Source of the DNA: Vermamoeba vermiformis
Lineage: Eukaryota
Length of the DNA stretch: 64,000 nt
NCBI GenBank assembly: GCA_045837725.1
Contig: JBEWZL010000188.1
Coordinates: 1 to 64,000, forward strand
Reading direction: 5' to 3'
The position numbers and the translations under genes are program-made. The notes under the pieces are model-generated. The model made no database searches and was not told where the DNA came from. It worked only from the letters and a program-made list of their open reading frames with translations. Numbering within the stretch: position 1 is the stretch's first letter; each line of letters begins with the position of its first letter. Of the stretch, positions 1-64,000 are shown piece after piece.

Positions 1-23
1 TGGCAAGATCCACGAGTCTCAGC
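1..23 (+). repeat. Left terminal inverted repeat (possibly truncated by the window start)
   Basis: 22/23 identity to the reverse complement of 5202-5224. Confidence 0.8.
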
Positions 24-217
24 TTATGAGAAATTGCAATATGTAACCAGAACAAGAGGAAAACTGCAAAAGTTTAACAAAAATAAAGGCATTCGATGAT
101 GAAACAGCAAAATTTAAACATAAAAGGAGTACAAAAATAAATTCTAAGAATACCAATTTATTTAGTTAGTAGAGCAAAAACCTTCGAACAAGGATAAAAA
201 GATCTACAAAAAGGTGC

Positions 218-2945
218 TTACTCATCTTCATCTGTTAAAACAAATCGACGGACTGGTGACATTTGCCTGTCTTCCGCAACACCAACATCAGCTTCAGAAT
301 CATTGTTGTTGTTGTTGAATTTTGGCATTGGTGTGGTACCTCGGACACTTGGAGTAACAGGCAACAAAGGCTCATCAAAGGCGTCTGGCAAAAAAGCTTT
401 GGCTGGAGTGCTTGGCTGATGCACTGTCCCCTCAGGTGCAGCAAGAGAGGACACAGCAAGGGCAGCAGAGACAGCTAGAGCAGCTTGGGGGTCTTCGACA
501 GAGCGACTCAAAACTCGGCAAACGTGGGCTTTAATCTTGTTCTTCAGTGGGCCGTTGGTGATGTAGCCCACGTAGCTGCGGCTTGATAGGGCAGCAGCAA
601 TGTAACCGGTCTGTAAATGAGTTAGTAAAGCAACGTGAAGGTTACAACACGACATACACCAGAGAAGTTGTTGAGCTCCAAAATAACACCATCAGTAGGA
701 GTGTACACAGAGAAGATGAAAGACAGAACCTGGACTGGAGGTTGGCGTGGAAACAACGCAGTTGAGGTCAAACTGAGCTTTTCACGAAGCATCTCATAAG
801 CAGGAGGTGTTTTAAAGACACCATGCTGCCAATTTGGGTTGTAATGCCCATGCTTGACCCAGACACCACCAGTGGAATTAAAACATGGAGCGTTGCCATC
901 ACGGAGTCGCAAGAAGTAGAAATCCCAGGTGGTTTGAACGGGATTAATGCCAGTGAAGGACTTAACAGGAGGGGCGCTCAGGCATGCAGTGTATTTGAAC
1001 TCGAACACCAAAGGATTCTGTGGTTGAGAAAGCGAGTGAAAAATTGAATACGCTGCACTCGGATCTGCAAGAACAACCAGGCGAGAAGCAAGATGCATGC
1101 ATTTGAGTATTGGCTGCAGCAAGGAGTTGCGGAATTGCTCAGCAGTTTCAAGCACTAAGAAAATAAGATCCTCTTTGAGTTGCAGCTGAATGTGAGAGAA
1201 GGAGTTCACCACTCGGAAATGCGGGTCAAAGTGCTTTTCAACATTAGCCACTAGTTCTTTGCGGAAGGGAACATCCTCGTCCACGTCACTCTCGGATTCA
1301 TCATTGCCAGGCACAGTAATGACAGCGCCTTCGTTGTCGTCCTTCTTCTGCGAAACATAATGAGAAAAAGAAAAACGCGTGGCGCGTTTTTGGTGACTTA
1401 CATTCGGGCGTGACTTTTTTTGAGGTGGTTCTGCATCTGCAGGTGCAGCAGGGTCCCTGTCACGCTTTCTGGATTCCTTTTCTGGAACCGGGAGATCAAC
1501 AGGCAAGCGTTCTTTCTGAACCTTATCTGCAGCTTTTGTGTTCTTTGACGCAGTTGGCGACTTCTGAGACAAGTCAGATTGGTGGTGGCAAAAACGCGTG
1601 GCGCGTTTTTACAGGTACTTACTAGGACTGTTTTGGTTGTTGCAACTGCTTTGACTTTCACGTTCTTGACAGCCACCGAGGCGTTCAAATCTTTGATGAA
1701 GGCTTGCATTGCGGCATTCTCCAAGTCATTTGCTGTAGCAGTCTCCAACGCTTCAAAAGTTCCAGCTTGGATTGCTTCCACATAGTCTTCCAGAAGATCA
1801 GCATTGGGTGCCTGTTTCCTGACATAATCAACCATTGAAACAATGTGCGCTTGACGAGCAACGATACCAGAAAATTCTGAAAATGATTAGATATGAAAAA
1901 CGCGCCACGCGTTTTTGCTTACCAGTCAAACTTGCTTTGTAGTCGTTTTTTACTGCCCAATTTACAAACTCCTCAATAGCTGTTAGTTTGTACATATCGT
2001 CCAACTTCCAGAATGCTTTGTTCTCAGTGACGCAGGATAGCTTCATCGGGTTTTTGTAGCCATACTTCAAATGCAACTCTTTGAGTTTGTTGTAAACCGC
2101 GTTTTTGGTGATGTCATCAGCTCCTTTGTTTGTTAGCTTGTTGTATGCAGTGTACAACTTCTTGGCCGAGTCCAAAGCAAGCCCATCTCGTTTTCCCTGG
2201 AGAACGCGTTAGGTGGAATTATCACTTTCAATATTGGTACTTACAGATAACTGGTGAATGCGCTCCCAGTTTACCGTCACCTTTTTACCCTTCGCTTTTG
2301 TTCGGACACCAGGCATTTCGAGGTACCGAATGAGCTTCTGCAGGTACTCGAACCAAGGGGCTTTGGCAGTACCATCTTGTGCTTTGGCATTATTAGCACC
2401 GGCAAGAACCTCTCGTTCTTCTTCAGACATGGCAACACCATTGAGGGAAGCTTTCAAAATGAGGCACGGCCATTCTTCGATATCACTACAACATGTTAGC
2501 ATAAGCAAAAACGCGTCACGCGTTTTTACTCACTGGCTTTGGAAAACTTCAAAACGGTGATTTCCGCCAAGAATTAGGTACTCCGGCTTCTTGTCTTTGT
2601 TAACTTTTTCTTCTTCTGGAAGCTCCTGTAACAGAAAAGGCTCGCTGTAATCCAGGCCTTTGTCGAAGTTTCCGCCACCCATTTTAGTGATTTGTTGTTC
2701 GATGGTTTTTTTGCCTTCTTCCGTCACCAAACGGTAGTTTCCTGCGTAGTGGTTAGTAAAAACGCGCCACGCGTTTTTGCTCCCGTACCTCGTTTTGTCA
2801 TTTGTGCCAGTAGAACATTGTGTGGCTTATCGAACTTAAGCCATTTCTGGAGCAGTTCTACAGGCTTTTCAATGTTTACGAGCTCCTTCTCCTCGTCTTT
2901 TTCCTCCTGTTTCTTGGAGGCATTTCTTCTATTTGTGTTGCTCAT
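218..2945 (-). CDS. Transposon partner protein, 792 aa: ParB/Srx-like N-terminal domain, low-complexity linker, degenerate N4/N6 DNA-methyltransferase-like domain
   Basis: Eight exons (2945-2789, 2741-2534, 2485-2245, 2196-1923, 1876-1623, 1563-1402, 1347-658, 610-218) joined by GT-AG introns give an open 2379-nt frame. ParB-like motif: YLILGGNHRFEVFQSHDIEEWPCLIL. MTase-like motif: RQPPVQVLSFIFSVYTPTDGVILELNNFSGTGYIAAALSSRSYVGY. Confidence 0.8.
1371..1391. repeat. 21-bp palindrome copy inside intron 1348-1401 (minus-strand gene)
   Basis: AAAAACGCG-TGG-CGCGTTTTT; the intron reads GTAAGT...TTCGCAG on the minus strand. Confidence 0.95.
1590..1610. repeat. 21-bp palindrome copy inside intron 1564-1622
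   Basis: AAAAACGCG-TGG-CGCGTTTTT; the intron reads GTAAGT...TCTCAG on the minus strand. Confidence 0.95.
1896..1916. repeat. 21-bp palindrome copy inside intron 1877-1922
   Basis: AAAAACGCG-CCA-CGCGTTTTT; the intron reads GTAAGC...CTAAT...TTTCAG on the minus strand. Confidence 0.95.
2507..2527. repeat. 21-bp palindrome copy inside intron 2486-2533
   Basis: AAAAACGCG-TCA-CGCGTTTTT; the intron reads GTGAGT...CTAAC...TGTAG on the minus strand. Confidence 0.95.
2758..2778. repeat. 21-bp palindrome copy inside intron 2742-2788
   Basis: AAAAACGCG-CCA-CGCGTTTTT; the intron reads GTACGG...CTAAC...CGCAG on the minus strand. Confidence 0.95.
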
Positions 2946-3088
2946 GTTTGAAGGTAATGAATAATGAGCGCAGAAAATTTTTTTGTTGTCGACGGTTTGA
3001 CTAAATGTTGACCGTTGACCAAATGTTGACCAGGTCAAAAAGGAAAAACGCGCCACGCGTTTTTGCTATTTATTTAATCACAACAACA
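2946..3088. promoter_or_regulatory. 143-bp divergent promoter region containing one palindrome copy (3044-3064) and GTTGACC direct repeats
   Basis: Lies between the two head-to-head ATGs (2945 on minus, 3089 on plus). Contains AAATGTTGACC twice and AAAAACGCG-CCA-CGCGTTTTT. Confidence 0.65.
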
Positions 3089-5123
3089 ATGGACACACCT
3101 CTTCTTAATGTGGTTCTTGCTCTACCACCCCACGAAATCGAGCCCGCTATTTTGGAAGTTTTGCAGCATCAACAAGTTACTCTGCACTTACGTGTTCTGA
3201 AACATGCTTCAGTCCAGCATGCTCTGCTATCCAATTATGGTAGATCCCTGCAGATTGCGGCTAGCAGTGAACGCACTTCGGGTTTTTTCCGTGGATCTTT
3301 GTCCTCAATGCTTCACGCTTCAATTGACAAGGCAGCAGTTGCTTCACTGCTTAACGTTTCACCAAGCAGTGTTTCTCGTGCTCTTGCCAAATCAAATGAA
3401 CGATATCACACTGCAATGATGACTGGCATTCACAACAAGTTTGCTTCCCCAACGAAGTACAAAGTTAGTCGCCTTCCAGTGGCCACCTCCATTGTAACTG
3501 ATTGGATCATTTCACACTGTCGACCTTCTGCAAACTCAGCCAATGTAGTTCGCAATCGCAATGCTGATGGCACATGGTCTTATGAAATAATGCACTATCG
3601 CAATGAGTCAATTGCAGAGCTGTTCACCAAGTACAAGGTATGTACCAAAAACGCGTGGCGCGTTTTCTAACACCCTTCAGGTGCAACATCATGCAGATGC
3701 TGTCGGCAAATCTACATTCTATTCTCTTGTGCCCAAATGTGTTTATCTTCAGCCCTACTATTCTGGTCTCTGCCCAACCTGCGCATCGGATAAACATTGG
3801 CAGATGATGCTTTCTCGAAACAGGCGATCATGGCACGCCGACTGCCACTGCCAGTGCACCTACTGCACAGTTTGCAATCATGCGCCATTATGCCCTTCTG
3901 ATTGTGTTTGCAAGGGTGATGAGTGTCCTATTGAAATGTCAAATATTCCACAACAATGGATTGTCCCTCAGGCCAGCAAAGCTCTGCACAATGACCGTGA
4001 CAAGCATGCCCCAAATCAAATGGTTCATGTATGGCAGCAAGGCACACGGCGCCAGTTCATGGAGAATTGCAGTCTTGTTGCTGAAAGGTGCACTGATCAC
4101 AAGCTTCATGTTTCTTGGCAAAAGCAAATTGTTTCAACACTTAAGAAGAAGCTTCCTTGGAACACTGTAATGATGCGCTGGGATTTCTTAATGAACTATT
4201 CCCATGTTAGCTCGGTTGAAGTGGGCAATGCTTTCTATGGGCGCCGGCAGTCTACTGTTCTAATTGCCACTGTCTGGTATCATGGACCTGACAGTACACC
4301 AGACTCACCAAAAATCACTAAAACCTACCATGCATTTGTCAGCCCTTACCTGTCCCATTCTTCTTTGGTTTTTCAAAAAGCGTTTGCTGCACTACTTCCA
4401 CAATTGGATTTGAACACAGATGTTGTCAACTGCATCATTCTCTCTGATGGAGGCATGCAGCATTTTAAAAACAGAATATCAATGCATTGGGGAACAACTG
4501 TCTTCAACAAGTTCAATATCCGCTTACGTTGGATAATTGACCCTGCTTACCATGGCAAGGGTGAATGTGATGGCCGTGGTGCTAAGCTGAAAAAGAAAGC
4601 TAAAATTCACGTTCTCAAAGAAGATGGTTTCCTTGATACTCCAGAACAGCTAGCCAATTACTGGAATACAGTGCCTGGTGGCACTTCGTCGTTTCTCAAC
4701 ATAGACTGGGAGGATACAGAACAGGATGTGCAAACGATAAATGGCATTAAAGCCTGCTACGACTTCTGCTTCTCACGCAATGAAACTCAGTTGTACATGA
4801 GGAAATGGCCTTGTGTGTGCACTGACTGCCTCGACTTTAACTTTGGCAGTTGCAAGCGAAGTGCTCAAGTAGGAGAATGGTTGTTTCGTCAGACAAAGCC
4901 AACCACTGTAAATCACCCAAAAGGACTCAACCCTCCTGTTGTTGTGCAAGAAGAAGTAGAACACTGTGAGGTGGAGAAAATCGTCGGTAAACGTACGTTC
5001 AAAGACAAAGTGCAGTATCAGATTAAGTGGCTTGGCTTCACAGAAGACTACAATGAATGGAAGTACGAAGATGAAATGGATTGCGAAGACCTTGTTCTTG
5101 CTTTTGAAAACGATCACAAATAA
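3089..5123 (+). CDS. DDD-type transposase (Sola-like), 663 aa, with N-terminal HTH, Cys-rich regions and C-terminal chromodomain
   Basis: Exons 3089-3637 and 3681-5123 (43-nt intron GTATGT...CTAAC...CAG, phase 0). Putative catalytic Asp motifs: RWDFLMNY, ILSDGGMQHFKN, HGKGECDGRG. HTH-like KAAVASLLNVSPSSVSRAL. Chromodomain EVEKIVGKR...YQIKWLGFTEDYNEW. Confidence 0.85.
3647..3666. repeat. Palindrome copy inside the single transposase intron 3638-3680
   Basis: AAAAACGCG-TGG-CGCGTTTT, followed directly by the CTAAC branch point. Confidence 0.95.
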
Positions 5124-5201
5124 AAATGCAACCCTTTTATTTTTGTACAATAATTGCAATTTCAACACAAAAATAAATTCTTGTAAATATTGCCTGTTTT
5201 G

Positions 5202-5224
5202 GCTGAGACTCATGGATCTTGCCA
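5202..5224 (-). repeat. Right terminal inverted repeat
   Basis: GCTGAGACTCATGGATCTTGCCA is the inverted copy of 1-23 and lies 78 bp after the transposase stop. Confidence 0.8.
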
Positions 5225-5422
5225 TATTCTTCAGTATAAAATGCTTATGTAATAATAAATAAGGTTGATTGGTGCTTCAGAACAACGTAAGCGAAACCGA
5301 GCTGATCAACTGATTGAAGAGATCAACGAGCCATATAAAAACAATAGTATTAATCAATATAGTACAAAGAGGTGCTAATAACACAATACGTCATCAGCTA
5401 TTAGGGTCAAAGTTTGGTCAAG

Positions 5423-6927
5423 TTAGTGAGTTCCATTGCCCTCGCGCATCTGTCCTTCTTCAATGTTCAAAATGAACTCTTGCAATTTAGCAATATATTG
5501 ATCGGTATAATCTGACTCGATATCGTTGTGACCGGCACCTTCAATCCACAGATTATATTTGTTTTCGTGCTTAATTCCGTTGAACAATTTCTGTAGCAGA
5601 TCCAAAAATTAATACTTCGTCTATAATATATTAGTATATATATATATACCTTGCCGTGCGATGAGTCGATGACTTGATCCTTAGTGCCGTGGATGATTAA
5701 TGTGGGACATTTGATTTTGCCAATTTTGTCGATGTTAGGAAAGATGTCCATAGGCAAGGTAATTAAAGTGTTTCTAACCACTCGAATAGCCTATAATAAT
5801 ATTAATATGATGGCACGTGTGCGATATTAATGGACTTACCGAACATAATCCGCTTTGTAAGATCAATCCACCGACTTCGTTTTTGTACGCGAGATCCGTT
5901 GCTGAACCACTGCCCAAACTTCGTCCAAAACTGTACAAATCATATTAATATGTTTATATATAAGAGGGATAGTCCCGAGATGGCAATTTAATTAATTTAG
6001 ATGGCAAGGAAAATGTTCGGCGGATCGAAGCAAAATTATTTGTCGCCAAAGAAAGCGCATATTTGCATCAAAATAATATAATAAGCAATACTTACGAGAT
6101 AATGTCTTTAGGAGCCACTTGGCGCTCAGTAGTTAAGTAGTTGTAAACGGATTGGATGCTCGCGTAACAGTAGGCTTCTTTAGGAACAATAGGCGTCGTG
6201 TGATCCTTCTCTGTTAAGCGAGACTCGCCGTATCCACTGTATTCCCAAGCGATTATATTAATCTGTATTAATAGAAGTGAGTTTTTGATGTTTGCGTAAA
6301 GTTTCGGATTTGGCGGTTGTGCCGAATACTTGGTTTGGCAATATTAATCCAAGCAAAGAATAGACTATAAGAACGTACAATAAAGTTAACAATAATAAGC
6401 TTAAAAGAATTGAAATAATTATTCCGGTTGGTTATTGTTGAAATCAGATTCTGTAACAACTGTCTTGATCGTGTACTTACGTTGAGCATTTTGCTTAATT
6501 GACGAATCCATGGCTCTAATTGAATTATATCCTCAGCATTTCCGTGCGAATAGACCATATATTTCGACCTGTCAATTCAGAAAAATAAAAATTAATTCAT
6601 TCGATCTCGTGCCGATAACCATATTTTTGATTTTCGAAATAATATCATTATAAGAACAATATTACAGGAATATTATTGAAAAATAGCGGTTACAAATCGT
6701 TGCAAATTAAATGGAATTGCAACGTTGCAGATGTAGCTTAAAATACCAATAAAGAAGCGAATATTATTAAATTATTAATAATCTACTTACGAATAATTAG
6801 TTTGTGCTAATACGCAAGGGAAATGATGGCCGTATTTATTTGTAAGCCAGATCCAGTCTTCTCGTTTTGTTGCCGATCGTCTTCTAACAGGAGGAAGGAA
6901 TGCGAACTTTTCAACGATACCGCCCAT
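5423..6927 (-). CDS. ABHD17: Alpha/beta hydrolase, ABHD17-like depalmitoylase (multi-exon)
   Basis: [28 protein letters not shown] nucleophile elbow, [16 protein letters not shown]. Confidence 0.85.
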
Positions 6928-7303
6928 AATTACAGTATTATACTAGTGTTTCAATATTGTCGAGTGAATTGATTTGTGTTCACACCTAACCGTTTCAGTT
7001 TTATCGGGCTAAATGTCCCTGACGGCTTTGCGCGACTTTTATTTGAAATATGCAACGCGCAAATAGCACAAATGCACCTGGAATTCCATTTTGTAGCAAA
7101 GGGGACATTTTAAAGCACGGTTTAACCAATGCTAAGTCTGTAACGAATCCGATGTGCTGCATCTCTTGCCAACAGTAGATTGGATCCAAAATGATTCCTA
7201 CAATTTTCTATTGAGACAAAATGTGTCATAGAGCTTCGTGGGTTCACAAGGAGTCCCTTAGCCAAAACGGCTGAAGAAATGATTTTTCACTAATTATCTC
7301 ACA

Positions 7304-8503
7304 ATGAAGAGGAAAATGGAGGTAAAATTTAAATGATAATAGTTGTAATAATCTAATAGCGGTTCACATCATCAGAGCGCAGAAAGTGAAGTAGATCGCG
7401 CTTCAAAAAGGTTCAAACCGGAAATATCCCTTGCCGAGTCGGTAGTACCATTGGATCTGCTCCAAATTATTATAAAGTATGCTTGTCAACACGACGGTAG
7501 GACAGCCGTTGCCTTATTACGAGCAGGACAATTATTCGAAGAAATTTTGGATGGCGCAGCTTGGAAATCGCTCTACGCCTTCCGTTGGCCTAAAAGTATT
7601 AACATCAATGGTATGAATTCTGAGAAACACTAAATGTAATTTAAAGAATCAATAACGTTACTGATTTCTTTTTATTTTTCAGGTACGATCGACGCCACTC
7701 CAAGTGACTACGCGTCAGAGCAGTTTTATCATCAAAAAGACGCATGGAAGAACAGATATAAGTTTAGAGCTCGGCTGGAAAGCGAAGGAAAAAAACAAAC
7801 GATCTTTAATCCAAAAAAAATTGCGTGGGCACGATTGAAAGTGGATTTAATAGCCGTGTATCAAACACCAATAGATCACGATCAATATTATGGTGATTTA
7901 GAGAAGATTGACGCGTACTATTATGTGTCGAAGTCGATCCCGGAAAAAGACCGGATCATACCTTCTCCAGGGCAACAATATGCTTTACAAGAACGGGGCA
8001 ACCCTTTTCAAGCAGTAATAATAGGTGACACTGGTGTGCCTGTTAAGATTCGCGTTGAAACAAGCTTTAGTGGTGGAAACAACGTTCCAAAATTCGATTG
8101 CAATCTGAGAGTTTTGGCTTTCAACGAGAAAACTCAATTGTGGAACGTAAGTAGTGATCAATATTAATATCAATCCAGTCTTCTTGAAAATTTCTGAGTT
8201 TGTAAGCTCACATCCGCCAGATTCACATTTTTGACTAATAATTCTTCATTAACCAAACAGTTTTTTACCTAGGTAATCGCTGCACACTACGCAAACTATT
8301 ATGTTGAGGAAGATAATATTCACTACTATTGTCCTTACCTTCCAGCTGTTACGGATACACTATTGAAGGAACAACACAAACGTTTATTCATTTCTGGGGA
8401 CCTGTATCGATTGTTAGTCGTTGCTGCTGGTGTAGAAGAGAGATATGAAGATGCAAATACTGACAGTCATATCGATCTTGACAAGTACGAGTTGAACAAA
8501 TGA
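7304..8503 (+). CDS. Hypothetical protein with an F-box-like N-terminal segment (multi-exon)
   Basis: VPLDLLQIIIKY...AAWKSLYAFRWP pattern; exon-like ORFs flanked by GT-AG sites. Confidence 0.5.
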
Positions 8504-8550
8504 TTTATTACACTAATTAAAAGATTGTTTATTTAAATATTTTTGTTTTG

Positions 8551-8564
8551 TTTTTTTTTTTTTT

Positions 8565-8633
<69 letters not shown>
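8551..8633. repeat. Poly(T) tract of about 70 nt directly followed by poly(A)13
   Basis: Direct reading; lies between two convergent 3' ends. Confidence 0.9.
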
Positions 8634-8761
8634 TCAGATCTGTTCTGCCACCTTGATCTAAATTGGCGTTTGTTTGCTGATTATTGTAATTTGAGTTTAA
8701 TATAGTAAATATAGTAATTTGAGTTTCATGTAGTAAATAGATGTTTGAAATTCCCCTTGAT

Positions 8762-10901
8762 TTATCTTCGGACGACTCTTCGGCAGATCTTTGTGCAGCC
8801 TTTCACGCATTGGAACAACGTTATGACCAACATGGCAAAGAGAATACTGCCCAAATGAACGTGGTACCAAGGTAAATGTGCGTCGTAAAGCTTAAGATGA
8901 TCGCCTGTTCCAATCTCGATGATCTGTTTTGCCAAATCCACCGCACGATCTACACCACCTAAAGAAATTTGGGTAAGGAAACATAATACTATAATATATC
9001 ATATACGTAATTCACGAAAACACTCTGCAAATAAAAATTTTGTAATGAAACTTACCTGCAGTAAGCAACATTTGACCCACTTTCTTGGATGCGGCGGCGT
9101 ACTTGTCTTGCAAAGTTAAGATTGAATAAGTGGTAGCAGCAATGATCTTGGCATTGATAGTCTTATAATCGACTTGCAAGCCTGCTCCTGCATCTACAAC
9201 GCGAATTGCAGCATCGAAAGTGTCGGTCTCTGAAGGGATGACTAATTGAGGTTTGCCGAACACTAACGCTTGGTGAACACTTCCTATTGGTACAATTTTT
9301 TTAGAATACTATCAGCTACATTATGTATGATATTTTTTTGACGTTTGGAGTTAGATGCAGCAAAATTTCGAAGATGAATCCGCGATTTTGATTTGATGCA
9401 AAAAAAGTTACTTAAAAATGTATATCGTTGCAAAATATTATTAATATATTGTATTAGTACTTACCAATGCCTCCATGGTTAATATAAAGCACGACGCGTG
9501 GATCGTTAAGAACGCTTTCTTGCGGCACCCAAGGATAGAACACAAATTTGTTTTGATACTCGGCTGGAATGAATTCTTTAAGCTGTTGAGCCTTAGAATC
9601 GGGCAAGGACCACAACGTGTATAAATTCTTCTTTAGATCCATGACTTCAAGAACACCTTCGAGGATCGACTTTCGTTGTTCAAGAGACATTGAGACTAAC
9701 GATCCAAATGCGATATAAATAACACCAGAGTCGTTCTTGATTTTAGAGAACCATTCTACGAGTGCTGGGTACTCTTTTGTGTAAGTTGATATGGGCGCTG
9801 GATTCGCGTTCATGAAAGGACCAGTAAGTTGAACAAATGGAGCTAAAATACGCGATATTAGTCGACAGTAATATAAATTTTAATATCTTACGGGTCAATC
9901 TGGCGTATTCGAAGCCATAAGCAGTATTAATAAGGTACAATTCGGTGTCGTAAATTTCAGTAATTTGTCTATGCGGCAAATTGAACTCTTCAGCGCGGAA
10001 CTGATTCAATTGACGATCTAATTGCAGGAATAAATATCCGAACTTGACTTTGTCCCAAAACAAGTTGAAAAAGCGGTCATAAATATCCATGTAAACGGAT
10101 TTGCCGGACAAAATCATTGGCAAGTAGCTGGGTGCCATGGAATTCATCTCGGCTACTAATGTCGCGCAATTTGCAATGACAGGAATATCGAGATCGGCCG
10201 CTGCTAATAAACTGCCCCAAGTGCCTACATCCGAAACGATCCAATCTGGTTTATGCACGATGCAAGTTCCGTCCTTTTAATTTTTCATTAATGTTATAAT
10301 AATTATAATTTATAATACGCACATTATACGCAGTTGATTCGTTCAAGCCAATTCTTCTGACTTGGCGATAGTAATCTTTGGCCCAAATAACTCCTGCTTC
10401 AAAAATTTTCACCATTTTTTGAAAAACAGGCACTAAATGTATAAATAATTAATACTGTAATAGGAGATATTATAGGGCGTATTAGCGGCGTATCCCGCAA
10501 CGGTAACAATTTTTTTCCGCTTGACACTTTAGCGTGACAGAAATTAATTTAATTTAATTAAAAGATACGCTATGATTTAACATACCGTCAGTGCCGAATA
10601 TTCCTAGAGCCTCTTCTTTAATGGGAGTCGGGCCAATAGTGCAGAAAGTAATATCTTTGTTGGTAATCCGGCCTTGTGCTTCGTCCGTGCTAATGAAATA
10701 CACTTTATATTTAGGATCTTTAGCCAACCGTTCTGCCAACATCTTCATGGGCATGAAATGACCAGGGAGATAGATGCTAGTGAATAAGACATTGGTAGGT
10801 CGATCGGGATGTGGCGGGCTTGATCTTGCATTAATCACAGCAGCACCCAAAATTAATACAAAAAATCCCAAAATTAGGGACGATAATTTGTGGTTGCCCA
10901 T
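8762..10901 (-). CDS. UDP-glycosyltransferase (GT1/UGT) with signal peptide and C-terminal TM anchor
   Basis: PGHFMP; YIAFGS; UGT signature WVPQESVLNDPRVVLYINHGG...SVHQALVFGKPQLVIP; C-terminal hydrophobic helix followed by a basic tail. Confidence 0.9.
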
Positions 10902-11345
10902 TGCAATATTTGAGTGAAAATAATTTTCCACAGCCGCCAAAAAAATTGACTGATGACAGGCGGCTTCGTGAATTTCAATTTTTTATTTTCGAACTGTTAC
11001 GTACCTTTAACACCATCTACCATTGCATATCCAACATTATAATATGCTCAGTAGGCTATACTGTAACATCAAGAGAGTCGCCCAATCGGATTTGGTTCGC
11101 AGTGCCCGAAGAAGTTACACAAGAAAAAGTAAGGAATGCTCTGAATTAACATTATTATAATTAAAATAATAATGTGAGCGTTTAATTAATATACTGATTG
11201 TTATCTGCGCGGTGGTAGAATGAATATAGTTTAAATCAAAAAATTGGAATAATTTTTGAACGGTCGTTAATTTTTAGACTCGGTCATTCGAAAAAGTACA
11301 TCCATTTAATGTTATATTTATCATAGTACTATTTTTTGCAAATAA

Positions 11346-12231
11346 ATGGTTTCTAGGCTAACTTTTCGTTGCGTAGTTGAAGAGAAGTCAAAACTGCCGA
11401 TCGACAAAGACTTTCTCATCCAGCACCTTCAATCATGCAAAAAACATAATATGGATATCATATTATCAAAATCGTTAAAGAATTATCACGTTAAAGGATT
11501 CAACAGCATAATTTTAGATCAGTCTCCTAGATGTATGCTGCGGTTATACGTATGTCGGCCTAATGAGACCGACCTTAACGAAAAAAATGATAATTTATTA
11601 ATTCATAATCATGGATTCGATTTTCAAACGCAAGTAAGTATCGCATTGCGAATCTAATACTGAATCCACAAGAACCTGCGAAATTTGAACGTGGACTTAC
11701 ATGATTATAGGTGTTAACCGGATATATGGAGAATGTAAGATATGAAGAAGGAAAAGAAAATGATGTAAATACTGACGGTACGTTGGAAATTTCAATTTTT
11801 TAAGTCCGGATCTGCCAACTTTCTTACTATTCAGATCTGCCACCGGACATAAAATTCACATCTAATGCCACTTTAACTTAGGACTATATTATAAATATGG
11901 ATATGAAAGTGCTTTGAAGAACTCTACGAACAAGATTAGGCTAAAGCTCCAAAAGCAAGTTCCGTTAACCGTGATCCAACACGAGCGGATTTACTCGGGA
12001 AACTCCTATTATATGCATAACGAAGAATTGCATAGGATATATGTCCCTAAGGATAAGTTCGTCTCGCTATTCTTTTGGGAGTATAGGCAGATCGAATACA
12101 CGCCGATTTTGTACAGCAAAGTGAAGCAGAACGAAGAGATGTCGATGGAAGGGTTTTATATCCCGTTCAAAAGCGAAAAAGAAGCAGTTGGTCTTATAGA
12201 CGAAGTAATAGAGCATATAAAACGTGAGTAA
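11346..12231 (+). CDS. Hypothetical cupin-like (double-stranded beta-helix) protein, 3 exons
   Basis: LIHNHGFDFQTQVLTG and YYMHNEELHRIYV resemble the two cupin His motifs. Confidence 0.55.
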
Positions 12232-13063
12232 AACACGATTTCGTAACCGAATCCGTTCCATCGTCTCAATCATCTTACTAAATTTTGCTACCTACCGTGC
12301 TAACTTCTTCCCAGAATCGTGATCATATTTACTACTCACTATAAGACGTTATGGACCCGTTAATATCGCTAGTCTAGATTTTGGGAACATCGTTCGGGAG
12401 GATGCAACGTTTATGGATCCGAGTGACATTTTGATTTACAGTGTTTTTCATATGCAATATCAAAAGGTATATCATTAGGCTAAGTACTGTTCTCGCCATA
12501 TTATAATCATTAACGACGTTGTTTTCTGTAGTAAAGCATTCTGCAGGTGGATTCGTTAGTCATCCAGTTTTTAAAATTTTAGATTACCGTTGATTTAGAT
12601 CGATCCAATTTATAGCAACGTTTGCAAAAGGAATATGAGAAATCCTCTAGTCTGGCTATTGAATTTATGTGGGGCTATTCATCGCTTTATGAGGTAAGCT
12701 ATAATTCTTTCTTAATGTCGTTTGAATATAGCTTAGGAGATTCGCTTGTAGATACTACGTATGATCATGTATAATCATATTTAAAATTGTTAATGGTCTT
12801 CGTACACGTCCATCGTGGCCCGTACATCCGACAGTTTAATCATATTTGGAAAACTAATTCTAACTTGTACAGACCTCCGATACTATGAGTACAACATATG
12901 TGTCCGGTGCCATGCACGTCAAATCAACGCCGAAATTTCCAGCAAAAAGTCCCATTCGTGCACCCGGATCGCGGTAAAGATTCTCGTTCGGAGCATAAAA
13001 ACGGTTCTGTTGCGAGAGTTTTTTCATATTCTTTTTGTTCATTGAAAGTATAGCAACAACTGC

Positions 13064-16000
13064 ATGTCTACGATGCAGCGAACTATTGTTTTGCTCCTAG
13101 CCTTATTCGGTAAGTTCCGTACTGGATTAAACATCCGATTATCAAAACTCAAATTTGATCGGAGTTACAATTAACGATAGTAGAGTATCATGCTAATATA
13201 TGATCTTAAATAGGCTCGGCATTGCTATTGAACGTACCCATTACGGTGAAGGAAACCGCTCGTACTGGCACTGACGGATGTATGTTTCATTGAAAAACCT
13301 TACAACTTTTTAATTTCAAGCGGACGTTACTAATCATGTATTCATAATATAGTCCCCGTAACTTTTGTCCTCCCGCTTCCGTACGGATCGTTTGTCGATA
13401 CTCAGAAACTTAACGTTGTGGATGAGACCGGCACCTCTGTACCCGCTCAATTTAATGTCTTGAATAAGTACTGGACGAGTACTCCGCAGTATCTTCGTCA
13501 TGTATTGGTGCACTTCCAACCATCCGTATCGGCGTGGAACGGGTAAGGAAATTTAGCGGTCTTAAAATACAAAATTTAGAATTAACGAATTATATTTGTA
13601 GCACTTCTATTACCGGTATTAAGAAGTACTTTGTTCGTGATGGTGCTTCAGCAGCTACTCCGTCAAGTCCAGTAACAGTTCAAGACGCATCCGACGCAAC
13701 TACTGTTGTTACGGTACGACGGCAAAAATAATTATCGCACGTGCAAACTTGTGATTTCTGATTCTGTCAATTTGCATTTAATAGGGCCCATTGAAGTTTA
13801 TTCTTCGCAAGACTGCTTTTACAGTGATCAACGAGCTGTGGTTCGATGCCAACGGAAACGGAAATTTCGAAGACAACGAGAAAGTCATCTCACACAACAC
13901 CAACGTACGTAGAAATGTCAATTTCATGAATATCTTTCTTGATTCTAACGTATCTTTATTCTATTAGAACGGTGGTGTGTTAGTTGAAAGAGACGGAACT
14001 ACCACTCAATACGACGCTGACAGATCAGATCTGACATGGGAGGTTGAAGAGTCAGGACCTCTTCGTGCTGTCATTCGTGTCGACTATCCAACTCTTTATA
14101 ACGGTACTGCCGTGTAAGTGTAGCTATTTAACCCTTCTATGATTGAATAACGTATTAACGAATCTTTACCTAAAGTGGCCAATTGAAGCGAGGAGCAGCA
14201 GTTCGTTTGTACGCTTACGCTGGCAAACCCTTCGTGTACATCGATTATCAACTTCAAAACTCCGCTAACGTTCCTTTGTCTTGGTACCTCTACTTCAAAG
14301 AGATGAACGTTGACTTTTCGTTGACCAACTTCAATGGCAATCGTGTTCGTGTTGGCATGGCTGACCAGTAAGAATCAATCAATCGACGAAATTTCAAATG
14401 TTTTCTAACAATTTAACTTTTATAGAACTGTCTACGAGAAGTCAGGAGCCAATCCCGACGTTCGTTTGTTCCAACACGAGTTGTTGCAAGGTGATTTGTA
14501 CGATGGTGGCTCTGTCGTTAAATCAGTCACCAATCAGAGCGACTTTGTTTGGTTGTCACTTCAAGACACAAGCGCAAACGTTGCAGTGACATCAACTATT
14601 CGTCACTTCTGGGAACGATGGCCGAATGCATTGGAAGCCAATGGCAACAAGGTCTCGTTGCAACTGTTCCCGAAGGGTTCTGCCACCTGGACCACCGTTC
14701 AAAAACCTTGGGGCATTAATCCCGCTGGTCTCTACTACCTTCCCGACATGAGCCACTTCTACAAAGAGTCGTTCTTGTACTTCCACAAAGCAGATGTGTC
14801 ATCAGACTCAGTGACGAGCCTCATCAAGTTGTTCCACAATCCACCTGTTGCCGTTGTTCCTACCAGCTGGTACGCTCAAGCTAAAGCAACTCTTGACTTT
14901 GGCGGTGCCGTTCCTATCGACGCTCCCTCAGTTCCTACCGGTAAGTTTGACACTTTAACATTTTGACACGTTGACACTTCAATTAATTATATTATATTAA
15001 TTATATTATACGGCGCTAACGATTAACTCTGACGCAATATAACGTAGAAATAAATCGATGCTAATTACGTTGTTAGATATCCGCATGTACAAAGACAAGC
15101 CCAGTTTTGATACCCACAACATGGTGGTTTTCGGCAACAGCGATGGCTTGTACCGTGCTTCAAGTTGCACTACTGGTAGCTGGCCTTACTCCGCTGCTTA
15201 CACGATTGCTTCGGAAGATCCCTGCCGACTATTTCGTCGCGAGAAACGTTCTGTTGGCTGAAATCAACACTAGACCTGCCTGGGTCGCTAAGTTCGACTA
15301 CTTCAGAGATTTCCCGAACAACGTCAAGTTGACTGAAAACCCTTACTGCGGCGGTACTTGGAGACAATTCCTTGGCGTAAGTTTGAAACAACACATTCGA
15401 ATTCTTTGACACGAGTTGATTCTAATAACGTAATCAGAACGGAGTGCCTACTTTGACAGCAGACCTTATTGCTGGTACTGGAGGAACCATGGGCGCGAGA
15501 GACGATGAACACGGTATGCCTTAACTGCGCACATGCTAGCATAGCCATGACGTTGTTAACGTTAAGTTTTTTAGGCTGGTTCCATCACGCTGAAGAAGCG
15601 TACTACTTGACTGGAAACTTGTGGTACAAAGATTGGATGAAATTTATTGCTCAGTTCAGACAAGTCAGATTGCATCAAAAGGATCCTTATCCTGACAGTA
15701 CGTCATTCGATAACTTTCTAAAAGCGAAAATATTAATTGACGTTACTTTGTGCAGTGAGCCACCGTGGTCTTGGTCACTCACTTCAACACGCCATGTCAT
15801 CGTTCAGAGTGACAGGTGATGTACGTGTCTTGGATCAAATGTCCGTCTATCTTCGCAACTACGTCTTTCCTACGATGAGCCCTTACTACGGCGATGCTAC
15901 TACTGCCGGTTACCAAACTGGATATATTTCTAGATGGAACTCGAACTATTGGCAAGGTACGAAGTTTGACACTTTGACACTTTGGCAGTTTCTTTCAAAT

Positions 16001-17135
16001 TAGTCATGCTTTGTGACACTTGCATCGAGCTAAATCATCCTTTTTTTTGCTATAGAACTCTCTTATGGTGCCTCAAGCAACGCTACTTACGCTCAATACA
16101 TGGCTGAAGCCTTCGGCAACCTCTACGGAATGATCGATTGGAACTATCAATACGGAGATTTCCCGTACTACCGCAACAGAACTCAGTACCCGAACTCAAT
16201 CTCCACTGGCCCTGGTCTCACGTTAGTCGACCCCGAATTGTTCGTGTACTTGATCACTGGTCACGAGTGGTTCGTTAACCACACTTTCACGGTATGTCTA
16301 AGCACTACTGGACATCATTATAAATCCAATACTAATATCTCTTTTCAGTATGTTCGCCATGGTTTGAACGGCGGCCAAAGACCCGACGGCAATTTCCAAA
16401 CTTGGATTGGCCAATATGAGAACAGGTACTTCACAACAACGTTCACAAATTTGATAACAGATCTGGATCTGACATTTTCTTATTTAGAATCTACTACCGA
16501 TTGTACTACAACAACTACACTCGTGCTGATACTCAAGCCCCGATTAAAGTTACCGATCTAGTGGCTTATCGCAAAGCAGGTGACAGCAGAACGATCTTCA
16601 GATGGACTCCTGTGCCTGACGCTGGTACGTACATTATTGTTACAATTTATATTCTATTACGATCTAATAATAATGATATTTATTAATAGTTCGTTATCAT
16701 GGTGTCTACTGCTCTCGTCCGATTACCGAAGCAGCCAATCCCGACCAATCAGTGTGCAACTGGTGGGCAGGCAAAGCGATCGGAGTTCCATTCGGAGTTG
16801 GTCCGTTCTATCAAGACAGCCAGTATCAATATTTCTACGTTGATACTAACGCTACTATGCCTGCTTACATCGCTTTGTTCTCATTCGATGACGCGAACAA
16901 CATGTCACCGATGTCAAACGTCGCTCAAGCCACGGAAAATGTGTTGACGTTGCCTGAAGCTAGTTATGTCAGCATTCCTATTGTCTACACTGACCCTGGT
17001 AACGGCGGTAATAATAACAGTCCTAGTGGCAGCTCGTCTCCCAATAATAGCAATTCAGTCGCTTCGAACGCTGTTTTGGTCAACGCGTCAATGATGAGCA
17101 TTGCTGCCCTATTGGCCATTATCACTTGTTTTTAG
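13064..17135 (+). CDS. Secreted, probably GPI-anchored protein resembling bacterial PcRGLX/YetA-like (PL26-related) proteins; many exons
   Basis: Signal peptide MSTMQRTIVLLLALF; VPITVKETA...PVTFVLPLP...VPAQFNVL; EVEESGPLRAVIRVD; IRHFWERWPNALE; Ser/Asn-rich linker and hydrophobic C-terminus. Confidence 0.6.
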
Positions 17136-17313
17136 AACGCTTAAAATGTAGTTATTAGCATTAATTAAAGGCCCTTTACTTGCCATTTTAGGTTCATACT
17201 ATGCGCTACAATTTCAATATTTAAGCTCGTTTAACATCATAAATCAACCGGACAAATATTGGTTTAATTCTTTTAGGAAAAATCGGAGTGCGAGAAAATA
17301 TTTTAAATTAATT

Positions 17314-19746
17314 ATGCAAAGCGATAACATCAACAAAGCTCTTCGAATTGCATACCTCTATGTTATTAGGAATGCCTTCAAGCTATTTGACGCCGAATCG
17401 AGGCTACCGGCGCTAACACAGCTAATTTACAATTTGTTCCTCACTTCAAAATCGCTGAAAAATTCGATATGTGACGAATTATGGCCAGAAATGATGCATA
17501 GATGGATGCATGGTATTAATTTTATTTTTCAAATTTTATCTAACGAAGATAAAACTTAGGTCGTGTCAGATGCAAATTGGTTTCGGATAGAATAGAAAGC
17601 TTACTCCAAAAGAACGACAAAAATGGCCTTATAAAATGTAATACTATAATTTTAACGTAATTTAGCAATTAACCGTATTCAGTTATGGAGGCGGTTTGGA
17701 ACAAACTTGCCAGACGCGAATCCAATCGTTTATTGACCAATTACCTCATCAAAATCACGAAGGATCACAAAGATATGCTATTAGATTATATAGAGTTCTT
17801 CAAACCATGGAACAGACACATTACAATGAAAGAATATCGAAGAGATTTTCGAGACTTTCCATTTCCCGGATTTAAACCAGAACACGTCGAAAAAGCAATG
17901 CAAATCGCAAATGAAAATGGATGGATTGACGAGTGCTTAATATTATTCGATCATTTTTGTTCATATTATTTGGATGCTAGCAAGAACGATCAAAAGCTCG
18001 TCAGATCCGCGATCGAAAGCGGCAAAAAATTGAATTTCGATCGCAGTCTTGCGAGAATAATACAACAAACAGTGCCTAATTATCCTGATTGGTATCAGCA
18101 TCACTGGCTTGGTTGGTACTTAGGTAAAGTATAGATTGACCGATCCTGGTCTCGTCACAATTTTTAATCTTTTAAAATCAAATAGGACTGAAGCAAATAA
18201 CCACTGAAAATTTAATGGAAGTTTTATATGACGTAACTGAAGAAGAAGGTGCAAAGATACAAAGTAAGAGAGATCTTTTTGCGATCTTTGCAGATTTTTC
18301 ATTGTAACTCTTTTGTTATTTGCAGGCGGGTGTAGTTTTAACAAACACTCTATTGTCTCTTTTGAAGGCTCGCGTTTGGTTTTGTACCGGTACAACCGAC
18401 GGGCTTCGTACACGTACACTCGCAAACCGTTGCAGATCCAATACGGTTGCAGGACTTACACTGGATTGCAAAACGAAGCTCAATGCTCCACAGTATATAT
18501 ATATTATTACTATAGAGCTTTGATTTGGAACGATATTGAGAGGGCAAAGCAGATCCAGTCAGAACACGGTAAACATTTTCTTTTTTTTTCGAAAAATAAT
18601 TGTAGATAATAATACGTTGACGTATTTACACTTTGCCATCATATAATTAATTACTTATTTTGATATTACGATCAGGCATTACACTTTCTACACTTTCACG
18701 TCATCCACATCCGGTTACTGAATACTTAAACTATACAAAAACTTCTATCGATAGAAATACAATATACTATTTGATCGAAAATTTTGACGTTAAAGAGTAA
18801 GTTATTATTGTTATAACAAAGTTAAATTGTTTTTAACGTCATTATTCATTAGCTCGTTGAAAAACGTCCGCAGTGTGTACTTGCACAAAGCTTTAGACAT
18901 TTTAAAGCTTTTAATTGCCAAAGGTGCAATTGTTCATAATTACGAAACATGGGGAAAAGCTATTTTTTGATCAAATTCCTGGAAGTGAACAAGAATTTCA
19001 GTCGTTGTTGGATGTAACGAGCGTACACTTGGATCGGCTGATTCTGGGATTCTTGTTCGACAAATTTAGACCTATTGAAGAAGATATGATGCGAAATACG
19101 AAGATCTTGGTGTTATTGGCTTGGAAATATGACAACGGCTCAAATCTATTTTCAACGTTGCCGAAAGAGATCTTGCAAATAATATTGAAATTCCTTGAAA
19201 ATCAACCATTGCACGTCCAATATGCGCATATGATAATGAAGAGAAAGAATGTGTCATGGTTCGATATATCAACCGAGACTGTGCTCAGATCCAGACACAT
19301 CGCGAGATTCATCCGAGATAATTTTGCTGCCTTCCGTCGACCTTGGCAGATGCTACCTTACTACAAGCCTGAAAACAATCAAACGAGATGCAAAGTATAT
19401 CGAGGAGATATTTATTGCTTGTATTAATGCGAAACAGGATCCGGCTTGGGGTCCGGATCGGAAAATCATAACTTATTTTTGCAAGTATGGAACGAACGAA
19501 CAAATTTTGCAGCAAATAGAAGCTGGAAAATATGCTGGAAGGGAACTCTCCTCGAAAGTTATTCCGGTTTTGGAATACGCGGCCGTTGCAAAAAACATCA
19601 ACTTCTTGAAAGTGTTTTTTGACAATCCAGCGAACCAAAATACAACGCTGGACAAAGAAAAGTTCAATGAGATTGCGCGGAAAAGAAAGTACAATATTAG
19701 CTTTGAGGAGGCTGTTGCACTTGTAGAAAAGGCACGACAAAGATAA
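17314..19746 (+). CDS. Hypothetical helical protein(s); may be two genes or contain a frameshift near 19250-19430
   Basis: Consecutive plus-strand ORFs with GT-AG boundaries; F-box-like FSTLPKEILQIILKFL near 19150. Confidence 0.4.
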
Positions 19747-19957
19747 TAAAATTCGAATCTCATACAGTCACTGCTTGCACATTTTAAAGAAAGCGTAGAT
19801 CTCAATGATATTTAGATACAAACGCGAGAAATAAAGTTCGTTACCATAAGCAAAAAAAGTACATCCGTTGCATGAGGCACTTCATTACACTACTACGCCT
19901 TTTGTTTTTCTATTTAAGAAAAATAAACGCTAGCGTTAGGAATGCGATCGTACGCAG

Positions 19958-20304
19958 AGTATGATTGAAGGGAGTCATGGATCCTGCTGGGGAACTGATT
20001 GTGCCAACCAAGAAGAGGCGATTATAGAGGGGGGGAATACGAACGCGAGATCGGGGAGACAAAATAACACTGTGAATACGCAAGTCGAACCCTCATCCTA
20101 TCATCGAATTGGCGAGCCAATTATTGTTTCTGCACAACTGTACCAGAAGATGAGACGCAGGGGATACCCGCGCCAGGCCCCCCGCCAGCGACAGGATCCC
20201 CCAAATAAACCCTGATAGCCCAATCGACGCTAAGTGACGAGTATTAGTTCAGGATATTGATTTTCGTTGCTAACATATTCATTGAATTTCTTCCCTTTTT
20301 TTTT
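19958..20304 (+). ncRNA. Candidate structured non-coding RNA (identity and strand uncertain)
   Basis: GC-rich intergenic island. Long-range stem 19979-19990 pairing with 20185-20199; perfect hairpin 20107-20122; T9 tract at 20296-20304. Confidence 0.3.
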
Positions 20305-20444
20305 GTACCGGGGTTTTGGGGAGAGAAAGGGACATTGTGCATACCATAATACCGTTATGCGAAATTCGTAAGAACCGGCAGAAAAATTATCTTCTCGTTC
20401 ATTTTCTGTCATTACATAATACGCACTTAGCTAATACAACAGCA

Positions 20445-22072
20445 ATGGAAAAAATACTTAAAACTCTGTATCAGTACAGCGAAGTACCTTTGGATGAAGA
20501 AGATCCGCGATACACGCAATGCTTTACTATCGATCAAGAATCAGAAATTAAAGGTGAATATTGGCATAATTTTACATTATTATTTTGCTAATATTGGACA
20601 CCAGAATTCTTTGAGAAGTGGGGATTCGTTGTGGTTCGGGATGTGCTCACAGAAGAGGACTGCACTGAGACTTTATCGGACATCTACAGTATTTTAGAAG
20701 CAGGTATATTAATATTTTATATTATTTAAGCAAATTTTAAATTTATTAACGAAATTTTGGGCAGATGGCAAATTTCAACGCAACAATCCGGACACTTGGC
20801 ACAATTGGCCCGCCGATGCTATCCCTCGATACGGCAATATGTCTAAGCCGCCTATATTTTTGCCTCAATTTATGAGAAATCGTCAGAACCCCAACGTCTA
20901 CAAAGTATTTTCTATGCTTTTGAATGAGGAAGATCTTCTCTCGAATCACGATCGCGCTTGCTTATTTAGACCTACAATGGGCGTTACCTTTTCGAACGGT
21001 AAATATCACGATTTAAAAATGATTTTTCGTATGAAATTAATGAAAATTTATTGTTTAGGACAACGAGATCCGAAAGAGTGGGCTACTGCCGATAATGTTC
21101 ATATTGATATGAACCCTTGGCACTGGATGGGAGACGGCAAGGTCAATCGCGATCACTTGCGCAGACTTCGATATGATCGCACTAGTAATTTCATATACGA
21201 GAACAACCAGCCCTCTCACGCAGGTAAAAAAAAAAATCTCAAATTTTGCAAATTATTATCAAGCCGTATACTATTGTCCCTTAATATTATGATTAATTCT
21301 GATTTTTTAGATGGTTTGCAACTCCAAGCAGTGCTTAATATTGTCGATAATTATGTCGAGGACGGTGGTTACGTCTGCATTCCGGGCTTTAAATACGTCT
21401 TTGAAGAATATTTCAACGCGTGCAGACCAAATGGAAACATCGACGAGATCGCCTCGTATAATTTTAAGGAGAAAGATCCTGTTATGAAATACGTGAAGGT
21501 AAGATCCAGCTTCAAACTTCCGGCCTTTTGAAATTTCCAAATTTTTTGGTCAACGAAAATTAAACGGCTCGAAATATTGTTTCTATTATATTAGTGTAGT
21601 GTTGTATAATCAATGGCTAATTTAGTTTTTTTAGCGAGTGTCCATGAGACCCGGATCCATGGTCATTTGGGACCAACGCATGGCCCACGGTTCTTATCGC
21701 AACAGATCGAGCAGAATGCGATGCGCACAGTTCATTAAAATGTTCCCGCGCAAAGCGATTGAAAATCCTGAACGAGCCAATGCCCGAGCACAAGTTTTGA
21801 TTAGTGAAGTTAGTGCGTTAAAAGCACGTGATTTTGAACCGTCAAAACTTGGTGAAAAATTGTTTGGCTTGGATATGGTGACTGATGCTAAGGACCCGCC
21901 TGAGATGAGATCCGCTCCTAGTCCCTCGAACAACACGAATGTGGTCAATAATACTAATAACCAGGCGAATGGCGCTAATAATAATAACAATAATAAAAAC
22001 CGCAACAATAATAACAACAAAAACGGTAAAGTGCCGTTTAAGCCTAGGCCACCAAAAAGCTCGAAAAAATAA
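20445..22072 (+). CDS. Phytanoyl-CoA dioxygenase (PhyH)-like 2OG-Fe(II) oxygenase with Asn-rich tail
   Basis: FFEKWGFVVVRDVL; HID motif; LQAVLNIVD...GGYVCIPG; PGSMVIWDQRMAHGS. Confidence 0.8.
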
Positions 22073-22167
22073 AAAAAATATCTTGTATTGATTTCACTGA
22101 ATAACGTGTTTGTTGATTGGTCGAAAAGGAAAAAGTCGGGACAGGTGTTGAAAAAAATGTGTTTTTT

Positions 22168-25146
22168 TTAATGACCGGTGTCTTCAAATTCTTTCATCAA
22201 ATGATAGTTCAATTCAGCGCTAGGATCAGTAGGAATGTCGTGCTCTTTCTTTTGACGTCGCTAATGATAGGAATTATATTAGGTTAGTGAAGGTTCTAGA
22301 ATGACATTTTTGACATTTTGTTTGACACTTACCAAAGCGATAATCTTGTTAATAATATCTACAAATGTTTCGATCATTGACAACACTCCGTGCAATAAAT
22401 GATAAACTCCCAAGTTTGTCAGCACAGCCACGAACAATAATTCAATGAAATTAATCGTCGTCTTCTTCGTATTAATGTCAAATTCTGCATTGCCAAATCT
22501 GAACACAAGTGAAAATCTGCTCGTGAAAAATTGATTTTCGGAAGTGGATCCGGCAACAGTGTTTTCAACGGTGTAATAAGTTTGCGTTTGTCTGTCACAA
22601 TGGTACTCGGGCTCAGGCAAGAAGCTGAATTCAATCAATTTTCTGCAATTGAGAATGTTTCTTCTGTGCGAGACCAAAAACACTTGAGTTTCACCGTTGA
22701 AAATTCCGTTTGGCGGAAGAGTGTTGGTTATCAACTCGGATCTGATCCGCTGTGCATCGGTACGATTGTAAGTCTCAGCTGTGATTGTTATAGCCTGGGC
22801 CCAGAATGGAAACACGTTGGTTTGGGATCTGTATTTGATCGAGATTAAGTTCCTCGGTCTCGGCAACAGGCCATCGCTGAACGTGAAAGACACCATGCAC
22901 GTGTTGGCATCGGTCAACGTGATCTCTGGCACCAACAAATCTTTGTTCATGCCAACTGCATTGAGGTCCCATACTGTCTGATCGCACACGCCCTGGTAGC
23001 CGACAAACATGACAGTAAGATACAGGACCTGATCGTCAGGCTCTGCTGTCTTAATGCTCGGAATGACCTCCGTCGACACGATCTCTTCGTGCGACAAGAT
23101 GATCACGTAGGCGATGATGAAGATGATGAACACGAACATGATCACCGAGAAGATGTGGCCGAGGATGAACAAGCAGTGGCCGCCTTTCTGTTTGTGGCCG
23201 CCAGTGCCGTGGCCTCCACCGTGAGCATCGTGATGACCGCCGCTGTCAGCGTGATGCGAAAGATTCCACGTTGATTGGACAATGTGCACGAGCTCAATGA
23301 GGAAGAAACTGTGCGAGAACCATAGCACGAGTTGTTCGCCGGCAAGTACCAAAAATGCAAAAGCTACGTGCACCCACAACAAAGGCAGCTGGTAGCCGAA
23401 GAACTCGACTTCAGCGGACTCTCGCGGCAACGAGGTGTTGATGCGGGGGAAGAGGTTCAATCGTGTTTCAATGTCCAAGTTGTCGCAAGGCGCGGGAGAT
23501 CCAGCGGGACATCGCGAATCAGGCGTGCACGAGAGCGATCCTTCGGGACTGTATGTGCCACGTGGGCAAATATTGCACAAGCCGAAGCCATCAAAGTCTT
23601 TGTACTGCCCAGGCGGACATAATCTGCATCGCGTATTGTCAATCAGTTGTCGAGTGTGGTCCCAGAATTGACCGCGAGGGCACGACTGGAAATCTACCGA
23701 ACGAAATTTCATTAGCCCTTGCAGATTTAAATAATGAATTTTAATCGTAAAAATAGCATATTAAATACTATAATTATTGCTTATATGATTATTTTTCGGG
23801 TAGTTTTGACTAAAATTTTGGTTTGGATCAGATCAAACTTACAATAAACGGATGTAGTGAGGTCGTTTTCGTATTTAGCGACTAATTGATCTCTGGATAT
23901 AACACTAGCAATCATATTCTTTCGATCACCAACAAAGTCAGGGAAATAAGACCAAAATGGAACTAAATAGGGCGTAGCTAAACTGCCGTTCAAAGGCACC
24001 GTCATCAAATACGAGTACGTTTCTCCTCCAATAAATAGCATGCCTTCACGGAAAGATAGTACTCGTCCAAATTGTGCTTCGGATGATGGCTGAAATGTTG
24101 TAACGCTCACACATCTAGTAGAAAATTAGATCAAAAAATTAAAAAATTGTTAAAATTAATGTTAGTGATTACTAATAGTACTAATAAGTCGTATATTATT
24201 GTATTATATTATTTTAACGACAATCATATTTTTCTCTTACGTTGTGGGTTGAACGTTTGGATCGCAGTAATAAACTTCTACCAAGGCCTCCGTTGAGGAT
24301 GAAAATACTAGCCAATTCCTCCATATGGCCGCAGCAGTTGCTCTAAAGCCGATAATTCCAAAGGAGTAGGTTTGGTGCGTATCCAAGTTCCATAAATAAA
24401 ATTGCGAAGTCGTAGCAAAGCTATTTACGACTGACAATAGCAAGTTCTCGTTGTTGACTAATATGCTTGAAAATCTAGTAGTCACTCGTTGCAATGGCGC
24501 TCTATAAATATAAACTTCTCCAACAACCGGATTGTCCAGATCGAATCCCATAGCAAGGATCCCGCTCGTGTGATTGTTGCAGGAAATGACTAATGTGTTG
24601 TTGTATAATACTACATGGTCGGCGAATTGAGTTACGCAATAAAACGGGAAGCTGTAGCTGAATCCATCGTTCCAATAAATCTCCAGATCGCGTCCATTAT
24701 CAGAGACGAAAAAGAAGTTGATTTCGAAGCTATGATCGAGTACGTATACTTGACGATGTTCTGGTACGCCCAAAGCTCGATAGTTGTCGTTGATAGCCAT
24801 AGATCCAACAAACTCGTCACCAAAAAAATAATCGTTTTGGAAAACGAATCCACTGATATCATCTTCGTATCTATAATCAAATACGTGCGAATTCTCTACT
24901 TTGCCTTGAGAAATCATGCCGTACTTCTCGGTGAAGATCATCCGTTGGGTATTTGCTAATTAAAAAATTATTGGCGGTTAGAAGTCTAAAACTCGAGTAA
25001 TTTAATAATTATGATATTTAAATATAAATTATTAGTAATATTATTAAATATAAGGGAGAGTTTAACACCGTACCTGAGCAAATCTGAACAAAACACAAAA
25101 AGAAAACGGCGACCACCGTCACTACACCCACTACTGATTTGCTCAT
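22168..25146 (-). CDS. Multi-pass membrane protein: signal peptide, beta-rich ectodomain, GCC2/GCC3 (ephrin-receptor-like) Cys repeats, His/Gly-rich loop
   Basis: CPRGQF...CPPGQYKDFDGFGLCNICPRGTYS; hydrophobic helices flanking HHADSGGHHDAHGGGHGTGGH. Confidence 0.65.
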
Positions 25147-25423
25147 TATAAAATTAATACATAACGTGTGGTGCCTAGTTTCTAAATGATAAATATCTAC
25201 GCACAATACGTTTCGGAACTGCTGTTTTTGATCTAAACGTGTCACAAGTGTCAGAAATTATGTCCCTTCGGAATTTACGAAAACGCTTTCTGGGCCAGTA
25301 GTATAATATAGTAATCATATTGAGTAACATTAGAAGTTTTTTTTTTTTAATTTTAATACCACTAAAACGAGAAAGAGCTCAAATAACAAAATTGGTTTGT
25401 AACATAAAATATCGCTATTGTCC

Positions 25424-28400
25424 TTATTCAGAGCAACCAATAGCAGTAATATCAGTGATTCTTGAGCCCAAGTGAGTGTTCTGAGCCGAAGGACCATAAG
25501 TGATCTGGATGTAGCGAACAGCGGCAGGTCGGATCAAAGGCATCTCATAGATGAAGTTGGTAATATCAGCAACGCCATCAGGAACACCAACGAGTTGCCA
25601 GTCGGTCCAGACACGGTTGTCCAAAGAAACTTGAACGCGGATGTAGTCCCAAACGGCTCTGTCGCGACCAGCGGGAGTCACGTGAGTGCCAATGGACTTG
25701 ATGTAACGCAATTGACCCAAATCAACAACGATCTGTTGGAGGTCGTCACCGTCAGCAAACAAGAAGCCAGTCTCGCCATCAATCATCCAAGGAGTCTGTA
25801 AAATAGGTCGGTCAAAACTGGATCTAACCCCGATCTAACTGTCCAATATTCAAGCTTACCTTATCTTGTTTGAGCAAGTTGTCGAGAGTATCTTGAGTCT
25901 TTTGAGTGTGAACTGACGAGTAACCAATAACTCGAGCTCCAGCCTTCAAGGTGGCATAGTTGGTTTGAACAGGGCATGACAAGTCTACAATAGAATCCAT
26001 TAGTATATGTAAGTATTAGTAGTAGATGAGGGCTACTTACCAGTATCAGCATTGCCTTCAATGTAATCAACGATGGCTTGGTGCAGATCCGCTCGTTTTC
26101 GTTCGTCTTCGATCATCTCGGACAATTCCTTGAGCTCGAAAGTGATCAAAGTAGGATTGTCCTTGACACTCTTAGACCAGGCATCAGACTCTTCCATTTG
26201 GAACAACTCGGGGTGTCCTCCGATGTAGCGAATGTTGTGGTTGCTGGCCTCTTGGAACTCGTTGGTCAAGCGACGCTTGTACTCGCTCTTAGCAGAGGTG
26301 AAAGACAAGTGATGATGAAGCCAAAAGTAAAGCCAGATTGCTTCTTGATGTAAGTCTCGTCACTTTCCATCAACTTGCTCGTGTTGACAGTCTGTTGCAT
26401 GCTAATTTGACCGCCAAAAGTAGCCTTGTGCAAGTAGTGCGTACCGAAGTATTGAATGAAGCGCAAGTACTGGTGCTTAGTGTTGCGGTTGTAGGGAGGC
26501 AATTGAGACACTTGGTAAGCAGCGTATTGGTGCATTGTGAGCGTGTTAGGACCGCAGCAAGGAGGCAACAAAATAGCTAAAGAAATTACACGTCAATTAC
26601 GCTGTAATTACATAACAAAATGTCACAAAGCTTCTTACCATCGAACATTTTGTACCATCTGTCGTAAGTAACGAATCTCATGGCATCGTTACGAAGAGTG
26701 CTGGTGACAGTAATGGTTGTCTCGGATCTGCCAAACAAACCAAAGAAGAAACCGAACGAGAAACCAGTGGTCTTGGCACGTCGCTCGAGGTAAGCACGAG
26801 TGTTGTTGTAGACCTCAACATGCTCTTCAACAATGACTTCAGCGTTAGCGTTGATCATGACTTCGTTGGGAACAGCCCACTCGACAAAGTTGCCAGCGTA
26901 AGGGTTGTCCATGAAGCGCTCATCGTCGTAGTTGAACTGAATGACAGGGAGTCTGAACTCTTCGAAGACTGCCAGGTGCGAGAGTTAGACGAGAAATTTC
27001 ATCGTTTAAGTTTACTTACCAGCGTCGTAACCGGCACCGAGAAGGTTGACAAGAGGGTTTTGAGAGTTAGGAGAGGTAGAGAACTCTTCCAAGTTGAGGG
27101 CAACCAACTTCTTGGCAATGAAGGCGAGTTCGTTGTTCGATTGCACGGTGTACACGGCCTTAAAACAAGTTAGTCACGTGTTCTCATAAATCATACCGGT
27201 CAAGTAACTTACAACTTCGTGGACCTTGCCTCCTTGAATACGAAGAGGAATGTTGAAGCCGTGGTTGCCCAAGACGTTCCAAGCGTCGTTGACGTCTTGA
27301 CGCAACAAAGTAGTGGAAGCAGGTCTGCGTTTGTTGGTGACACGAATGTTGTCGATGAAGATAGCAATCTCGACTTCATTGTCGGGCTTAGCGGGATCAA
27401 TAGCCCAACCAACAACACGGTCAGCAGTCAACTCTTCAATGACACCACGAGGGTATCTCAAGTCAAGTTGCACGGGGTTGTACAACATTCGCTTTTGACC
27501 ATCGAGAATGGCGTAGGCAACGAAGTTGAACATGCCAGAGCCTCGAATGTTGACAGGAATTCTGAAGCCGTGGTTGCCATCAACGTTCAATGCAGCACGA
27601 GAGACGGGGAAGTCAACGCCGGTTTGACCAGAAGCTTGAAGTTGATTGTTTACCCAGATCTCAATTTGGAGAGGGTTAGGAGGACTGAATCTGTTCCAAG
27701 CCCAGCCGCTGACACTACACGAAATCGATCATTAGTTTTTGTCGTGTCAAAAGTGTCAAAGTGTCAAAAACTACGTACGAAGCAGGAGTGACGTCCATGA
27801 GTTTGCCAGGAGGAGGAAGACCCCAGACCATGTAGTGAGCACTCTCGCGAGTGTGTCCGTTGAAACCAATCAAGACAACATACACATCAAAGCGACCTTC
27901 GCCAGGCAAAGTGATGGGAATGTCGTAGCCAATGCGATCAGAGGAAGGCAATTGGAAGGCGTTTTGAACGTCAGGACGAGGATTTGCGGGTCTGCCTTCA
28001 GCGATTTGTTGACCATTAGCGTAGACTCTCACAACGGCGTCACGTGATTGGTCGAGCGAGTTGAAGATCCAACCACTAACTCTTGTCTCGAGAGCAGTCT
28101 CGAGGTTACCGAGAATTCGGTTAGCTGACTCGTCTATAAGTGATCGTTAGTAAAGCTAATATGGAGTAATTGTAAGGTTAACGTACCAACACCAAAACCT
28201 TGGATCGAGTAGACACGAGATCCAGCGGGTCCTTGCTTAGACCAAGGACCAAATTGAACGTGAATGAAGCGGATTTTACGAGGGAACTTGATAGACACTT
28301 CGTTGGTGCGTTGAACGATGTCGGGCAAGTTGTCTTCTTTGCCGATAGTTCCGAAATGTTCCCAGTTGCCGTTCGTCTCGGAAGTGTAGAAACGAATGAA

Positions 28401-30932
28401 GTCCCAGACTTGACGGTCCTACAAAAACATTAACGATACGTTAAATATGTATAAGAAGGCAAGAACGTTACCTCTCCAGTACGAGCAACGTCAGCAACAA
28501 GTCTCATAATGTAACGGGGAGTGCCCAAGTCGATGGTAGCGCGTTGGTTACCGTCCTGAAATATCATTGTTAGATACTTTAGTACAGACGAATCAGCCTT
28601 TGAATATACTCACGTTGTCTCCAAACATGTAGAATTCATCGCTAGGGTTAATACCGGGTCGAACCAAGTTTTGGTGGTTTCTTCGATCCTCGCAAACCTT
28701 TTTCTTCCAGAAGATCCAAGAAGACTTGTACCAGCATCTGCGGTTTACAGAAGAAGTCCAAATAACACGAGCGCCTTGGTCGAAGTGAGCGAAGTTGGTT
28801 TGTGGTCCCAAATCTGGTGAGCCAGTGTCAGCAGGAACTTTCAACAAGTCTCTAGCGTAGTCTTGAGTGGCTTGTTCGAGGTCACTCTTCAAACGAGGGT
28901 CGGTAACGAATTCAGAGAGAGGAAGCATTCTACAAAGAAAAGTTAGTACAGTGAATCTGGATTCAACACGAAGAGACTGAAGTTTCGTAACCGAAGGATA
29001 TAGCAGTTTAATTTCTTCTAATTTAATCGACTTACCTAGTTCTAAGCATAGCAGGGTTCTCCTTAACGGTAGGGATCCATTGTTGCCAGTTAGTAGGATC
29101 GAGGCCATCGCTAACACCACCAACAAAGTTAACTGTAGGAGTATGGTTCTCGCTGTAGATAGGATCAATGGTGGCTTGGATTTCACTTCGTCGTTCTTGG
29201 TTAGGTTCAGTACGGAACTTGAAGAAGGTCCTATAATAAAAGATCTCGATCAACAAACAGATTCGCTCGCAGTATAACGTCGACTACTTACGAGGTTTGC
29301 TTGCGAATGTTGTCTTCGCTAGGATCAACCAACAAACGAGTGATGACGACGTCTTCGAGCTTAATCGAACCTCCGAAGATCGCGGATGTAGCAACGTGAG
29401 TACCAAAACGTTCAAAGAAACGAACGTAGACAGCCTTGGTCTGGAGAAAGAAAGCAATGTAAGTTAGTTCTTTGAGAAAGCGAAAGAGACGAAAATTCAT
29501 TGCCGTTGAGGCCATGAGGTTTGTATCATGAAGTTAGATCTGGTCTTGACTTACGTTTGAGTCATAGGCAGGAAGGACACTAAGCCATTGTTGAACTTCA
29601 TCAGTGAGCTGAACGTTCTCTGGAGGCAACATGTTCATAATGTAGAAAGTGTACATGCGCTCAGTAGTAGCAACACGAGAGCTGTATTGCATCAACATGC
29701 CGCGCATGCGAGTAGTATCCTGAGACAATTTGAACACACCATCGTTGTACAAAGCAACGTTAATGCCGAACTCTCTTGACTTGGACTCTTGGAACTATTG
29801 TACAACGTATTAGAACGGATCTACATAGTCACAAACATGCTGATGGACGCGATAGTTGAGTCTTCATTTTTGCGTTATTTAAGCTTTATATTGACATGAC
29901 GCTATACTTACTTGAACACTAGTGCTGAATACATCAACTTGCTCGTTAACGCGAACTTCAGGCGTGTTCAAAATGAAAACTTCATCAGCCACTGAATAAG
30001 TCTAGTAAAAATAAACAATTATTTCATGAACCGAGAGAAATAGCATTAAGGAGTTGAATTACTTACAGTGTTGGTGTAAGGCGACCAATATCTACGACGG
30101 AACTTATAAGAAAGAACATGTTAGTTAAGAATCACATATTGATAGCTTGATAAGATCCCGCAGTATTAAGCTTTAAACTTACTCGTTGGTTGAATTGAAT
30201 AACTTGGGCGCGGTTCTCGCCAGTTACCCAATCAAGACCTCTGCCCATCAATTCCAAACCTGAACTTGAACGTCAACACAAATTTGGAAAATGGGATCTC
30301 GCGCTAGAGAGATTATTTGTGGAGCGTAAGTAATTACCTGGTGGGTATGGCAATGGAGCACCACGAGACTGTTCCACGCTACGCTCAGCACGATGAGCTT
30401 CATCCAAGTCCAATTTAGCATTTTTGTCGTACTCGCCGACGGTTTGTCTAAATGGACGTCATTAATCATCTGTAATGTGATACTTCGTGCTAGCATGTTG
30501 ATATTGATAAGTTATCGCTGTCAAATGAGGCAGATTTGGATGTATTGCGGATAAACGTCGAACTTGTCATTATTGTCTCCGCTTGATCTGACATTGAAAT
30601 GACACATCCGGTTTGTATTTGAATTTTAATAATTATAATCGTCGATAATATCCTTCCGTATCTCCTAAAATATTATGCGCGTCGTATAATACGAATTAAC
30701 TTACTTCCATTGGTTTTCGTGCAAGATTCGGGCAATTTCTTTTTCATAGAGCGGTTTGAACTCTTCATCAAAGATCTCCCATATGGATTTTTGGTTATAA
30801 GCTGACGCCTGAGGGATATTATGGCGTTAATTTTCATCGTGGACATGATTTTGTTTTTCGAAGCGGATTTCTTACCACGCTCAAAACGGTGGCGGCCAAC
30901 AAGACCAACGCAATAAAGGACTTTGCGTTCAT
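25424..30932 (-). CDS. Secreted protein with two MACPF domains, two discoidin/F5-8C-like domains and three bacterial-type beta-sandwich repeats
   Basis: Signal peptide MNAKSFIALVLLAA; MACPF signatures FFERFGTHVATSAIFGG and FIQYFGTHYLHKATFGG; exons between the two domains join in frame. Confidence 0.8.
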
Positions 30933-31374
30933 ATTTGACGAATTGGCCAGAAGAAATTAATTTCGACTTTTGTGGCCTTCCTTCGTGGTCAAAATAAAAT
31001 TTGTCATTTCTGTCTTCGTGTTTGCTTCTTGAATGACGCGCACGTCAAAATTTCATCGCTAAATTACCAAATGTACCGCCCGTACAGTAACGTTAAGTAG
31101 CGCAACATTGCAGCCGAAAGGGGTCTACACTTTCGTGCCGTGCTTTTTAGATTCTTCTAGATGCAGATCGAATCTGACCTTAAACGAATGTCTTGCTGTA
31201 TTTATGCCAATTTTTGCTTAAAGGCTGGTGCGCACGTGCCTATTAGTTCACTGAACGGTTGCGCTAGCCAGAACTTTATTAATTTTATTCACGAAGATTT
31301 TTTTGTGAGCTGCACGCTCGAAAGAAGGCAGTTTAATTAATTTCAAGCAGTAAAACACATCACATATTTATAAC

Positions 31375-31907
31375 ATGACTACTCCTACTTACAGGCAAGT
31401 AGAGCAATTAATTTTAATATTTAAAGGCAAATTAACTGAAATAAATTATATAGAGAGCTTTAAACTGCGAGACTTACCTTAATATTTTTAGAGCCGACGG
31501 TAAACCCGAACTTAAGCTTAATATTAGCGTTGGTTGGGTTCCTGGTACGTGCCCATAATTTTTGTAATATTTTTCCGTATCTGATGACGTAATAATATCT
31601 TTATAGGATTCTCTTCTTCTGGCTGGACTCAAACTTCGCAATACACCGTCATTGTGACTGAAGACGATCCTTTTCAAGCAGTAATTGACCAAGTAAAAAA
31701 GACTGCTCGTAAGTAACCGTTATGCCCTGGTTGATCAAAACGAATCTAATGAATTCTTTGCTTTTAGCCACCGCTAAGGCTGATAAGATTTTTGCCGTTG
31801 ACAAGAACGGTCAAAAGCTTACTTTGGACCCTCATAAGACCATGAAGGAGCTCGGATTTGACAGATGGCACAAGTTGGAGCTCAGAATGCCCAACGCTTT
31901 GGCTTAA
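31375..31907 (+). CDS. Small hypothetical protein, possibly ubiquitin-like fold (4 exons)
   Basis: Short exons with GT-AG boundaries; ends LDPHKTMKELGFDRWHKLELRM. Confidence 0.45.
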
Positions 31908-32324
31908 ATTATAACAGTAAGTGCATTGTTGTACATAGGAGACCTTGAAGTAGGTTCATATGCTGCTCAATAAAATCTATTTATTTGTGATCCGCGCGAG
32001 AAGATTTTCTGGTGGATGGAGCACGGGCCGATTTGAAACATTCGCTTCGTGAATAGAAAGAGAAAGAACTAACGCGAACCAAGGAAAAAAACCGAAAAGT
32101 TTTCGTTCCTCTCTTCGCTGATCCTGGCCCGATAAGACTGAAAGCTTGCGCCCGAAAGAAGAGGAACCGTGCACCGGACCCGACGGTCCTAATAGGCCCA
32201 TGGGTTATTTTTTGGCAATAAGATGTCTTGCAGAAATGGAACTCGGTCCTCCTTTTCTCCGTTCCGAGCGGGCAACAAAAGCGGTCGCAAAAATAAACTT
32301 ATTTCATTACTTTTTTGTTCATCA

Positions 32325-33983
32325 ATGTTGCACAAAGCAATAGATTTGTGGAGTAACTTAACTCCTGTTGGTAAAGCAGCCACTGCTGCGGTCCTCGGGG
32401 CGACTGTTTTGTTCCGAATCCGAAAGGTAAATCTGCGGAACGAGAAATTTGCTTTCAGTAGGTTCTAATAAATATTATATAGTGGGCTTCCGGTGGCGTC
32501 AATGTTCATAAACCTGATTTGACAGGAAAAGTAAGTTCTAACAATAGTGGTTAATTTTGAAAAATATTTTTAATTAAATCTTTACCGGATCTAGACTGTA
32601 TTAATTACTGGCGCAAATGCTGGCATTGGACTCGAGACAGCTAAATATTTGGCCCAATTAAATGCCTCTCTCTATATCAGTAAGTATCGCGTTACAAGCT
32701 AAAATTAAATGTGTCAAAGGCACTAACAAAATGCTTTTTCTCAGCTGTTAGAGACGATGCTAAGGGTCGCGAAACTACTCGTATTATTAAAGAGGCTAGT
32801 AAAAACGATAAAGTCGATTATTTGGTCCTTGAGTTATCGAGTTTGAAGAGCGTCAGAAACTTTGTCGAAGAATACAAGAAAAAAACTAGCAATAAGAAAA
32901 TTGATATCTTAATCGAGAATGCTGGTGTTATGGTACGTTAGGAATATAATAATTTTCAATAGGTTATTGTTTTGAATTTTTTTTCGGTCGATCGAGGATC
33001 CTGATCCAATATTTTTTTCGTTTTAGATGCCTCCTTATACAAAGACCGAAGATGGTTTCGAACTTCAATTCGGAGTCAACCATTTAGCACACTTCTTAAT
33101 GACAAACTTGCTTCTGAAAGAAGATCTGATCAACGATGGCGGAAGAATCGTAATCGTCTCGTCACGTGGTCATAGATTCGTGAAAGGAATTCGATTCGAT
33201 GATTTGAACTGGGAGAAAGACTATAATAAGAGATTGGCTTATGGACAAAGCAAACTCGCCAATATTTATTTTGCGAAAGAACTCGACAAAAGATTGAAAT
33301 CGCAAGGCAAAAATATTGTCGCCGTTGCTTTGCACCCTGGTGTTGGTAATTGCCATATATAGACAATTCATCATTTGCGAAATTTCAAAATCGCTTCTTT
33401 ATCGAACCTATGAAATTTTACCGATCAGATCCATATGGGTGACAGTCTTTCACGTGCGATAACGTCATTATTATTATTAACATATTTATGTTAGTGGCTA
33501 CTGAATTAGGACGATATTTGGTGTCTCCAATCGTAAAGAAGCTAACTTATCCGATTCAAGCTTTGTTAATGAAATCGTCATTTGAGGGCGCTCAAGTAAG
33601 ATATTAATTTAATTATATAACGATCCATTATAGTTATTTTTATCGATTATTCCATTCAACGGTGTGATCAGATAGATTTGCGGACTACTTTACGAACGAA
33701 AGTGTATTTTTTGTTAAAGTTGTTATAGTCCAACGAGGAACTAATACTAATGCATTTCAATACTAATATACTAAAATAAGCCAGTAAAGTATTCATGACA
33801 TAGGAGACTAACAGTAGTTTTATTCAGACGACTTTGCATTGTGCATTGGCACCAGAAGTAGTCAATCAAGGCGGTGAATATTTCAGTGACTGCAAAGTAG
33901 CGACGCCGTGGCCGCAAGCATTGGACGCTGAACAAGCCGCAAAGTTGTGGAATGTTAGCGAAAAACTCGTTGGATTGAAGTAA
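32325..33983 (+). CDS. Short-chain dehydrogenase/reductase, retinol dehydrogenase/WWOX-like
   Basis: ITGANAGIG; ENAGVM; TEDGFELQFGVNHLAHF; YGQSK; LHPGV. Confidence 0.92.
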
Positions 33984-34126
33984 ACACATTAGATCGATCT
34001 CGTTTAATGTCAAGGAGATCACTACCAATTCTTAATCTTATCAGCGTTTAGTGAAGAACTATTTTATTGAAAGAATGAAAATTGTGCTCGTAAAGCGAGG
34101 CACAGATCTGGATCCGACTTTTTGAT

Positions 34127-34854
34127 TCAAAGTTTTACAAAGCAGCCTCGATCAACTTGACCAACGAGCCCTTCACTAGGATAGCCGTTGTTGCCGTCCT
34201 TAGAGTGCGTAGGCCAATCGCGAGCAATGGTGATGTGGAACTCTTTGTCCTTCTTCTCGACCTTCCAAGCGACGGCGAAATTTCCGGTCTGAGTCGCGTC
34301 TTGAGCGATATGAATGACGACTATTGAATCAATATCTCAACACAGCGATAGGCGCATCCAGCTTTTCGTTGTGCTACACTTAATCTTGCCCTAATATGAG
34401 TAGTCATTAGTACTGTTGCGTACTTAAGACATATTAAGTGATGCTGTAAGATGACAAGCACCTTGTGACAAAACATCGAGTTGAAACGAAGAGTGCTTGT
34501 CACTGCATGATCATAAAATGATGGTCATAGACTCGCGAGTTTCTATAGCATATTATTCATAGGACGAGGCTTGCTCTGATTCTGCGTTACGTAATAGTAA
34601 AGGTGCAACGTCATTGTAAAATACATCACTCTACCGGAAACGACCACAATGGTTCGTGGGACAGCTCCAGCGATTAATTTTTCGTAAGTCTCCACTACAG
34701 TAAATGGTTTCCACTGTGCGTTTCGATGTGGAGTATCCTCAAACTGTTTTATGTTGTGTTCAATGCTACCTCTATCAATCTTGACCGATTTGCACGAGGG
34801 AGAAGGGAAAACTTCGATCACCATTTTTTGCAAGCCTAAAAAAAATTTCGTCAT
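34127..34854 (-). CDS. Small hypothetical protein (exon structure uncertain)
   Basis: Coding-like terminal exon VVIHIAQDATQTGNFAVAWKVEK...GCFVKL* plus an upstream ORF. Confidence 0.35.
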
Positions 34855-35165
34855 TTTTTGTTCGATGTGCTAATCGGATAACAACGACTATTTAAAATTA
34901 TATTTGATAACTATCGCACTTTGAAATACTCTTGCCATAGAACCTACCCTAAATGGACTCGGATTTGTTCCAAAAAAATTTAGTAAGGACTTTCAGCGAT
35001 TCGGATACTTAGCTAAGATGCATACAATAGCCACGAATTATCTTAATAATTTTTGGATTTTTTTCGTTTAAAAATAACGACGAAAAGTTGGTTAATTCGG
35101 TAATCATTATCCTTAAGACCATATCGTCTTTAAATGAACATAACATAAACTACAATGATAAAACG

Positions 35166-36052
35166 CTATTCAGGGAAGAACGTTAGAATGAGTCTCGGTT
35201 TGATGATTCCACCCTGAGGCATGACAACGGTGCCAGATGAGTCAACTTTCTGACCGAGCGCGTAGAATGTCGCTGGACCTGCGGATCGTTGAACCACCCA
35301 CGACAATGAGACCACATCTTGGGCCGTAGAAGACATGTATACTTCAACAAAAGATTGATCGAATTCTGCCGAAAGTTGCGTTGCGGAGTCGCTGACGAAG
35401 AACCTGTAGTCACAGTATTGATAGCCTGCAGGTCTCAAATCGCACCACACGGAGCATTGAAATTCGATTTTAACGGAACCATTGGCTGGCAGAGTGACCG
35501 CTGATTGGATGAGAGTTTGATACCCTGTGCTGCTTGTCGTAAGCGAGGCACTATTGCTCGACACCATCTTGACGAATGGCAGGGGCACGGAGTTGCCTTT
35601 GGAAAGTTGCAGCGCCTTATTGGAGATGGAGAGGGTCTGCAGCTCGTTCGTCACATCCGCATCTGGCAAGACAAAACTGCCTCCGTTTGTGAGCGACACT
35701 GTTCCTCCATTTAGCGACAAGGTCTGAATTTCGTTAGTATCACTATTATCAGGCAGCTGGACGGAGTTTCCAGGGCTTATGGATAATTCGCCAGCGCCGC
35801 TTAAATTCAGAGTTTGTTTTCCGTTGGTGATCTCGGTGCAGATATTGATGCCGCCACAAGTCTTCACTTCAGTTGGAGAGTTAATTACTAGGTACTCCTC
35901 GTTGTTATTTTTCACGGCGAATTGGCCCAAAGCGCAGGATGGTTGATCGGCCGCTGAAAATCGACCATTAATGCACGGCATACCATCGCAGTATTTTTAC
36001 CTGAACACCATTGAGATAGAAGAACAAGGACTACGAGGACTAGCGCTTTCAT
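35166..36052 (-). CDS. Secreted protein with Bacteroidota-type 'TNELQTLS' repeats (2 exons)
   Basis: Signal peptide MKALVLVVLVLL; three repeats of QTLxLx...S(V/F)xLP linked by DxDxTNE. Confidence 0.7.
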
Positions 36053-36446
36053 TGTGGTCTTGTCCTTGGATTTATGTTTGCAACTCAAAAAACAAATCAC
36101 AAGCGTTCAATTACAAGAGAATACCGATTGGCAACTTTGTTTCGTCGGCAAGAAAAGTTAGGGCTATTCAATGTGCTGTAATCATTGTAAAGAATGGTAG
36201 TATTACGTGATTTACTTTTCACTGTCGTAACAACGGGCAATTCGCCGCAATGTTTAGAAAACCAGAAATTTCGTTTAAGATAAATCATTATTCTATAAAT
36301 AATAACCATTAATATAATCGCATACATGAAGATTAGAGAAAAGGGAAAAATCAGAAAATAAAAGTTGCATCAATCAGCGTTCTTTTTTGAGATCTAAATT
36401 CGGACATCCATTGGCTTTAATCCTTTTAATGTACAAGGAGAATCGA

Positions 36447-38049
36447 TTAATATCGAATGTATTTCATGAGTTTATCGATCGGAGTTGCGAAGAAGAACCG
36501 GATCAAGGCCGTTACACGAGTGCTCATTTCAGTGTAGTGAGTTCTCTTGCCTTTAACGATCGCATCGATAATACCAGGTGTAACTCTCTACAATGAATCA
36601 CGATATTAATATTACATGTCTATTAGTATATTATTAAACGATTTGACGAAGAAATAATTGTCTTTTCCAAATTAGGAAATACCGTTACAAATGAGATAAT
36701 TCGCATTGTACGTACCTCAGGCGCAGAGAAGAACAACATGCGTTGATAGAACGGTTGTTTATCAGAGAATACTTCTTTAATCAAGTCGGTGTAAGTAGGA
36801 CCAGGATAAATCATTGTCGTAGTCACGCCGTAATCTTCAACTTCAATTCTCAACGATTCGAAGAATCCTAAGAATATAAACGTATTTAATATATGATATG
36901 TACCGCTATAGTGGTATTTTAAGCTTAGGAGCGATGGAATTAAAATAACGAAAATATTTCGAAGAAATTGTACCTCGTAATCCAGCCTTGGACGAGCAAT
37001 AGGGCGAGTAGCCATAGAGAGCTAAGTGAGCTAATAACATATATATGTTAGTATTACCCTGGTTTAAGCGATAATAATGCCTAGTGGATCTGGATGTCGG
37101 AGTGTTCGTACCTGAAGTGCTGGACATGACTGAGATCTGACCCTTGGCCTTGATTAAATGTTCCAAGCTATGTTTAGCGATCATAGCATGCGACACGTGA
37201 TTGCCGAGCAACACGCGCTCAACAAGTTCAGGGGTCATATCACGTACTGGCTTTACCGGCATCATTCCGTGGTTTAAGACTAAGTGATCCAGACCGCTGA
37301 ATTTCTCAATTGCTTCATCGACAACTTTCCTGAATATTAATATGTCAGATATAATTAATTAAAAGGAATTTTATGATTTTTGTAACGGGATGCGGATGTC
37401 GGAATTTGAGGGCAATTTAAAGATTGCCGTAAATGAAAAATTATGGTAGATATATTAAGCTTACTTTGAGTTCTCCGAAATGCACAAATCAGCAGCAACA
37501 TAGTGCACATCCGCGCCGAGTTTTCTACACTCTTCCGCAGTTTGCTTGATTAATTCTTCGCGCAGATCCACTAAAACAAGCCTATATTAAATTAGCATTA
37601 ATATCAAGGTAATGAGACATCTATATTAATTTAAATAGCTTTTGTGCTTAAGGAATAAAGATTACTCCGATCCGTGTTTTCGGTTGGCTTTGTAACTTAC
37701 TTGGCCCCACATGAAGCAAATTTTAATGCAAAATCTCGTCCAAAACCTCTCGCAGCGCCAGTAATAAGCATGACTTTGCCTAAATAAGTGAAATTAGTCA
37801 AAAATTGTCTTGATCCGTTAAAATTAATTATTACAAAACCCAGAAAAATATCTGGTTTAATAATATGTATCGCTATCGTTATATAAATTATTGCACGAAG
37901 GGAGCATCAGCAAAATTAATTTTTGAATTTTTAAATTCAAATTTACCTTTTACCCGTTGCTGGATCTCTTCGTGAGTGAGGTGGCGGTCAAGGAACAATT
38001 TATACACAATATATACAGTGAATAGTGCTAATAAAATATTGACGAACAT
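36447..38049 (-). CDS. Membrane-anchored short-chain dehydrogenase/reductase (11-beta-HSD/DHRS7-like)
   Basis: N-terminal hydrophobic anchor; ITGAARGFG; LDHLVLNHG; YCSSK; FFESLRIE. Confidence 0.85.
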
Positions 38050-38250
38050 GTTGGTATCGCGAGATGTTGTTGCCGTATGTGATTTTTGCTCGTAAAATGA
38101 ACACAACCTGAAAAATCGTTTTTCGCCTCGGACAACCAAAAGAAATGCATATAATATGCATAAGAAAGTCGCTTTACGGTTTTTTAGGGCAATTTATACT
38201 TTCCTTCGGGTAGAAACGTTTTTATTGCTAGATCTGATGTTCAATCAGCT

Positions 38251-39702
38251 TTACAAACTAAAGTAATGCGCGTATGGATACTTTGCAAGAATTTCTTGCA
38301 AAAGCATGTGATTTCTTTCCCATTTCATACCATAATAGCGCACTGAAGCAATATCACGCTCAAGCTCTCCGATAGTCAATTCAATCTCGTTCGTGTTTGC
38401 TCCGAGTGCGCTGGATCTAATTGCGCATTTTAGAGCTATTAATTGCTGAAATAGGAATGTCATGGCATCAAAGGTAAGTCCTTCTGATTTTTCGGCTACA
38501 GCATCCACATCCATCTTGACATTCTTTTTTATGTTAACGATTTGAGGATATTTCTTAATCTCTTCAATTATTTGCATTTTTCTTTCATTTTTGTCGGGTC
38601 TCTTGAGCTCAACTAAAGTACAGTGCGTAGCAAACCTGATTAAAAAAAAAACATTAATCATCGACTGAATACAACCGACCTCTATTAGCTTAAAATAACA
38701 TCATAAATAAAATATTAATTATTTTGCACTGTAATTACAGAGTAATTGTGTTATTTCACGCGGTGAAACGAAAATTGTAGCGGAGGCGTGTTGAACTTAC
38801 AATTCGGTTAATGGAGGCTTAATAAATTCTAGTGACTTTGTATTTCCAAGCAATATAATATCTTCTTTATCTATAGCAATAGCAATAATGTTAGAATCCC
38901 GACGGAGTTTTTTGAATTTTTTTGAAGATGCGTTTTCAATTTCGGATCCGACTATCCACGTGCACGTACTCTGATTGACTATCTGAACAAGCTCATTAGC
39001 AATGTCTTGTCTCTGATTATAGGATTCATTCCAGCATTCGTATCGTCTAAATCATGAAGCAATAACAATGTTTTTTTGCCTTCCATTTTTGCTGCGGTAA
39101 GGCACTTCATAAATTCTTGGGTAAATCCCGTTCCGCTGCGGATTAATAATTAAATTAATGTTAGTTTTATACAAAGGATATATTATTAATCATTTTTCTT
39201 ACCGCCAGCGATTTACAAAGTTCAGATCGTGCGAAAAAACATTGAACAAGTCGTTATTTTGTAACGAATTAAAGTGATCTTTTAGCCGTCCCAAAAACAC
39301 TCCACTTTCGTTTATAAATAACTGTCCTTTTGACACTAGGAATGTTCGACCGATTAATTTTCTAAGCAGTTATACTACAGGAGATTGGACCCTTCAACGT
39401 TGGTTTTTTGTGTTATTTAATGTATCTAAAGAAGGCATAATCTCCCCCGCGCCCAGAAATGAAATGTTAATCAATGGTTACTGGTTAAATCGGCGGAGGG
39501 AGACGGACCGTTGATAAGACGCGCCAACATAAAAAACTATTATAGAAGCCCATTACACATTAATAAATATGTATAATTTTATTTAATTTTAGAGCTTATA
39601 TAATTATTACCTGCCTGATTGCTCCAATGGATTTGTGAGGCCCGAAGGGTGGATCAGTTGTTGCCAAATGGCTTGACGAATCTCCTCAGGCAAAATTTCC
39701 AT
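38251..39702 (-). CDS. Hypothetical protein, possibly a degenerate AAA+ domain
   Basis: Walker-B-like LLLLHDLDD; lid-like VDAVAEKSEGLT; no intact Walker A seen. Confidence 0.4.
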
Positions 39703-39927
39703 AGTAATAGCAAGACTAATATATATTGTTACATGTTCTACAGCCTCGTATGAAAAAATGAAATGGTTGGTAAAAAAAGCGCCAAAATTTATTTCCGAAT
39801 CACCAATAAAGGCCGGTCTCTTAGGTACTAACCGATTCAATTTAATACATAATAGATCTTTTTGGCCGGTTCTGTTATGATTCCTGCCTGATCGCATCTA
39901 ACTGCGATATTTTTTTCTTGCCTGCCG

Positions 39928-40267
39928 TTATCGTAAGAGGCACCCAATAACAGAAGCAATTAAACCCAATCCTCCAATAGCCGTTAAAATTCCTCCCGAG
40001 ACCACCATACCAACTGGCAAAATTAAAAATAAATTGTAATTCAAAAATTGCTAAAATAATCAACGGCTAATTATTAAATTTTATTTATTCGCTGTAATAC
40101 TTACGAATCCAAGGATTTATTCCATTCGATAATAATCCGACGCCAATAATAAAAAACATGCCGAAAAAAATGGTTCCGGCCCATGGCAACTTCTTTGGAT
40201 CCCAAAATGGTGGGTTTCTGCTCACAACCCTAACCGGGGCCATTTCGTACACTCTTTCTTCGTTCAT
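39928..40267 (-). CDS. Small two-TM membrane protein (2 exons)
   Basis: WAGTIFFGMFFIIGVGLL and LGMVVSGGILTAIGGLGLIASVIGCLLR* join across a GT-AG intron. Confidence 0.5.
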
Positions 40268-40387
40268 TTTTGAATTTAGAAGAAAATTTAAAAATAACGC
40301 CTCAAATTTTGTCGCGTTCTATTTTTGGAATTCGTACGAAAACTTTATTTCCTTTTAAAAAGAAAAAGCTGACTAGAGCAGGGGTCC

Positions 40388-43268
40388 TTAATAGCCTCCT
40401 ATAATAAGTAGTTAGATTACTACACTAGTACGAGAGTATGTTTTTGAAGGTCACCTTGGTTGCCGAAGATCTTCTTGATCTTTGCGTTGTTGGGATTGGC
40501 AGGCGGTACCATATTAGGATAATTCTTTACCATATATTGCCATTGGTACTCGACTAGCAAGTAGTTCGCTAATTGAGACGGATCTGCGTAACGAGATCAA
40601 GGTCAAAGAAAATTAACTTCGCAATGATCTACTTGGTGCATTATTATATGAAATATAAGATGTGTATAAATATTATAGCGTTAGATTCATATTTGAAAGG
40701 ATACGGAAACCATCAAAAGGCTCGATCAGTTCCCAAACTTTTCCTCCCTTCTCGACAAAATGACCAATTACGGCTAAAACAATAAAATATTATTAATATT
40801 TCATATGCATGCTAATAATATGAGAAGTAGCTTATCGTACGAATCATAGGGCAGTCCATGTAGATAGTTTGGAAATTCTTCGGCTGGTACGTTTCGCCGG
40901 CCTACAGGAGGAAACTTAAAATTGATTTCCAAAATTTCAAATGAAAAAAAGGATTTCATCGCGTTACCTTCTTCAATGCCGCACTCAGCTCAGCAGCGCG
41001 CAGCGAAGTCTCATTGCGACGAGTCTCGTTTGACGTCATCCAACCAGGGCACGGTGAAGAGCCAACACATTCCATGAACGAGTAAAATGATTCGTAGGTC
41101 ACATCACCTCTGTGTATAGTAACAACAATTAGCAATTTGTTTTGCTAAAGTTGCATCGCCGGATGTGGTACAGAAAAAACATTTTCGTTAACTAATTTAA
41201 CTCCGAAAGATACCTATATTCTACTATACTATATAGATCGAATATAAGAGTACTACAGCAATAATATAACTTGAAGTGTTATTCATACGAATTAATAAGG
41301 TCAAGTGGATCTAGCTCTCGGTAGAAAAAAGTTACCTTAGAGCGCCCAAAGGATGAACTCTATCGTGCATAGCGTTAAATAACACTCGTCCGTCAACGAG
41401 ACCCATCAATGTGACAAATGAACCGGCAGGCAAGTGTTGATCCAACATCTTCAACGTGTTCATGGACGATTGATAGAAATCTTCCACAGAGGTCATGCCT
41501 GCAGGGTACCCGTTCTTACAAACGTCATTTCCTAATAAGGCAACTGACACGAAGGCAGGCTTATCGAGCGTTTGATTTCTCTTCATCGTCAAGCCGTTAG
41601 CGAATGCAATGTCTTTTGCTTTAGCGCCATTGACCCCAATATTTTGATAGTCTAACAAATACCATATATTATAATATAATCAATAGCAATTAAACAAGCT
41701 TATACGAACATGGATGATAAAATTATTGAAAAGGCAAATAAATTGTGTTAAAAAAATTGTTATCGTACCTCTGTGCGAGCACAAATTCTGTTCTCTAACG
41801 CGCAAATAAATGCTATCAACGGGACCTTGAGGAGCACCGACCCATTTAGAGGTCTCGAAACCTATCATTACGAGATTAGTTGATTAACGCAGATCCGGTT
41901 TTTAATTCAATAATTCTCGTCTGTACCAGTGCCAGCAGACATTTGCGGGAAATCAATTTCATTGGTCAATATTTGCAGGAGATTGCTGTACGTCTTGTTG
42001 TTGATCGCTGTGGCATTGACCCATTCTGGCGGGAAATGGAAGTGCGCAACTAAACCGCGCCGAAGTGGATCCGTTAGTATCTCATTTCAAATACTATATA
42101 TTGATATTTAGTACCTGCAGAGTCGCCAATTACAACAACACCGTAAGGATTAGTTCCCGCGCAAAGTTCATCTTCGTACGAATTGCCGGTTGAAGGATTT
42201 ACACCGTGAATTCCGTTGCAGTCGTGATCGACAGTGGCCTATTACAAAGAATTAACATTTAATAATATTAATATGAATATTGGTACATTAGATATAATGA
42301 TATATAGGTCCTACTTACGTCAAAGTTGTTGACTTTACGGCCAGGATAAATTTTGTCTTCAAAGTCGTTGCAGTCTTTGCCCTTCCAGCTCGTGCCTCTA
42401 AACTCGTGAATAACTATATACTATAATTAGTACCACTCTATAATTATAATAATTTTCAATATTAAGTCAACGTAGCTGCAGCGGCAGTTCAGATCTTGTA
42501 ACTTACAAGTGAACATGTCGCCATCAGTATCGACGAGGGGCTTGTGGTTGTTGAACACGTTCTCCATGATTTTAATGAGCCAATCAAGAGGATCATCGAG
42601 CTGTGTATTGCGTTCTTGTTTCTGCTTGATGGAAGCTACGAGCGGATCGAACCGTTGTGGATCTTTGCCCGAAACAGGGTACAAATGGCAGGTCTTATCT
42701 TGGCATACATCAATTGCTTGACAAACTTCGTCGGCAGTCGCGCCATTAGCTATTAAAATAAATTAAAATTTTGTACCGGATCTTTAATCGTCGGAGAAAA
42801 ATATTGTAATTTCAATATCATGTTGCTTTAGGACGTATAAGGTATATTATTATGATAGTATTCTTACCTAACAGAGGAATAATAAAAGGACCGTATTTTT
42901 CAACCAAATTATCGCAAGGGAGCGAGAACGGCTTCGGAAAGATATTGCAGAAAAATTCCAACGCCTCTTCAATTTTTTTCTCGTGGATACTAGCAAATTG
43001 TTCGAGGATACCAATAGCTATCAATTAAATTAAATTAAAATTAAAAATAATTTTCGATTGAAAATTCGGTTGGCTTTAAGACGAAATGTGAATCCATACC
43101 AAAGGTGCAACCAAGGCAAGCTGTGCCCATAGCAGTATCATAAACTCCCAATGAGTGAAGAAGGCGGTCGACCTTTGGATTTGACGATCTTCTGGTCTGA
43201 TCGAATGCAATGGCCTGCGAGACGCAGAAAATAAGCAAAATACCGAATGCAGTAATTTTAGGAGCCAT
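40388..43268 (-). CDS. AOAH: Acyloxyacyl hydrolase (saposin-like plus SGNH lipase; LPS deacylase)
   Basis: Signal peptide; saposin Cys pattern; VVVIGDSA, AHFHFPPEW, DYQNIGVNGA, LLGNDVC, DGFHP; C-terminal FGNQGGY. Confidence 0.93.
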
Positions 43269-43545
43269 TTGTATCTTTTTGCAATCATAGGTCAGAAATA
43301 ACTTGAACGTAACGTCAAAAACTCCAGATCGAAAAATTTATCAACTTTATTTCGCTTGAAAATTGTAATTTAAAGGCGTAATATTATTATTAATTACTGC
43401 CTATTAGATGCCTTATGGCAGAGAAGATAAAGTTCTTGGAACAAAGCCAGATCAAGAGGTCACATGACTTGGTCTCGAGATCAAAACGGTTAAATTCAAA
43501 TTTTAGCCGTTTGCATTTGTTTACACGTTTATATATGCAACAAAT

Positions 43546-46191
43546 ATGAACAGCATTTTATGGTTCAGAAAAGGCCTTCGTCTTCACGACAACTTAGCGT
43601 TGGTGGAAGCGATCAAAGGCGAAGTTAAAAATTTCTATCCAGTGTTTATATTAGACCCACATTTTGTGGATAGTTCTCGAATAGGAGAAAATAGAATGCG
43701 ATTTTTGTTGCAGACTTTGCGAGATCTGGATTCAAATTTACGAAAAAAAGGCTCCAGGTAATTCTTTTAATTAAATTATCGTTGGTAAAATTATATAATA
43801 ATATTATTTACCTTTTAGATTATTCGTGCTGAAAGGCAAGCCTGTTGAAGTGTTTCCATCCGTTTTCAAGCGCTGGCACATCCAAAAAATTGCGTGGGAG
43901 AAAGATACCGAGCCATACGCCTTAATTGTAAGTATACGTCATATACAGTCACACAAATAATGATAGATGTCTGTCTGGTCGTGAGATCAGGTGACAAAAT
44001 CTCGTTCCCGCCCAAATTTTAAACTTTTATTTTGACAGCGTGACAAGCAAATCGAAAAATTAGCCAAAGACAGTAAAGTGGACGTTGCTATTACCTTTGG
44101 ACATACATTATACGACTTAGACATCTTGCTTAAGAAAAATAACGGAAAAGCGCCGATGACTTACAAAGGTACGCTACAAAACGATTTAAATACCAAAATA
44201 TTAATTATTATTGCCTTATTAGGCTTTCAAACGTTGATGACTAAGGCTGGTATGCCTCAAAGACCTAAAGACGCACCAGATCAGCTGCCTCCGTACGAAA
44301 TGACAAAAGAAGACCAGAAAAACGATGAATCTGAAAACTGGCTTGAAAATTATTCGTAAGAATTTTAATTAAGACCATTGAGCACATTATTCTAACCTAC
44401 AATAGCGTTCCTAACTTAGGATCTCTTCCGACTTATCCTGCCGAAGAAGACGTGCCTGAGATTCCTTATAAAGGAGGCGAAACTGTTGCGCTTGAACGAA
44501 TGGAGGTAAAATAGTTAATTTATAATGGAAAATTTTCTTTTCTATTCTCGTTGTTTTCTGCACGATCCAGCAAATTGCTAAAATTTCCTGATTTAGAAAT
44601 ACTTGACCTTCAAGAAGGAAGTTTTGACGTTCAGCAAGCCTGATACAAACGCAGCGAGCAGTAAGTAGAAAATTGGATGATTATGATCAAATTTCCTAAT
44701 AAGGCAATCCTTCAAAACAGTGCCCAAAGCTGTTGCCAGCGCATTGAACGGTGAAACTACAGTATTAAGCCCTTATATTAAATTTGGTAAGATACCAATG
44801 ATTCGGTTGCAACTTAAGGTAACTTTCCTAATAATAAGGAAATTTGTTTTCGTTCAGGATCCCTGTCCTCGCGTCTATTTTATTGGAAATTGAAAGATAT
44901 GTACGCAAAGGACACTCATTCGTTGCCGCCAGTCTCATTAGAAGGTCAATTAATATGGCGCGAATTTTTCTATACTGCTGCGTACGCTACGCCAAATTTC
45001 GACAAAATGGTTGGAAATCCGATCTGTAAGCAGATCCCGTGGACGAACGACGAGAAATTCATTGAAGCTTGGAAGAATGCTAAGACTGGCTTCCCTTGGA
45101 TCGACGCTATCATGACGCAGTTGAAGACTGAAGTACGTTACAAATTATTTCCTTTTTTGGAAATCATACTTTAATCTCGCTCAGCTTCTTCATTAACTCA
45201 TAAACAACGAACTGCTATTATTAAAGACCAAAAGGAGATTATGTTAACTAATCCTTTTTCCTATTTTCTAGGGCTGGATCCACCATTTGGCAAGACATTC
45301 AGTCGCGTGTTTTCTAACGCGAGGTGATTTGTGGGTGAGTTGGGAGAAAGGCCGCGACATATTTGATTTGTGGCTGCTAGACGATGATTGGAGCCTTAAC
45401 AACGCGAATTGGATGTGGCTCAGTTGTTCGTCGTTCTTTTACAAGTACTTCAGAGTGTACAGTCCCGTTGCTTTTGCCAAGAAATACGATCCTGAAGGCA
45501 AATATATCAAGTAGGTCAAATTTAAGTCTTATTTTTTTGCTACGATTCACTCATAGAAACAATTTACGTAGTTTTTTCGCCCGCATCCGTCCATTTATGA
45601 CAAAATGAAATACAACAAGTGCTATGCACTTTTATTTGCATATTAATTATATTCTTGACTAATGAATTGGTGTTATACCTGACAACTATATATTTTACGA
45701 CCGTGTATGGATCATACAATTTTTTCTGACGATTTTTCTAATTTAGGAAGTATCTACCCGTGCTTAAGAATATGCCAGCAAAGTACATCTTAGAGCCGTG
45801 GAAAGCACCAGAATCCGTTCAAAAGACAGCGAAGTGTATTATCGGCAAAGATTATCCTAAGCCGATTGTGGATCACGCTGAAGCATCGAAGAGATGCATT
45901 AATGCGATGAAAGAGGCTTATGCGAATCAACCAGCGACCAGTAACAATACAAGTAATAACAATAAGGAAGACGAGAATGATGAGAATGAAAATGAAGTCG
46001 AAGATGATGAAATTGAACAGAAAAAATCGCCCAAAAAGGCTGAAAAGAATTCTGATGAGAATAATAGCCGTTCGAAAACTAATTCTAATAATAGTAGTAG
46101 TGGTAGCAAGGTGTTAGGTCAAAAGCGCAAAGCGAGTGATGAAATAAACAAATACAAAAATGGTACGAAAAAGATCAAAATAACGAAATAA
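43546..46191 (+). CDS. (6-4) photolyase / animal-type cryptochrome
   Basis: [65 protein letters not shown]. Confidence 0.95.
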
Positions 46192-46400
46192 AATATGAGA
46201 ATATTAAGGCCACTAAAGCAAAGCTTGTTTCTTTTGATTTTTTGTGCGACGGACTTTCATGAGTAAGGAGAAATCTGAATAAAAGATGTGTACGGAATAA
46301 TAACCAGATCTGGCGAACTAATCAACTCGTCAAGAATAAATTTTTATTTAGGTCTACACGAGAGATTTATAATTATAGACATAAGGTTGGCAGATCTCTC

Positions 46401-46874
46401 TTAATGGGTCTTGACTCGATCGAGGTTGTTGCCTTCGTACCAGATGGCCAACAACATGAAAGCACTGCGGACGACAGCAAGACCAACGCTAGCAACAATG
46501 GTTAAGTTGTAACCCATAAATACAGGCTTGCCAGGGAATTGTTGGTTAACTTGCAAGAGTCCGAAGATGGTGAGAAGATCGCCGATCAAGAGCGAGAAAA
46601 TGATCCAGAAGCGACCACGAGTAGTGCTGTGCTTCAAGCCAAAATAGAGGAGCAAGCCAAAAACAATTAAAATAACGCCCAAGGCTCCAACAAAGAATTT
46701 AGCAACTGCATCAGTAGATGTGACGTCCAAAAATGCAGTAATAAATTCTGAGGGGTTGGTAATTGCGTAGTAACCAGAAACAAGGCACACAAGAGGCTCA
46801 GCGTAGATGAAGATCAGCTTGAAAAGTGCTGAGCTGAGCGGGCCAGTAACAACGGGGTTTCTTCTGCTCGACAT
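46401..46874 (-). CDS. Intronless four-TM hypothetical membrane protein
   Basis: 157-aa ATG-initiated ORF with four hydrophobic helices and LLIGD motif. Confidence 0.7.
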   Translation of the reverse strand: MSSRRNPVVTGPLSSALFKLIFIYAEPLVCLVSGYYAITNPSEFITAFLDVTSTDAVAKFFVGALGVILIVFGLLLYFGLKHSTTRGRFWIIFSLLIGDLLTIFGLLQVNQQFPGKPVFMGYNLTIVASVGLAVVRSAFMLLAIWYEGNNLDRVKTH

Positions 46875-47092
46875 TGCAAAATTATGAATATTTTTAGTAC
46901 ACTATGTGTTGCAATACTAAAATAAAATAAATAATGGCCGAAAATTTAAACAACCGTTTTTGATTTTTTTCGCGCCAATTTTAGGCGCGAGATCCTGTTT
47001 CGTCCGTTTAGTGCTCTTCCTTACGGATTAATAAAATTTTACTTTAGGTATGAAAAATACAAAATTGGAATAATTAAAACAATATTAGAACA

Positions 47093-50000
47093 TTATTTCT
47101 TGGCCTTCAAAGCATCCACGTTAATGAACAACGAGCTAGCCAAATTATCGACCTTTCCTTTCGGTACTTGCGAAACTCCATAACTAGGTCTGCGAATTTG
47201 ATCGCTCTTTTCAAGACTACGCGCATACTCTTCTTTTTGGTCTTCGTTTACTCCTTCAGGGATCGCGCTTCGTCCGTAACTAGGTCTGTGGTCTCTAATA
47301 TAGCCATAATTGCCTTTACGTTGAACTTTGGGAATCAGTCTCTTTTTGTCATCTATTTTAAATAAGAATTAGTAACTAGAACAAGACTTTTTGAGTCGGA
47401 TCGCATCCATAGATCTCAGTTATTCTGGATCTCATAGTAATTACCTTTAGGCTCTGGTTCAGGTTCGTACTCTTCTTCCTCCTCAATCTCATCTTCGAGA
47501 TGCACTTGTGGTGGCACGTACTCATTTTCAGGCTCTTGTTCAGTGACGTCTTCTAGCTCGACAGCGCTCTCAAAAGACTTGGATACTGGTGGCTCTGGAG
47601 GCTTGTAACGAGATGGTACAGGTGGATAAGGCAATTTACGCGTGCGTGAAGGTACTGGAGGATATGGCAATGGTCGGTTAGGTCTTGGAGGGCCATCGGG
47701 GTCATAGTCTGGTGGTGCATCCGGATCGTAATCTGGCGGGAAATCTTCTTCTTCATATTCTTCAGGTTCCTTATTTGCGGACACTACCATCAATTATAAG
47801 TAATTACGATCATATTTCTAATGCTAGACGCGAGATTTAAGCGTTAAACTTACCAGGTGCGTAATAGATCTCGTACGGCACAATACCGCCCATCTTAAAT
47901 CCAGGGGACAAAATGGTTCTTAAGCATACCAAGCATCCCACAACAACTTCGGCTGAGAAGTAGATCACTAGCGAGAGCCAAGCGAATGGATCACCAAAGT
48001 AGAGGCCGAAGAAGTTGAGCAAGCACACGTGCGCACCATGAGCGAGCACTGCTAAGCATAAGAACGACATCATGACGATAAGTCTTGCGGATCTGTTCAC
48101 AATTTCAGCGCCAAGTGTAAAGAACGCCAAAATCACCATAGCACCGCTCATTGTGATCTTGCTGATTTGATCCCACAACGCTCTATTAATACAAATCTAG
48201 TTATAATGCATTCACAATGCCGCCTACTATAGAAAAAAGATACCGTGAGTCTCGAAGGTATTCTATCAAGATCAAAATTGCGACGTAAAAGAGCAAGTTT
48301 GCAGCGTTGATAATGATGTGGACCAAGTTTTTTCTGAAAAGCAAGACGAAGCAGCCTTGCGTGAACCAACCACGGTGTTTGAAACGAACGATGGCTTGAC
48401 CGTTGTAATGTATGACGGTCCACATGAGCAATGATAAGGCCGAGACCATCAATGCAAGTGGAGCTTGTTCGATCAAGTACCAGCCCAAGATGTAATCGTG
48501 CACAGGATTCATACGCAAGAAATGCAAGTGCATAATGAGGAACAAGTGGACCTGTAACAAAAAGTTAATTAAATTGTCAGGTGTCAAAAGTGTCAGCCAG
48601 TTAAAATGTCAAACTTACGCCTCGAATAGCAGCAATGAAAATGACAGTGCAGATCACTAATGTCTTCCACTTTCTGTATCCGTACATGAACTTCGAAGTG
48701 CTATTCTTGACGGTCCAAACGACAATGAGCATGACGATTGCGAAGAGTGCCATGAAGCCGTAAGCACCAATAGCAATCCACAAGAACATGTTGTTCCAAT
48801 ATGAATCTCGAATCAACTCGCTGCGCATGATTGGCACGAACACTACGTCCTTCTTGATACGAGCACAAACGTGTTCTGAAGTCACGTCAAGTTGTTCGAG
48901 TTCCAATGGTTGCACGTGTACCTTCCATCTGTCGTCATAAATGACCTCTCCAATATCATAGTGCGGGTACAAATCATCGAAGGAGATATTGTACTCGGGA
49001 CGTCTAATAAAATAATTAATATTCGAGACATATTAACTTATTATGAAGAACGAAAATATGACCCAAAGTGACCGGGTCACAACTGTGAGAAAAATGTTAC
49101 CTATCAAAGCAGACGTAGTAACCGGTCTCCATGTCAAGCACGGCGGAAGTATTGTTTCCAAAATCAACTTCAATGCCATCGCCAATCAAAATACCAACTT
49201 CAAAGCCTTCCCACATAACGAGGTTCTCAATCAAAATGCGGTTTCTGCCGTCATCAAATCTGTCAGCCAATGAGACTTGGTTCTCGGCACCAACAAATGA
49301 AGTAGCAGGAATCGTCTTGAATGTCGCTACAAAGTTATCGACCAAAATTCTTGTCGAGTTGTCGAAGTAAACTGTCGCAAAACCAGCCTGTGACACGTGT
49401 CAAAAATGAAAGTTTCACAGTAAATCTTAGCAATGCTTACGTTTGCAGACTTGGTGAAGTTATTGAACACATGCACCATGTTCACTGAAGTCGTGTACCA
49501 GAACTCTTTGGTGCCGTAGTCGCAGTTAGCATCACCGCAGTAGCACATGAAATGATCGACGAAACCGAACAAATAATCAAATCTGCAAAGATACTCAGAC
49601 TTGATTTGAATAGCTGTCTTGCGCGTGATAGCATTGTCGAGGATATCCTGCAACTTAGTGAAGTTGACTGACTTGATCCACTTGTTGACGGATCCGTAGT
49701 ATCTCGGAGCCCAGTCAAGAGGGTTCATAACACCTGGCTTCCAGCTGCCCGGTATCCAATCATAGACCTATAAGATATATCATTAGTCTACTATCTTTTA
49801 ATATGTCTCGGGACTTACGTTCTCAACACGACCACCGCAAGCAAGACATTCAGAAGGAGGCTTCTCGCTGCGTCGTTGAATGTACTGATCGGTGTTGACG
49901 TCAAACTCGTCTTCAAGACACATCGTGCCAGATGACGCACACAACGCTTGAGTTCTCGATCGTTCAATCCAGCGAGGGTACGCGACACCATTGTGCGTAC

Positions 50001-53000
50001 GTACAGCCGTGCAATTGACAGGGTCGGTGACGTTAGGCACAACGCAGCCAATGCGGAACATGACTTGACCTTCTCTGCACATTGCATCTCCGTTTCGAAC
50101 GTTAATGATGAACGAATCAACACAGAGTCCAACTTCAGGTATCATTTCGCCGTCCTCGCAGTAGCCTGTGGTAGCACATTCAGTCTCATTAGCACATTGT
50201 CTGGACGCTACTCGGCACTGGAAGTTCGTTTGATTGTACGGGCACGTGGTGAGACCAGCTTGACACCTTTGACAGTCTTGAAGAGGCAGATCCGCACATG
50301 ACTAAAAAAAGCTTATTTTAGCCACAATTTAATTTGTTAAGCGATTAAATGTCAACGTACGATAGATTGGACTTGCACTTCAGTTAGGCAGTTCGTTATA
50401 CCAGGATGAGTAAAAGTTGCGCAGACGTGTTCAGTCGTGCAATTGGCACGTGTCACATTAGGATAGGTGCATCTGTTGAACTCCTCATTCATATAACTGA
50501 ATAGAGTTAGGGACCTATAACCTATATAGTAACATGTTAACTGAACTTACCCGGGGCATGAAGCAGCAGGGACGTTCGAAGTGCACAGTTCAATAGGCTC
50601 GTTCAAATTAGACTCGCACTGGAAGCACGGTACGTCACAGCCATAAGTCACAGCACATTCGCTCTATCGACTTGTTAGTTATCTATTATTACGATTAAGC
50701 TTGATATGACTTACAGGCTCCAATTGAACTCCAATGTTGCAAGCACCTTGACCGCATCTTTCAGGGTTGTCAAATCTGCCGTGACGCCAGGTACGACCAG
50801 ACCACCAAGTGGCATTGACAATAACGTCCTCGCAGTCATTGCTCGTAGCAAAAGATTCGCAGAATCCACCAGCTGTACAGCAACAAGTTAGCCAAAATGT
50901 CAAATGTGACACGTGTCAACAAAAGTGTCAAAGTGTCAAAGTAGATTTTGAGTGTACCTGAGTTAGGGTGCCATTTACGTCTGATACAATCGCACTTAGC
51001 GCATTTAAAATCAATGGCACGGCGAGCACAATAAGAGTCCCATTTATCGCAGCAGTACGAATCGTAGGCGCACATGCAATCAATAACTGTCTTATCAGCA
51101 CACTATACACGGAGTTAATATTAGCACTATTGTAATAGCCATATCATCACTACTTACGCCTTGATTAGGGTCACAACAAGGGTTGTCGCAGTCTTGATCT
51201 TTGCACGTGTTGTTGTCCAGCGTGGTGTCGTAACACAATGCAGGGCAAATAGTACGATTCCAGTTAACACCTTCGTTCTAAATAATAATATTAGGCACTA
51301 TACGTATAATATAGAATGAGTGCAATATATTGGCACTTACTCTCATGGTCAGATCAGCACAGATCTTGCCAACTAGACACTCGTCCTTATTAGTGTACTG
51401 AGGCAATTTGCAGACACGTTCATAAGGGACCCAAGTTCCGCCTAAAGTCTATAATATGGTTCAGTAATAGTACCATCACACGGATCTGCACTATCACAAA
51501 CCTCGCATGTCGCAGCTGTCTCGGTCGTTGCGGCGTAACAGCCCTTAGTCTCGCTGTAATCTCTGCACGTACCGTCTTCCCAGCACTCGCCGCACAAGTA
51601 CTCGCTTTTCTCCAAACAGACTTTCGAGCATTCAGGTTGGGTTAGACCGTCACATTCGCGCCAGTTGCACGCCTTAGGATCCAAGCACAAAGGCTCATCG
51701 ATGTTTCCTGACTAAGAAGGGGCCAAGGATTAGTCGATTTCCAAATATGGCAATAGTTTGGTGTAAAAGGAATGTAATTGCAATGTCGCCAAACGGTACT
51801 CGGGCAATGATTGAAAACTTACGTTGTTAGCACGAATAGCATCAGCAAGAGGTCCCACGCAGTCATAAGTTGTCATAGTAAGATTATTAAGCATTTGGTG
51901 CAATGTTTCATCCTCCATATTGCTGTTGTTTGAATCCGGATCAACCGCTAAGCGGATGTACTTCTTGACTACCGGCGAGAACGAGCTATTAAAGCACTAA
52001 AATATTGTTTGTGTTAAATTTAGAATTAGAATTAAATTTCAATTTTCTAATTATGATTTGTGTACCTTTACGAACGCGCCAAGAGGATCCGCCCATGGAA
52101 TCACACAAGTGCGACTGACGAGATTGCACGAGGTAAGACAATCCGCATCACTCTTGCAAGCATAGCCACTATTTCTTTCACCATAAATTCGCAAATGGCA
52201 CGTTCTATACAGCGAGTTCAAGGCATTTAAAGATCGCTCGTTGACTTCATTTAAAACGATGCATCCCTCCGCAGGATTTTCAGCGCGGAAGCGTTGAAAA
52301 ATTGCGTCAAGAAAAGTCCAATGAACTTGCTCGGGTCTAAGCGAAGCCAAATTGCGCGACGGGCAGATTGAGTTCAATCCGCTGAAGTTCGCCGTCAAGT
52401 ATTGTGGGAAGATGAAAGAGTAGTTTCTAACACTACAACATTGATCGTATAGCAGTCTAAAGTATTAATATTAGTAAAGAGAAGCTAACTAAGCTAAAAC
52501 GTGATGAAATTTCCTAATTTGGAAAGTTCGATTCTAGCTCGCTTCAATAAGCAAATTTAAATGAATAAAGGTACTCTCTATACTATAATAAGGTCTTATA
52601 ATGTAAAACTTACGTTTGATTGCAGCAAGGATCAACAGCATATTCTCTGCTACCGAAGCGGTGGATGCAGGTAGTTGAATCCAAGACTTCAAGCGTGACT
52701 TCAGGGTTTTGATAAATAGCTGTCAACTCTTCGAACATGAGTGCACAATCAGACCAAATTTTTGAGGACAAGAGCATCATGACCTTGTTGGATTTGTCAA
52801 AAAGTTGTTCGTAGTTTCGGATGTCTGTAATGGTCGACATTTCCGACTTAATTTGAGTCTCGAATAACTGGAATCGATTAAAGTCGCATGTTCTTTCTTC
52901 CAAGGTCAAGCCGTAGTTCGTCTAAACAATAAAACAAAGATCAGATCCGGATGTACCAAAAAAAAATTCGATCAAATAATTTGCAATTGACTAAAATATT

Positions 53001-54221
53001 AGTAGACTATTCATGTGAATATATTAACGGTTTTGCGTACCGATTGGCTATTATACTCGATGGCAAGAGTACACTCGTCAAGACGAATTCTGTTGTTGTC
53101 AAAATGAAGCGTATGAGTATTTAAATCCCACAAATCTGGTTGTGCGAGAAAAACAAGGGCAAGGCTGTTACTATAAGACGTGCTAGCAGGCGGAATAGTG
53201 AAGGAGCTACAAAATAGAAAAATCGATCAGATTTGGATGCGAAAAAAAATGTACGGCAAAAGATCGTATTTCATAAATATAAATGTAATATAGTGATTTA
53301 CATTACCTCATAACTTTTAAGTAAGTGCCTAATGGATCCCAAACAATTGGCGGCACGAAAAAAAGTTTATGGGAGAGCTCGGATGGCGAAACTGTATTAC
53401 TCAGCGGGCCATTTGACAAAGTAACCGATTGAGTACTTGTAGTATCATTGCCGACATATAAAGGGCAATTTAACTTCGCGATTCCTATTTTTAGAATTTG
53501 CGTAAGTCGAGATCCTCAAAGAATTAAAAAATTTTGTCTTTTAAACGTCAAAATCTTCACGCTACTGTCATAAAAATTTAATATAAATATTATTTACCTT
53601 GCGTATTTAATGTGTAGGTCGATAAAGGAAAGCATCGGGATTGGCCACACAAAGTCGCGCTCGAATCTGCTACATAATAATCCGTTGCTAACAAAAATCT
53701 GCGTTAGCTCGTGTTGCCGTATATAAATAACGTATAAATGAATACTCGCGGCACTAAATGGTCCGAAAGCAAACCAAAAAACAAAAGGTTTCTTGAAATC
53801 CAAAAAACCGTTATCACCTCGCAAATTGCGTAATTGACTGCATTAAAATAGAGTAACATAAATAGTCTACTTACAAGGAATGCTAGCAAGTCCGTCGTGG
53901 TTAAAGCGTAAAACAGCCACATTGTAAGTAGATTCGCGGTCCAAGTAAATTCGTTGAATATGGTACGTAACATTCTCTGCGACTATAATATATTAACGCA
54001 TTAATATCAAAGTATTTGGAACTTGATTCGTTAATGAACGAAAATTGGGAACAAATAATAATTGTTTTGAATAATCTCCGTTATCTTTTACCAACATAAA
54101 TAACGAAAATAATTCCATAAATATTTAATAATACTGCGAATTTACCTGCATAGGACAAGCAGAGAAGGAAAATCGTGAAGACGACCGCGGATCGACAGCC
54201 CGAAAGTCGCTTGCCCGTCAT
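47093..54221 (-). CDS. Very large Cys-rich surface receptor with a multi-pass (about 7 TM) region and a Pro/acidic cytoplasmic tail
   Basis: Signal peptide MTGKRLSGCRSAVVFTIFLLCL; many Cys-rich exons 49800-52900; hydrophobic helices 47880-48800; PPDYDPD and LPYPPVPSR repeats. Continuity across all exons was not fully checked. Confidence 0.6.
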
Positions 54222-54555
54222 TTTTATAAGGCCATACAATCCTATTAATATAGTCTGTATTGTGGAGCTTATGGGCCTGCGTAATTTTGATTTGGAATGA
54301 CATTTTTGTTTCGTGTCATTTTTTTGACAGTTTTGTAATGACACTTGAAGTGCACAACAATAATTATCTCTTTTTAAGTATTATATCGGTGCTATATGGT
54401 TGCATCGGTATTTTTCATGCTTATCGAGCAAGTATTTTGTTTATTTAACCGAGATCCGAAGAACCTAAAAGAAAAAGTTTGACCAAACGTCAAAAAATCC
54501 CTTTTGGCGTTTATTCCATAGAAACAATTTATTTATTGAGGCAAATACTTTAAAG

Positions 54556-57197
54556 ATGAATATTAGTATCATATTTATCGTCTTAGTGGCGTTCATTGGA
54601 CGCTCAACAGCTGATCCAAACGCTTGCGCGGGCAGGTATAACGCTTCCATGTTGGATCAACGGGCACAGGTAATCTTTATTGCATTAAATATTATTAAAT
54701 TATTACCAGCAGTTTAAGTGCTGATAGAGCTAAAAGTGAATCCGGACCGGCTTTCAGGAACATTCTTTAGTCCTATTGTGTAACTAAATATTTTTCTAAT
54801 ATAATAATACTCACGTCTACACGTTATTGTAATGATACAATACCGATAAATAATCGAATAATATTTAGGTGCAATACTGTGCAGGTAACTTTATGCAAGT
54901 CCACGATCCAGCCAACAGTCGATTGGCTTTGGACCAATCAAACGGTTTTCTGTATTATGGATACATCGGAGGTCTTAAAGTGGTTAATTCAGACAATTTC
55001 AAGCTCAAACAAATGTTCAACTTCTCTTCTGTTGCTCGCTTCCAAAGTAAGTCTCCTTCAAGCTCTTTTAATAAGATTATTAACGGCGTATTAATCTTCT
55101 ATATTAGACGTTGATTTGTTGCGTAACTACGCATGGCTCGTGACGGCTCAAGGAGTTGCGAGTATTGACTTGGAGAATCCGGTATAAAGCCGAAACACTT
55201 TGAATTTGAAACAATTATCTAACGACTTAATTCTAGAAATCAGACCTTGCATATTCAACTCTTCAAGTTCAAGGCAATCAAAACTGTCCCGGAGGTAAGT
55301 CGGATCAAATCCGGATGGTAACCCGAAATTTAATCTCATTCCTGAAATCTTAGTAGCCTTCCAAAAATTAATATTAGCCGCATCATAAGTTTGCAAACCA
55401 TCAATAGATGGTTATAGAATGGTTTACTAACTCTTTCTTTTTTTTTCAGATTTCGCTCTGCTGGATGAGCTCGGCGGCAACGCTTATTCAATCTGCGTTA
55501 ATGGCAGCAGTGTTGCATTAGCGCTGAAGATTGATATTTCCGATCGCAAAGCTGCTGTTAAGACCTACTATCCTATCGCTCAACTGCAATTCCAACAAAA
55601 CGCAAGTACGTCCGTATTAGGAAAGTGCAATAATGACGATAATCTTTGCAGAAATTATTTCTTTGTCACCCGACAGACGACGTAGCACGCTGTACACAGT
55701 GACACTCGCATACGACAACACCCCTCTGATGATCACTGCGATCAGAACTGCAGGTAAGAAACGTTAAGAATACTTCTGCGAACGGTCTTATTGTTCTGAA
55801 TTTGTTCTTCAAGAACACTTCGGTGATGATAATTTGACCGTACATTTGCGCTGTTATAAAAGGAAAACGTCAAAAATGTTGTTCGATGACACGTGTCAAA
55901 CTTGAGTTCGAACATGAGCTTCAGAATGACACCTGTCATTAATAAGTGTCATACCAGTATTGTTCCGAGACTATTAGATGTTACTGGAGTAGCAAAAAAG
56001 TGACACTTACGGCAAACGCAAGATCCGATCTTGAAACGGTTAATTAACTAACGGTTCTTTTAGACATGAGCTACGCCAACAGCACCAATGTTCAAGGTCT
56101 TGGCATCTACGCTGTGATTGGCTGTGACGATCAATATTTTTACACGTTAGACAGTAAGAAATATTTCTTCGCGAAGGAGAATCGTTCATGAATAACGAAA
56201 TTTCGTTTAGATATGAATAACACGCACTTGATCGTGGCAAAACGCGATATTTACACCATGAAAGTGGTGCAACGATCATTTGACCGGTTCAGAATTGACT
56301 TGCTGAAGAGTTATTCGATTGACGTGCCTGCCGGTCAATTGACAGTGTGGCACGACTCGACATTCATCTTGTACGACTTCAATTTGAAGAATTTGTTCGG
56401 CTGTCAAAGATTGCCTATTCCGGTAAGGCCGTCATAAGGTGACTTTAAGAAAGTACGAAATTAATCAAACTTTACTAGACGCATCCCTGCAAGGCCTGGA
56501 AAGTGATTGGTAACTCAATGTTGTGGAAACAAAACAACTTTTTGAGCTTGCAATGCATGGATGATAAGTACGGCAAGAGTCTCGTAATCGGCTCACTTTA
56601 GGTCGTTCGAACTGACTTCGTATATGTAGTGCTTTGTTCGTATCACGATCACTTCTGAGTCCCAACGACGGCTGTCCAAATCACTGCTCATTGCACGGCC
56701 AATGTGTGGCTGACGAGTGCTACTGTGCCAAAGGTTACAGTGGTAACGACTGTTCGAACAACGAGAACAACATCTGTGGCCGAGAATGCGATCAAGATTC
56801 TGACTGCTGGGGCGAGTTTTTGAACGCGTGTGTCGTGTGCTATAAAACACGCCAAGAACAAAAGAAAACGTAAGTCATTGCGACAAAGTTTTGTGACACG
56901 TGTCAAAGTGACACTTTTGACAGGTGTCGCCCAGTTTGTACAGCGCCGTGCACGTACGCCAATCAGTGTTATGAATGGGGCACGCACTCTTTTATCAATC
57001 AATGTGCCCAGTGCTCGAAACAGTTCCACTATTGCTTGGCCATGCCGCACCAATGTGGCACTCAAACTTGTTTACGTAAGTGACTGAGTAGTATCATTAG
57101 CTGAAAACTGAATGTATTTGCAGATAACGAGGATTGCACTTTTGAATGTCCTACATGCGTCGGAGCTACGCCGATCAAACTTGGAACATGCAGATAA
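54556..57197 (+). CDS. Secreted protein with beta-rich N-terminal region, an EGF-like domain and Cys-rich repeats
   Basis: Signal peptide MNISIIFIVLVAF; CPNHCSLHGQCVADECYCAKGYSGNDC. Confidence 0.65.
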
Positions 57198-57356
57198 AAT
57201 ATTGGAATTCCATTCGTTCAATGAATACTCGAATTAAATGTGCACCCGAGAGCAAAAAATGCTACGTAAATGAAAGTATATCCTTATGTAGTATACTACG
57301 CAGTTTCGTTTTTATTGACTTTAGTAAAGGCCGATGTTTGTGCGACAGCCTGACAA

Positions 57357-58394
57357 TTAGAACTGAATTTTTTGGCAAGCCAAGTTTGGATTGGCCTTCG
57401 TAGGAGGAGCCTGTTCGTGCACCGTTAGCCCCACACGTATTTTTCGCCTATAAACTTACGTATATGGAAGGAGAGAAGGGACCTAAAAGGGTGTTGAAAA
57501 AGTTGACTTGGACATCGCCAATGTTGTAATCGACGTCGCTAATAACTATTTGTAGAATACTTCCGTCCTTGGAGGACACCCAAAGAGTCACAGGAGTGAT
57601 CGGAGTGACAATACCAAAGACGTTGACTACATTAATGAAGAATAAGTTGATATGAAAGACTATTTTCAGGCGGACCTGCTACCGCATCCGTTAAACAAAA
57701 AACGTACCGTAGAACTGCCAGCCAGTGCAGGGTTGACCGTTGATGACTTGAGCGCCGAGGTAAGTGGCATTAGCCGGAATTTGAAACGGGAAGTAAGTAG
57801 TAATGATGGCAGGAAGAGAGCCTAAAAGTTACGTGCTTAGATTTAATAATAAAATTAAGAACAAAGGAAGGAGTTTTAATGTCGATAGACGCTTTCATGC
57901 GACTTACCAAATTCCCAGCATAAAGGACCCTCGTAGACGTAAGCTTCAAACACCAGGTGAGCGTTTCATTAGTTGTATTGCTTCTCTTGATTTACTTACG
58001 AGTCAATGCGCCGTTGTTAGGAGACACGACCAGGTTGGTGTGGAAAGACAAAGGAACAACTGAAAGTGTCAAAGTGTCAGACGGATGGACGATCCAAATA
58101 GATATTTCAGACTGAACTTACATTCTTCGCCGCCGAGTTCAATGAAAATCCCTCCATTGGTCCAATCAAATGCAACGACACCACCGATGTTGATCAACGA
58201 GGTCAGCGGAGAGACATAATTGGGGAAAACAACTAAAATGAAAAGAGTAAGCTGGGTCTGCTTTAAAAATATCTTTTAATTGTTCCCTTACCGCTGAAGT
58301 TAGATGTGAATTGTTGAGGAAGTTTAGGAGCGGTTTGTCCAAGAGCAGATCCGACCAAGCAGATCATGACAACGAATAAAGCGATAGCCTTCAT
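57357..58394 (-). CDS. Small secreted protein, ependymin-related/LolA-fold-like
   Basis: Signal peptide followed by APKLPQQFTSNF; PANATYLGAQVINGQPCTGWQF. Confidence 0.55.
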
Positions 58395-58815
58395 AGTTTA
58401 AATGCTTGGAGTTGTGGTAGGATATTACGTTGATAACTGATAATGAAATTTGTTCAAATCTTTCGCTTTTATCTTTTTTCGTACGTTTTGTGTCCTTGAA
58501 TGTACATGGAGCAAATTTGGTGCTTCAAAACGAACTTGTGATCCGTTCGGAATAATGTCAAGTTCCTGATGGAGCATTAAGTCTCATTCTATTGATAATT
58601 CTTAAAGGCAACACCAATAATCCAGATTAACATAATCAATTGAATTTTTGACAATATGGTGCAATCCTCATTTTGTACCGAAGAGCAAATGGGCTATAAA
58701 ATCAGTAGCAGCTCTTTCAAACTGAAGCTTTACAAGGAACAAAAAGAATTACAAATGATCCGTATTATCGAATCAGTAAAATATGTACAAAATTGCTTTT
58801 TCGGATCTGCATTAT

Positions 58816-61800
58816 TTAGTTATCTCCGAGTCTTTCAGCGGTCACTAAGTGATAGTCTGTACCAACAGGTAACTTGAAAGGATTATCTTTCTCCGTCTAA
58901 ATAAGATACAAAACGTTAGTTATGGTTTGGATCGGATCGACTAAATCCAGATCTTACCGCTGTGCGCTTTTCAAGGGCGACTATGAATCCCAAAATAACG
59001 ACTTTAGCCTTAATTTCTTGTTGGAAGATGTGTTCGTCTTCAGGATTCAAGAAGAAGTTGGGTGCACCAATGTTCCAGATCTCGTAAAAATCAGCCCGGT
59101 TCGGTCTAAAGGCGACCAAACAACCTCCTTCAAAACTGTTACCAAATAAGGAAATTAGTAACCATTCATGAATATCTATCGTAGGTCCCTACTTGTTCAT
59201 AGCAATGCTGTTTTGACGGTACACACTGATCAGCTGTTCTTTGTACTTGACGTCTTCTTTGGCCTCTTGCAATGCTTTTTCCATCGCTTTCATGTGTTGT
59301 TCAATTTCACGCCCGCCTTTTGAGGTCTGGTCCCAATGGTTCAAAATACGCGTAACACGTTCAGGCACAGTCCTATGAAGTAAGGTCAAGACCTACTCGA
59401 GAATCGATTACCATAAAAGGAAATTTGACTTACATGTTGTTCACGGCAGGCGACGATTTAGTCGTTGATTCAATGATTTCGAGACCTTCGCGGAATTGCG
59501 TCAATTCTTTTTCTAATTGGGCAATTTTTGCAGTCGCCGATTCTTCGTTCTTTTTCAACGAGTTAATTGTCGCTTCTCGCTTCTTAAGCTCTTCGTTGCT
59601 GTTTTTCGTTTCTTCACTTAATTTTTTCACGGTCTCTTCGAAAAGTTTTACCGTGCGATTTTTAGTGTCCAATTGTTCTTGCAATTCTTTTTTGGATAAT
59701 TCTGAAATGCTAATACTCGACGCCAAATTTTCTTCGAGCTTTTGATTATCTTGCTGCAAAGATTTGACGATATCTTGGTACTCTTCGTATTCAGTTTTTG
59801 TTTTCGTCAGCTGGATTTCTAGTTCATGAACTTCGTTGCCCAACTCGTCATTATTTTTTTTCAATTTTTCCGCTTCTGCGCTTAGCTTTTCGTTTGTGCT
59901 CTTTTCATTAGCAAGCTCAGATTTCAATTGACGAATTTGATCTTCGAGCTGTTTCTTCGTTTCCGAGAATTCTTTCGTTGAATTTTCTTGACTTTTAGCC
60001 ATCTGTTCAATCTTTTCGTGTAAAGATTTTGATTGGTCACCAAATCCAGCGATCTTTGATTCAAGTTCTTTTTTCAGCTCGCTTATTTGGGCGCTAAGCA
60101 CGGTGTTTTTGTCTTCGGCACGTTCATTTGACTCTTTGAATTGTGCGACTGTTGCACGCAAATCAATGACTTCTTTGTTCAACTTTGAAATTTCATCAAC
60201 AAGTTGGGCCTTCTCGCGAGTGAGGTTCGATTGAGTTTCTTCAAATCGGGCAATTTTTTCGGACGTTTCATCGATGACACACTTTAATTGGTCTTCTTCT
60301 TCCTTAGCTACTTTTAACTCAGTTCTAAGAGCCATCAATTGTTCACTTGCACTCTCGAGTTCAACTTTTAACTGTTCTTGCGTGCTTTTCTGGGCCGAAA
60401 TTTCTCCGTTGTGCGCCTCAGTCATTGAAAGTATTTGTTGCTTCAATTCTTTAAGTTGTAATTCCAATGCTTGTATCTCTTGTGCATCTTTTTTTTCTTT
60501 GGCTTGCATTGCACTTAATGCTTTTTCTAGTTGCTCGGCTTTTTCCGACAAAACGACTTTTTGCTTGCTCAGTTCTGTGACTTGCTGCACAAACGATCGT
60601 TTTTCTTCCGCAATGACTTTCTTTTCCATATCCGCGTCAGAAATTTGTTGTGAGAGCTCGCTGGTCTTAAGATCGTGAGACTTAAGTTGCTCCGTTAACC
60701 TCTTAATCTCTCGTTCTAATTGTGCCACGGTAGATTTGACCGTATCAGCTTCATCTTTCTTTTGTTGCAATTCTTTTCGGAGATCGAGAATGATCTCATT
60801 TGTTTGGGCAATGTCTTCCTCGACCTTGCTCACCACGAGATTCTTTTTCTTAAGTTCTTCTTCGAGGTTCGCTTGTGTGGATTGGTACTGAACTTCTGTA
60901 TCCTTCAGTTTAGTCTCTAACTTTTGAACTTGGTCTTCGAGTCTCTTGACATTGTTTTGTGATTCCAAAAGCTTCGTGCTATCACCAGACTAGTCAAAAT
61001 CGTTAGTACAAACGCGTTAGAATTTTAATAGAATGATGTACGTACTGAGTGCGAGGGTGATTGTGACTGAGCAAATGCAGATATGCTGACTTTAGTTTCT
61101 AGCTCTTGCACGCGTCGTTTGTAGTTCTTAGCCTCTTTGCGCTTTCGTTCCAGCTCGTCCTGCAACGTCTTCAACTTCTCGCTGATTGACGCACTGAACG
61201 CTAGCTGTGACTGTTGTGACGGTGACTGAGCCTTACTTTCAAGTTGCATTTTTCGCATCTCTTCATCGAGATTCATATCGGAAGCATTTCCGAAGAAATT
61301 ACTCCTCCAGTCCAGATCAACGCTGAAATCTCCTTCGACGTCGGGTAAATCTTCATCACCTCCGTCAATGTCAATATGAATGCCCGGAACTCCTGGTGGC
61401 AACCGACTTATCAGCTCTTTGGGAATATAGATGCCGTATTCCGTAATATATCTAATAATAAGATTAGTATTGCGACATTAGATCCGGATCTGTGTAAATT
61501 TCGCCCGTACTTTTCACGCTGTTTCCTTTCGTTGCTAGTAATGTTCTCTAATCTTAACCGCAGTTTCTGTAGCTCAGTCAACAACTTTCTGTGCCACGAA
61601 CGACGTCGCTTAATCTCGTGAACGTAAGAGTCGTAAGCAGGTGCCAAACACTCCAAATATACCAATTGGAACATGTCTTTCTTGTGCTTCAACAGCATGG
61701 CTCTAAAGCCATCCTTGCCGGCAATCTTATGCTGCAATGTCGTGATCTTTGATTGCAACGATGATACGCCCTTCAGTCGTTCATGAACCAGACGTGAAAG

Positions 61801-63724
61801 GTTCGTCTAAATAAAGTCATTAGTTCTGGCTAAGAATACCAATTTTAGCATGTCAGAATTACATACTTTTGATATTGCCATTAATTTGAGTTGATCGCTA
61901 AGTTCGCGGTGAGTGTTGTTCAAAAAGACCAAATTGTTCGTATGCGCTGTAATTATTGCTTTGAAACCATCGTACATATCGTCGGATACGTTTCCGCCGG
62001 ACTGCATTGTGACTTTAAGAACGTTTTGTAACTTTTGAAGGTCTAAAAATAGCGTCAAAGTTAGTTGTCAAATTGTTTCAGAGAAAATATATAACATTTC
62101 ACTTACCGTTCCAAAACGCAGAAGTAATTGCTTTAATTTCTTCGACCTTATTACTGCATGATTTTAATGTTTCTTGTTGCTGCTTAATACTACAATAATA
62201 AAAGAATTAGTAATTATTCAACACTTCCTTCGAATGTTCCGACCGGAAAAAATGCAATTTTATACTTAAAAAAGCGATTAATATGTTATAAAGCACGACT
62301 ATAAACAGTTCATTATTAATATAGTGCATCGTTTAATCAACGTGAAAAGTTTTAAGTGAAAATCAAACTACTTACTCAAAATCCATTTGCCTGTCCGTTT
62401 CTACTTTAACATTTTGATCCAATTCTTTAATTGACCGCGTTAACTCGCTAAATTTCCACCGCAACAAATCTGTTTCATTTGTGATTCGTTAGTCCAGCTC
62501 GCACAAAATCAAATGAGTACTGGTCTTAAACTTATTCTTACCGTCTTGTTCTTTGCATCGCTTAGCCCAATCACGCAGCTTATCCACGGGTATAAAATCA
62601 ATTAATGTCTTGTGTTGCTCGTCAACTAATGCCGGATCCAATTTTGTTTCTCGGAGTTTTTGCAACGTTGAGTCCATATTCTTAAATAATTTGTCATGCT
62701 CTTCTTGTTTTCGATTCACGTATTCAGTGAACGGGTCGAATATTTGCAATAACTTTCTGTCATAATCATTCAAGTTTGCAATGGCTGACCGAATTGCTGC
62801 CAATTGATTTTGTTGCTCGAAATGGCTTTGTATTATTAATCTTAACGAAGCATCTGACGAATCTAATATGGCCTATTATAGTAATAAAATTATTATTAAT
62901 CGAAGATAGCGTAATAATTTGTAATCTAAATCAAATCTCGAATTTGCAATTGCTGCGAGGTAAGATTATTCATTAATGATAAATTATGGATGAAGGGGAA
63001 TAATATTGCAATTATTTAAATAGCGCTGCAAACGCAAAGCGTAATTTTCCTTGAAAAAGTGTCGATCTGGATCTTTTTCGGCTTACCTTGGCAATATTGT
63101 ATTGATAGGAGAATTTCTGCTCGTATTGTTTTAAGTTTCTAACATGTACTGGCTCCGCTGGATTAGGTACAAACACGGGTTGCTCCGGTACTAATTGAAA
63201 TTTATTAAATTGAGATCAGATCCCGAAAACTCGATCAGAAAAAAATTAAATTGATTTCTATTACTAATTTCATTTGCAAATATAACATGAATATTATTCT
63301 TATTGTCCTATAAATTAAACTCACAATTTATAAGCGGAATCTCGTAATAGGTCTCGCTGGGTGGCGCTGAATCGATTCCCAATTGTCTCTTATCATACAA
63401 AAATATTTGCTTATCCTAAAATATTAATAAAAATATTAGTACTGCAATTTTCCTTTCATAAAGCAACGTATGAGCTCACCTGAGTTAATCCGAGCTCTGC
63501 AAACGTTTTTTGAGCCGGCAATTTCGTTCCCTCGCATAATAATATTTGCTGATCGACGGGAATATTATAATTCTCGTATACTTTTTGCTTTACATGATCA
63601 ACGCTGCATGGAAGGTTAATCCAGAATTATTTCATAATTTATTCTTTATTTTTTCAGCTTACGTGGCATTAGATGGAAAGTTAACATCAATAGATGCACC
63701 GTTATCTGCTCGTATAATTTTCAT
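58816..63724 (-). CDS. ATG11: Autophagy scaffold ATG11/RB1CC1 (FIP200)
   Basis: Ubiquitin-like N-terminus (MKIIRADNG); QSIGQQFGQPLQT-region ORF continuing AAIRSAIANL; CLAPAYDSYVHEIKRRR; about 500-aa coiled coil; C-terminal claw FEGGCLVAF...VILGFIV...DNPFKLPVGTDYHLV. Confidence 0.85.
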
Positions 63725-64000
63725 TTGTAGTTATCACTTGCAAGTAACTGTGTTATAGATGTAGATCTGAGCAAAGACCAAAACGCTCTGTGAGAGTTGT
63801 CTATGCTCGTGATCGTCAATAAATATATCTAACAATATAAATAATAAATAAAAAAAATGAGACTTGTGTGTGTTGTCTCTCTTAAGAATACAAGAAAAAA
63901 ATAATTCTCATCCGCGCGAAAAAATCAATTCGTGAAAGATTGGAAACGTGGGCTTAAGAAGAACGAATGGCTCAAAAAAATCTTCAATTGCCGTGGTGCC

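Follow-up and report, generated by a model that had tools for sequence, protein, structure and literature searches.

A compact eukaryotic DNA transposon carries an array of 21-bp palindromes in its introns and promoter beside a gene with probable ParB-like and methylase-like regions

Two divergent genes fill a compact, 5.2-kb eukaryotic DNA transposon at positions 1-5224 of the window (the whole 64-kb stretch of DNA analysed), and this element carries seven copies of one 21-bp palindrome, all of them in non-coding DNA. We tentatively favour the reading, possible rather than probable, that these palindromes are selected cis-acting DNA sites, most likely bound by a protein of the element, the partner of the transposase being the best candidate, and that they serve self-recognition.

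The gene pair consists of a transposase of 663 aa, which has a chromodomain of HP1 type, and a divergently transcribed 792-aa partner (Table 1); the coding share of the element is 83.7%, with 853 nt non-coding. Just inside each end lies a subterminal AAATTGCAAT motif, unlike the palindrome, and the divergent promoter holds a cluster of four TTGACC copies, three direct (3008, 3015 and 3026) and one inverted (3033); a tandem 17-nt repeat (2997-3031) contains two of the four. An Rfam scan of the 64-kb window gave no match. A sequence-only reading of this DNA had described an element bounded by terminal inverted repeats (TIRs), a chromodomain on its transposase, a spliced 792-aa partner with a GGNHR motif and seven near-identical 21-bp palindromes, six of them intronic; every one of these observations holds up, that of the spliced partner at the level of sequence, with seven predicted introns.

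Table 1. Features of the element in window coordinates; exons and introns follow the predicted gene models.
Feature	Position	Strand	Remarks
Left TIR	1..23	+	23 nt; 22/23 (96%) complementary to 5202-5224
Partner gene	218..2945	-	792 aa; 8 exons; removal of 7 GT-AG introns gives one open frame
Partner exons 1-4	2945-2789, 2741-2534, 2485-2245, 2196-1923	-	Predicted gene model
Partner exons 5-8	1876-1623, 1563-1402, 1347-658, 610-218	-	Predicted gene model
Beta-class N6/N4 DNA-methylase-like region	554..1233	-	Partner residues about 471-681
Methylase landmarks, in order	DPSAAY 1048-1065, FPRQPP 736-753, FSGTG 605-666	-	FSGTG across intron 7
Partner intron 7	611..657	-	47 nt; without palindrome
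Partner intron 6	1348..1401	-	54 nt; palindrome 1371-1391
Partner intron 5	1564..1622	-	59 nt; palindrome 1590-1610
Partner intron 4	1877..1922	-	46 nt; palindrome 1896-1916
Partner intron 3	2197..2244	-	48 nt; without palindrome, one ACGCGT
ParB/Srx-like N-terminal region	2245..2822	-	Partner residues about 42-202; GGNHR 2554-2568
Partner intron 2	2486..2533	-	48 nt; palindrome 2507-2527
Partner intron 1	2742..2788	-	47 nt; palindrome 2758-2778
Divergent promoter / intergenic region	2946..3088	.	143 bp; palindrome 3044-3064
Transposase gene	3089..5123	+	663 aa; exons 3089-3637 and 3681-5123
Helix-turn-helix-like stretch	3311..3418	+	Transposase exon 1, residues about 75-110
Transposase intron	3638..3680	+	43 nt; palindrome 3647-3667 (1 mismatch)
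HP1/CBX-type chromodomain	4968..5111	+	Transposase C-terminus; Pfam Chromo match
Right TIR	5202..5224	-	From the inverted-repeat search of the window

The palindrome has the form AAAAACGCG-N3-CGCGTTTTT, and six of its seven copies are exact. When up to two mismatches are allowed, AAAAACGCGNNNCGCGTTTTT is matched seven times in the 64 kb against 0.00 expected, with no match at all in any of 100 shuffles and no copy in the 59 kb of the window outside the element. The half-site AAAACGCG occurs 16 times in the window against 4.17 expected, 15 of these within the element, and the 21-mer is the sole non-homopolymer palindrome (arms of at least 7 nt) present more than twice in the window. Five copies lie in partner introns, a sixth in the transposase intron and the seventh in the shared promoter, the six introns being of 43-59 nt with GT-AG borders; together the sites take up 147 of the 853 non-coding nt. 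They span 1371-3667 and leave the terminal 1370 and 1557 nt free. Relative to transcription, the central triplet is TGG or TGA in three of the five partner introns concerned and CCA in the other two, and its occurrence in both orientations fits a symmetric DNA site. Since the TIR and AAATTGCAAT are unrelated to the palindrome, the latter is not an end-recognition site; a transposon-end binding site was dropped as a candidate because the palindromes differ from the ends in position and sequence. An E2F-type site was likewise dropped, the T-run having the wrong polarity for it. No palindrome array was found among 185,579 prokaryotic genomes, where 54 loci have a single site each, and IMG/VR holds one occurrence.

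Exon-sized homologous open reading frames (P0007-P0015) stop at the same boundaries as the partner exons, and intron positions are common to the element and its diverged relatives. The six palindromic introns are alike only in their splice signals and the palindrome, with similarity that stops at 21-25 nt and borders devoid of direct repeats. In all six the palindrome lies 6-12 nt past the GT. No read from three RNA runs carrying the same species label fell on 1-5224; 13, 4 and 2 reads were found on the flanking gene. The flank reads of these runs are mostly 95-99% alike, and their source may be another strain.

Two metagenome relatives, L001 and L002, share 75% identity with the element in the transposase and about 55% over the N-terminal half of the partner. 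L001 has four decayed palindromes, three in partner intron 1, which is long there, and one in the transposase intron. A transition-tolerant pattern is matched seven times against 1.19 expected, a count reached by none of 200 shuffles, and with at most one non-CpG mismatch there are two matches against 0.00 expected. Because decayed palindromes stand in homologous introns of the L001/L002 lineage, the arrangement is ancestral to that lineage and the element's own. In the four L001 sites 14 of 16 CpGs are gone, and C>T or G>A changes account for 13 of these losses. The observed/expected CpG ratio is 0.26-0.30 when the L001 and L002 loci are taken whole; it falls to 0.20 in L003, counting its element portion, and to 0.16 in L004, and TpG/CpA are in excess. 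In the intact copy it is 1.22 in the host flank, 0.69 in the element and 0.60 in the element without its palindromes, which have kept 28 of their 28 CpGs. That these CpGs are intact within a CpG-depleted element suggests selection. Two further relatives, L003 and L004 (45-46% transposase identity, both decayed and truncated), show no palindrome family, L003, in which a retroelement cuts the partner, giving one match against 1.23 expected. Only one palindrome type was seen across the element and its relatives. L005-L007, from the metagenome scan, were dropped as chance matches: only 38 residues matched, and L007 is a bacterial IS66-type locus.

The transposase found no transposase family in the Pfam search and no match in an alignment against viral contigs. 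A candidate acidic triad lies in RWDFLMNY, ILSDGG and GKGECDG, where D168, D256 and E295/D297 (exon 2 columns) are invariant. The predicted AlphaFold core has the RNase-H-like order b1-b2-b3-a1-b4-a-b5, in a model whose quality (mean pLDDT 51) allows no fold assignment beyond the chromodomain, and Foldseek returned only weak RNase-H-like rows (SPARTA/Ago, prob 0.6-0.84). The chromodomain matches Pfam Chromo (PF00385) with E 3.3e-9 and a score of 37 bits, the cut-off being 25.1, and all 12 Foldseek matches at E<=0.001 are chromodomains, the best being CBX1 (6d07_A; E 1.9e-4, TMt 0.88, 40% identity). The first aromatic of its cage is replaced by Cys in the element and P0001; of the other five chromodomain relatives, four have Tyr or Phe there and P0005 ends before this position.

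For the partner, the sequence-only reading had proposed a ParB-methyltransferase-like protein, and this stands in part: the neighbours of an ESM model and in-register profile alignments argue for it, whereas Pfam, PHROGs and a degenerate DPPY motif argue against. We regard the N-terminal domain as a probable remote ParB/Srx homologue, on weak sequence and model evidence. P0008 and P0009 keep its GGNHR motif (residues 111-115), which appears as GGNHC in P0015 and, in the decayed L001, as GGSHQ. An ESM Atlas model of the L001 frame (pLDDT 0.54) has ParB_N, IbrB-like or DndB clusters as all ten of its listed neighbours (TM 0.45-0.50). Against 13 bacterial ParB ORFs, hhalign aligned 74 columns in the canonical register (score 18.1, P 0.073), with GGNHRFE on GERRFRA and WPCLIL on IPAVV; none of 200 column shuffles reached that score, an unrelated control template, the transposase, outscored ParB with 22.1 on 7 columns, and the middle region of the partner against ParB gave P 0.76. 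Family searches returned no ParB: Pfam ParB_N (PF02195) has no match even at E<=10 in 9 + 8 pieces drawn from the exons, the frame of L001 and P0008-P0015; the partner A2 profile has none in five ParB-bearing bacterial genomes; HMMER with the N-terminal half against 1.84 billion representatives gave nine exon-sized fragments only; tblastn against phages gave five rows at E of at least 0.9, none annotated ParB; PHROGs gave no annotated ParB or methylase, only rows of unknown function at E of at least 4e-4; and PDB sequence profile searches gave spurious rows only, such as a designed gp41 construct on Gly-rich linkers. AlphaFold followed by Foldseek, by which a ParB/Srx fold was to have been recognised, did not bring one out: the N-domain model (pLDDT 45.2), too poor for assigning a fold, has no match at E<=0.001, and VIA-align reaches a Z of 3.9 at best, with no ParB among the matches. 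Bacterial ParB is a CTP-dependent DNA clamp loaded at clustered palindromic parS sites, and its Arg-rich box II (GERRxR-type) is the CTP-binding site; GGNHR offers one Arg where box II has several, so no CTP-clamp signature is evident in the partner.

The C-terminal domain of the partner is probably N6/N4-methylase-like, again judging from statistically weak signals in sequence and models. The Atlas feature matches shown for it are all N6_N4_Mtase clusters (score 0.88), the order of the methylase motifs is colinear, and FPRQPP...NNFSGTGY aligns with HPTQKP...DPFFGTGT, putting an FxGxG SAM-binding motif after an HPTQKP-like motif. A four-sequence methylase HMM ranked the partner third of 1001 (one real sequence and 1000 shuffles), in register; its hhalign methylase score was reached by 16 of 200 shuffles. 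Pfam N6_N4 methylase (PF01555) has no match on exon 7, exon 8 or a 328-aa read-through frame, and the C-terminal half found no homologue, 'longer' or 'near', in a search of 5.8 billion clusters. DPPY is the catalytic motif of DNA methylases; here the colinear position reads ADPSAAY, without the (D/S)PP(Y/F) tetrapeptide, and the domain may be catalytically dead or altered. The partner also has a conserved helical middle part and an NLS-like basic linker.

How might these parts work together? The promoter and mini-introns are the only non-coding room of an 84%-coding element, and it is there that selection would keep the sites. Bound around the bidirectional promoter, over the 2.3 kb in the middle of the element, the partner would tag or protect the chromatin of its own transposon, whose CpGs the host lineage would mutate or methylate. 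The outcome could be self-recognition coupled to anti-silencing or to autoregulation, much as VANC acts on VANDAL and as has been proposed for PAG3 in Plavaka. A stronger version of this reading strikes us as doubtful: the partner, descended from a phage-type ParB-methylase, would form a parS-like system that loads at the palindromes and extends along 2-3 kb in the middle of the element; by coating this DNA or methylating it at N6A/N4C, it would keep CpG methylation, by which dead copies are destroyed, away from the promoter, and the mini-introns would be kept chiefly as slots for sites. If that were true, then with an HP1-type chromodomain on its transposase the element could enter silent chromatin yet stay expressed.

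Other explanations of the palindromes have to be weighed against binding by the partner. A host transcription factor might bind them, so that they act as enhancers in promoter and introns and set the timing or raise the level of transcription of both genes, the partner having its job elsewhere. Each palindrome contains two inverted ACGCG cores, which MluI-box/CGCG-box sites resemble; one site lies 25 nt before the start codon (ATG) of the transposase and the rest within 1.7 kb, in 5'-proximal introns; the symmetry would suit a dimeric factor; and selection on the sites is accounted for equally well. We nonetheless think it unlikely, for the motif is inconspicuous among the neighbouring host genes, the other 59 kb holding no full site and one half-site (a small sample, of about 20 genes at most), and element-specific arrays beside accessory genes of DNA-binding type have direct precedents. 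It is quite unlikely that the transposase itself is the binder, through its N-terminal helix-turn-helix-like stretch, for promoter autoregulation or as an internal aid to transpososome assembly: a 2026 preprint reports that transposases can activate their own copies in a sequence-specific manner (bioRxiv 10.64898/2026.08.24.746577), but here the sites are internal, the ends carry other motifs, and the six HTH-type Pfam matches of that stretch are weak (E 0.02-0.12), all under their cut-offs.

A role at the RNA level, in which a hairpin close behind the 5' splice site steers splicing efficiency or intron fate, draws on the short distance from the GT and on the predicted hairpins, which have 9-11 bp and -8 to -18 kcal/mol, with z from -2.3 to -3.5 in three of the six introns; that of partner intron 2 (-18.1 kcal/mol) would pair the 5' splice site too. 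We hold this to be improbable, because the promoter copy lies outside any intron, the loop orientation varies among introns, the two palindrome-free introns match the others in size and signals, and the single long intron of L001 has three copies, which splicing does not need. Least probable of all is that the palindromes have no function and are remnants of an inserted, introner- or MITE-like repeat or of gene conversion, with a young copy mimicking conservation, a view open to it in that there is one intact copy only and that palindromic or inverted-repeat introners are known in other eukaryotes (PMC7789003), but at odds with similarity confined to 21-25 nt inside canonical GT-AG introns without direct repeats at their borders, with the lack of copies in the other 59 kb, with intron positions common to diverged relatives and sites that predate the split from L001, and with CpGs retained despite the element's own CpG depletion.

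The sequence-only reading knew of no eukaryotic transposon described as organised this way; that statement fails, given VANDAL21/VANC21, Plavaka PAG3 and Sola1-1_Ec32 of Ectocarpus, and the layout has precedents in transposons of plants and algae. The element nevertheless differs from each known system: (i) VANDAL21 of Arabidopsis is, like our element, a DNA transposon with an accessory protein and a motif array in its own introns and intergenic DNA, VANC21 binding motifs in the VANB/VANC introns and between genes, and all seven of our sites likewise lie in the element's own non-coding DNA, introns included. There, binding was shown experimentally and leads to family-specific self-recognition and anti-silencing. 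In contrast, VANC is not ParB- or methylase-like and its 9-nt non-palindromic motifs expand as tandem repeats in long introns (PMC5735166), whereas the element has one 21-bp palindrome per 43-59-nt intron and its binding is putative. (ii) Plavaka elements of red algae encode PAG3, a ParB-like N-domain with a 2OG oxygenase, next to inverted-repeat arrays, and PAG2, a PF01555 methylase with SET; the features in common with our element would be a ParB-like accessory protein, clustered inverted repeats proposed as its sites and a PF01555-type methylase on board, and the ParB likeness of PAG3 is also weak (HHpred E 0.29). Plavaka is giant, with tandem arrays beside the gene, a ParB-oxygenase fusion and the methylase as a separate gene (bioRxiv 10.1101/2025.02.11.637652). 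Our element would instead join ParB-like and methylase-like parts in one protein and disperses its sites in introns, all in 5.2 kb. (iii) Sola1-1_Ec32 has a divergent ParB-like plus DNA methylase gene suggested to bind and modify its own transposon; it measures 21.5 kb, its protein has 1104 aa, the text available on it mentions no site array (PMC12477816), and it is likened to our element by description alone. A ParB-HTH plus Dam family is reported in chlorophytes and chytrids (PMC4738411). (iv) With bacterial and phage ParB-parS and phage ParB-methylase fusions the element shares clustered palindromes and would share a ParB_N-like domain, a box-II-like GGNHR and a beta-class methylase-like fusion; in contrast to them, it is eukaryotic and intronic, with no detectable family membership and no ParA partner. 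(v) Introners of Amoebophrya are also short introns around inverted repeats able to form hairpins. However, they occur genome-wide in host genes, with the repeats at intron ends and often with direct repeats (PMC7789003), whereas here the palindrome is internal to canonical introns of one element, the 64-kb window shows no near-identical introns through host genes, and the intron flanks are dissimilar.

Should the favoured reading be right, this would be the smallest and cleanest transposon so far with a self-recognition protein and a site array: two genes and seven 21-bp sites in 5.2 kb. The ParB-like cases in the literature are very large elements of algae without binding data, and VANDAL, the sole proven system, uses an unrelated protein. 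The compact size of our element makes several ideas testable, among them that accessory proteins of ParB type bind and mark their own transposon, and that introns can be kept because they house DNA sites. That the CpG-rich sites are intact while the rest of the element is depleted in CpG is, moreover, a readout of selection obtained from sequence alone, which can be applied to other families.

The sequence-only reading had described a TIR-bounded element (window 1-5224) with two divergent genes and seven palindromes, six of them intronic. This observation was borne out in full, because the anatomy and the palindrome counts were reproduced by our site counts, the TIRs and the open frames; the 792-aa length given for the partner, the minus-strand protein, was likewise recovered after excision of seven predicted introns. 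The palindrome array is real and non-random, and is probably functional. Its unit, the 21-bp site AAAAACGCG-N3-CGCGTTTTT, occurs seven times in the 64-kb window, six times exactly and once with one mismatch, against an expectation from shuffles of 0.00, and no other non-homopolymer palindrome with arms of at least 7 nt recurs in the window more than two times. The half-site AAAACGCG is found 16 times in the window versus 4.17 expected, with 15 of the 16 lying within the element. Beyond single prokaryotic sites (54 loci with one site each in 185,579 prokaryote genomes) and one occurrence in IMG/VR, neither collection contained an array of the 21-mer.

Coding sequence takes up 83.7% of the element, leaving 853 non-coding nt. 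All eight introns (43-59 nt) have a GTRNGN donor, a YAG acceptor and a CTAAC/CTAAT/CTGAC/CTCAT-like branch box 9-12 nt from the acceptor; wherever an intron bears a palindrome, this starts 6-12 nt after the GT and, beyond the splice signals, is the sole sequence common to these introns. In the neighbouring host gene (5400-6100, minus strand), the only place within 1-6500 covered by RNA reads, inspection by eye shows AT-rich introns that are very short, about 29-49 nt, and contain CTAAT/TTAAT branch boxes. The divergent promoter also carries a tandem 17-nt repeat, TTGACTAAATGTTGACC / TTGACCAAATGTTGACC (window 2997-3038): four TTGACC, three direct and one inverted, adjoin the promoter palindrome, the first 17-nt unit has an additional fifth TTGAC core, and the cluster may be a second regulatory motif of the promoter.

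Features of the element and of its metagenome relatives (coordinates are those of the window)
Feature	Location	Strand	Size or value	Remarks
Left and right TIRs	1-23 and 5202-5224		23 nt	complementary at 22/23 positions
Spacer between the two divergent genes	2946-3088		143 bp
Partner gene		minus	8 exons, 792-aa open frame	basis: removal of 7 GT-AG introns
Partner introns		minus	47, 48, 48, 46, 59, 54 and 47 nt	GT-AG
Transposase gene	exons 3089-3637 and 3681-5123	plus	663 aa	one 43-nt intron
Palindrome copies (starts)	1371, 1590, 1896, 2507, 2758, 3044, 3647
Palindrome locations	partner introns 1, 2, 4, 5, 6 (n=5); transposase intron (n=1); promoter (n=1)
Four best L001 sites	three in partner intron 1; one in transposase intron			intron 1 now 0.3 kb
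CpG o/e, host part of window			1.22
CpG o/e, element			0.69	0.60 without palindromes
CpG o/e, L001 and L002			0.26-0.30	whole loci
CpG o/e, L003 and L004			0.16-0.20	L003, element part; L004, whole locus

Two metagenome contigs, L001 and L002, carry one element type related to this one (transposase identity 75%; partner residues 24-277, 42-56% identity, in a truncated and frame-broken copy). Neither contains an intact palindrome. A pattern tolerant of CpG transitions matched L001 seven times versus 1.19 expected (0 of 200 shuffles reached seven), each of the four best matches having at most three other mismatches, and weaker remnants were seen by eye in L001 intron 2 and promoter. In the four best sites 14 of 16 CpGs have been lost, 13 of them via C>T or G>A. 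These decayed sites in the L001 introns indicate that the intronic array was already present before the two lineages diverged and that copies per intron can vary. Directly after the decayed 21-mer in the transposase intron, L001 has a distinct perfect 25-nt palindrome, GCCGATATTTGG-A-CCAAATATCGGC (3653-3677). In the more distant L003 and L004 (~45% identity) the motif was not found; both have decayed, and the partner gene there is truncated by a retroelement, in L003 (2-959) an upstream-inserted retrotransposon with reverse-transcriptase/integrase-like ORFs.

Judged by base composition, a CpG-specific decay hits this element family and not the neighbouring host DNA, whose genes show no CpG depletion. 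TpG/CpA is raised in the family and TpA is not, a pattern that suggests 5mC deamination or a RIP-like process directed at CpG as the source; Arg>Trp/Cys changes in P0001, a transposase relative, match CpG decay. Despite this family-wide decay, the intact copy has kept 28 of 28 palindrome CpGs, which we take as the best sign available from sequence that the palindromes are under selection. A DNA sequencing run listed under the same organism shows that more than one variant copy of the element exists: on its short contigs, stretches that match the window exactly are covered at a depth of 36-38, those that differ from it at 16-17 positions per 423-464 nt at 58-100, and the flank at about 100-120.

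The claim that the partner is ParB-methylase-like stands in part: in-register alignments and structural neighbours speak for it, whereas the lack of a Pfam match, mixed shuffle controls and a poor AlphaFold model speak against it, and we do not assign the protein to either Pfam family, ParB or methylase. Neither Pfam nor annotated PHROGs matched any exon piece or relative, and a PDB sequence search gave nothing meaningful. HMMER with the N-terminal half retrieved from 1.84 billion representatives nine exon-sized fragments only, all of the same small family, which conserve GGNHR and LAGxxNxKxQxGxAKAxWFEY; introns 1 and 2, and probably intron 4, fall at the same places in relatives. The N-domain is probably ParB/Srx-like: (i) in a low-confidence ESM Atlas model of the L001 reading frame, all ten listed structural neighbours fell in ParB_N, IbrB-like or DndB clusters (TM 0.45-0.50); (ii) hhalign against 13 bacterial ParB ORFs aligned 74 columns in textbook register (score 18.1, P 0.073), a score reached by 0 of 200 column-shuffled queries, although an unrelated template outscored ParB through a chance match over 7 columns. 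Searching five genomes that encode ParB with the reverse profile gave no match, and the AlphaFold model of the N-domain (pLDDT 45) had no structural match either. A conserved middle region, IHxxYGxxNPxKL...FW (residues ~240-290, window ~1950-2130), aligns to the box-I part of ParB_N without significance (P 0.76), which could reflect chance or a further ParB-like repeat that has degenerated.

For the C-terminal half a methylase-like domain, possibly without catalysis, is probable. All matches shown by an Atlas feature search of exon 7 were N6_N4_Mtase clusters (0.88, a lead only according to the tool). A four-sequence methylase HMM placed FPRQPP...NNFSGTGY opposite HPTQKP...DPFFGTGT, ranking third of 1001 versus shuffles, whereas the hhalign score of this region was equalled or beaten by 16 of 200 shuffles; a relaxed alignment is colinear over beta-class landmarks, with ADPSAAY opposite ADPPY. 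A CTP-dependent clamp found no support, since GGNHR has a single Arg and box II of CTP-binding ParB is Arg-rich; we take the motif to be nearer the Srx/ParB-nuclease type.

In the transposase, Pfam matches only the C-terminal chromodomain (E 3.3e-9), and Foldseek, run on its AlphaFold model, returned 12 matches at E<=0.001, every one an HP1/CBX chromodomain, with CBX1 at the top (6d07_A; E 1.9e-4, TMt 0.88, 40% identity). Compared across P0001-P0006 and L001, the first aromatic-cage position of this domain (window 4968-5111) is Cys in this copy and P0001; of the five other relatives that bear a chromodomain, four have Tyr or Phe there and P0005 ends too early to tell. This sublineage may read methyl-lysine less well. 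No Pfam transposase family matched the 663-aa protein, which we assign to no superfamily and whose catalytic part has invariant acidic residues within RWDFLMNY, ILSDGG and GKGECDG and a predicted strand/helix order that is RNase-H-like (AlphaFold model poor, pLDDT 51). The family is rare: a search of 5.8 billion clusters gave six homologues, JGI metagenomes gave four true loci, and IMG/VR gave none. Among three further loci from the metagenome scan (L005-L007) are bacterial ones of the IS66 type, with a C-terminal PRWDFLMNY...N that resembles the RWDFLMNY box (42% over 38 aa); we treated this short likeness as probably due to chance.

We tentatively favour a self-recognition module made of the palindromes and an element-encoded binder. 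The palindromes, distributed through the 2.3 kb that surround the bidirectional promoter, would be DNA sites to which a protein of the element binds, with the partner as the most likely candidate. With 84% of the element coding, sites would have room only in its mini-introns and promoter. For end synapsis and target immunity, suggested earlier, we found no support; the terminal 1.4-1.6 kb is free of sites. That the palindromes are host transcription-factor sites is unlikely; the promoter copy, 25 nt before the start codon of the transposase, would fit that reading, and the absence of the site from the remaining 59 kb of the window would not. Rather less probable is binding by the transposase, which has an HTH-like stretch in exon 1 (six weak Pfam HTH matches, E 0.02-0.12). 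Its candidate binding sites are AAATTGCAAT, inverted inside both ends (window 30-45 and 5150-5165), and the 15-nt ACAAAAATAAATTCT, in direct orientation (131-145 and 5167-5181), both unlike the palindrome in sequence. We consider splicing hairpins improbable; palindromic introns are predicted to fold into 9-11-bp hairpins (-8 to -18 kcal/mol), the stem in partner intron 2 covering the donor site, while partner introns 3 and 7 lack the palindrome and the central triplet is found in both orientations relative to transcription. A functionless repeat or introner remnant, to be set beside the CpG retention, is very improbable.

The self-recognition interpretation is already precedented and not new in kind. 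A preprint (bioRxiv 10.1101/2025.02.11.637652) describes red-algal Plavaka elements in which PAG3 has a ParB-like N-domain (HHpred E 0.29) beside tandem inverted-repeat arrays, and which also carry PAG2, a PF01555 methylase; in the authors' proposal, PAG3 binds the transposon that encodes it and modifies it. Ectocarpus Sola1-1_Ec32 has a divergent 1104-aa ParB-like + N4C/N6A methylase gene (PMC12477816, which cites earlier green- and red-algal reports), and a ParB-HTH + Dam family occurs in chlorophytes and chytrids (PMC4738411). We found no published account of a compact element whose two genes house single palindromes in their mini-introns, or of the present family; supplements may hold related elements. 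Self-recognition is a plausible interpretation. The analysis shows the anatomy, the non-randomness and ancestry of the sites and their CpG retention, and from these we infer the identity of the binder, methyl transfer, spreading and an effect on silencing: the host would attack the CpGs of the element, and binding by the partner would mark or shield it, as anti-silencing or autoregulation.

Follow-up and report, generated by a model that had tools for sequence, protein, structure and literature searches.

A compact element with two divergent genes and tiny introns

At one end of the window, by which we mean the whole 64-kb stretch of Vermamoeba vermiformis DNA analysed here, two divergent genes fill about 5 kb, with 143 bp of intergenic space between their start codons. 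Introns were inferred from frame restoration, the reading of splice signals and likeness to candidate host introns, and their removal restores one open frame per gene. On the right side, homology of the element with a dead relative (L002) extends to about 5220; the left end lies outside the window (beyond position 1), which holds no second copy of the element. The genes, introns and promoter repeats are:

221..2945, minus strand: gene A, 8 exons and 7 tiny introns, 792 aa, ATG at 2945 (frame restoration)
611-657, 1348-1401, 1564-1622, 1877-1922, 2197-2244, 2486-2533 and 2742-2788, minus strand: inferred introns of gene A (frame restoration)
611..657, minus strand: gene A intron 7, no palindrome; interrupts a glycine-rich motif between FSG and TG
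2197..2244, minus strand: third intron of gene A, with AACGCGTT (2203-2210) but no palindrome; geometry from 5' splice site to branch point as in motif-bearing introns
2997..3038, unstranded: promoter repeats, TTGACY at 2997, 3008, 3015 and 3026, GGTCAA at 3033; TTGACCAGGTCAA is a palindrome
3089..5123, plus strand: gene B, 2 exons and 1 intron, about 663 aa, ATG at 3089, stop at 5121-5123
3638-3680, plus strand: inferred intron of gene B (frame restoration)

The eight introns measure 43, 46, 47, 47, 48, 48, 54 and 59 nt. All have GT..AG ends, and seven carry YTRAY 10-20 nt before the AG (a regular expression found none in intron 6 of gene A). The TTGACY/GGTCAA repeats are likely a core promoter element, distinct from the palindrome described below.

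Gene B encodes a putative transposase, and the element has the look of a DDD-type DNA transposon. Its product consists of an N-terminal HTH-like segment, a Cys cluster, an RNase-H-like core and a C-terminal chromodomain. Residues D168, D256 and D297 (P0001 numbering) are the same in all of 21 homologues (17-62% identity), a DDE/D-type acidic triad on the RNase-H-like core; in the model, strands and helices follow the order b1-b2-b3-a1-b4-a2-b5, b1 carrying the first acidic residue and b4 the second. Fold matches to PIWI, EndoV and retroviral integrase reached no more than Z 5-6 or a Foldseek TM < 0.2 (model mean pLDDT 55.9). The chromodomain was recognised by Pfam PF00385 (3e-9, 37.1 bits vs a cutoff of 25.1), and its fold matches HP1-type domains at Z 9-10 and an rmsd of 1.5 A. 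Residues ~73-120 of exon 1 gave several concordant weak HTH matches, those of one search at residues 75-110, all below curated thresholds.

Gene A could be assigned to no family, with no match in Pfam, PHROG or NCBIfam (any exon, or the L002 read-through) or among PDB sequences. Weak Atlas feature leads (scores 0.88 and 0.84, the latter at rank 17) hint at a ParB-N-like N-terminal half and an N6/N4-methyltransferase-like C-terminal part. PF02195 and PF01555, the families that such a fusion would join, gave no profile match, and the structure predicted by AF2 had too low a pLDDT (34.5) for a fold comparison. Reading the sequence revealed no canonical form of the catalytic (D/N/S)PP(Y/F) motif: what comes closest is LADPSAAY in this element and LAAPDAAY in P0166, with a D that is not conserved, and the SAPPV segment is conserved yet atypical for this motif.

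One palindrome in six introns and the promoter

The original prediction had placed seven copies of a 21-bp palindrome in this element. We searched for AAAAACGCG-NNN-CGCGTTTTT allowing up to 2 mismatches, with 100 dinucleotide shuffles as control. Seven matches were obtained between 1371 and 3667 and none in the rest of the 64-kb window, while the shuffles gave a mean of 0.00. Every predicted start was recovered, six exactly (1371, 1590, 1896, 2507, 2758 and 3044) and that at 3647 with one mismatch (last T to C). The relaxed forms CGCG-N3-CGCG and AACGCG-N3-CGCGTT hit only the same seven places, with none in the other ~59 kb. Within the window the palindrome is thus confined to the element:

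1371..1391, unstranded: palindrome within intron 6 of gene A (1348-1401); plus-strand centre TGG, transcript centre CCA
1590..1610, unstranded: palindrome within intron 5 of gene A (1564-1622); plus-strand centre TGG, transcript centre CCA
1896..1916, unstranded: palindrome within intron 4 of gene A (1877-1922); plus-strand centre CCA, transcript centre TGG; begins 6 nt from the first base of the 5' splice site
2098..2106, unstranded: lone half-site CGCGTTTTT within exon 4 of gene A
2507..2527, unstranded: palindrome in gene A intron 2 (2486-2533); centre TCA, giving a fully perfect 21-bp palindrome
2758..2778, unstranded: palindrome in gene A intron 1 (2742-2788); adjoins an ACTAAC branch-point-like motif
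3044..3064, unstranded: palindrome between the two divergent genes (143 bp, promoter/5' UTR); the gene B ATG follows after 24 nt, the TTGACY cluster precedes
3647..3667, unstranded: palindrome in the sole gene B intron (3638-3680); last base C, overlaps CTAAC

Its distribution is as had been claimed: six of the eight tiny introns (43-59 nt) of both genes carry a copy, the seventh copy is intergenic (3044), exons have none, intron 2197-2244 retains only AACGCGTT and intron 611-657 lacks it altogether. A branch-point-like motif begins at nt 30-35 in six of the eight introns, motif-bearing or not; since its position is the same with or without the palindrome, the palindrome replaces the spacer between 5' splice site and branch point.

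The unit has the architecture A5-CGCG-N3-CGCG-T5, with four CpGs per site. Its stems are uniform (125/126 positions identical, no G-U-type or compensatory change). Plus-strand centres are TGG in three copies and CCA in three, so that, read as double-stranded DNA, six of the seven are the same 21-mer in both orientations. In the sense of the transcript the centre varies among introns, again as predicted: TGG in introns 1 and 4 of gene A and in the gene B intron, TGA in intron 2, and CCA in introns 5 and 6. Four of the seven copies also have an extra GC in common, which keeps to one side of the centre. Beyond the 21-mer and this GC nothing is shared: flanks and intron lengths vary, as does the distance to the 5' splice site (6-12 nt), and the 8-nt flanks of the seven copies contain no target-site duplications. 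The motif CpGs are intact in 28/28 cases although the element's other CpGs are depleted (observed/expected 0.60 without the motifs, vs 1.22 in the host). Successive copies are 219, 306, 611, 251, 286 and 603 bp apart; counting the AACGCGTT remnant at 2203 as a site turns the series into 219, 306, 307, 304, 251, 286 and 603 bp.

In prokaryotic contigs (596 Gb) and IMG/VR we found 55 chance sites, each single, with 33 distinct centres (CCA once; TGG, TGA and TCA never). Such matches, single and of varied centre, differ from the copies in the element, which counts for a sequence-specific site.

An old motif of one element family

The dead relative L002 (nucleotide identity L002/L003: 68% in gene B, 64% in gene A) bears CpG-decayed palindromes in the gene B intron, the promoter, gene A intron 1 (three copies) and gene A intron 2. 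In the gene B intron, its copy shares 10/10 A/T stem positions, including the odd terminal C (it ends in TTTTC), and differs by four CpG transitions and two centre bases; the remaining intron is unalignable. The centres of L002 are TGA/TCA in five of six copies and TCC in one, unlike the uniform TGG/CCA seen here. Its gene A intron 1 has expanded to ~320 nt, and two of the three copies that it houses (I1 and I4) are inverted duplicates, with flanks and decayed bases in common. L002 also contains a separate 31-nt perfect palindrome (3651-3681), which resembles a template-switch product.

P0015 (90% protein identity) reads MLLCSTQCFPILQ upstream of exon 2, so that the final 39 nt of its gene B intron cannot contain an intact palindrome. 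No recognisable copy was found in L004 or L005 (about 45% aa identity); the positions of the gene B intron and of gene A intron 1 are also present in L004, and these intron positions predate the motif comparison.

The orthologous copies in L002 and the lack of any copy in 48 candidate host intron rows of the window indicate that the palindrome is old, specific to the family and not a feature of host introns. The earlier expectation that ordinary host introns would not commonly carry it was therefore borne out in this window. The proposal that it is under selection found only partial support: the centre, uniform in this element, is a different one in L002, which also fits homogenisation or re-copying, and the final 39 nt of the P0015 intron have no intact copy.

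A tentative array of double-stranded DNA sites

We tentatively favour a reading in which the palindromes form an array of sequence-specific double-stranded DNA sites that a dimeric protein would bind, possibly a product of the element itself. The anatomy, the identity of the copies as DNA in both orientations, their age and their confinement to the element in this window are observed; the binding, the binder and its effect are inferred. Each site has two half-sites of 9 bp, 12 bp apart from centre to centre, which is the classic layout for a dimeric binder of the helix-turn-helix type. The element is compact (143 bp of intergenic space, two genes over ~5 kb), so the spacers between 5' splice site and branch point are the only room for extra sites; the palindrome takes the place of the spacer and leaves intron geometry unchanged. 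The outcome is a 7-site array, one site per 219-611 bp, with the divergent promoter at its centre, and a binder on it could set the transcription or chromatin state of both genes jointly. Candidates are the N-terminal HTH of gene B, the product of gene A or a factor of the host. With four CpGs in every site, binding may be sensitive to the CpG-directed decay observed in dead relatives.

The TGG and CCA copies are one sequence as double-stranded DNA but two different loops as RNA, which favours a site at the DNA level. The original prediction had preferred this to a loop-specific RNA, a preference strengthened by the identity of 6/7 21-mers, the constant side of the GC in 4/7, the stem uniformity and the persistence of orthologous copies at 64-68% identity. 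The copy in the 143-bp bidirectional space also counts for it. On the other hand, all seven copies could be transcribed if the promoter copy is in a 5' UTR. A centre that is uniform here and different in L002 is predicted by homogenisation or re-copying, not by selection on a dimer site, and the close relative P0015, whose gene B intron ends in 39 nt with no intact copy, counts against strong selection. The failure to recognise a copy in L004/L005 and the lack of enrichment of ACGCGT or the half-site in the host DNA of the window weigh on the same side. Finally, the sites lie far from the element's right end, unlike classical transposase-binding repeats.

Repeated motifs bound by transposases or regulators are found in DNA transposons such as maize En/Spm (12-bp motifs of TnpA) and Ac (AAACGG hexamers), in subterminal, non-coding positions. 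The palindrome resembles them as a short, CpG-containing and potentially methylation-sensitive motif, present in many copies and both orientations near a promoter. It differs in being a 21-bp palindrome in introns and a putative binding site, with the nearest copy ~1.5 kb from the right end and the copies centred on the internal promoter. We did not assign it to the subterminal transposase-binding repeats, as clustering near the right end, the one inside the window, is not seen (last copy at 3647, homology to about 5220). The MluI cell-cycle box (ACGCGT) and the CGCG-box are transcription-factor sites, and ACGCGT occurs in 7/7 copies, twice in the TCA copy; the conserved unit is far longer here (21 bp, with A5/T5 arms). 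The 58.7 kb of host DNA in this single window contain 10 ACGCGT, against a rough composition-based expectation of about 12, and four half-sites, hence no enrichment.

Copying, splicing and DNA structure as alternatives

A first alternative, which we regard as doubtful, is that a selfish or passively homogenised mini-palindrome of 21-23 bp spread to non-coding places that tolerate it (introns, promoter). Template switching at hairpins, gene conversion over short tracts or some other mobility mechanism would have made the copies, and this copying, not any benefit, would keep the unit uniform. The GC found on one side of the asymmetric centre in 4/7 copies suggests that centre and flank travel together in either orientation; the change of centre between elements, the triple copies of L002 intron 1 with their inverted duplicates, the 31-nt palindrome with its template-switch look and the lack of an intact gene B intron copy in the close relative P0015 also fit this view. 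Against it, the same four places are occupied in two lineages 32-36% diverged and the odd terminal C is shared, so at least these copies are old and not simply re-inserted. There are also no target-site duplications, the motif is absent from 59 kb of host DNA and 48 candidate host intron rows, and its CpGs are all intact in a CpG-depleted element. We know of no nuclear mobile units as small as 21-23 bp.

Short GC-cored palindromes in introns and spacers, with signs of copying, are known from Neurospora mitochondria (PstI palindromes), yeast mitochondria (GC clusters) and bacteria (REP/BIME, Rickettsia RPE), where they are genome-wide; the present motif is nuclear, belongs to one element family and keeps orthologous positions. 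As with introner elements, which are near-identical introns dispersed over a genome, several introns contain near-identical sequence, but only the 21-23 nt core is common, not splice sites or the remaining intron, and one copy is non-intronic. The likeness over most of the intron, splice-site regions included, that marks introners and introner-like elements was not found, and in this one window neither the 59 kb of flanking host DNA nor any of the 48 candidate host intron rows contains the motif. A MITE-type mini-transposon was set aside too: the unit is a single palindrome with no target-site duplication.

Unlikely as well is that the palindrome acts as an RNA hairpin (9-bp stem, 3-nt loop) gating splicing. 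Placed between 5' splice site and branch point, the stem would collapse the minimal intron, and six introns of both genes would stay in the transcript until a helicase, temperature or some factor opened it, so that intron retention would throttle or coordinate expression of the element. Introns hold six of the seven copies, and the seventh may belong to a 5' UTR; the stem RNA is the same whichever the orientation. Predicted energies are -8.0 to -8.7 kcal/mol for the bare stem and -18.1 kcal/mol for intron 2486-2533 (z -3.55), in which the stem extends over the 5' splice site GUGAGU, and shuffled sequences fold at least as well as the two introns that lack the motif. Yet z-scores are unremarkable in 3/6 motif introns (-0.98 to -2.29), loops vary (UGG, UGA, CCA), and seven old copies display neither covariation nor G-U variants despite CpG hypermutability. 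Three copies in one ~320-nt intron of L002 would be superfluous for gating, and one copy here lies in promoter space. Intronic structure or retention does modulate splicing in yeast, through helices between 5' splice site and branch point, and in the P element; in these systems, long introns are shortened or exonic sites are bound by protein. The resemblance lies in a stable stem at that location and in expression that could hinge on intron removal, the difference in introns that are already minimal and an exact sequence reused six times, plus a promoter copy.

Least probable of all is a DNA structure acting without protein, such as a cruciform or Z-DNA-prone CGCG with rigid A/T tracts, that would absorb transcription-driven supercoiling or position nucleosomes over the 5' part of the element: the perfect palindrome with A5/T5 tracts and roughly nucleosomal intervals (as given above, with or without the remnant at 2203) agree with it, but exon lengths dictate the spacing, and such roles do not require an exact 21-mer with a conserved centre.

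A speculative epigenetic device

An extension of the DNA-site reading, which we consider a long shot, is that the palindromes might be the cis half of a self-contained epigenetic device of a DNA transposon, with one of its own proteins recognising CGCG palindromes. The recogniser could be gene A (as a ParB-N-like protein with a likeness to beta-class N4C/N6A-methyltransferases) or the HTH of the chromodomain transposase, and it would mark or shield the palindromes of introns and promoter. Retrotransposons with Dam-type enzymes, that is, transposable elements bearing prokaryote-type DNA methyltransferases and chromodomains, are described in the available part of a preprint (bioRxiv 10.64898/2026.05.21.726589), which mentions no ParB, introns or palindromes. 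As far as that part goes, the present element shares with them a chromodomain and possibly a DNA-modification gene of prokaryotic derivation, and differs in its DDD-type DNA transposon look and in that the methyltransferase likeness of gene A is an unconfirmed lead. If such a device existed, the 5' 2.3 kb of a heterochromatin-targeting element would be kept free of host CpG-directed silencing, the very process that, on this reading, would have eroded its dead relatives.

A CpG-rich palindrome confined, within the window, to a compact two-gene element

The pattern AAAAACGCG-NNN-CGCGTTTTT, with up to two mismatches, matched the 64-kb window at seven places, against a mean of 0.00 in 100 dinucleotide-preserving shuffles of the same DNA. 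The relaxed forms CGCG-N3-CGCG and AACGCG-N3-CGCGTT returned the same seven places and no others in the window, and hence the 21-bp palindrome is real, non-random and restricted to 2.3 kb of the mobile element at the left end:

221 to 2945, minus strand: gene A
3089 to 5123, plus strand: gene B
Start 1371: palindrome, exact
Start 1590: palindrome, exact
Start 1896: palindrome, exact
Start 2507: palindrome, exact
Start 2758: palindrome, exact
Start 3044: palindrome, exact
Start 3647: palindrome with its last T replaced by C

The original prediction had placed these seven copies mostly in introns, and both the pattern scan and the gene models bear it out. Eight GT..AG intervals of 43-59 nt, read off the sequence, are the predicted introns. 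With seven of them taken out of the minus strand, gene A reads as a single 792-aa frame starting at the ATG at 2945; with 3638-3680 taken out of the plus strand, gene B reads as a frame of ~663 aa, from the ATG at 3089 to the stop at 5121-5123. Six copies fall within six predicted introns, and the seventh in the 143 bp separating the divergent start codons. A YTRAY branch-point-like motif starts at nucleotide 33 in A1, A3, A4 and A7 (gene A introns, numbered 5' to 3' on the transcript), 35 in A2 and 30 in B1, the single gene B intron. Its position is alike in introns with and without the palindrome, suggesting that the palindrome substitutes for the spacer between 5' splice site and branch point and does not lengthen the intron.

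A crude scan outside the element gave 48 candidate host intron rows (45 distinct donors; predictions, not annotations) of 40-90 nt, in the same GTAAGT/GTACGT and CTAAC/CTAAT style as those of the element, and none of the 48 contains the palindrome. A lone half-site, CGCGTTTTT, is found at 2098-2106 in gene A exon 4, the sole one beyond the seven full copies. The pattern also matched 54 sites in prokaryotic contigs, each single and with random centres, and one single, unrelated site in IMG/VR. These 55 sites have 33 different centres (CCA once; TGG, TGA and TCA never) and 43 of them lie under long open frames: they are chance-level matches, not terminators. A bacterial-type bidirectional terminator was rejected, since the prokaryotic matches are mostly within open frames.

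Other repeats were seen in the window. Within the 143-bp divergent promoter, the stretch 2997-3038 has TTGACY at 2997, 3008, 3015 and 3026 and GGTCAA at 3033, which form the palindrome TTGACCAGGTCAA. TTGAC/GTCAA is also repeated in the intergenic region of L004, a related metagenome locus, and several of the host intron candidates contain repeats of TTGACA(C) (e.g. 27709-27778 and 48552-48618). Host DNA at 8528-8643 has ~80 T followed by 13 A.

Coding content of the element

The element appears to combine a divergent gene without known family with a protein bearing a helix-turn-helix (HTH), a Cys cluster, a DDD core and a chromodomain. The chromodomain stands at the gene B C-terminus (PF00385, 37 bits vs a cutoff of 25; Z 9-10 against HP1-type folds). 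The core matches no Pfam family, either in gene B or in any of the fourteen core-covering homologues scanned. A profile search with gene B over 1.84 billion representatives gave 6046 matches; among the best 150, most cover the chromodomain only and many span the core. Eight residues (H140, D168, N172, D256, H291, G292, D297 and K304) are invariant in 21 homologues of 17-62% identity. The AlphaFold2 (AF2) model, with a mean pLDDT of 55.9, has a b1-b2-b3-a1-b4-a2-b5 core in which strands 1 and 4 bear the first two of the acidic residues, and it resembles PIWI, EndoV and retroviral integrase weakly in fold (Z 5-6). We read gene B as a putative DDD-type RNase-H-fold transposase whose core has no Pfam family. 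Exon 1 has several concordant, weak HTH matches at residues ~73-120, after which comes the Cys cluster, and relatives of exon 2 are few (6 clusters).

Gene A is harder to place. Its exons matched nothing in Pfam, PHROGs or NCBIfam, its read-through in the related locus L002 nothing in Pfam, and the gene nothing among PDB sequences. The search for longer homologues found none, and that for near homologues a single partial one of 166 aa; exon 7 has relatives in 1 cluster, and its AF2 model (pLDDT 34.5) is unusable. A protein-atlas feature search yielded no more than two leads, from exon 7 to N6_N4 methyltransferase clusters and, at a slightly lower score, from the N-terminal half read from L002 to a ParB-N cluster (rank 17). 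By eye, GGNHRFE resembles the ParB/Srx motif, and FSG|TG...AA...R..G, split by intron 611-657, resembles the SAM-binding motif I. The candidate catalytic motif of a methyltransferase is non-canonical and not kept in the single homologue. Both leads (exons 7-8, window 221-1347, for the methyltransferase) recall a phage ParB-methylase fusion, and both remain unconfirmed candidate assignments. L002 contains only residues ~24-277 of gene A, and its left 1.7 kb (1-1680) is unrelated to the C-terminal part of gene A in the window; hence either gene A content differs among relatives or L002 is rearranged.

Eroded copies at the same places in a dead relative

A metagenome scan with the gene B alignment found four related loci (L002-L005), none of which has the exact motif; no related locus was found in viral contigs. 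Over gene B, L002 and its near-twin L003 are 68% identical to the window in nucleotides; for the 5' half of gene A the figure is 64%. The L002 copy is dead: its gene B is interrupted by a frameshift and by three in-frame stops. Its palindromes are eroded, yet occupy the same places as those of the window:

Eroded palindromes in the dead copy L002
Gene B intron: AAAAACACATCCCATGTTTT-C
Promoter: TAAACGCATGACGTGTCTT
Gene A intron 2: ...TGACGTGTTTTT
Gene A intron 1, copy 1: AAAACGCATCACACATTTTT
Gene A intron 1, copy 2: AAAATGCATGATGTGTTTT
Gene A intron 1, copy 3: AAAATGTGTGACGCTTTTT

Gene A intron 1 is enlarged to ~320 nt in L002. In the gene B intron, the two copies agree at ten of ten A/T stem positions, odd terminal C included, and differ by four CpG transitions and two centre bases, while the rest of the intron is unalignable. 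Shared places and stem positions indicate that the palindromes are older than the divergence of these two lineages. Judging from the alignments, the motif is old and family-specific, eroded in the dead element and perfect where both genes are intact. L004 and L005 (~45% aa identity, CpG o/e 0.16-0.29) have no recognisable copy, in loci so decayed that this should not be read as absence, and not even a decayed palindrome could be recognised in the gene B intron or promoter of the heavily eroded L004.

One relative speaks against strict conservation. The protein P0015 matches gene B exon 2 at 90% identity and has MLLCSTQCFPILQ directly upstream of that exon, and none of the six possible palindrome translations fits. 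In its source, the final 39 nt of the intron, where the window copy lies, thus hold no intact palindrome.

The element has a CpG o/e of 0.69 (window 200-5230), or 0.60 without the motifs, against 1.22 in host DNA (5231-64000). Values fall to 0.26 in L002, with a TG/CA excess of 1.45, and to 0.16-0.30 across L002-L005, with an excess of ~1.45. This composition suggests that the element family is the target of a CpG-directed mutational process.

Some features of the relatives lie apart from the motif. Window 2785-2815 (end of gene A exon 1 and first intron bases) and L004 2522-2552 are 97% identical over 31 nt, while the proteins there are ~41% identical, so this stretch may be conserved as a nucleic-acid element. 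L004 2086-2320, which lies downstream of gene A exon 1, packs three unrelated 19-nt palindromes of 8+3+8 build into 235 non-coding nt, a far higher density than in 58.7 kb of host sequence.

DNA sequence, local copying or RNA structure

The plus-strand centres are TGG in three copies, CCA in three and TCA in one. As double-stranded DNA six copies are one identical 21-mer, whereas as RNA they would form UGG, UGA and CCA loops. Four of the seven have an additional GC that lies, whichever way the copy points, to one and the same side of the centre; a rough estimate puts the probability of this by chance at about 2 in 10,000. Across the stems 125 of 126 positions agree, and 0/56 CpG nucleotides are changed, even though an RNA stem would tolerate a C-to-U in one arm as a G-U pair. 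These patterns point to constraint, or copying, acting on the exact DNA sequence and not on RNA structure. The original prediction, a double-stranded DNA site under selection, is thereby upheld for DNA-level, orientation-independent identity; its appeal to selection fares less well, being inseparable from copying and faced with the P0015 source.

A mini-palindrome that copies itself or is homogenised, with no benefit to the element, is unlikely as the whole explanation, yet part of the evidence favours it. The centre is uniform in the window element (TGG/CCA in 6/7) yet mostly TGA/TCA in L002 (5/6), and in intron 1 of L002 two of the three copies duplicate one another in inverted orientation, common flanks and even common decayed bases included. 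L002 also has a perfect 31-nt palindrome with 15-bp arms (3651-3681). The beginning of gene B exon 2 forms its right arm, and the palindrome, which stands in place of the 3' part of the intron, has the look of an inverted duplication made by template switching. The centres and duplicates fit concerted evolution or local re-copying, possibly by hairpin-driven template switching. Taken together, the alignments support both that sites have long been kept at fixed positions and that some copying took place between them, in inseparable shares.

An RNA hairpin that gates splicing seems about as unlikely to us, given three different loops and stems unchanged at 56 CpG nucleotides. It is nevertheless still a live rival, since the bare stem has a predicted stability of -8.7 kcal/mol and transcription may include six of the copies or all seven; in intron 2486-2533 the predicted pairing takes in the 5' splice site as well (-18.1 kcal/mol). 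That the palindrome is a purely structural DNA element is very improbable.

A candidate site array housed in minimal introns

We tentatively favour, at somewhat less than even confidence, that the palindromes are an array of identical candidate sites at which a dimeric, sequence-specific protein would bind DNA. One site would serve within the bidirectional promoter and six within spacers of minimal introns, from -1.7 to +0.6 kb of the promoter, the spacers being used because other non-coding room is lacking. We infer that the binder might be the gene B HTH, the gene A product or a host factor, and that binding would likely control the two genes, or local chromatin, jointly. With four CpGs per site, occupancy would respond to the CpG-directed erosion that the dead relatives underwent. 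What the analysis itself shows is the anatomy, the identity of the copies in either orientation, their age and, for this window, their confinement to the element.

In its working, such an array would most resemble the binding motifs that recur inside DNA transposons, or the operator arrays of viruses. It is not subterminal: homology to L002 ends near 5220, and the last copy lies 1.5 kb away from there. Several known classes were discarded. Abutted element ends (TIR) do not fit, as the right end (5124-5260) and its L002 counterpart are unlike the motif; nor does an introner, as only 21-23 nt are common to the copies, one copy is non-intronic and none of the 48 host intron candidates has the motif. 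A MITE was rejected because target-site duplications are absent, and likenesses to E2F, NRF1 and Zn-cluster sites were dropped by eye for misfits of orientation and spacing.

Motif strings of 17 and 15 nt were not found in the literature searched, and the 9-mers appeared solely in unrelated primer or sequence listings. Listings and abstracts on palindromes, introns and transposons, on chromodomain, ParB or methyltransferase transposons and on chromodomain DDE superfamilies do not describe the element or the pattern, and the family is apparently undescribed. A 2026 preprint reports retrotransposons with prokaryotic adenine methyltransferases and chromodomains (bioRxiv 10.64898/2026.05.21.726589); they are neighbours of our element in concept only. 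A cis-site array, of a kind known in mobile elements, would here be housed, unusually, in minimal introns; the anatomy is striking and the comparative signal clean.

If the site-array reading is true, mobile-element introns would be a parking space for a repeated regulatory DNA site, and a very compact transposon would carry an operator-like array with no coding sequence spent. Because 28 motif CpGs are intact in a window element that is otherwise CpG-poor, with equivalent sites eroded in dead copies, it would also be a clean natural system for transposon escape from, or sensing of, CpG-directed silencing, and one that would test DNA-level against RNA-level selection on minimal intron sequence.
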